Shown piece after piece: positions 1 through 32,276 of a stretch of 32,276 nucleotides of DNA (position 1 is its first letter; each line of letters begins with the position of its first letter). Both the position numbers and the translations under genes were made by a program. This stretch comes from a virus (taxonomy: Duplodnaviria > Caudoviricetes), in IMG/VR virus record IMGVR_UViG_3300005662_002409, positions 1 to 32,276 of that record; one strand, written 5' to 3'. The notes beneath the pieces were generated by a model. It was not told the origin of the DNA. It searched no databases and was given only the letters and a program-made list of their open reading frames with translations.

Positions 1-1
1 C

Positions 2-1003
2 AGTTGGGCAGAGTATCAAGAAAAGATTAATCAACAAGATGTTAGCGTAACTTGTAAGCACTGTATTAATCAGGATGCCGCCGGTATAAAAAGTTCCAAG
101 AATAACTTTTACAGTGACGAATTAGTCATCGGTGCATTCTTTGATAATATATGCAATTTAAAATGTGTTACCTGCGGTCCTAGTAATAGTACTCAATGGA
201 TCAAGGATTACCGCTTATATAAGCCAAAGCAGGATACTACAGCATGGAGTAAGCTACAAACCTATGCTCCTGCTAAATTAGACTTTATAAAGACCATTTT
301 AGCTGACACAGAGTTTAATAAATTACGATTTGAATTATACGGTGGTGAGCCATTGATTGGCTCACAGAGCTTACAGTTCTTAGATTGGCTCTATGAACAG
401 CCCTATGCTGACCGTACTACTATTGCTATTACTACCAATGGTACAACATACTTGCCCGACTTTGAACGTTACATTGATAAGTTTAATTGCAATATAATGT
501 TTAGCATTGACGGCACAGGTCCCGAATTCGAATACCTTCGTACAAATGCAGTATTTGACCAGGTTCAGGCTGTAATAGATTCTTATAGAACTAATCTTCT
601 ATTAAAATTCAGTGATCGAGTTCAGATGAGTTTTAACTATACCTTGTCCTGGATGAATAGTCTACACTTCGCAGACTTTCATAATTGGGCAACTAGCAGA
701 TACCCTGAGATGGATATAAAGATATCTGTATTAGAAGGACCTGGTGGCTTTTCAATTAATGCACTGACCCCAGGTGTAAGAAAAAGTATTTGCGAATTAG
801 CAGTTAGCAGGATGCCCTGTGACACTGACAGTAAGAACTTATATCAATTATCAATGCTGGCTAAAACTCCTTGGCAGGGTACGCAAGTGCTACAGTTTGG
901 TCTCAGAGATTTAGAAAAGCTAGACAAAATACGTAATAGAAATTACAAGGAAACCTTTAAGGAAGTACTAGCTCTGATAACCCACTCATACGATAAGTAC
1001 TAG
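2..1003 (+). CDS. Radical SAM protein (twitch/SPASM-type), 5'-truncated by the window edge
   Basis: The frame of ORF 353..1003 is open back to position 2 and encodes CKHC, CNLKCVTC (CxxxCxxC), ELYGGEP, ITTNGT and FSIDG. The listed 353 start is internal. Confidence 0.9.
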   Translation, partial: SWAEYQEKINQQDVSVTCKHCINQDAAGIKSSKNNFYSDELVIGAFFDNICNLKCVTCGPSNSTQWIKDYRLYKPKQDTTAWSKLQTYAPAKLDFIKTILADTEFNKLRFELYGGEPLIGSQSLQFLDWLYEQPYADRTTIAITTNGTTYLPDFERYIDKFNCNIMFSIDGTGPEFEYLRTNAVFDQVQAVIDSYRTNLLLKFSDRVQMSFNYTLSWMNSLHFADFHNWATSRYPEMDIKISVLEGPGGFSINALTPGVRKSICELAVSRMPCDTDSKNLYQLSMLAKTPWQGTQVLQFGLRDLEKLDKIRNRNYKETFKEVLALITHSYDKY

Positions 1004-1020
1004 CATAATAGGATTTCGCT

Positions 1021-2181
1021 GTGACCAAGAAAATTTGTATAATGATGACCAACAACCTCGAAGTATGGCAAGGAGGTGATGTAAAACCCTGCTGTATATA
1101 CCGAGGTACCTGGGGCAATATCAACAACTACGACAAAATTGCAAATGTACAAGATAGCATTGCCAGCGAACTAACCACAGATCATCAAGGCTGTAGCATG
1201 TGCTGGGAACATGAGCGCATGGGCATAGAAAGCAAGCGCATACAGAATAACAAATGGTTAGACTTACATCGCCAAGGCGAAATTAAAGTTGTACCTAACA
1301 TCTTAGAAATTAAACTCAGTAACTTATGCAATCTGGCTTGCACTACCTGTGGCGCAGAGTCTAGCAGTATATGGGCAAATAAACTAAACATTAAAGCAGA
1401 ATTAAATCAATTTACTAAAAAAGGTGCAGAAGAACGTCTGGCAAATATGCTGGATCTAATAGAGCGCAGGGGTGTTAATACTCTTAACCTATTAGGTGGT
1501 GAACCTACTATGAATCCTGAAGCAAAGGCATTATTAGATCGATTGATAGAACTGGGATGGAACGATCGCATTGCTATACAGTTAGTAACCAACGGAGTAG
1601 ACATTGAAGACTTTATGCTCAAGTATGCAGACAAGTTTAACTTCAATGTTAACCTTAGCTTAGACGGCAAAGATGAAGTATACGAATACATGCGATGGGG
1701 CGGTCGTTGGGCCGACATCTTAAAGACTGTGGAACTATTAGGTAACTTACAACGTACAGTTACTAAAGAACTATTAGTCAACATCACCTACACTTACAGC
1801 ATTTTAAACCTATTCCATTATACAGAATTTAAGCAATGGACCGAGGAAGAATTACCTAAATTTCTAGAGCTCAAAGGTCTACATTTAAATCGTGTAGACT
1901 GGCCTATTGAATTAGAAGCCAGAACTATGCGTGAAGAAATGCGTCTGCAACTGCATCCGGATATTAAGGATAAAGTTATACAGCATGTGTCAGACAAGAC
2001 TCGCAGAAAGACTCCTTTAAAAGACGAACTGTTAGTTAATAGAGATGCACCACGTGGTATTAGCTACAGAGAATATAAGTTAGATCCGTTGGATCTAAAG
2101 AATATGACCTTAGTAATCAATGACGAGCGTAAGCACTACGGGCGTCTTATTTCCGAACAAACTTCTCGTAATACCGGTTAA
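1021..2181 (+). CDS. Radical SAM protein with N-terminal twitch-like Cys cluster
   Basis: Contains KPCC...CSMC, CNLACTTC, LLGGEPT, VTNG and LSLDG...YEYMRWG. GTG start with an AGGA SD. Confidence 0.9.
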   Translation: MTKKICIMMTNNLEVWQGGDVKPCCIYRGTWGNINNYDKIANVQDSIASELTTDHQGCSMCWEHERMGIESKRIQNNKWLDLHRQGEIKVVPNILEIKLSNLCNLACTTCGAESSSIWANKLNIKAELNQFTKKGAEERLANMLDLIERRGVNTLNLLGGEPTMNPEAKALLDRLIELGWNDRIAIQLVTNGVDIEDFMLKYADKFNFNVNLSLDGKDEVYEYMRWGGRWADILKTVELLGNLQRTVTKELLVNITYTYSILNLFHYTEFKQWTEEELPKFLELKGLHLNRVDWPIELEARTMREEMRLQLHPDIKDKVIQHVSDKTRRKTPLKDELLVNRDAPRGISYREYKLDPLDLKNMTLVINDERKHYGRLISEQTSRNTG

Positions 2182-3043
2182 CTTCGTGTTCTACAGGGTA
2201 AGGAACTTGCCCAACATTGATGTTTCTATTAACATCTAATGCTCGGTGATTTAAGCAGTTTCCGGCTCGCATGTCTTCATTCCTTACCCATGGCGTATCA
2301 GCCCAGGGCAATCCAGTTGTATCAAATAATTCCAACCCTTCTTCTATGGTCATTGGAACTATCTGGCTGCACCATTTCTTAGCAAAGTATTCAAAGTTAT
2401 AGACGAACCAAGGACTATGTTCTCCGGAATTACTGCTAAAACTGTGAATATTGTAAAAGCTAGAATCTTGCTCCGGAGTACTAAACTCGTAAAGCAAATT
2501 GTGTGTTGTTAATGGATTAAGATTTTTACCGCTGTTCATCCTGATCCATAAGTCCACACTTTCAAAGTGAGTAATTGTATAATTCTCATCACACAACCAA
2601 TCATTGTCTAAAAAGTACTTAGGGTTTAAACTAAAGAACTGCCCTACATCAGAATCGACACCATTGGGTCTCCACATATCACGTCGCATATTTGGAAAGT
2701 AAGCAAAGTCTTTAGTAGTCCATTGGTCATTAAACAGTAAGTCAAAACACTTACGGTCTAAGACTTCTACATCGGCTTGCATCACAACAATACGGTCAGC
2801 ACCTAACATTGCGCCTGTGCGAATAAACCAATTATATCCGCCTGTGGTGCCTAGATTATTTTCTGTTATATGATGTTGGGCACCAAATTCTTGACACCAC
2901 TGAGCAATAGATTCTTGATTGCCATTGTCTAGGAAAATTAATTGACAGTCTTCAGGGAAGATGTTATAATAGTTTTCTCGGGTATACCACTGGGCCCAAT
3001 GGTTTCCTTCTCGGTAAGTTAGAATAAAAATTATTTTTTTCAC
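2147..3043 (-). CDS. Glycosyltransferase family 2-like (GT-A fold) protein, paralog A
   Basis: Contains ILTY, FLDNG, NLGTTGGYN, QADVE (degenerate DxD position) and DENY..HFESVD, matching the GT2 motif order. Confidence 0.7.
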   Translation of the reverse strand: MKKIIFILTYREGNHWAQWYTRENYYNIFPEDCQLIFLDNGNQESIAQWCQEFGAQHHITENNLGTTGGYNWFIRTGAMLGADRIVVMQADVEVLDRKCFDLLFNDQWTTKDFAYFPNMRRDMWRPNGVDSDVGQFFSLNPKYFLDNDWLCDENYTITHFESVDLWIRMNSGKNLNPLTTHNLLYEFSTPEQDSSFYNIHSFSSNSGEHSPWFVYNFEYFAKKWCSQIVPMTIEEGLELFDTTGLPWADTPWVRNEDMRAGNCLNHRALDVNRNINVGQVPYPVEHEVNRYYEKFVRK

Positions 3044-3073
3044 ACTAGTATATAGCCATTAAACTGCTAACAT

Positions 3074-3081
3074 TATAAATA
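3074..3081 (+). promoter_or_regulatory. T4-type late promoter TATAAATA
   Basis: Exact T4 late consensus in the intergenic gap upstream of the 3112 operon. Confidence 0.6.
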
Positions 3082-3111
3082 CCAGAAATACTACAACAAA
3101 GGTCCGCCGCC

Positions 3112-3543
3112 ATGCTAATAATTGTCAATACCATCGATCATCCATACTTGAATTTAATCAAGGACGACCCCGTTCGCCCGGAAATTCCTGTGGAAGAACG
3201 TGTTGGCCAGAATCGCACTATCTTTGTTTTAGAAAAAGACGGTGAACCTGCGGCGGTAGTATGTGTTAGCTTTCAGGACTTTGTTCCTACACTGGTAAGT
3301 CAGCTTATTCCTAGTCAAGCTGAACCACAGACTGCTATCTTTTATACCATCTGGAGTTATAAAGCAGGCGCAGGCCGTGATTTAATCATGGCCGCTCGTA
3401 AGCATATTCTAGAAACAATGCCCAGCGTACAACGTTTTGTAACACTAAGCCCTAAAACAGAAATGGCACGTAGATTCCACTTAAAGAATGGTGCGGCTGT
3501 TCTACAGGAAAACGGTGAAACTGTTAACTACGAGTACGCATGA
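3112..3543 (+). CDS. Small GNAT-fold protein resembling the malonyl-CoA decarboxylase catalytic domain
   Basis: Contains RTIFVL..GEPAAVVCVS, TAIFYTIW, GRDLI, FVTLSP and a GNAT-like end ARRFHLKNG. Confidence 0.55.
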   Translation: MLIIVNTIDHPYLNLIKDDPVRPEIPVEERVGQNRTIFVLEKDGEPAAVVCVSFQDFVPTLVSQLIPSQAEPQTAIFYTIWSYKAGAGRDLIMAARKHILETMPSVQRFVTLSPKTEMARRFHLKNGAAVLQENGETVNYEYA

Positions 3544-4424
3544 AAACTCTTGTTATAGGCGGCAGTGGTTACATAGGTAGTGCATTAGTTGCCAAGCTAG
3601 GCGCAGATAGCCTAGACATTAAATGGTTCGGTGGGCCAGACCCCACAGTAATTGCACACTATAATAGTCTGCCAGCTGACTTTTACAACAACTACGATTG
3701 TATTGTATTGCTGGCTGCTCACAGTAGCATGGCTATGTGTGCAGACAACTATGCAAGTGCATGGCAAAATAACGTAACTGCACTCAGTGGACTTATTAGC
3801 AAACTAAATGCCAATCAAACTTTAATCTATGCCAGCAGTGGTAGCGTATATGGCAACGGTGGCTTAGATAGACAAGAGTCAATGACTTTGGCCACTGCTC
3901 AAATTGAGTATGACTTAACTAAGCAAATTGGCGAGCAAATAGCCTATGGTGCTAAATGTAAAACTGTAGGACTTAGGTTTGGTACACTTAGTGGATATAA
4001 TCCTGTGGCCCGTAGCGATTTAATGCTAAATGCTATGACAATTAGTGCTAAGAACACAGGCGAGATTAACTGCTATAATGGCACTAATCACAGAAGCATA
4101 CTAGGCATCAACGATTGTGTAAGGGCTATCTGTGCTATTATTGCCCAGCCCGAACTGTCAGATCAACATGATATTTTTAACCTATCCAGCTTTGGTGGTA
4201 GCATTGATAGCTTTGCCGCAGTAGCTGGATCAATATTGAACGTGCCGGTGATTCGTCATCCGGAAATTACCAACCATTTCAGCTTCGAATTAAACAGCTC
4301 AAAATTTGAACGCAGATACAACTTTCATTTCGAGGACACAGCAGAGTCTATAATTACTAGCATACTAGAAAATTATGACTCTATTGTATGGAGTCCTAGA
4401 AATGAAAAGATCAAATATGTATAA
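3540..4424 (+). CDS. NAD-dependent epimerase/dehydratase (extended SDR)
   Basis: Contains GGSGYIG, YASSGSVYG, catalytic YDLTK (YxxxK) and LRFGT. Confidence 0.92.
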   Translation: MKTLVIGGSGYIGSALVAKLGADSLDIKWFGGPDPTVIAHYNSLPADFYNNYDCIVLLAAHSSMAMCADNYASAWQNNVTALSGLISKLNANQTLIYASSGSVYGNGGLDRQESMTLATAQIEYDLTKQIGEQIAYGAKCKTVGLRFGTLSGYNPVARSDLMLNAMTISAKNTGEINCYNGTNHRSILGINDCVRAICAIIAQPELSDQHDIFNLSSFGGSIDSFAAVAGSILNVPVIRHPEITNHFSFELNSSKFERRYNFHFEDTAESIITSILENYDSIVWSPRNEKIKYV

Positions 4425-5610
4425 AAGACTTGACCAATGCTTATGCTGTGGCAACACCGATTTGTTTACAGTACTAGATTTAAACACACAACCTCCCGCT
4501 AACAGTTTTCACAAGCCCGAAGAGCAGTTACCTGATTATGAACTTAAACTCATGGGTTGTGGTCGTTGCTGGCATACACAGCTAAGTGTAGCAGTAGACC
4601 CCAGTGAGCTGTTTAAGCACTATCTATATGTCAGCGGTACTAGCAAGACCTTAAAGGAATACTTTGATTGGTTTGCCGGTGTTTACCACTTGCCTGATTT
4701 TAGAAAGCCTAGGGTATTAGACATTGCCTGCAATGATGGCACACAGTTAGATAGTTTTAAAGATCTAGGTTGGGATACCTGGGGAGTCGACCCTGCTGAA
4801 AACCTGCATCCCGTTAGCACAGGCAAGGGACATAAAGTCAAGTGTGCTTTTTGGAATCAAGAAACAGCCAAGGGCATGCCTAAGTTCGATCTAATCACAG
4901 CGCAGAATGTGTTTGCTCACACAGCAGAAGTCAGTGAGTTTCTCAAAGCCTGTAAGAAGGTTATGCGGCCCGATACTATCTTAGTCATACAAACTAGTCA
5001 AGCAATGATGTTTGATCGTAATGAGTTTGACACTATCTATCATGAGCATATTAGTTTCTTTAGTACTAGCAGTATGCAAGCGATTGCCAAGAAGCACAAA
5101 CTATTCTTACATCGTGTATACACTACAGACATTCATGGTACTAGCTATGTGTTTGAATTGCGTAAAAGACCCAGCGATAGCTCTATTGTTAGACAACAGT
5201 TAGAAGAAGAACAATATAGATATAATCGCAAGTTCTATGCTGATTATCAAACAAAAGCAATGGAGTGTTTAACTAACCTTAAGAACTACATTGACCTAAA
5301 ACGTAGTGCAGGAGTTAAAGTTATTGGTTATGGTGCTGCCGCCAAAGGCATGACTGTAATCAATGCAGGCAAAATTAAGCTAGACTATATTGTAGATGAC
5401 AATCCTTTAAAGCAAGGATTGCTATGCCCTGGCAGCGATATACCTGTTTATGGATCTAACATACTAGCTGACGAACGGGACAATGTTGTAATTGTTCCAC
5501 TGGCTTGGAACTTCTTCGACGAGATCAAAGCAAAAGCTAGATCCTTGCGTCCAGGTTACCTAGATACCTTTGTTAAGTATTTTCCTGTCTTAAAGATGGA
5601 AACTGATTAA
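4417..5610 (+). CDS. NDP-hexose C-methyltransferase (Zn-binding N-domain, class I MTase, C-terminal domain)
   Basis: Contains CLCC...CGRC, DIACNDG, NVFAH, FDTIYHEH, HGTS, GYGAAAKG, DDNPLKQG and LAWNF. Start taken as ATG 4417, overlapping the epimerase stop. Confidence 0.9.
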   Translation: MYKRLDQCLCCGNTDLFTVLDLNTQPPANSFHKPEEQLPDYELKLMGCGRCWHTQLSVAVDPSELFKHYLYVSGTSKTLKEYFDWFAGVYHLPDFRKPRVLDIACNDGTQLDSFKDLGWDTWGVDPAENLHPVSTGKGHKVKCAFWNQETAKGMPKFDLITAQNVFAHTAEVSEFLKACKKVMRPDTILVIQTSQAMMFDRNEFDTIYHEHISFFSTSSMQAIAKKHKLFLHRVYTTDIHGTSYVFELRKRPSDSSIVRQQLEEEQYRYNRKFYADYQTKAMECLTNLKNYIDLKRSAGVKVIGYGAAAKGMTVINAGKIKLDYIVDDNPLKQGLLCPGSDIPVYGSNILADERDNVVIVPLAWNFFDEIKAKARSLRPGYLDTFVKYFPVLKMETD

Positions 5611-6478
5611 AGAATCTAGCGATCTCATACTCAGTAGCATAGCCCGGGTAACCATGCTCCTCCCATCTACTGGGATCGTAAGGTAATCGTTTGCCACCGC
5701 TGGCTACTACCTGGTCGTAGTAAGGCTTGTTATATTTGTACCACGGACCGTGACTGTCCTCAATGCCCTTAGTGGCCTGATCAATTAACATGCTAGCATG
5801 ATGCACTCTTAATTGAAACATCGGGCTGTTAATTACAAATGCCCTATGCGGCGGAATAACCTGTGACTCACATCTTTCGTAATGTTGTTCATTCATGCAC
5901 ATCATGTACGGCAAGTTGATCCATTTCATCTTTCCAGTTTGACGACAATACATTATGAATTCAACATCATCGAAATGCGTAACAACATAGTTGTCGTCGA
6001 AGTAGCAGTCTTTATCTGCCATAACTTTAGGTTTAAAGCCAACAATATTACCTAGATTGTGTATATTGTGATCCCATGGCTTATGTAGTTCTTCGGCTAA
6101 CCAATAGTTGTCTAGATGTTGCGGCCAGCATATAAAATGTGTATCTCCTAGTGCTTCAGTGGCTTTGTAAGTTAGCAGTAAAGGCATAGCATTACTCATC
6201 TCTACGTCAGCTTGTATTAGCACAGCATTATCCAGGCCCATTTGTAAGGCAACTTTGAACATCCAATTATAGCCGCCTGCACTGCCAATGTTATATTCAC
6301 TGGCGTAATAAGTGTAACCATGCTGTTCACACCACTGTTTCATCTTAGGTTGGTTGCCGTTGTCTAAGACAACAAAATGAATGTTATGAGGTCTAAAGTG
6401 TTGGTTAACGAACTCAGTGGGGTATATATCACACCAAAAGTCTTGTTCGTTGTAGGTTAATAAGAATACATGAAGCAT
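5573..6478 (-). CDS. Glycosyltransferase family 2-like protein, paralog B
   Basis: Contains LLTY, VLDNG, NIGSAGGYN, QADVE and DDNYVVTHFDDVE. Collinear with 2147..3043. Confidence 0.7.
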   Translation of the reverse strand: MLHVFLLTYNEQDFWCDIYPTEFVNQHFRPHNIHFVVLDNGNQPKMKQWCEQHGYTYYASEYNIGSAGGYNWMFKVALQMGLDNAVLIQADVEMSNAMPLLLTYKATEALGDTHFICWPQHLDNYWLAEELHKPWDHNIHNLGNIVGFKPKVMADKDCYFDDNYVVTHFDDVEFIMYCRQTGKMKWINLPYMMCMNEQHYERCESQVIPPHRAFVINSPMFQLRVHHASMLIDQATKGIEDSHGPWYKYNKPYYDQVVASGGKRLPYDPSRWEEHGYPGYATEYEIARFFNQFPSLRQENT

Positions 6479-6482
6479 TGAG

Positions 6483-6500
6483 TATTTAAATCAGTATTTA
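6483..6500 (-). promoter_or_regulatory. Tandem late-type promoter motifs (TAAATA x2)
   Basis: The minus strand reads TAAATACTGATTTAAATACTCA-ATG. The proximal motif is 4 nt from the ATG at 6478. Confidence 0.55.
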
Positions 6501-6549
6501 GAATGGTGAAAATTACACCTATGTCAACTTAGAAGATAATTAACAATGC

Positions 6550-6625
6550 GCCCTTATAGCTCAGCTGGTAGAGCAACTGATTTGTAATCAGTAGGTCCCG
6601 TGTTCGAATCATGGTGGGGGCACCA
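6550..6625 (+). tRNA. tRNA-Thr(UGU)
   Basis: Acceptor stem GCCCTTA/TGGGGGC, anticodon arm ACTGA-TTTGTAA-TCAGT, T-loop TTCGAAT, encoded CCA; 76 nt. Confidence 0.97.
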
Positions 6626-6647
6626 GAATTTATAAAAGGATATCCAA

Positions 6648-6974
6648 ATGAAACAATATGCATTAGCACTAACGCTAGCTGTAGCATCAATGGGTGCAAT
6701 CGCTGAAACAGCAGACGCACAGATCAAGAAAGCTGACCCTAACAAGCAGTACATGATTGATCGTGTTGCTCAGTTTGATACTAACAAAGATGGTGTTGTT
6801 AGTGACAAGGAATTCTTTGCCAAGTGCCCAAATGGTGACAAGGCAAACTTTGCCAAGGCCGATAAGAATAGCAACAAGGAACTAAGTCAAGTTGAAATCC
6901 GCTTGGCTAAGGAATTTTTGTTCAAGGGCTGTGAAGCTCTTAAAGCTGGCGACAGCAAGAGCGACAGTAAGTAA
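6648..6974 (+). CDS. Secreted EF-hand (Ca-binding) protein
   Basis: Signal peptide ending ADA, two EF-hand loops DTNKDGVVSDKE and DKNSNKELSQVE, two Cys, AAGGA SD. Confidence 0.8.
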   Translation: MKQYALALTLAVASMGAIAETADAQIKKADPNKQYMIDRVAQFDTNKDGVVSDKEFFAKCPNGDKANFAKADKNSNKELSQVEIRLAKEFLFKGCEALKAGDSKSDSK

Positions 6975-6975
6975 T

Positions 6976-7056
<81 letters not shown>

Positions 7057-7059
7057 AGT

Positions 7060-7156
7060 TTGGGACTAAGCGGTGTAAATAGGGAACCCGCTGAATGTCG
7101 GACTGCTGGTAAAACCGTTAAATGTCACCTATGACATGCAGGACACAAGATCCCAA
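7060..7156 (+). ncRNA. Candidate structured ncRNA of unknown family
   Basis: Closing stem TTGGGA/TCCCAA, internal stems AGCGG/CCGCT, TGTC..CTGC/GCAG-GACA, GGT/ACC and TGTC/GACA, plus complementary loops ATAGG/CCTAT. Lies between tRNA-Ala and a terminator. Confidence 0.6.
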
Positions 7157-7162
7157 TACACT

Positions 7163-7193
7163 AAAATACCAGGGTAACACCTGGTATTTTTTT
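7163..7193 (+). terminator. Intrinsic terminator (possibly bidirectional)
   Basis: AAAATACCAGG-GTAACA-CCTGGTATTTT continuing into a T7 run. Confidence 0.85.
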
Positions 7194-7207
7194 CTAAGGA
7201 AACTCTA

Positions 7208-7432
7208 ATGTTTTATTTTTTAGTTGTGCAGTTCTTTACACTAGCAGGAAAACCACTAGGTGAACCCATTGTAGATACTGTGCATACTATGGAAGAATGT
7301 CAGCGGGCTAAAGGACTTTACGAAAGAATACTTGTTGAGCAAGGACAAGCGACCAAAGTCATTAAAGTCTATTGCTATAATAGAGAAGAATATAATGTGT
7401 TCGTTAAAGAATCACTGGCACATGTTGACTAA
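7208..7432 (+). CDS. Hypothetical small protein (hydrophobic N-terminus, 2 Cys)
   Basis: TAAGGA SD and ATG; fills the gap between genes. Confidence 0.7.
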   Translation: MFYFLVVQFFTLAGKPLGEPIVDTVHTMEECQRAKGLYERILVEQGQATKVIKVYCYNREEYNVFVKESLAHVD

Positions 7433-7440
7433 GTAGTGCT

Positions 7441-8076
7441 ATGAAACAGATAGCATTAGCCATACTAGCATTAATCACTGCCCAAACAGCAGAAGCAAAA
7501 ACCAAGGTCGCAGTAGGCGGCCAAGTGATTGCTGGCGGCAGTACAACAGCAAACGTAGCTGTAGATCACAGTTGGGAAAAAGGTCCTAAGCAGTACTTGG
7601 TAGACTTTGATTACTTCTACGATGATGGCAAGCGTAAACGCAATGACGGTCAATTAGAAGTTAAAGCTAACCAAAGCCTAGATACCAAGAACTATTTGTT
7701 TGTCACAGGCCGTGCAGATTATAACGAGTTTCGTGCTAATCAGGAAAAGTACATCGGTGGCATTGGCTACGGACGTAAGCTGGTTCGTAGCGAGCATGTT
7801 AAACTTAGCAACGAAGTTAGTACAGGCTTTTTGAAAAATAGAAATGGCTGGGAGCCTGTTGTTCGTAATAGTGTATGGGTATCTGTTAAGCTAGGTGACA
7901 AGAGCGAACTAGTTAACAAGTTTTTAGTTGAGCAAGGCAGTGAAACGTTTGTACGAAATAAGACTCAATTAAAATATATGGTTACAAAAAACTTTAACGT
8001 AGGTATCACTAATACCTATATCAAAGACCCTGCCAATAGAAATATCACACTATTCAATTTTGGCGTAGATTTTTAA
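7441..8076 (+). CDS. DUF481/YdiY-like outer-membrane beta-barrel protein
   Basis: Signal peptide (AEA), alternating amphipathic strands, GGIGYG motif and C-terminal FNFGVDF BAM signal. Confidence 0.75.
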   Translation: MKQIALAILALITAQTAEAKTKVAVGGQVIAGGSTTANVAVDHSWEKGPKQYLVDFDYFYDDGKRKRNDGQLEVKANQSLDTKNYLFVTGRADYNEFRANQEKYIGGIGYGRKLVRSEHVKLSNEVSTGFLKNRNGWEPVVRNSVWVSVKLGDKSELVNKFLVEQGSETFVRNKTQLKYMVTKNFNVGITNTYIKDPANRNITLFNFGVDF

Positions 8077-8080
8077 TCAC

Positions 8081-8109
8081 TTGACATAGTTAAAAATTAG
8101 TGTTACACT
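8081..8109 (+). promoter_or_regulatory. Sigma70-like promoter for tRNA-Val and downstream genes
   Basis: TTGACA, 17-nt spacer ending in TGT, then TACACT. Confidence 0.75.
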
Positions 8110-8134
8110 GGTATCACTAGTTAAGTAAATGCAT

Positions 8135-8209
8135 GCGGGATTAGCTCAGCGGTAGAGCGTCTCCTTTACACGGAGAGGGCCGGGAGTTCGATCCTCTCAT
8201 CCCGCACCA
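8135..8209 (+). tRNA. tRNA-Val(UAC)
   Basis: Acceptor stem GCGGGAT/ATCCCGC, anticodon arm TCTCC-TTTACAC-GGAGA, T-loop TTCGATC, CCA. Confidence 0.97.
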
Positions 8210-8225
8210 TTATTGCGAGTCGGCT

Positions 8226-8579
8226 ATGAATACTATCATCCTTATACTAACCTTACTTTTTATCAAGCATTTCATTGTAGACTATGTGCTTCAGAAAGCC
8301 TATCATTTCCAATTCAAAGGTATATACGGACATCCTGGCGGACTACAACATGCGGCATTACACGGCCTTGGTACATTCATTTGTCTATTCTATTTTACAC
8401 CGGTGGCCATAGCACTAAGTCTTGTTGACTTTGTAGCACACTATCATATTGACTGGATCAAAACTAAATTTGGTCCCAAGGACAATACTAAATCAATCTT
8501 CTGGGTATGGTTTGGTGCTGACCAACTTGCCCACGCATTGACATATCTGTGGATTGTCAACTTCGTCATCACTAATTAA
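8226..8579 (+). CDS. DUF3307 membrane protein
   Basis: Typical His pattern: KHFIVDYVLQ, HAALHG, HYHIDWIK, DQLAH. Confidence 0.85.
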   Translation: MNTIILILTLLFIKHFIVDYVLQKAYHFQFKGIYGHPGGLQHAALHGLGTFICLFYFTPVAIALSLVDFVAHYHIDWIKTKFGPKDNTKSIFWVWFGADQLAHALTYLWIVNFVITN

Positions 8580-8603
8580 TAATAAAGTAGCACCGAGGAA
8601 AAA

Positions 8604-9707
8604 ATGCACTTATCCCCTGACACTAAACTTGACTTTAAAGATGTACTGATTCGTCCTAAGCGTAGTACACTTAATAGTCGCAAAGATGTAGACCTAACAA
8701 GAACATTTACTTTCAAACACAGTGGCTGGGAATGGACCGGCGTGCCTATTATGGCAGCTAACATGGATGGTGTTGGTACACTAGCCATGGCCGAAGCATT
8801 GTATGAACATCGCATGTTTACCTGTTTGACCAAAGACACTCTAATAGAAGACTTTGCTGTTACGGTTAGCAAAATAGGCGGCAACTACTTTGCAGTAGGT
8901 ACAGGTACTGGCGATCGAGACTTTAGTAACCTACAACAAATTTTAAACACATATCCAGAAATTCATTTCATTTGCATTGATATTGCCAATGGGTATAGCG
9001 AACACTTTGCTGACTATGTTGGCAAAGTTAGGGCATTGTATCCTAAGCATACAATTATTGCAGGTAATGTTGTTACAGCAGAGATGACAGAGGAGTTAAT
9101 CTTACGTGGGGCTGATATTGTTAAAGTGGGCATTGGCCCTGGTAGCGTTTGCACTACTCGTATTCAAACTGGTGTGGGCTACCCACAGCTTAGTGCTATT
9201 ATTGAGTGCGCCGATGCCGCTCATGGTCTTGGCGGGCATATTATTGCTGATGGCGGATGTGTTTGCCCTGGTGATGTTGCTAAGGCTTTCGGGGCTGGTG
9301 CGGACTTTGTAATGCTAGGTGGCATGCTTGCCGGGCATGATGAAGGTGGCGGTGAGAAGATTGTCAAGTACTTTGGCACAGGTCAATACTTTATTGCCGG
9401 CGAAGATAGACTAGGTGTAAGTGACTATCAGCCTGTAATCGAAGCACGTGAGTTTGTTAAGTTCTACGGTATGAGTAGTCAGGCAGCACAAGAGAAGCAC
9501 GGCGGATTTAAAGACTACAGAGCCAGCGAAGGCCGTGTAGTCGAAGTGCCTTATCGTGGACCAGTTAGTGTTACTACCAAGGAGATCTTAGGCGGTATTC
9601 GCAGTACTTGTTCTTACGTAGGTGCTAGTAAGCTCAAAGAACTGAGCAAGCGAACGACTTTTGTTCGGGTGACTCAACAGGTTAATAATGTCTTCGGTGG
9701 AAAGTAA
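8604..9707 (+). CDS. guaC: GMP reductase (type 1)
   Basis: Contains [46 protein letters not shown] and YRASEG. No CBS domains. Confidence 0.95.
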
Positions 9708-10371
9708 ATTTAAACACAGCGATATCCTTATTGTTGGAGATAGCTTTTGTGCATGTAGAAATAAGGAATCTGATTGGCCTAATAAGTTAGTTGAATTGCT
9801 TAGTGGAGTATCATTGCCTGCAAGAGGGCAAGGGTTCGGTGGATGTCATTGGTGGAGCACCAGACAGTGCCTGGTCAATGAATTAGCAATTTCAACCCCT
9901 GAGGTACTGATACTATGTCACACTGATCACAGCCGCTTACCTTCAGATCAAAATTTTCCACTTAATCCTGCATCGATATTTGATAAACAGTCTGCATTGT
10001 TGCCAGTGCGTATTGGAAAAGATTATAGAGTAATACAAGAAGCGGCCAAGTACTATTACAAATACCTACAAAGTACCGCTTGGGATGAATGGACTGCTAA
10101 TGCATGGTATAAAGAATTAGATAGTTTAATTTCATCATATGATATCCCGTATGTCATACATTTGTTTGGATTTGAAAATTGTATGTATACGTTTAACCGT
10201 GGAATGATATCTAAGGAAATTCTTTCTTCGTTTAACATGGGGCAAGGTGTAAGGAATCACTTTTCTCAAGAAGCAAACATCAGTGTTGCCACTGCCATAG
10301 CAGACATGATCACTAACCATTACCAAGATGGAGTGATTAAAGATTTTAATTTGCTGAGATTGTGCAAATAA
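9688..10371 (+). CDS. SGNH/GDSL-like hypothetical protein
   Basis: IVGDSF block I, Gly-rich block II (GFGG) and a C-terminal NHF..EAN His motif. Confidence 0.55.
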
Positions 10372-10374
10372 TAC

Positions 10375-10403
10375 TTGACATCAACCAGCAAAGCATATAT
10401 ACT
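10375..10403 (+). promoter_or_regulatory. Sigma70-like promoter for tRNA-Ser
   Basis: TTGACA-17 nt-TATACT. Confidence 0.8.
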
Positions 10404-10419
10404 GTTGATATATTAGCAA

Positions 10420-10508
10420 GGAGGGCGGGCCGGACGGTAAGGCAGCAGATTGCTAATCTGTACATCGGGTTAACTGATGATAGGGTTCGACTCCCTAGCC
10501 CTCCGCCA
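10420..10508 (+). tRNA. tRNA-Ser(GCU), atypical D-arm region
   Basis: Acceptor stem GGAGGGC/GCCCTCC, discriminator G73, CCA, anticodon arm GCAGA-TTGCTAA-TCTGT, long variable arm CATCGG/CTGATG, T-loop TTCGACT. Confidence 0.92.
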
Positions 10509-10541
10509 ATATATTCCAGCAACCGCATTAAGTGATTTAAA

Positions 10542-11006
10542 ATGAAATCGAAAATTGACTTCGATAAGATCCGAGAATACTTGGACTCATGCAACGACCA
10601 AACAAAAGTGTATATAGGCTGTGACAGCGAACGTGTGCTGAGCCACGGCAAGTTCTATGCAGACTACACCTTGGCATTGGTTATTCACATCAATGGCAAG
10701 AACGGTTGTAAACTTTTCAGTAATACAATTCGTGAACTTGACTACGATGACCGGAAAAAGCCTTATACTCGTTTAATGAATGAAGTATACAAGGTTGCCG
10801 AACTATACAAGCAAACCCTAGAAGCCATCGGTGATCGTGAGATCGAAGTTCATTTGGACATCAATAGTAGCGACAAGCACTTTAGCAACAGTGTTGTTAG
10901 CCAGGCAATTGGTTATATCAAAGGTGTTTGTAATGTGGATCCGGTTATCAAGCCTTTGGCTTGGGCCGCTTCGTGTGCCGCAGACCGTGCCAAAAGTATC
11001 GCTTGA
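10542..11006 (+). CDS. RNase H-like YkuK family protein
   Basis: Contains VYIGCDS, RLMNEV, EVHLDIN and KPLAWAASCAAD. Confidence 0.85.
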   Translation: MKSKIDFDKIREYLDSCNDQTKVYIGCDSERVLSHGKFYADYTLALVIHINGKNGCKLFSNTIRELDYDDRKKPYTRLMNEVYKVAELYKQTLEAIGDREIEVHLDINSSDKHFSNSVVSQAIGYIKGVCNVDPVIKPLAWAASCAADRAKSIA

Positions 11007-11031
11007 CATTCCTTTAGATCCAGTGTATACT
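11003..11031 (+). promoter_or_regulatory. Sigma70-like promoter, probably leaderless
   Basis: TTGACA-17 nt-TATACT. The ATG at 11039 follows after 7 nt with no SD. Confidence 0.8.
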
Positions 11032-11038
11032 CTGTAGC

Positions 11039-11449
11039 ATGGACCTACATAAAAATATAATGACTGAGCGATACCGTGCTAGAGTCAAGGTTGGCAACTA
11101 CAGATTCTCGTCTGTAGACCATAAGTCTTACATGGTTAGTCCAATTGGGGTTAATCCGACTATTGAATACAGTACAGTAAACAGTATTCAACTGGATTTC
11201 CATCCAGCAGATTTAAACCGGCTGATAGATACTCTTGAATACATCCATAGTGCAAACAGTTATAACGATGGGCAGTTTAGTGCTCAACCTAGTACTGTAC
11301 ACGATAAGTTTGTACAGCACGTATATCAAAAAGAGTTTAAAGAACAAGAGCTAAGAGAAAAACATCCATTGCTTCAAGATCTTTGGAACCAATACAAAAC
11401 TACGCTAAATTTACTTGCCAGTGGCAATAACATAGAAAGCAATGAATGA
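11039..11449 (+). CDS. Hypothetical protein with C-terminal E..LR.KHP....Y.TTL.L helix motif
   Basis: ORF directly after a promoter; ATGA overlap with metK. Confidence 0.75.
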   Translation: MDLHKNIMTERYRARVKVGNYRFSSVDHKSYMVSPIGVNPTIEYSTVNSIQLDFHPADLNRLIDTLEYIHSANSYNDGQFSAQPSTVHDKFVQHVYQKEFKEQELREKHPLLQDLWNQYKTTLNLLASGNNIESNE

Positions 11450-12549
11450 CCTACCTTTTTACCAGCGAAAGCGTTTCCGAGGGACACCCGGATAAAGTCG
11501 CCGACGCAATCAGTGATGCAGTACTAGACTTAGTAATGGCTAAACAAGACCCAAGTCTTCGCTGTGCATGTGAAACTTTAGTAACAACTAATCGAGTAAT
11601 CCTAGCAGGAGAATACAAAGGTATTCTACACGATGAAGAAGTTGATAGTACAGTTCGTCGAGTTATCAAAGACGTAGGTTACGAACAAAGCGGCTTCGAT
11701 TGGCGTACCGTTGAAATTACTAATCTATTGCACGGACAAAGCGCAGACATTGCCCTAGGCACAGATACATTTGGTGCCGGTGACCAGGGACTTATGTTTG
11801 GTTATGCTTGCAATGAAACTCCTACTTACATGCCAAGTGCAATTTACTGGAGTCACGAAATCCTCAGACACCTAACAGATGCACGTAAGAATGGTGTTCT
11901 TGCTTGGTTAGGCCCTGATGCCAAAAGTCAAGTAACATTTGAATACAATGACGATGGTACTCCCAAACGTATTGCCAAGGTAGTTTGCAGTACACAACAC
12001 AGCGAAGATACTGATATCGAAACCGTGCGTAATACAGTGACCTCTCTTATTCGTAATGTATTACCTGGGAAGTTTGTAGACAATGCTACTGAATTTTATA
12101 TTAATCCTACTGGCCGTTTTGTTATTGGCGGACCTGACGGGGATACCGGCCTCACAGGACGAAAAATTATCGTCGATACTTACGGCGGTTATAGTCCTCA
12201 TGGTGGTGGTGCTTTTAGCGGAAAAGATCCTACCAAAGTAGATCGCAGTGCCGCATACATGATGCGATATCTTGCTAAGAATATTGTAGCCAGTGGGCGA
12301 GCACCCTGGGCCAATGTACAGATTAGTTACGCCATTGGCATGGCACAGCCAATGAGCTTCTATGTCGAAACTGCCGATGTTGACCAAAGCAGAATGTTAA
12401 CTAAGTGGATTGAATCTAATGTCGACTTGACGCCCAAGGGTATCATTGATCGATTCAACTTGTTCAGACCAATCTATTCTAGCACTACTAATTACGGTCA
12501 CTTTGGTAAAGACTGGTTACCATGGGAAAAGGTCGACTTGTTTAGTTGA
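11446..12549 (+). CDS. metK: S-adenosylmethionine synthetase
   Basis: Contains FTSESVSEGHPDK, GAGDQG, GGPDGDTGLTGRKIIVDTYGG and GGGAFSGKDPTKVDRS. Confidence 0.98.
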   Translation: MTYLFTSESVSEGHPDKVADAISDAVLDLVMAKQDPSLRCACETLVTTNRVILAGEYKGILHDEEVDSTVRRVIKDVGYEQSGFDWRTVEITNLLHGQSADIALGTDTFGAGDQGLMFGYACNETPTYMPSAIYWSHEILRHLTDARKNGVLAWLGPDAKSQVTFEYNDDGTPKRIAKVVCSTQHSEDTDIETVRNTVTSLIRNVLPGKFVDNATEFYINPTGRFVIGGPDGDTGLTGRKIIVDTYGGYSPHGGGAFSGKDPTKVDRSAAYMMRYLAKNIVASGRAPWANVQISYAIGMAQPMSFYVETADVDQSRMLTKWIESNVDLTPKGIIDRFNLFRPIYSSTTNYGHFGKDWLPWEKVDLFS

Positions 12550-12574
12550 CAACGCCCGATATTTTTGTTATACT
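12546..12574 (+). promoter_or_regulatory. Sigma70-like promoter (extended -10)
   Basis: TTGACA, 17-nt spacer ending in TGT, then TATACT. Confidence 0.8.
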
Positions 12575-12592
12575 GTTATAAAGGAATTTAAA

Positions 12593-12826
12593 GTGTTTAA
12601 AAAGTTTAAAAATATCTTCGAAGATATTAATGTAGATGCCGCACGTAGCACAGCAAGATTTGTTGCTATCTGTCTTATGGGCGGTGTGATTGGTGGACTT
12701 ATTATTGAGTTCTTGCCAACATGGTTAATTTTACTCTCAATGTTCTTTGTGATTACAGCTATTGTATATCGCTTAGAGAAGATTGAACTAGACCGTAAAC
12801 AAAATGATCAAGAACCTAACCAGTAA
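12593..12826 (+). CDS. Small two-TM membrane protein
   Basis: Start reassigned to GTG 12593 (AAGGA SD, downstream of the promoter). Two hydrophobic segments. Confidence 0.7.
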   Translation: MFKKFKNIFEDINVDAARSTARFVAICLMGGVIGGLIIEFLPTWLILLSMFFVITAIVYRLEKIELDRKQNDQEPNQ

Positions 12827-13151
12827 CAGCTCTCTGATTTACATCCACAATGACAGTAATAGTGGGCCTTACGTCAACATGAGTAATCCCAGCGCCGGTA
12901 TGATGCGTTATAACGGCAACACTTACAACGTAGAAGTCTACGATGGCAGTACTTGGATGCAAATAAACCGCAGTGCTAGTATCGGCGTAGACAGCAGGCT
13001 CGACACCGTAGTTACTTGGGCAGTAAAAAAGATAGACGAAGAACGTGAAGAACTTGAACTTCGCAAACATCCTTTGGCTAAGGACGCCTACGAAGCTTAT
13101 CAAACTACTTTAGAACTCGTTAAAAAACATAACATCGGAGAAACCCTATGA
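12804..13151 (+). CDS. Hypothetical phage protein (GMMRYN..EVYDG.W motif plus C-terminal helix motif)
   Basis: ORF chained by overlaps between the membrane protein and clpP. Confidence 0.75.
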
Positions 13152-13750
13152 CATTAGTACCAATGGTTGTTGAACAAACCGGCCGTGGAGAACGTAGCTA
13201 CGACATTTACAGTCGCTTGCTCAAAGAACGTATTATCCTTATGGAAGGTGAAGTACATGACCAGATGGCTAACTTAATCGTTGCCCAGCTATTGTTCCTT
13301 GAAAGCGAAGATCCGGGCGCAGACATTAGTTTGTACATTAACAGCCCCGGTGGTGTAGTTACAGCAGGTATGGCGATCTATGATACCATGCAGTTCATCA
13401 AGCCAGATGTCTGTACTATTGTCATGGGACAGGCTTGCTCAATGGGCAGTCTGCTAGCACAAGCAGGTGCCGCTGGCAAGCGATTCATTCTTCCCAGTGC
13501 TCGTCATATGATTCACCAACCCAGTGGCGGCGCTCGTGGACAAGCAACAGACATGTTGATCCAAGTAGAAGAAATCCTAGCAATGAAGAAAAGCCTAACT
13601 GAGATCTACGTTAAGCACAATAGCGCAGGTAAAACCTATGAGGATCTTGCCAAGGACCTAGAGCGTGATTACTTTATGAGTGCAGACCAAGCAGTAGCTT
13701 ACGGGCTTGCAGACCGTGTAGTACCTAACCGTGAATCAATTCAATCCTGA
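13148..13750 (+). CDS. clpP: ATP-dependent Clp protease proteolytic subunit
   Basis: Contains [27 protein letters not shown] (Ser), MIHQP (His) and ERDYFMSA (Asp). Confidence 0.98.
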
Positions 13751-13760
13751 AAGTAAACAC

Positions 13761-14171
13761 ATGACTATTGACCTAAACAAGTATCAAGAATTTGTACTAG
13801 CAATTTGCAGTGATGCTAGCAAGAATCAAGAAGTATTCTTAGAGCATTGTAAATCACTTGCCGATAATGGTACAAATGTAAACATCCCTTTACTACTAAC
13901 TGCCGGCATTGGTCTGGCTAGCGAAGGTGGAGAGTTTAACGAGATTGTTAAAAAGATTTTCTTTCAAGGTAAGCCGCTTAATGAAGATAACATCTTTCAC
14001 ATGAAGCGTGAACTAGGTGACATTATGTGGTACTGGGCTAATGCGTGTAATGCTCTTGGTTTAGATCCTAATGAAGTCATTGCAGAAAACGTTAAAAAAC
14101 TAGAAGCTCGTTACCCCGGCGGCAGTTTTGATGCACACTACAGCGAGAACCGCACGGCGGGAGATTTATGA
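13761..14171 (+). CDS. MazG-like nucleotide pyrophosphohydrolase
   Basis: Contains GLASEGGEFNEIVKK, RELGDIMWY and NVKKLEARYP. Start taken as ATG 13761. Confidence 0.9.
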   Translation: MTIDLNKYQEFVLAICSDASKNQEVFLEHCKSLADNGTNVNIPLLLTAGIGLASEGGEFNEIVKKIFFQGKPLNEDNIFHMKRELGDIMWYWANACNALGLDPNEVIAENVKKLEARYPGGSFDAHYSENRTAGDL

Positions 14172-14383
14172 CAGAAGAAGATCTCTTAGATTTAATCGAT
14201 AAGCTAGATGCAAAGATTGACGAGATCGATGATGAGATTATTGCATTACAAGCCGCAATAGTTAACATTGATGCAGACAAGCGTGAACCTACGGCTAAGG
14301 CAATCCTAATGCTACAAAAGGAACGTAGACGCATCGATGAGATTATCAACGGGCACATGAAAGCACTCAAGGATTTAGGATGA
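14168..14383 (+). CDS. Small acidic coiled-coil protein
   Basis: ATGA overlaps at both ends; heptad pattern. Confidence 0.7.
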   Translation: MTEEDLLDLIDKLDAKIDEIDDEIIALQAAIVNIDADKREPTAKAILMLQKERRRIDEIINGHMKALKDLG

Positions 14384-14547
14384 CTACCTACACAGCACAG
14401 GTTTTAGAAATACTAGAAAACGGTGATGCAGTTATAGAACTGCCACCTACTATGTGCGAAGAACTTGGGTGGGTAGTTGGTGATACGCTAGATATTAGCG
14501 TTGACGAACATAACAAGATTATTATAAAGAAGGTTAAAGATGCTTGA
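14380..14547 (+). CDS. AbrB/MazE/SpoVT-type DNA-binding protein (55 aa, not in the ORF track)
   Basis: Translates to MTTYTAQVLEILENGDAVIELPPTMCEELGWVVGDTLDISVDEHNKIIIKKVKDA, with the LP....ELGW..GD.L swapped-hairpin signature. Overlaps both neighbours. Confidence 0.8.
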   Translation: MTTYTAQVLEILENGDAVIELPPTMCEELGWVVGDTLDISVDEHNKIIIKKVKDA

Positions 14548-15463
14548 TTCATTGTGGACAGAAAAATATCGCCCCAATACTCTAGACGGGTATGTGTTTA
14601 GGGATGACGTACAACGTGCTAAGATTGAACAGTGGATCAAGGAAGGACAGATTCCGCACTTGCTGTTTAGCGGCAGTGCAGGCGTAGGTAAAACTACACT
14701 AGCCAAGATCCTTATTAACACTGTAGGCATTGACGAGTTTGACGTACTAGAGATTAACGCTAGTCGTGAAACCAGTGTAGATGTATTCCGTACCAAAGTT
14801 ACTAACTTTGTTGGTACTATGTCTTTGGGATCGTATAAGGTTGTACTGTTAGACGAAGCTGACTATTTGTCACACCATGCACAGGCCAGTTTACGTGGTA
14901 TCATGGAAGACTATGCAGGCAATGCTAGGTTCATCCTTACTTGTAACTATCCCAATAAAATTATCCCAGCGATTCATAGTCGGTGCCAAGGCTTTCACAT
15001 TGAGAAGGTAGACATTACTGAGTTTACCAGTCGTGTTGCTAGTATCCTTATTCAAGAAGATGTTGAGTTCGACCTTGACGCATTGGACAGTTTTGTTCGT
15101 GCCAGTTATCCGGACCTGCGTAAGACTATCAACAACCTACAACAAAACTGCCAAGGCGGTAAGCTAATGCTACCTTCTAAAGGCGGGGATGCCAGTACCA
15201 GTGACTGGAGATTAGAGATGGCAGAGCTGTTTAAGGCAGGTAAGATCCGTCAAGCTAGACAATTAGTGTGTGGATCGGCAAGTCCTGAAGAATATGAAGA
15301 CGTCTACCGCTGGATGTATGACAACATTGACTTGTGGGGTTCGGAAGAAGAACGACAAGATGCGGCTGTACTGGTGATTAGAAAAGGTCTGATTAATCAC
15401 GGCTTGGTGGCAGATCCAGAGATCAATCTAGCTGCCTGTATGATTGAACTTAGCAAGGTATGA
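14540..15463 (+). CDS. Clamp loader AAA+ subunit (T4 gp44/RFC small-subunit family)
   Basis: Contains LWTEKYRP, GSAGVGKT, INAS, LLDEAD, FILTCNY, SRC and PDLRKTIN. Confidence 0.93.
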   Translation: MLDSLWTEKYRPNTLDGYVFRDDVQRAKIEQWIKEGQIPHLLFSGSAGVGKTTLAKILINTVGIDEFDVLEINASRETSVDVFRTKVTNFVGTMSLGSYKVVLLDEADYLSHHAQASLRGIMEDYAGNARFILTCNYPNKIIPAIHSRCQGFHIEKVDITEFTSRVASILIQEDVEFDLDALDSFVRASYPDLRKTINNLQQNCQGGKLMLPSKGGDASTSDWRLEMAELFKAGKIRQARQLVCGSASPEEYEDVYRWMYDNIDLWGSEEERQDAAVLVIRKGLINHGLVADPEINLAACMIELSKV

Positions 15464-16236
15464 AGACCAAGTTTATAACCAAGCTACTTTACGGGCAGTA
15501 CCCATACGCTATACAAATTAAACATCCAGCTTTAAAATATAAAAACATTCGCTGGCGCAACAGAAGCATCAAACTCAAACCAGTTGAAGCTTTTATGTAT
15601 AAGCTCACATCCAAAGAGTTAGAAACCAATCGTAGTTACTTTGGAGACTATGGTAAGTGGTCCAGTGTGTCATCGGATCATTATGCAGTATTCAAATCAT
15701 GGGATACCTTTGTAACTTGGTATACTGCATTCCTTGTAACTAATCCAGATGTGATTGGTAGGCAGCGACACGAAGGTAACACGATTACATTCTTCACCGA
15801 AGATAAAAAATTTTGTGAAGAACTAATTAAAAACTTTCCGGACGCTTGTCAAACATACCAAAAAATATCCGACCCGTCGCTGTTGCCTATTCTAGAGCAG
15901 GCAGCACAGGAAAGTACTTGGCTTCTCAAAAAGGAGTTCGTGGATCACTATCCACATAATCAATACAAGTACAGGGTATACCTAAGCTGGGACGGCAAGG
16001 ACGCTATTGCCAACATGATTGAAATGTTTAAGAGTTATAAAGAAGCTGACTTAATTAAACTCAATAGCGGATTCAACCCACTGTTAGCGGGCACTGGTCG
16101 GCTTCGCTTTCCGGCGCACATCTTAATTAAAACAGAAGATACTCTAGAGTTGATTAAGCTAGCATTAGGGCCTAGCCCAATCAACTCAATTATCGAGTAT
16201 GTTTTAATTTCAGACGTTGATCATTCTTCTCCGTAG
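15460..16236 (+). CDS. Hypothetical protein
   Basis: 258-aa ORF with ATGA overlap to the clamp loader. No motif recognised. Confidence 0.75.
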   Translation: MKTKFITKLLYGQYPYAIQIKHPALKYKNIRWRNRSIKLKPVEAFMYKLTSKELETNRSYFGDYGKWSSVSSDHYAVFKSWDTFVTWYTAFLVTNPDVIGRQRHEGNTITFFTEDKKFCEELIKNFPDACQTYQKISDPSLLPILEQAAQESTWLLKKEFVDHYPHNQYKYRVYLSWDGKDAIANMIEMFKSYKEADLIKLNSGFNPLLAGTGRLRFPAHILIKTEDTLELIKLALGPSPINSIIEYVLISDVDHSSP

Positions 16237-16964
16237 ATCTTCAATACTTCCTTAACAGCGGCATGTCGTTCTACGTCTTGTACATCAAAGTGTACTACGT
16301 CAATTGATCGACTTCCGTCTGTACGGGCAATTAAACCTAAAAAGTCTGCAAGGCCATTGTCTTCAATTCTGTCCCCTTGTTTGAGGTCGCCTGTGACAAT
16401 CATACGACTGTCGTCACCGATACGTGTTAGTAGCATCTTCATTTGACTTGCTGTGGCGTTTTGCATTTCATCTGCAATGATCCAAGCATTCTTAAAAGTG
16501 CGGCCACGCATGTATGCTAGTGGGCTAATCTCAATCTTACCTTCTTCTAAGAAGTACTCTACTTGCTTGTGACTCCAATGGTCGTAGAACACATCAAAGA
16601 TAGGTTTGGTCCATGGCTCCATCTTCTGATTTAAAGTACCCGGCAAGAATCCATGCTCTTCATCCACGCTAACTGCGGGGCGAGTAACAATGATTTTGTC
16701 GATTTCTTTAGCGTTGAAACTACGTATAGCGGCTTGTACAGCTAACATAGTTTTGCCAGTGCCTGCTGGACCAACTGCAAATAGGATGGTTTTTGACCAA
16801 TCATTTAATAGATTAATGTAGACTCGCTGATTGGCATTGCGAGGAGTAAGTTCTACTTTCCTTTTTGGTTGTGGGGGGATCAAGTGTACAATATTGTCAT
16901 TAATAAAGTTTTCTTCTGCGTTTCTGTTGCGCCTTGCATATTGGGCGTTGCGTTTCTTACTCAA
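16221..16964 (-). CDS. phoH: PhoH family ATPase
   Basis: Contains GPAGTGKT, TRPAV, GFLPG, YMRGRTF, DEMQN, GDLKQ and DVERH. TTG start with AAGGGAG SD. Confidence 0.96.
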   Translation of the reverse strand: MSKKRNAQYARRNRNAEENFINDNIVHLIPPQPKRKVELTPRNANQRVYINLLNDWSKTILFAVGPAGTGKTMLAVQAAIRSFNAKEIDKIIVTRPAVSVDEEHGFLPGTLNQKMEPWTKPIFDVFYDHWSHKQVEYFLEEGKIEISPLAYMRGRTFKNAWIIADEMQNATASQMKMLLTRIGDDSRMIVTGDLKQGDRIEDNGLADFLGLIARTDGSRSIDVVHFDVQDVERHAAVKEVLKIYGEE

Positions 16965-16991
16965 GTTGTTTTCTCCCTTGCGGTAGTGTTA

Positions 16992-17032
16992 AGCGCCTGG
17001 GGCGCCTGATCCCAGGCGTTCAGAAGTATTTA
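16992..17032 (-). promoter_or_regulatory. Late-type TAAATA promoter and GC-rich 5'UTR hairpin of phoH
   Basis: Minus-strand TAAATA at 17027-17032, followed by a CGCCTGGG/CCCAGGCG stem. Confidence 0.5.
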
Positions 17033-17092
17033 ACCGATGATACCAAAAACTATGTGCTACTAAAACTTCTTAATAAACGACCTTACAACGGC

Positions 17093-17098
17093 TAAATA
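17093..17098 (+). promoter_or_regulatory. Late-type promoter TAAATA, leaderless spacing
   Basis: TAAATA-TTCTT-ATG(17104), no SD. Confidence 0.55.
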
Positions 17099-17103
17099 TT
17101 CTT

Positions 17104-17640
17104 ATGCAAGCGATTAAAGAATTCAACCTCAAAGAGCTAATCGACAACATTCAAGGTGTCCATGACAGTAGTAATCTGTTGGAAACACTCATGGATTTCG
17201 AGCGTGTTCTAGACGATTTAGACTGCTATGCTTTCCCTAACTGGATCAAGGGCGAACTAGTCGAAGGCCCAATTACCGGTAGGCATTGGGTTAGTGCTAC
17301 ATTTATGTGGCCAGAAAAGCTACCCCCAGATCCAAAGATGCTAGAAAGATTTCAATCTAACAGCATTAAATCCAAGGTTACTAAAGGTGTGTTTAAGCAC
17401 CCACTAGAGGTAGAAAGTAGTGACGATTTCCGCCCTGGTACTAATTATCCCAAGCTAGCAGAAGATAGTGTATGGTTAATCGAACTAACTATTCCCAAAG
17501 CAATGATCAAAGACGTTGAAGAAGGTTTTGCTAATATTGCAGGCGAGCAAATTGATATGGAAGATATCGATAAGGCTTACGAACGTGACTTTGACAACGA
17601 AGGCTTAACCGACAACACTGCGGAAGATTACACAGAATGA
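17104..17640 (+). CDS. Hypothetical acidic phage protein
   Basis: First gene of a divergent operon. Motifs LMDFERVLD, NWIKGELVEGP and HWV..TFMWP. Confidence 0.8.
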   Translation: MQAIKEFNLKELIDNIQGVHDSSNLLETLMDFERVLDDLDCYAFPNWIKGELVEGPITGRHWVSATFMWPEKLPPDPKMLERFQSNSIKSKVTKGVFKHPLEVESSDDFRPGTNYPKLAEDSVWLIELTIPKAMIKDVEEGFANIAGEQIDMEDIDKAYERDFDNEGLTDNTAEDYTE

Positions 17641-18365
17641 GCAGCCTATTACCATTAGACCTAGAGAATCTAGTTCTTCCTACTTTCAACATTGACTTAT
17701 ATGATGCCAAAGCCGGTCAGAACGAAGATGTCCTTACATTGGCATTCCGTGTAGAAGGTCAAGCACCTGCTGATGACTTAGAAGCATTTATTGAAAAAGA
17801 AGGACGTTGGATCCTTGATACTGATGTTAGTTCAGGTCAAGACAATACTGACCATTATCTAGTGTTTGTAGAGATCAAACGTAATCAACAGGCCGCAGAG
17901 CGTATCTGCTATCTAATAGATTTAATCGAACGTGTAACCGGTGTACTAAATTGGAAGTTCACAGTAGGCGATGGCTTAGTTGCTAACAAAGCCACAGAAG
18001 AAACCATTGCATCACTTGTACCAATGAGCCCAGCTGATTATAAAGCCAGCAAAGAGCAGGCCAAAGTAACTGCACTTGAAAACTTTTTCAACAACACCAC
18101 TTATAACACAGTAGTAGTCGAAGGTGATCAAATCAAACTTCAACAGTTTTATGCATTGCCTACTCCGCAAAGTGAACTAATTTTAAATTTAGAGTCAGCT
18201 GAAAATTTAGCCGACTTACAAGAGTCTGACATTTTAGAAAGCACACAAGCAATTTGGTTGCAGAAGAAACTAGGCGCTAACTATACTATAGAACAGTATG
18301 ACGACAAGTTTCTCTTATCACGTCCTGGACACGAAGAACGGTATCTTATCTCTCTAAATGTCTAA
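17637..18365 (+). CDS. Hypothetical phage protein
   Basis: 242-aa ORF chained by overlaps. Confidence 0.8.
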
Positions 18366-18576
18366 GGAAGTAATTACATTAGATGGCGTGGTCAACGAGA
18401 CCCTGCCTAACGCAATGTTCCGTGTTCAGTTGAATGAATCTGGACACATTTTGCTAGCGCATCTTAGTGGTAAGATTCGGATAAACAATATCAACATACT
18501 ACAAGGTGACCGAGTTAAAATCGAAATAACACCGTATGACCTTACCAAAGGTCGAATCGTATATAGGTACAAATAA
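18358..18576 (+). CDS. infA: Translation initiation factor IF-1
   Basis: 72 aa: MSKE.I...[13 protein letters not shown]...[30 protein letters not shown]. Confidence 0.97.
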
Positions 18577-19010
18577 TGACTATTGCTACTACCAAAGCCA
18601 AAGCACTATTAGTAGAGATTGCTAACAGTTTAGCAACTGAAGCTACGGCAGCGGGCAAGACATCATTGGCAACAGCATTGACTGAACTAGGCTCCGAGAT
18701 TAGTACAGAGACAGTAACTGAAACAGAATTCTTTATCAATGCAGGTGGTACTGGTACTACAGGAGTAGGTCAAGTATGGGCAGATATTTTATCTACTGCC
18801 GCCGACGTAGTACAAAGCAAAGAAATGAATACTGCCAATGCACAGAATGCATTCAGTAATATAAAATTATATCAAACCCTTGTCGAACAAGGTAAAATGC
18901 TTGACGAAGGCGATAGAGTCAATGACGCTCAACAAGCTAATTCTAAAGCTAAAGTTAAACAGATTGCAAACCAAGTGCAAGCGTTGCTGGACGAAATCAC
19001 TAATTCTTAA
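18576..19010 (+). CDS. Hypothetical Ala/Thr-rich helical protein
   Basis: TAATG overlap with infA. Confidence 0.75.
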   Translation: MTIATTKAKALLVEIANSLATEATAAGKTSLATALTELGSEISTETVTETEFFINAGGTGTTGVGQVWADILSTAADVVQSKEMNTANAQNAFSNIKLYQTLVEQGKMLDEGDRVNDAQQANSKAKVKQIANQVQALLDEITNS

Positions 19011-19067
19011 AAACTCATCCTGTATTCGCTTAGATAAGTACACTTATAATAAAAGTGGAGCGAAACA

Positions 19068-19535
19068 ATGATGATGTGGTTATTCTTTTGGTTTATTAAA
19101 GCCTTACCTGCAACATTCTGGTTGATACTTGCTGTAGGCGGAGTAGCTGTATTCTTTGCCGCCGGCATCTTAGGTAAACTTCCCCCTTTCAAAGCCTACA
19201 CAATGTTTATCAAGCCAGTTGCGGCCATTGCCGCAGTGTTTGGTATCTACATGTACGGCGGTGCAAGTATTAATGATCACTATCAAACAATGATTCACGA
19301 GTTAGAAGAAAAAGTTAAGGTAGCTGAAGCAAAGAGCCAAACAGTTAACACCGTTATCGAAGAACGTATCAAAGTACAAAAACAAGTAATCACAGACAAG
19401 CAAATTGTATATCAAGATAGAATTGTAGAAGTAGCCAAAGAGATTGATGCTCAGTGTAAATTAGATCCAAAAGTTCCGATACTACACAATGATGCCGCTA
19501 CTAATCCTATAAAGTCAGAGGAGACTAAGAAATGA
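19068..19535 (+). CDS. Putative inner-membrane spanin (Rz-like)
   Basis: N-terminal TM segments, periplasmic coiled coil and a C-terminal Cys (QCKLD...HNDAA). Directly precedes a lipoprotein. Confidence 0.65.
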   Translation: MMMWLFFWFIKALPATFWLILAVGGVAVFFAAGILGKLPPFKAYTMFIKPVAAIAAVFGIYMYGGASINDHYQTMIHELEEKVKVAEAKSQTVNTVIEERIKVQKQVITDKQIVYQDRIVEVAKEIDAQCKLDPKVPILHNDAATNPIKSEETKK

Positions 19536-19798
19536 AGAAGTTAATACTACTAGTTGCATTGGGTCTAACAGGTTGTGCAACACCTGTTCCAGTGACTGTA
19601 AAGTTTCCGGATGCTCCAAAGGATTTGCTAATTACTTGTGCTAACCTCGACAAAGTCCAAGCCACTGAAGAAAATCTCAGTGAGATGATGAAAGTTGTTG
19701 TTAAGAACTACGGATTGTATCACGAATGTAAACTCAAAGTAGATTCGTGGATCGAGTGGCATACTAAGCAAAAAGAAGTTTTAGACGCTATCAAGTAA
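19532..19798 (+). CDS. Putative outer-membrane spanin lipoprotein (Rz1-like)
   Basis: Lipobox LTGC, Pro-rich linker, C...NY..YHEC...W pattern. Confidence 0.7.
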   Translation: MKKLILLVALGLTGCATPVPVTVKFPDAPKDLLITCANLDKVQATEENLSEMMKVVVKNYGLYHECKLKVDSWIEWHTKQKEVLDAIK

Positions 19799-19808
19799 GG
19801 ACAGAACA

Positions 19809-20129
19809 ATGTCATGGTTTAATAAATTTGAGCAAGTAACTGCAAACACCCTTAAATCCATTTTCATGGAAAGCAATGCGCTGATTGCAGAGTCAGAGCG
19901 TGAGATTATGCGATGGGAAGCGCAGATCGAAACAGAGAAGAAATTCCTAGCTAAGATTTCAGCTAAGGCACACGAGCAGGCAGTTGCCGCCGCTATAAAA
20001 GCGCAGGAAGAAGCAGATGAGCTAAAGCTCGAAATTACCAAAGCTAAGGAGGTTGCAGACAAGTATGCAATTCAATCCGTGGAAAGTGTTGGGGATAAAC
20101 CCAACCAGCAACCAGTCAGTAATTTCTAA
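19809..20129 (+). CDS. Coiled-coil hypothetical protein
   Basis: AAGGA SD; Ala/Glu/Lys-rich helix. Confidence 0.65.
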   Translation: MSWFNKFEQVTANTLKSIFMESNALIAESEREIMRWEAQIETEKKFLAKISAKAHEQAVAAAIKAQEEADELKLEITKAKEVADKYAIQSVESVGDKPNQQPVSNF

Positions 20130-20700
20130 CGCCTGGCGCAAACTAGCACAGACAACTCATCCAGATAAAGGCGGAAGTACTGACGCCTTTGATGATGCAA
20201 GAAAGGCCTACGAGCAGGCCTTATTACTCGCACCTACTATCATTGAAATCAAACGACCCGCTAAATTGCTGTCGTTTAAATTATCTTTGGCTGCTAGCGA
20301 AGTATTAGATAAATCAGTTAAGGACATAGAATTTTACGACCACTTAGGTCGCATAGTTGAATGTACTGTAAACATCCCGGCATGGCAAATTGCATGGGGT
20401 AATGAACAAACTCTTAAAGTACCGGATATAGAAGTATCTGACGGCTCTACTATTACATTAATCATTACATGTTACATCCATAACGATTCTTTGATTATAG
20501 AAGAATCTGGATTGGTGTTAACTCCAGAGATTTTAGCCGCAGATGCAATAAGCAGATCATCAATTGAATTTATTTGGCGTGGAAAACACAAAATTTCAAT
20601 TGACAAATACGGCCAAGGTCTGCTATACTCTAAAGGATACTTGCTCGAAGATGGTTCCAGAGCAAATATACTAGTTAAACCAAAGTACGTGTTTAATTAG
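20065..20700 (+). CDS. J-domain (DnaJ-like) protein with divergent C-terminus
   Basis: NPWKVLG...AWRKLA...HPDKGG...F.....AYE. Start taken as ATG 20065. Confidence 0.85.
   Translation: MQFNPWKVLGINPTSNQSVISNAWRKLAQTTHPDKGGSTDAFDDARKAYEQALLLAPTIIEIKRPAKLLSFKLSLAASEVLDKSVKDIEFYDHLGRIVECTVNIPAWQIAWGNEQTLKVPDIEVSDGSTITLIITCYIHNDSLIIEESGLVLTPEILAADAISRSSIEFIWRGKHKISIDKYGQGLLYSKGYLLEDGSRANILVKPKYVFN
20600..20629 (+). promoter_or_regulatory. Sigma70-like promoter inside the J-domain gene, upstream of clpA
   Basis: TTGACA, 18-nt spacer ending in TGC, then TATACT. Confidence 0.55.
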
Positions 20701-20727
20701 AGGGACCACTACAAATTAAATAAAGGT

Positions 20728-22986
20728 ATGAATGTGAATCCAGCAGACAGTTTAAAAGAAGTAATGTTACAGGCAGCGGGTATTGCTGCCAAATACCAGT
20801 GTGAATATCTAACGCTAGAGTGTTTAGTACTGGCATTACTAGAAGACGAAACACTAGCAGAAACACTAAACGATGCAGGTATAGACGTTAATGCTATTAC
20901 TACACACGTTGCAGAATACATAGCTAACGAGTTGCCCAAAACACCAGATGGTAGTCCGCCACGTGAAACTAAGAGTCTAGAGCGAGTGCTTAATCGTGCA
21001 TTTGGTCAGGCTATGTTTTACGGACAAAACGAAGTCAAGAGTATTGATGTTTTAGCTAGCATCTTGTTTGAAAAGAACAACTGGACTAGCACTACACTTA
21101 AAAACTTCGGCGTTACTAAGAAAGTATTGCTAGGTAACTTTGGTACATCCTCGGCAGAGCCAGGCGAACGTCGAGCGGCCAAGAGTAATGCTCTTAAAGA
21201 ATATTGTGTCAACTTAACAGAGCAAGCCAAAGTCGGCAACTTAGATGTTATGAGTGGGCGTGAGCAAGAAGTAGATGACATGGTTCATGTACTTTGTCGC
21301 AGAACAAAAAGCAATGTTATCTTAATCGGTGATCCTGGTGTAGGTAAGACTGCTATTGTCGAAGGTCTTGCACAGCGTATTATTGCTAATGACATTCCAG
21401 ATGCACTCAAAGGACACGAAATCTTTAGTCTAGACATTAGTTCGTTGCTGGCGGGTACAAAGTATCGCGGTGACTTTGAAGAACGATTCAAAGAAATCAC
21501 TAAGCTACTAGCTAAGAAGAAAAATGCTATCTTGTTTATTGATGAAGCACATATGATTGCAGGTGCAGGCGCCGCTGGTAAAGATAATAGCAACGACCTG
21601 GCTAACATGCTCAAGCCTGGCCTAAGTCGTAGACAATTTAAAGTTATTGCTAGTACCACATGGGAAGACTTCCGTGATTCGTTTGAAAAGGATCGTGCGT
21701 TGATGCGTCGATTCAATCGTGTTGTGGTAGATGAGCCAGATCGTAGCCTGTGCATAGACATTCTTAAAGGTCTTGCACCACAATACACTGCATATCACGG
21801 TGTAGAGATTAACTTTAATCAAATCGAGGCTATTGTAGATTTAACCACACGATGGGTCAACGAACGCAAGCAACCGGATAAGAGCATCGATGTAATGGAT
21901 GCAGTTATGACTCGCACCAAGCTAGCCAAGACTGGGCCTTACATTCACGATGATGTTATCTTGATGGAATTGAGTCGTACTACTAAACTTCCACTAGAGA
22001 CATTTATTAGCTCACATAAAGAAGACAACGTCGACCACATTGAGAACTTGATCCGCAAACGAGTGTTTGGTCAAGACGAAGCAGTTGACAAGGTACTAGA
22101 ACGTATCTATATCAGTAAAGCAGGCTTGAAGAAAGCAGAACGACCTATTGCACAATTCTTGTTTACCGGACCAACTGGTGTAGGTAAAACAGAACTTGCT
22201 AAAAGTCTAGCAGAAAGCCTCGGCATTCACTTTGTTAAGTTTGATATGAGTGAGTATCAGGAACAGCACAGCGTTAGTAAACTAATCGGTGCGCCTCCGG
22301 GCTATGTTGGATTCGAGGATAGTAACCTAGGTGGTGGTATGCTAATCAGCGAGATTGAAAAGAATCCGCATTGTGTATTGCTCATGGACGAAATTGAAAA
22401 GGCAGATCCAAAAGTCAGTAACGTACTACTGCAAATCATGGACAGTGGATGGATTACTGGATCAAACGGTAAGAAGGCAGACTGCCGAAATGTTATTTTG
22501 ATTCTAACCAGCAACTTGGGTGCAGAAGCTTCAGAACGTGAAACTATTGGTTTCATGAATCAGGATCGTGGTGAAGAAACCAAAGCACTTAAAAAGTTCT
22601 TTGCACCAGAATTTAGAAATCGACTAGATGCCGCTATTAACTTTAAGCGTCTAGGCAAGGATCAAGTACACATGGTAGCTCAAAAGTTCATTGCAGAACT
22701 TAACGAGTTACTAATAGAACAGCACCTAACTATTAATCTAACTGACGAAGCGTTTGGTTTACTAGTCGAACGTGGGTGGGACAATAAAATGGGTGCTCGG
22801 CCAATGGGTCGTGCTATTGATGAACTAATCAAGGTTCCACTAAGTCGCATGATCCTAAAGAATCGTCCAAAAACTAATACTCTTATCGCAGTAGATCGTG
22901 ACGATGATGCAATGTCGTTTACTTTTGGTGTTGACTATCCAATCACTGGCACACTTAAACAGACCAGTGGCATGGATGTTGAATAA
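20728..22986 (+). CDS. clpA: ATP-dependent Clp protease ATPase subunit, ClpA-like
   Basis: Clp N-domain, two AAA+ modules (GDPGVGKT/FIDEAH and GPTGVGKT/LMDEIEK), PPGYVG and IGF loop. No ClpB M-domain; 752 aa. Confidence 0.92.
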   Translation: MNVNPADSLKEVMLQAAGIAAKYQCEYLTLECLVLALLEDETLAETLNDAGIDVNAITTHVAEYIANELPKTPDGSPPRETKSLERVLNRAFGQAMFYGQNEVKSIDVLASILFEKNNWTSTTLKNFGVTKKVLLGNFGTSSAEPGERRAAKSNALKEYCVNLTEQAKVGNLDVMSGREQEVDDMVHVLCRRTKSNVILIGDPGVGKTAIVEGLAQRIIANDIPDALKGHEIFSLDISSLLAGTKYRGDFEERFKEITKLLAKKKNAILFIDEAHMIAGAGAAGKDNSNDLANMLKPGLSRRQFKVIASTTWEDFRDSFEKDRALMRRFNRVVVDEPDRSLCIDILKGLAPQYTAYHGVEINFNQIEAIVDLTTRWVNERKQPDKSIDVMDAVMTRTKLAKTGPYIHDDVILMELSRTTKLPLETFISSHKEDNVDHIENLIRKRVFGQDEAVDKVLERIYISKAGLKKAERPIAQFLFTGPTGVGKTELAKSLAESLGIHFVKFDMSEYQEQHSVSKLIGAPPGYVGFEDSNLGGGMLISEIEKNPHCVLLMDEIEKADPKVSNVLLQIMDSGWITGSNGKKADCRNVILILTSNLGAEASERETIGFMNQDRGEETKALKKFFAPEFRNRLDAAINFKRLGKDQVHMVAQKFIAELNELLIEQHLTINLTDEAFGLLVERGWDNKMGARPMGRAIDELIKVPLSRMILKNRPKTNTLIAVDRDDDAMSFTFGVDYPITGTLKQTSGMDVE

Positions 22987-23016
22987 ATAATACTACTATA
23001 TAATTGGAGTATACAA

Positions 23017-23184
23017 ATGGCAAAGATCCATGAAGAAATCGTTGTAATCAAGTTAAGCAAGCTAGTCAAAGACTCTGAGCATACTGCACAGGGTGATCTG
23101 GCTGGTGACTTAGTAGGCAGTCTAGAAGCAGTTGTACAAGAGCTAGTCGGCAGTGATGTTATTGTCGAAGTAGCATCAGAGTAA
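23017..23184 (+). CDS. Hypothetical 55-aa protein (not in the ORF track)
   Basis: Translates to MAKIHEEIVVIKLSKLVKDSEHTAQGDLAGDLVGSLEAVVQELVGSDVIVEVASE. GGAG SD; ATAAATA at 22983-22989 upstream. Confidence 0.8.
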   Translation: MAKIHEEIVVIKLSKLVKDSEHTAQGDLAGDLVGSLEAVVQELVGSDVIVEVASE

Positions 23185-23282
23185 CTGGTTGGCGTTTTTA
23201 TTGGCACCCGTTTGCTTAAGGTGTAATTATTATTAGCAGACACAGACATGTTTGCAAATTTTAACCATCCTAAGGAGATTAT

Positions 23283-23513
23283 ATGATGTCATTTACAAAA
23301 CTAACTACTTCACAGAACGAATTCTTGATCAACCACCTACGTGGCACTGGTCGTGAACTAACTTCTGCTTTGGCAGCTAGCAACTACGGTATCAAGAACC
23401 TACGTGCTCGTGTAAGCGAACTACGTAATGCAGGTTACAAGGTTCGTACCCGCAAGAACACTGTTGGTACTACTAGCTATGCTGTTAGCCGCCGTATGGT
23501 TGGCCAGGCTTAA
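23283..23513 (+). CDS. Small basic winged-helix DNA-binding protein
   Basis: LT...A...YGIKNLRARVSELRNAGY.V wHTH pattern. Strong TAAGGAG SD and a downstream hairpin. Confidence 0.8.
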   Translation: MMSFTKLTTSQNEFLINHLRGTGRELTSALAASNYGIKNLRARVSELRNAGYKVRTRKNTVGTTSYAVSRRMVGQA

Positions 23514-23534
23514 TTGACCGCAATTAGGTAAAGG

Positions 23535-23561
23535 AACAGGGACCACATTGGTCCCTGTTTT
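23535..23561 (+). terminator. Intrinsic terminator-like hairpin
   Basis: AACAGGGACCA-CAT-TGGTCCCTGTT followed by TT. Confidence 0.7.
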
Positions 23562-23566
23562 CATTT

Positions 23567-24106
23567 ATGACAGACATAATTAAAAACTCAATCCCAAACA
23601 TTCCCGACTGGCCTAGCAATGGTGTAGTGTATCGTGATATCACTGGTTTGGTTTCTGCCCCCGAAGCATTTAAGTTATCGGTTGACAGCATTGCCAGTTA
23701 TATGTTACAATCTAATATAGACTGTATTCTAGCACCAGATGCTAGAGGTTTTATCTGGGGAGCACCGGTGGCTTACAAGTTAGACAAACCCTTGCATTTG
23801 ATTCGCAAGCCTGGAAAACTTCCGCCGCCTACATATGAGTATTTCTTTGATTACGAATATGCTTCTACAAGCCTTAACATTAAAGCTACTGCTGATATTA
23901 ACAGCAATACAAGAGTAGGTGTCATCGACGATGTTAATGCTACTGGTGGTACAGCTCTTGCTGTGGCTAAGTTGTTAGAAAAGTTTGGTACTCCGGCATC
24001 AAACATTTACTATGCTAGCGTTGTAAATTTACCTTTCTTAGGTGGTAGCACTAAGATACAACAAGAAGGTATTAACTTTTATTCGGTTATAGAATATAAT
24101 GAATGA
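23567..24106 (+). CDS. apt: Adenine phosphoribosyltransferase
   Basis: Contains PDWP..GVVYRDIT, DARGFIWG, IRKPGKLP, EY and IDDVNATGGT. Confidence 0.93.
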   Translation: MTDIIKNSIPNIPDWPSNGVVYRDITGLVSAPEAFKLSVDSIASYMLQSNIDCILAPDARGFIWGAPVAYKLDKPLHLIRKPGKLPPPTYEYFFDYEYASTSLNIKATADINSNTRVGVIDDVNATGGTALAVAKLLEKFGTPASNIYYASVVNLPFLGGSTKIQQEGINFYSVIEYNE

Positions 24107-24632
24107 TCTTATTTTAATTGCACTACCAGACGAAGCACCTTCGCTTCAGAAGCGACACGACGTTTACTTTACTGGAGTGGGCAAAGTCAACGCCGCTATT
24201 TCTGCGGCAACATTAATTGAACGACACAAACCCAAACGAGTATTCAACTTTGGTACAGCAGGTGGTATAACTGTTGAACACGGCGGCATTTATAAGTGTA
24301 CTACATTTAGCCAGCGTGACTATTTTGTGTCAGGTGTTTTTGTTCCACAAGAACTAGCATCGGCACCTATTAACTTACGTGGCCCAGGGTTACATCTAAG
24401 CACAGGCGATAACTTTGTCACAGACAGTAGCGCATGCCCCGGTGCTGACTTAGTTGACATGGAAGGCTACGCCATTGCATGGGCTTGCTGGAAAGCAGGC
24501 GTAGAATTTATTTGCCACAAATATGTCAGTGACAAAGCTGACGCCAACGCTGCCGAATCATTCGGCGATAACATTCACAAAGGACAAGAACACTATGAGC
24601 GACTTATCAAAGAATATGCCATCAACGAATGA
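24099..24632 (+). CDS. MTA/SAH nucleosidase-like (PNP/UDP family), compact
   Basis: Contains TGVGKVNAA, NFGTAGG, STGDNFV, VDMEGYAIA and KYVSD.AD. Confidence 0.85.
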   Translation: MNDLILIALPDEAPSLQKRHDVYFTGVGKVNAAISAATLIERHKPKRVFNFGTAGGITVEHGGIYKCTTFSQRDYFVSGVFVPQELASAPINLRGPGLHLSTGDNFVTDSSACPGADLVDMEGYAIAWACWKAGVEFICHKYVSDKADANAAESFGDNIHKGQEHYERLIKEYAINE

Positions 24633-24927
24633 TCTAGAGGCATTTAAGCCCTGGCTAACCGAAATGCTACGCAACAACACTGTCAGTGTTTCGTTTACCA
24701 AAGTAAATGGAGAGTTTCGCAAGATGGACTGTACGCTAGCCGAATCGGCTATTCCAGTAGCACAGCAACCAAAGCCATTGGCTGAAGGTGCAACACCACG
24801 TAAGGTCAGTGAAGAGAGCCTACGTGTATTTGATGTCAACAAACAAGAATGGCGTGCCTTCCGTTGGGATAAGGTTCAAGCCGTAAGTTTTGATCTAGGC
24901 AATGCTACTGTTGAATCAGTAGAATAA
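24595..24927 (+). CDS. SH3/Sm-like beta-barrel protein (WYL_2/DUF2693-like)
   Basis: Contains V.FTKVNGEFRKM.CTL and VFDV.KQEWRAFRWD. Start is 24595 or 24616. Confidence 0.8.
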   Translation: MSDLSKNMPSTNDLEAFKPWLTEMLRNNTVSVSFTKVNGEFRKMDCTLAESAIPVAQQPKPLAEGATPRKVSEESLRVFDVNKQEWRAFRWDKVQAVSFDLGNATVESVE

Positions 24928-24935
24928 AAAATCAG

Positions 24936-24964
24936 TTGACTTTATCAGTATGATCCGCTATACT
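24936..24964 (+). promoter_or_regulatory. Sigma70-like promoter of the replication operon
   Basis: TTGACT-17 nt-TATACT. Confidence 0.75.
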
Positions 24965-25010
24965 TAAAAAGATAAAGTTAACGCAATTGAATTTAACTAA
25001 GGAGAAATCA

Positions 25011-25271
25011 ATGAGTGATCGTACATTTAACGCAGAAGAAAAAGCCAAGCTAACACAGTTGATCAATGAGGGTATGCGTACCTTGCAAGAGATTGACGAC
25101 CTTAAAGGCGGCTTGAGCGACACAGTTAAGGCTATTGCAGAAGAACTGGAAATTAAGCCAGCTATTCTAAACAAGGCCGTTAAGACAGCATTCAAGGCCA
25201 GCTTTACTCAACAACAGAGTGAAATGGAAGACCTTGAAACAATCCTAGAGACTGTTGGTAAGAAGCTTTGA
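25011..25271 (+). CDS. T4 DsbA/GapR-like dsDNA-binding protein
   Basis: Helical EIDDLK..L.D.VKAIAEEL.IKP.ILNKAVK pattern. AGGAG SD before ATG 25011. Confidence 0.6.
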   Translation: MSDRTFNAEEKAKLTQLINEGMRTLQEIDDLKGGLSDTVKAIAEELEIKPAILNKAVKTAFKASFTQQQSEMEDLETILETVGKKL

Positions 25272-25495
25272 AGATAGACAGACTATTCGTGCTGGAATGG
25301 GCCAGCACGATTATTCTCATAGTTGGTGTAATACTAACCAGCTATAACATTTATCCTGCTAACGTTTGGTTCAGCATGGTAGGCAACTGCGGTTGGCTAC
25401 TATTAGGCTGGATCTGGAGAAAGTGGAGCCTGCTTACTGTGCAGGTAATTATTACTATAATTTACATTGCAGGAATTGTGAACGTTTATCTATGA
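25268..25495 (+). CDS. Small three-TM membrane protein
   Basis: EW...I...G....S.NIYP.N......GN..W pattern. 4-nt overlaps on both sides. Confidence 0.75.
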   Translation: MKIDRLFVLEWASTIILIVGVILTSYNIYPANVWFSMVGNCGWLLLGWIWRKWSLLTVQVIITIIYIAGIVNVYL

Positions 25496-28149
25496 GTTAT
25501 GTTGATGTATTACATGATAGGGACAAGGATGTCTTGCACGTTGTAGAACGTGTAGATGGCAATAGAGTCTACACTGACTATCCAGCACGATATGTGTTCT
25601 ACTATGGAGATCCTAAAGGTAAGTTTACCACAATCTTTAATACTCCGTGTACACGAGTAATAACAAGGACTTGGAAGGACTTCCAAAAGGAACGTAAGAT
25701 TGCCAGTGACAAGAAATTATTCGAGTCAGACATTAATCCTATCTTCCGTTGTTTAGAAGACAACTACCTAGACAAAGAAGCACCAAAGCTACACACTTGC
25801 TTCTTCGACATTGAGGTAGACTTTGATCCAGAGCGTGGCTTTTCTAGCAGTGACGATGCATTCATGCCAATTACTGCTATTACTGCTCACTTAGGCTGGA
25901 CCGGTACTACTGTTACACTAGCAGTGCCTCCTAAGACACTAACTGTTGAGCGGGCACAGGCATTAGTGTCAGAGTTTGACAACACATTTATCTTTGAACG
26001 TGAAGCAGACATGTTGGATACGTTCTTGGATCTAATTGAAGATGCAGACGTACTAACTGGTTGGAACAGTGAGGGCTATGATATTCCCTATACTGTTAAT
26101 CGTATTGCCAAAGTACTAAGCAAAGATGATACTCGCAGGATGTGCTTGTGGAATCAGTATCCTAAGAAGCGTGAGTATGAAAAGTTTGGCAACAAGCAAT
26201 TTACCTATGACTTAGTAGGTCGTGTACATGCAGACTATCTTGAACTGTATCGCAAGTATACCTATGAAGAACGACACAGCTATCGTCTAGATGCTATCGG
26301 CGAATACGAACTAGGTGAAAAGAAGACACAGTACGAAGGTACACTAGATCAGTTGTATAACAAGGACTTCAAGAAGTTTATTGAATACAACAGACAAGAC
26401 GTTCACTTGCTAGTTAAAATGGATGCCAAGCTACAGTTCTTGGATCTTAGTAACGTTATTGCACACCAGAACTCAGTGTTGATTCCGACTACTATGGGTG
26501 CGGTTGCTACTACTGAACAGGCTATTATCAACGAATGCCATCGTCGTGGACTTATTGTTCCTAGCAGAAAGAATCGCACAGAAGATCAGCAGACACAGGC
26601 CGCAGGTGCGTATGTTGCTTATCCTAAGAAGGGCATTCACGAGTGGATCGGTGCTATTGACATTAACTCACTGTACCCTTCGGCGATTCGTGCATTGAAC
26701 ATGGGACCAGAAACAATCATTGGGCAGTTGCGTCCTAGTATGACGCAGGCATTGATTGAAGGCCGCATGAAGGAAAAGAAGAGCTTTGCTGAAAGTTGGG
26801 AAGGCGAGTTTGGTGCTAGAGAGTTTGAAGCAGTACACAATCGTGATGCTGGTGTAGAACTTGTTATTGACTGGGAAACTGGTATTAGCGAACACTACAG
26901 CGCCGCCGAGGTATGGAAACTAATCTTTGACAGTAACAAGCCTTGGATCTTGTCAGCTAACGGCACATTGTTTACTTACGAAACAGAAGGTATCATCCCA
27001 GGCTTGTTGGCCCGCTGGTACAGTGAACGTAAGGAAATGCAAAAGAAAGCCAAGAGTGCAGAAACTGATGCAGACAAGGAGTACTGGGACAAACGTCAGC
27101 TGGTTCGTAAGATTCAGTTGAACAGTTTGTATGGTGCTATTCTAAATCCAGGTTGCAGATTCTTTGATATTCGCATTGGGCAAAGTACTACACTAACTGG
27201 TCGGCAGATTGCCAAACACATGGCAGGTACCATCAATGAGGTACTAACTGGCGTTAAGGATCACACAGGAGATACTATTATCTATGGTGATACTGACTCT
27301 TGTTACTTTAGTGCATATACTACACTCAAAGATCGTATTGACAGTGGCGAAATCACCTGGAACAAAGAAACTGTAGTTAAGCTCTACGATAACATTGCAG
27401 AAGAAGTCAATAATAGTTTTCCGCAGTTCATGTATGATACATTCCACGTACCATTGGATCGTGGCGGTGTTATTAAAGGCGGTCGTGAACTAGTTGCCAG
27501 TGCAGGTTTGTTTATTACTAAAAAGCGTTATGCAGTTCTTATCTATGATTTAGAAGGTAAGCGCATGGATGTTAACGGCAAGCTAGGTAAGATTAAAGCC
27601 ATGGGCTTGGATCTAAAGCGCAGTGATACTCCGGAGTTTATTCAGAACTTCCTTAGTGAGGTTTTAGAGAAGACTTTAACTGGTAGTAAGGAAGATCAAG
27701 TACTCAAGCACATTGAGGAATTCCGTAATCACTTTAGACAACTACCAGCTTGGCAGAAGGGTACTCCTAAACGAGTTAACAACCTAACCAAGTTCCGTGA
27801 AGCAGAGGATAGGCAAGGCAAAGCTAACATGCCTGGACACGTTCGTGCAAGTCTTAACTGGAACACACTCAAGAAGATGCACGGCGACAAGTATAGTCTA
27901 CAGATCATGGACGGACAGAAAGTTATTGTGTGCAAGGTTAAATCTAATCCACTTAACTTTACCAGTGTTGCATATCCTGTAGATGAAATGAGCTTACCGC
28001 AATGGTTCAAAGAACTTCCATTCGCAGAAAACGAAATGGAGGAAACACTAATTGATAACAAACTTGAAAACCTTATTGGCGTACTAGGATGGCAGACTAA
28101 AGTATCCTATGCCGCAGAGGCTTTCAACAACTTCTTTGACTTTGAATGA
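25492..28149 (+). CDS. Family B DNA polymerase with 3'-5' exonuclease
   Basis: Exonuclease motifs FDIE, GWNSEGYDIPY and YNRQDV. Polymerase motifs DINSLYPS, KIQLNSLYG, YGDTDS and KKRY. Start taken as ATG 25492. Confidence 0.97.
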   Translation: MSYVDVLHDRDKDVLHVVERVDGNRVYTDYPARYVFYYGDPKGKFTTIFNTPCTRVITRTWKDFQKERKIASDKKLFESDINPIFRCLEDNYLDKEAPKLHTCFFDIEVDFDPERGFSSSDDAFMPITAITAHLGWTGTTVTLAVPPKTLTVERAQALVSEFDNTFIFEREADMLDTFLDLIEDADVLTGWNSEGYDIPYTVNRIAKVLSKDDTRRMCLWNQYPKKREYEKFGNKQFTYDLVGRVHADYLELYRKYTYEERHSYRLDAIGEYELGEKKTQYEGTLDQLYNKDFKKFIEYNRQDVHLLVKMDAKLQFLDLSNVIAHQNSVLIPTTMGAVATTEQAIINECHRRGLIVPSRKNRTEDQQTQAAGAYVAYPKKGIHEWIGAIDINSLYPSAIRALNMGPETIIGQLRPSMTQALIEGRMKEKKSFAESWEGEFGAREFEAVHNRDAGVELVIDWETGISEHYSAAEVWKLIFDSNKPWILSANGTLFTYETEGIIPGLLARWYSERKEMQKKAKSAETDADKEYWDKRQLVRKIQLNSLYGAILNPGCRFFDIRIGQSTTLTGRQIAKHMAGTINEVLTGVKDHTGDTIIYGDTDSCYFSAYTTLKDRIDSGEITWNKETVVKLYDNIAEEVNNSFPQFMYDTFHVPLDRGGVIKGGRELVASAGLFITKKRYAVLIYDLEGKRMDVNGKLGKIKAMGLDLKRSDTPEFIQNFLSEVLEKTLTGSKEDQVLKHIEEFRNHFRQLPAWQKGTPKRVNNLTKFREAEDRQGKANMPGHVRASLNWNTLKKMHGDKYSLQIMDGQKVIVCKVKSNPLNFTSVAYPVDEMSLPQWFKELPFAENEMEETLIDNKLENLIGVLGWQTKVSYAAEAFNNFFDFE

Positions 28150-29096
28150 CACCACCGGAGTTATATCGTGCATGGTTGCTGACTGTAGAGCAACAAACTC
28201 GCTTTGATGAGTTTGTTGAACACTGGGGCACTAATTTGCATCGCTTGCCTAAAGGTCCTCACTTAGAAGACTACGGCAAGAGTATTACTGCGGCACGTGA
28301 AAGAGTATTCTTTGACTTGATACCTTACCAGCATTGGCTGATTGAGAATCAAGAAAACTTACATTACTCAGATGTTGCCAACGGCAGTTGGTTCAAACGT
28401 AGTCCTGCGTGGCATGTAATCTACCTTGATACACTATACACTTGTGAGCCTACTAAGTTAAACTATGCTATTCATTTATTGCGTATGCATAGTAACCACT
28501 TGTACACTTGCCTGTATTTGGGCTGTGGTAGGGGTGTATGGAAGCGTGAGCTAGCTAGTTTTAACCCAATCATCTGTGCTGATATCAATCCACAGTTGTT
28601 TGACTATGTCAAAGAAGGATATGCTGACGTATTCTTCGAGATGGATCGTATGCGTTTTGTAACTGTTAAGATGCGACAGCTACAAGGCATGGAAGACAAT
28701 AGTGTAGAGTTTGTATTCAGCTGGGAGACCTTTCCATTGATGTCTCCAGATGAAATCAAAGCTATGCTCAAAGAAGTTAATCGTGTGCTCAAGCCCGGCG
28801 GCAGAGCAATGATTCATTTTGCAGATGCATTTAACAGCGAAGACTATGCTTGGATAGAACAAAAGCACTGGGCGTATATGGATCGCTGGAAATTTATCGA
28901 CTTGGTACGCAACGAAGAATTGATACCATTAAAGATTACAGTAGACGATGCTCCTAGGTCTACTTGTATGTTAGTTCAGAAACCCGGAGATACCTCAGTG
29001 TACGGTATGGCGCCAGAGAATTACAGAAAAGTTGATACTCAGGCACTAGATCGTCTAATTACAATATCAGATTTACCTAAGGAAGAAACACCATGA
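28146..29096 (+). CDS. Class I SAM-dependent methyltransferase with N-terminal extension
   Basis: Contains LYLGCGRG, ADIN, DNSVEFVFS and RVLKPGG. Confidence 0.85.
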   Translation: MTPPELYRAWLLTVEQQTRFDEFVEHWGTNLHRLPKGPHLEDYGKSITAARERVFFDLIPYQHWLIENQENLHYSDVANGSWFKRSPAWHVIYLDTLYTCEPTKLNYAIHLLRMHSNHLYTCLYLGCGRGVWKRELASFNPIICADINPQLFDYVKEGYADVFFEMDRMRFVTVKMRQLQGMEDNSVEFVFSWETFPLMSPDEIKAMLKEVNRVLKPGGRAMIHFADAFNSEDYAWIEQKHWAYMDRWKFIDLVRNEELIPLKITVDDAPRSTCMLVQKPGDTSVYGMAPENYRKVDTQALDRLITISDLPKEETP

Positions 29097-29824
29097 TCAA
29101 AGATGTATTACAAGACTTAATCAAATATGTTCACAGCGTTGGAGTATTTCCAGCCTTGCATATTACACAGACCGCAGATGGCATGACTATTAAGAGTGCT
29201 GCCGCTGACAAAACATCAGTAGTAACTGCTGAAACTTCGCTGAAGATTGGCGACAGCGAACTAGTGTATGGTCTCGGTCAACTCGAACTACTTGACTATC
29301 TAATCAAGTGCCCAGAGTACAAAGAAAATGAAAAGATTGCGCTAGTCAATGACGACGATGGCAAGTTGAGTAAAGTAGTGTTTACCAATGCCGCAGGCGA
29401 CTTTACTAACAGCTATCGCTTCATGAGCCAAACACTAATTGAAACTTTAGTTAAGGCTAACTTAAAAGCCAAAGGCATCCAGTGGCTTGCTGAAGTTACT
29501 CCACCTGTAGCTAGTATCCAACGTTTTAACATGCAGGCATCTGCTAACAGCGGAGAGCAGAGCTTTATGATTAAAAGCGATGCAGACAAGCTAGTTATTA
29601 CTTTTGGTACTCCTGCAACCAGCGGCGGTAGTTTTACGTTTGCCACTGATGTAGTTGGTAAGATTAATGTCCAACAGTATCCAGTACAGACATTCCAAAA
29701 GATTCTTAACCTAAGTGCAAACGCTAAGACTGTTAAGCTAAAGATTGCAGACGGTATCATGTGCTTTGAATTGGACAGTGGTTTGGTAAAGTATGAATTC
29801 TTTATCATGACGTTGTCTAAATAA
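29093..29824 (+). CDS. Probable sliding clamp (gp45/PCNA-like)
   Basis: 243 aa with two repeated alpha/beta halves and a C-terminal G...F.LDSGL..YEF. Sits next to PolB, and a clamp loader is present in the window. Confidence 0.6.
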   Translation: MIKDVLQDLIKYVHSVGVFPALHITQTADGMTIKSAAADKTSVVTAETSLKIGDSELVYGLGQLELLDYLIKCPEYKENEKIALVNDDDGKLSKVVFTNAAGDFTNSYRFMSQTLIETLVKANLKAKGIQWLAEVTPPVASIQRFNMQASANSGEQSFMIKSDADKLVITFGTPATSGGSFTFATDVVGKINVQQYPVQTFQKILNLSANAKTVKLKIADGIMCFELDSGLVKYEFFIMTLSK

Positions 29825-29827
29825 TTC

Positions 29828-29856
29828 TTGACTTTAACTCTAATAAAAAGTAAAAT
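29828..29856 (+). promoter_or_regulatory. Sigma70-like promoter, probably leaderless
   Basis: TTGACT-17 nt-TAAAAT, then 6 nt and ATG 29863. No SD. Confidence 0.75.
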
Positions 29857-29862
29857 AAACAC

Positions 29863-31326
29863 ATGTTCGACAGAGATAACCTTACCGCTAAACAAAACGA
29901 CTATGCAGTGTTTCTTCCTGCACTTAGCGGATTTTACGCAACGTATGTAGGCAAGCAACGGCATGATCCTACATACGTTGACCCTGCACGAGTCCCAACA
30001 GACTTCGAACATGGCGTTGAAGGCATGAATTGGTTGAATGCAGACCAAGGCTACTTTACATATAAGTGGAGTTTGTATTCCGCTGGACACGCTGATTTAG
30101 ATACCACTAAGATTGCGCCAAAAGAAGATATGGTTCGTAATCGGGATCGTGCAAATACATTTTTACTAGGCGACTCTGGCGGATTCCAAATTGGTAAAGG
30201 CGTATGGGAAGGCAACTGGAAAGATCCTAACTGTCCTAAGGCACAGAAGAAGCGTGAGCAAGTGCTGGCGTGGATGGATGCATACATGGATTATGGTATG
30301 GGGTTAGATATTCCAGCATGGGTTGCTCGTAGTCCTGCTGGACAGAAAGCCACAGGCATTACCACATACGACGAAGCAGTACAAGGTACATTCATTAACA
30401 ATGATTGGTTTATTAACAATCGCAACGGTAACTGTAAGTTCCTAAACGTATTACAAGGCGAAAATCATACTGATGCCGATGGCTGGTATGATCACATGAA
30501 GAAATACTGTGACCCAAAACAATACCCCGGTAGACATTTTAACGGCTGGGCTATGGGTGGACAGAATATGTGCGACATCCACTTAACATTACGCAGACTT
30601 GTTGCATTGAGGTTTGACGGTTTACTTGAAAAAGGAATCCATGATTGGATGCACTTCTTAGGTACCAGTAAGTTAGAGTGGGCTACTTTGCTTACAGACA
30701 TTCAACGTGCTGTGCGTAAGCATCATAACGAAAACTTCACTGTAAGTTTTGATTGTGCAAGTCCTTTCCTAGCAACAGCCAACGGACAAATCTACTACGA
30801 AGTTGATACAACAGATCAACAGAAGTGGAGTTACCGCATGAGCCCTAGTGTAGACGATAAGAAGTATGCAACTGATACTCGGCGATTCCGTGATGCAGTT
30901 ATGCAAGATGGACACTTCCGTAACTTCATCGACAGTCCAATCATTCAGCGCACTGAGATGAAAGATGTTTGCATCTATGCCCCCGGTGACCTAAATAAAA
31001 TCGGCAAAGAAGGTAAGACTAGCTGGGATAGTTTCAGCTATGCTATCCAAATGGGTCACAATGTATGGACACACATCCATGCAGTTCAAGAAGCTAATCG
31101 CCAGTACGATGCTGGCGCCAAGCCTAGCATGCTAATGCACACAGAAGGTGATTTGAAATTCTTCCGTGACATTGTAGAAGACATTTTTGCTACTAGCGAT
31201 AAAGCTCGTGCAGAAGAACTAGTAGAAGAATACAGCCGGTACTGGATGAGTATCATCGGTACACGTGGTGCTACTGGTAAAAAGACACTTAACGCATCCA
31301 CTTCCTATAACAAATTTTTCGAGTAA
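29863..31326 (+). CDS. TGT/DpdA-like base-exchange transglycosylase
   Basis: Contains GDSGGFQ, LDIP, VLQG, GWAMGG, HFLG, SFDCASP and HN in TGT order. No CxCxxC. Confidence 0.85.
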   Translation: MFDRDNLTAKQNDYAVFLPALSGFYATYVGKQRHDPTYVDPARVPTDFEHGVEGMNWLNADQGYFTYKWSLYSAGHADLDTTKIAPKEDMVRNRDRANTFLLGDSGGFQIGKGVWEGNWKDPNCPKAQKKREQVLAWMDAYMDYGMGLDIPAWVARSPAGQKATGITTYDEAVQGTFINNDWFINNRNGNCKFLNVLQGENHTDADGWYDHMKKYCDPKQYPGRHFNGWAMGGQNMCDIHLTLRRLVALRFDGLLEKGIHDWMHFLGTSKLEWATLLTDIQRAVRKHHNENFTVSFDCASPFLATANGQIYYEVDTTDQQKWSYRMSPSVDDKKYATDTRRFRDAVMQDGHFRNFIDSPIIQRTEMKDVCIYAPGDLNKIGKEGKTSWDSFSYAIQMGHNVWTHIHAVQEANRQYDAGAKPSMLMHTEGDLKFFRDIVEDIFATSDKARAEELVEEYSRYWMSIIGTRGATGKKTLNASTSYNKFFE

Positions 31327-31329
31327 GTT

Positions 31330-32211
31330 ATGAAAAAAAGCCTTATAGTAGGCATGGGCTTTGGCCAAGCAGTATATAAACCTGTATTGGTAAGCCTGGG
31401 CTATCAGGTAATCACTGTAGATCCTTTAAAGGATGCAGACTTTAAATCAGTACAAGATGCTATTGCAGAGCATGGTCACTTTGATACTGTTAACATTTGC
31501 ACACCAAACTGTACACACGAATCTATTGCTAGAGAAGTAGCACCACATGCAAGTGTCATCTTCGTAGAAAAGCCTGGTGTAATTAACAGCGATGCTTGGA
31601 AGAATCTAACAATAGACTTTCCCTCGACTAGAATTACAATGGTCAAGAACAACCAGTATCGTGAACAGATTACAAAGTTTAAAGAACTTGCAGATACTGC
31701 CACTAGAGTAACAGTTAAATGGAATAGTAAAAATCGTATTCCAAATCCAGGTAGTTGGTTTACTACTAAAGATCTTTCATTCGGTGGAGTTAGTAGAGAT
31801 TTAATCCCACACATGTTAAGTTATTACTGTGTACTATCAAATTATAAAATCGGGAACAAACTATATGCCAATGCTGTACAGCGGCATGTACTATCAGACA
31901 TAGTAGACACAGACTATGGTGTTGTTAACCAAAATGGCATTTACAATGTAGATGACTTTTGTGAATTCGAATTCAAAAACGGCAACACTACATGGGTACT
32001 AACAGCAAACTGGAAAGATAACATCGCCGACGATAGTAGTATTAGCTTCGAAACAGCTACAACCGCTATAAGATTTGAACTTGGCTTATGTCCAGAAGAA
32101 GCATATAAGAAAATGATAGGGTCTGCTATCACTAACCTAAATAATGATGACTACTGGAAAGAGCAACTTGCTCAAGACCTATGGATTCATCGACAAATAG
32201 AAAACCTATGA
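31330..32211 (+). CDS. Gfo/Idh/MocA family oxidoreductase
   Basis: Contains IVGMG.G, ICTPN.TH, FVEKPG, W......GG...DL.PH and VDD. Confidence 0.88.
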   Translation: MKKSLIVGMGFGQAVYKPVLVSLGYQVITVDPLKDADFKSVQDAIAEHGHFDTVNICTPNCTHESIAREVAPHASVIFVEKPGVINSDAWKNLTIDFPSTRITMVKNNQYREQITKFKELADTATRVTVKWNSKNRIPNPGSWFTTKDLSFGGVSRDLIPHMLSYYCVLSNYKIGNKLYANAVQRHVLSDIVDTDYGVVNQNGIYNVDDFCEFEFKNGNTTWVLTANWKDNIADDSSISFETATTAIRFELGLCPEEAYKKMIGSAITNLNNDDYWKEQLAQDLWIHRQIENL

Positions 32212-32276
32212 CACGTTGTTTACAAACTACAGGGCAGGGCTACTTCGAAGAAGTAGAATACAATAAACCTGAACCC
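32208..32276 (+). CDS. 5' end of the next gene, possibly an MDR/Zn-binding alcohol dehydrogenase-like protein
   Basis: ATGA overlap. MTRCLQTTGQGYFEEVEYNKPEP resembles MDR N-termini, but only 23 codons are visible. Confidence 0.45.
   Translation, partial: MTRCLQTTGQGYFEEVEYNKPEP

Follow-up and report, generated by a model that had tools for sequence, protein, structure and literature searches.

A compact folded RNA of phage tRNA clusters with a covarying kissing contact and a putative decoy function

Small RNAs have been known in the tRNA clusters of bacteriophages for decades. RNAs C and D (species 1 and 2) of phage T4 are 100-140 nt long, lie directly after the CCA of a tRNA and have no known role (PMC3014915, PMC9697503); they were described in the 1970s, and such orphan RNAs have stayed unexplained since (PMC4933390). 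The same source lists sRNA2 of phage PAK_P3, an abundant late small RNA between phage tRNA genes. GOLLD (RF02032) and ROOL are phage RNAs of unknown function whose kissing loops covary and which lie close to tRNA islands (PMC12286853). Theta ribozymes, which are HDV-like, are small pseudoknotted RNAs often placed within 5 nt of the 3′ end of a phage tRNA, and have a nested double pseudoknot with a catalytic C at the start of J4/2 (PMC10879173).

The locus studied here lies in a stretch of 32,276 nucleotides (the window), a fragment of an uncultured jumbo phage whose record is about 6% complete. The window encodes a family B DNA polymerase, a clamp loader, an ATP-dependent protease, PhoH, MetK and an IMPDH-like protein; the polymerase is closest, among cultured phages, to those of Sinorhizobium phage Phosso (51%) and Agrobacterium phage Atu_ph07 (45%). 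Four tRNA genes, all on the + strand, span 6550-10508. A preliminary description had proposed an unannotated multibranch RNA with kissing loops between tRNA-Ala and a terminator. Checked on the sequence, all its helices and the ATAGG/CCTAT complement were found where it had placed them; the element is separated by 3 nt from the tRNA-Ala CCA upstream and by 6 nt from a terminator-like hairpin downstream, and neither ARAGORN nor Rfam made a call on it, in line with the claim that it is not a tRNA cloverleaf. Like T4 RNA D, the element lies on the same strand as the tRNAs of a phage cluster, whereas its sequence core and fold differ from those of RNAs C and D, and T4 is without it. The features of the locus are as follows.

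6550-6625, + strand: tRNA-Thr(TGT)
6648-6974, + strand: EF-hand-like small ORF between tRNA-Thr and tRNA-Ala (EF-hand below the Pfam cut-off)
6981-7056, + strand: tRNA-Ala(TGC) with encoded CCA, directly upstream of the element
7060-7156, + strand: whole element, read as a structured RNA gene of 97 nt (covariance model R1 73.1 bits, as a seed member; R2 62.6 bits)
7060-7067, + strand: P1 5′ strand, pairing with 7148-7156, A7150 bulged (two-sided changes in 8/8 columns)
7069-7092, + strand: P2 hairpin, 7069-73/7088-92, with the 14-nt loop L2 (covariation in 6/6 columns)
7079-7083, + strand: L2 kissing strand AUAGG (ATAGG in DNA; 11 complementary versions among loop classes)
7096-7106, + strand: P3a 5′ strand 7096-99, GGA bulge 7100-02, P3b 5′ strand 7103-06
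7096-99/7142-45, + strand: P3a (read by eye in homologs, e.g. L043)
7103-06/7138-41, + strand: P3b (near-invariant U-A, G-C and C-G pairs; the outer pair covaries)
7107-7117, + strand: P4 hairpin, 7107-10/7114-17, with a U.G pair, a G-C pair, two variable pairs and a 3-nt loop (97.5% paired)
7118-7123, + strand: J4/5 junction strand N-UAAAU, the most conserved unpaired stretch
7124-7135, + strand: P5 hairpin, 7124-26/7133-35, with the 6-nt loop L5 at 7127-32 (3/3 pairs covary)
7128-32, + strand: L5 kissing partner CCUAU (CCTAT in DNA)
7138-7156, + strand: 3′ strands of P3b (7138-41), P3a (7142-45) and P1 (7148-56)
7163-7193, + strand: intrinsic-terminator-like hairpin, 7163-73/7180-90, plus T run (z -4.58, 0/200 shuffles as good)

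P1 comprises 7060-65/7151-56, extended by 7066-67/7148-49 to eight pairs around the bulged A7150, and is an uninterrupted 8-bp helix in the homologs L002 and L176. In L002, two compensatory changes turn P2 from AGCGG/CCGCT into AGTAG/CTACT. We take UGUA...GAA in L2 to be, probably, a bulged-G motif of the sarcin-ricin type, and the UAAAU strand presumably packs against P3b. The covariation-supported fold has two three-way junctions and one kiss. As a single sequence, the element folds only marginally better than its shuffles (z -1.9, 8/200 as good; z -2.1, 9/200); the fold is taken as non-random because of the comparative evidence, not because of single-sequence folding. Three other readings of these parts were rejected. 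A resemblance of 7079-7106 to a cobalamin riboswitch fails as L002 breaks the alternative helix and supports P2; mimicry of the sarcin-ricin loop through GAGA fails as GAGA is a covarying kiss and reads UAGG in the window; pairing of UGGU in P4 with the ACCA end of a tRNA, as known from the T-box or RNase P, fails as these positions covary as P4 pairs.

The hairpin at 7163-7193 was missed by a consensus terminator scan and found by folding; it would function as an intrinsic terminator. It belongs to the window locus and not to the family, since an identical RNA lies between tRNA-Phe and tRNA-Leu in other contigs. Upstream, tRNA-Thr and the EF-hand-like ORF are probably in one transcription unit with the element; a promoter-like site at 6512-6540 is no more than chance would give (8 such sites here, 9.4 in shuffles). 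A DUF481 ORF (7441-8076) lies downstream.

The family was assembled in several ways. An exact 20-mer scan returned one relative, L002, inside a tRNA cluster, and a metagenome scan returned four contigs with an identical RNA between tRNA-Phe and tRNA-Leu and unrelated flanks; in L021, which was aligned, 7060-7159 is the same letter for letter. A BLAST match with an E-value of 1 in phage BUCT-ZZ01 (L043) is a distant homolog in which every helix has been rewritten, and it revealed the core. Three core-based pattern scans of IMG/VR gave 64, 34 and 99 loci, and the IMG/VR loci with 54 genome matches made 255 matches with 146 distinct cores. Covariance model R1, built from 17 sequences, was run on 97 sources, namely the window, L380, L198 and, for each distinct viral core, a single locus, and gave 92 matches. 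Candidate phage sources scored above the best chance score of 27.5 bits in 84 of 97 cases, 17 of the 84 being seeds; chance level is given by 53 other cellular loci, which hold the exact core by construction and reach at most 27.5 bits. The statistics below use the top 85 R1 rows, the 7 lowest having been dropped, plus L387 where stated. The genome-scan matches look like chance in 53 of 54 cases (at most 27.5 bits; 47/53 within open frames); the exception, L198, is a 3.1-kb MAG contig that around the element is nearly identical to the viral L150. A plasmid search gave one partial match (E 0.3). Patterns based on GTCGGACTG were discarded as a probe for the family, as they gave mostly chance matches (7/8 and 20/25 loci). 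Cultured carriers are Amme-3 (Pseudomonas putida KT2440), Milchi (Pseudomonas poae) and BUCT-ZZ01; Astolliot has a BLAST match only. In Amme-3 (record PP496413) the element spans 92319-92420. Carrier phages span 97 to 490 kb, the L328 record having 490,380 nt. Rfam searches of homolog loci (3, 20 and 8 loci at E up to 1, 0.5 and 10) gave no match on the element, bar an antisense sub-threshold overlap in L161. The homologs in phage tRNA clusters support the earlier reading of the element as a phage non-coding RNA of a tRNA cluster without Rfam match.

Covariation among the homologs, which had been named as a check, was found in all five modelled helices and in the kiss. In alignment A5 (all 92 rows, 91 distinct), which is biased towards the five nested helices because it was fitted to them, 88.1% of cells are paired, vs 63.9% in shuffled sequences and 29-44% with slid partners, and 26 of the 31 pairs have two-sided changes. 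The P1 helix score is 20.3 vs 14.5 permuted, and the inner pair of P4 occurs as UA (54), CG (20), GC (7) and AU (2). The kiss columns, which lie outside the model fit, are 83.3% paired in A5 (53/56, 64/64, 61/63 and 59/63, the outermost being mostly unpaired at 22/65), a covariation compatible both with a kiss within one molecule and with a kiss between molecules. By loop class there are 11 versions of the kiss: AUAGG/CCUAU, the class of the window, (U)GAGA/UCUC(A), CGGGA/UCCCG, AUGGUU/AACCAU, AUGGGU/ACCCAU, UGGG/CCCA, GAGG/CCUC, CUGUC/GACAG, UGCGG/CCGCA, UGUGAG/CUCACA and AUGGA/UCCAU. When loops were permuted among 15 classes (one representative each), the own loop made 4.75 bp vs 3.64 +/- 0.17 for swapped loops and 0/300 draws reached it, in a test that leaves out some rows mis-anchored in parsing and those without a parsed P5 (12/86); a narrower-window kiss test on 17 non-UCUC loops gave 6/5000.

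Near-invariant in the RNA are UGC/GCA of P3b, the UAAAU strand and, within P4, the U.G and G-C pairs. As each of the three scan patterns required UAAAU, independent evidence for it comes only from the window and from L043, L380 and L387, which BLAST found; GCUG...CG is present in all 17 correctly anchored members unmatched by the patterns that fix it, these members still having been chosen by model score. Lengths are tightly kept, with a median of 12 nt from the end of P2 to P3b and a median total of 107 nt. As the exposed loop letters vary freely while the shape is kept, recognition by shape is argued for, and not antisense pairing. The comparative evidence thus establishes the predicted secondary structure, the L2-L5 complementarity and the tRNA-cluster location, and the element is almost certainly a folded RNA gene.

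A tRNA or tmRNA gene lies within about 0.5 kb of 62 of the 85 members, and the 150 tRNA genes counted there are all on the same strand as the element, none on the opposite one. In 43/85 members such a gene lies within 30 nt, with 31 upstream and 17 downstream neighbours; 54/85 have no tRNA detected within 30 nt upstream. The element starts within 5 nt of a tRNA end in the window and in 23/85, and not in the remainder. The 31 adjacent upstream tRNAs belong to 15 types, so that there is no cognate tRNA, and 27 of them already encode CCA. Among the 3-kb loci, 27/30 have tRNAs and 3/30 have none within 1.5 kb, compared with 3 tRNAs in all in the 53 control loci; a 100-codon open frame contains 11/85 members vs 47/53 controls. 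Of 43 flanking ORFs in 28 loci, 13 matched a PHROG and no best family occurred twice; hence no phage protein accompanies the element as a constant neighbour. In BUCT-ZZ01, whose listed host is Synechococcus, an unannotated permuted tmRNA of betaproteobacterial type (L043 666-1023) follows the element directly. In L149, L152 and L251 the element lies 12-14 nt after a tRNA with a CUA (amber-suppressor-type) anticodon. L002 has at about 662-748 (-) another unannotated element with an end-to-end helix, between tRNA-Phe and the element, for which Rfam gave no match at E up to 1.

Searched with model R2, the 37 records already known as carriers each gave a single copy. The model found no copy in 14/14 other cultured phages, including T4, three other RNA D phages, T5, KVP40, XacN1, RsoM2USA, Phosso and 121Q, or in 21/21 PolB-related contigs, mostly fragments with one complete; the element is also absent from PAK_P3 and PA5oct. 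Two copies 660 nt apart occur on four contigs (L131/L132, L162/L163, L170/L171 and L181/L182), each following a tRNA-Gly where checked (L131, L132, L181). The homologs establish a patchy distribution among phages and exchange as an intact cassette. Within the range of the searches the element is specific to phages; it is accessory, and phages exchange it as they do tRNA genes.

Two members depart from the standard form. In L350 (452-580) and L142 (440-570, -), the P3-P4-P5 core takes the place of the anticodon arm, flanked by D-like and T-like arms on a stem resembling an acceptor, and the linker contains the kissing strand; L144 is a borderline third case (E 0.0086). A scan for more such variants, whose pattern gap was one base too short, returned 6 loci with one unrelated sequence. 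About 250 nt upstream, the L350 locus repeats its T-like arm. A set of acceptor, D-like and T-like arms that lacks the anticodon arm is also found in YrlA (RF02553) and the tRNA-like domain of tmRNA; unlike these, the element has no tag ORF and no Rfam match, and its standard form no T-arm. Y RNAs are typically encoded beside Ro60/TROVE; this protein was found in 4 of 51 carrier records, in all of them more than 60 kb from the element. A T-arm occurs in 3/89 rows; the standard form has none, nor an anticodon-like conserved loop, and rarely a 3′ CCA tail (7/86), and is therefore not an obvious tRNA mimic. As to PAK_P3 sRNA2, its sequence as listed in PMC4933390 is without the core, and PAK_P3 gives no match to the model.

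In RNA libraries, contigs span 7060-7159 without a difference in 2/4 runs, from two studies; they run into tRNA-Phe and tRNA-Leu on L021, at a depth of 3-6. With no silent-stretch control, these contigs are weakly compatible with a precursor transcript and show neither transcription nor processing. Runs X1, X3, X6 and X8 leave the element uncovered on the stretch compared and carry no weight.

A kiss between molecules would make the RNA a dimer, a ring or a small RNA-only cage, like a miniature ROOL or GOLLD or like phi29 pRNA. This is unlikely in our judgement. The covariation-predicted kisses of ROOL and GOLLD proved intermolecular (PMC12286853), both share the tRNA-island setting, and no protein partner was found among the flanking ORFs; a GOLLD 3′ fragment (L021 1-187; 59 bits, below gathering, cut by the locus end) even lies in the same tRNA cluster as an identical element. 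On the other hand, many GOLLD RNAs exceed 800 nt against about 100 nt here; the element has a single kissing pair, without Rfam match, and its loops are not self-complementary; its arm lengths are tightly conserved, as we would expect for closure within one molecule; and a junction, instead of the P2 loop, supplies the partner strand in L315, L362, L350 and L142. A role as a new catalytic RNA, self-cleaving or other, in the processing of the tRNA precursor is in our view rather improbable. The RNA is small, pseudoknotted and phage-borne with a near-invariant core, and the 23/85 members that start at most 5 nt from a tRNA end have the position of theta ribozymes (PMC10879173). The tRNA-trailer ribozyme suggested in the preliminary description finds no support, the fold being unlike those of HDV and theta ribozymes: the nested double pseudoknot with its catalytic C is absent, the two ends pair with each other, and members also stand before tRNAs or away from them. 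Moreover, the conserved bases are those of the distal junction, with free variation at the 5′ end and in P1; no upstream tRNA was detected for many members (54/85 within 30 nt), no Rfam ribozyme family matches, and CCA is encoded by 27/31 upstream tRNAs vs 4.5% of theta-linked tRNAs (PMC10879173).

The lack of a protein partner among the flanking ORFs would also suit an aptamer-like RNA that soaks up or senses a metabolite or ion, working without an expression platform, and the element could be likened to the purine, lysine and FMN aptamers, in which a junction with invariant bases is closed by a kissing loop. Riboswitches typically have an expression platform and form the leader of genes of one consistent class; the element is not such a leader, as 43/85 members abut a tRNA or tmRNA gene, flanking ORFs are unrelated and downstream genes have no common family. 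Its invariant unpaired bases are mostly A, which would be typical of packing contacts, and we think a sponge quite unlikely. That the element is only a folded spacer acting in cis, guiding or protecting the processing of tRNA precursors, appears distinctly improbable: all 150 nearby tRNA genes share its strand and it often abuts them, but a spacer needs neither a near-invariant core nor a covarying tertiary contact, 3/30 wider loci have no tRNA within 1.5 kb, and the element moves unchanged between tRNA contexts. Least credible is a distant relationship to T4 species 2 RNA (RNA D), to which we give hardly any weight. In both, GTCGGACTG follows a hairpin and the RNA comes right after the CCA of a tRNA. 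Yet neither family conserves this shared 9-mer, 12 RNA D loci gave no match to the family model (E up to 10), neither the window nor 46 member loci gave one to an RNA D model (E up to 5), and the invariant bulged-U closing helix and UCCCUG junction of RNA D (12/12 homologs) are absent from the element.

Some observations concern RNA D itself. Its homologs reach Karamvirus, Jiaodavirus and Vequintavirinae (L001 1054-1172 (-), L011-L017, L125-L128) and have an invariant 6-bp helix with a bulged U, paired in 12/12 with one G-C to A-U change, which we take to be reminiscent of the P4 helix of RNase P. A hairpin loop, CCTCAACGAT, occurs both in the inserted arm of L161 (near 477, counted on the - strand) and, in five homologs of RNA D (L015, L125-L128), in the variable arm, and is perhaps a reusable protein-binding module. 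L125-L128, from Karamvirus and Jiaodavirus, also hold an unannotated element of about 135 nt with an end-to-end helix between RNA D and tRNA-Asp.

We favour an RNA that acts by its shape. The conserved shape with changing loop letters, the lack of a travelling phage partner and the patchy presence favour a shape-based decoy or ligand; that the RNA acts in trans we consider likely, and that it is a decoy for a protein is our leading but tentative proposal, held with rather less than even confidence. The element would be co-transcribed with the phage tRNAs and released by host tRNA-maturing nucleases as a stable RNA of about 100 nt, its ends protected by P1; the release route would be RNase P at a downstream tRNA, and RNase E with trimming elsewhere. 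The kiss would then tie P2 to P5 within a single molecule and give a closed, compact fold, and in this form the RNA would engage a host protein involved in tRNA handling or translation, as its decoy or ligand.

In the literature searched, with few subscription papers in it, no description of the family was found, also when the motif letters were used. A catalogue of 8,495 candidate structured RNAs from IMG/VR is available (PMC10690425); the tables searched there gave no match to four motif strings or six contig ids, and the family could be an unnamed candidate in the catalogue. On sequence grounds it is a real phage RNA family, uncatalogued as far as searched, with a well-supported fold.

With a small, well-supported fold, natural compensatory versions of the kiss and a cultured carrier (Amme-3), the function of the family is testable, and a compact natural RNA fold that is new deserves attention whatever its function turns out to be. 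More speculatively, and with low probability, the core may be a portable RNA domain that serves as an RNA-only counter-defence for the phage tRNA supply, a decoy for tRNA-cleaving defence toxins or another tRNA-binding host factor; in this reading the core is both free-standing and grafted into the anticodon-arm place of a chargeable tRNA frame (L350, L142). If it were true, the family would be a widespread class of RNA anti-defence gene and would hint at the reason for which orphan RNAs are retained in the midst of tRNA genes by large phages.
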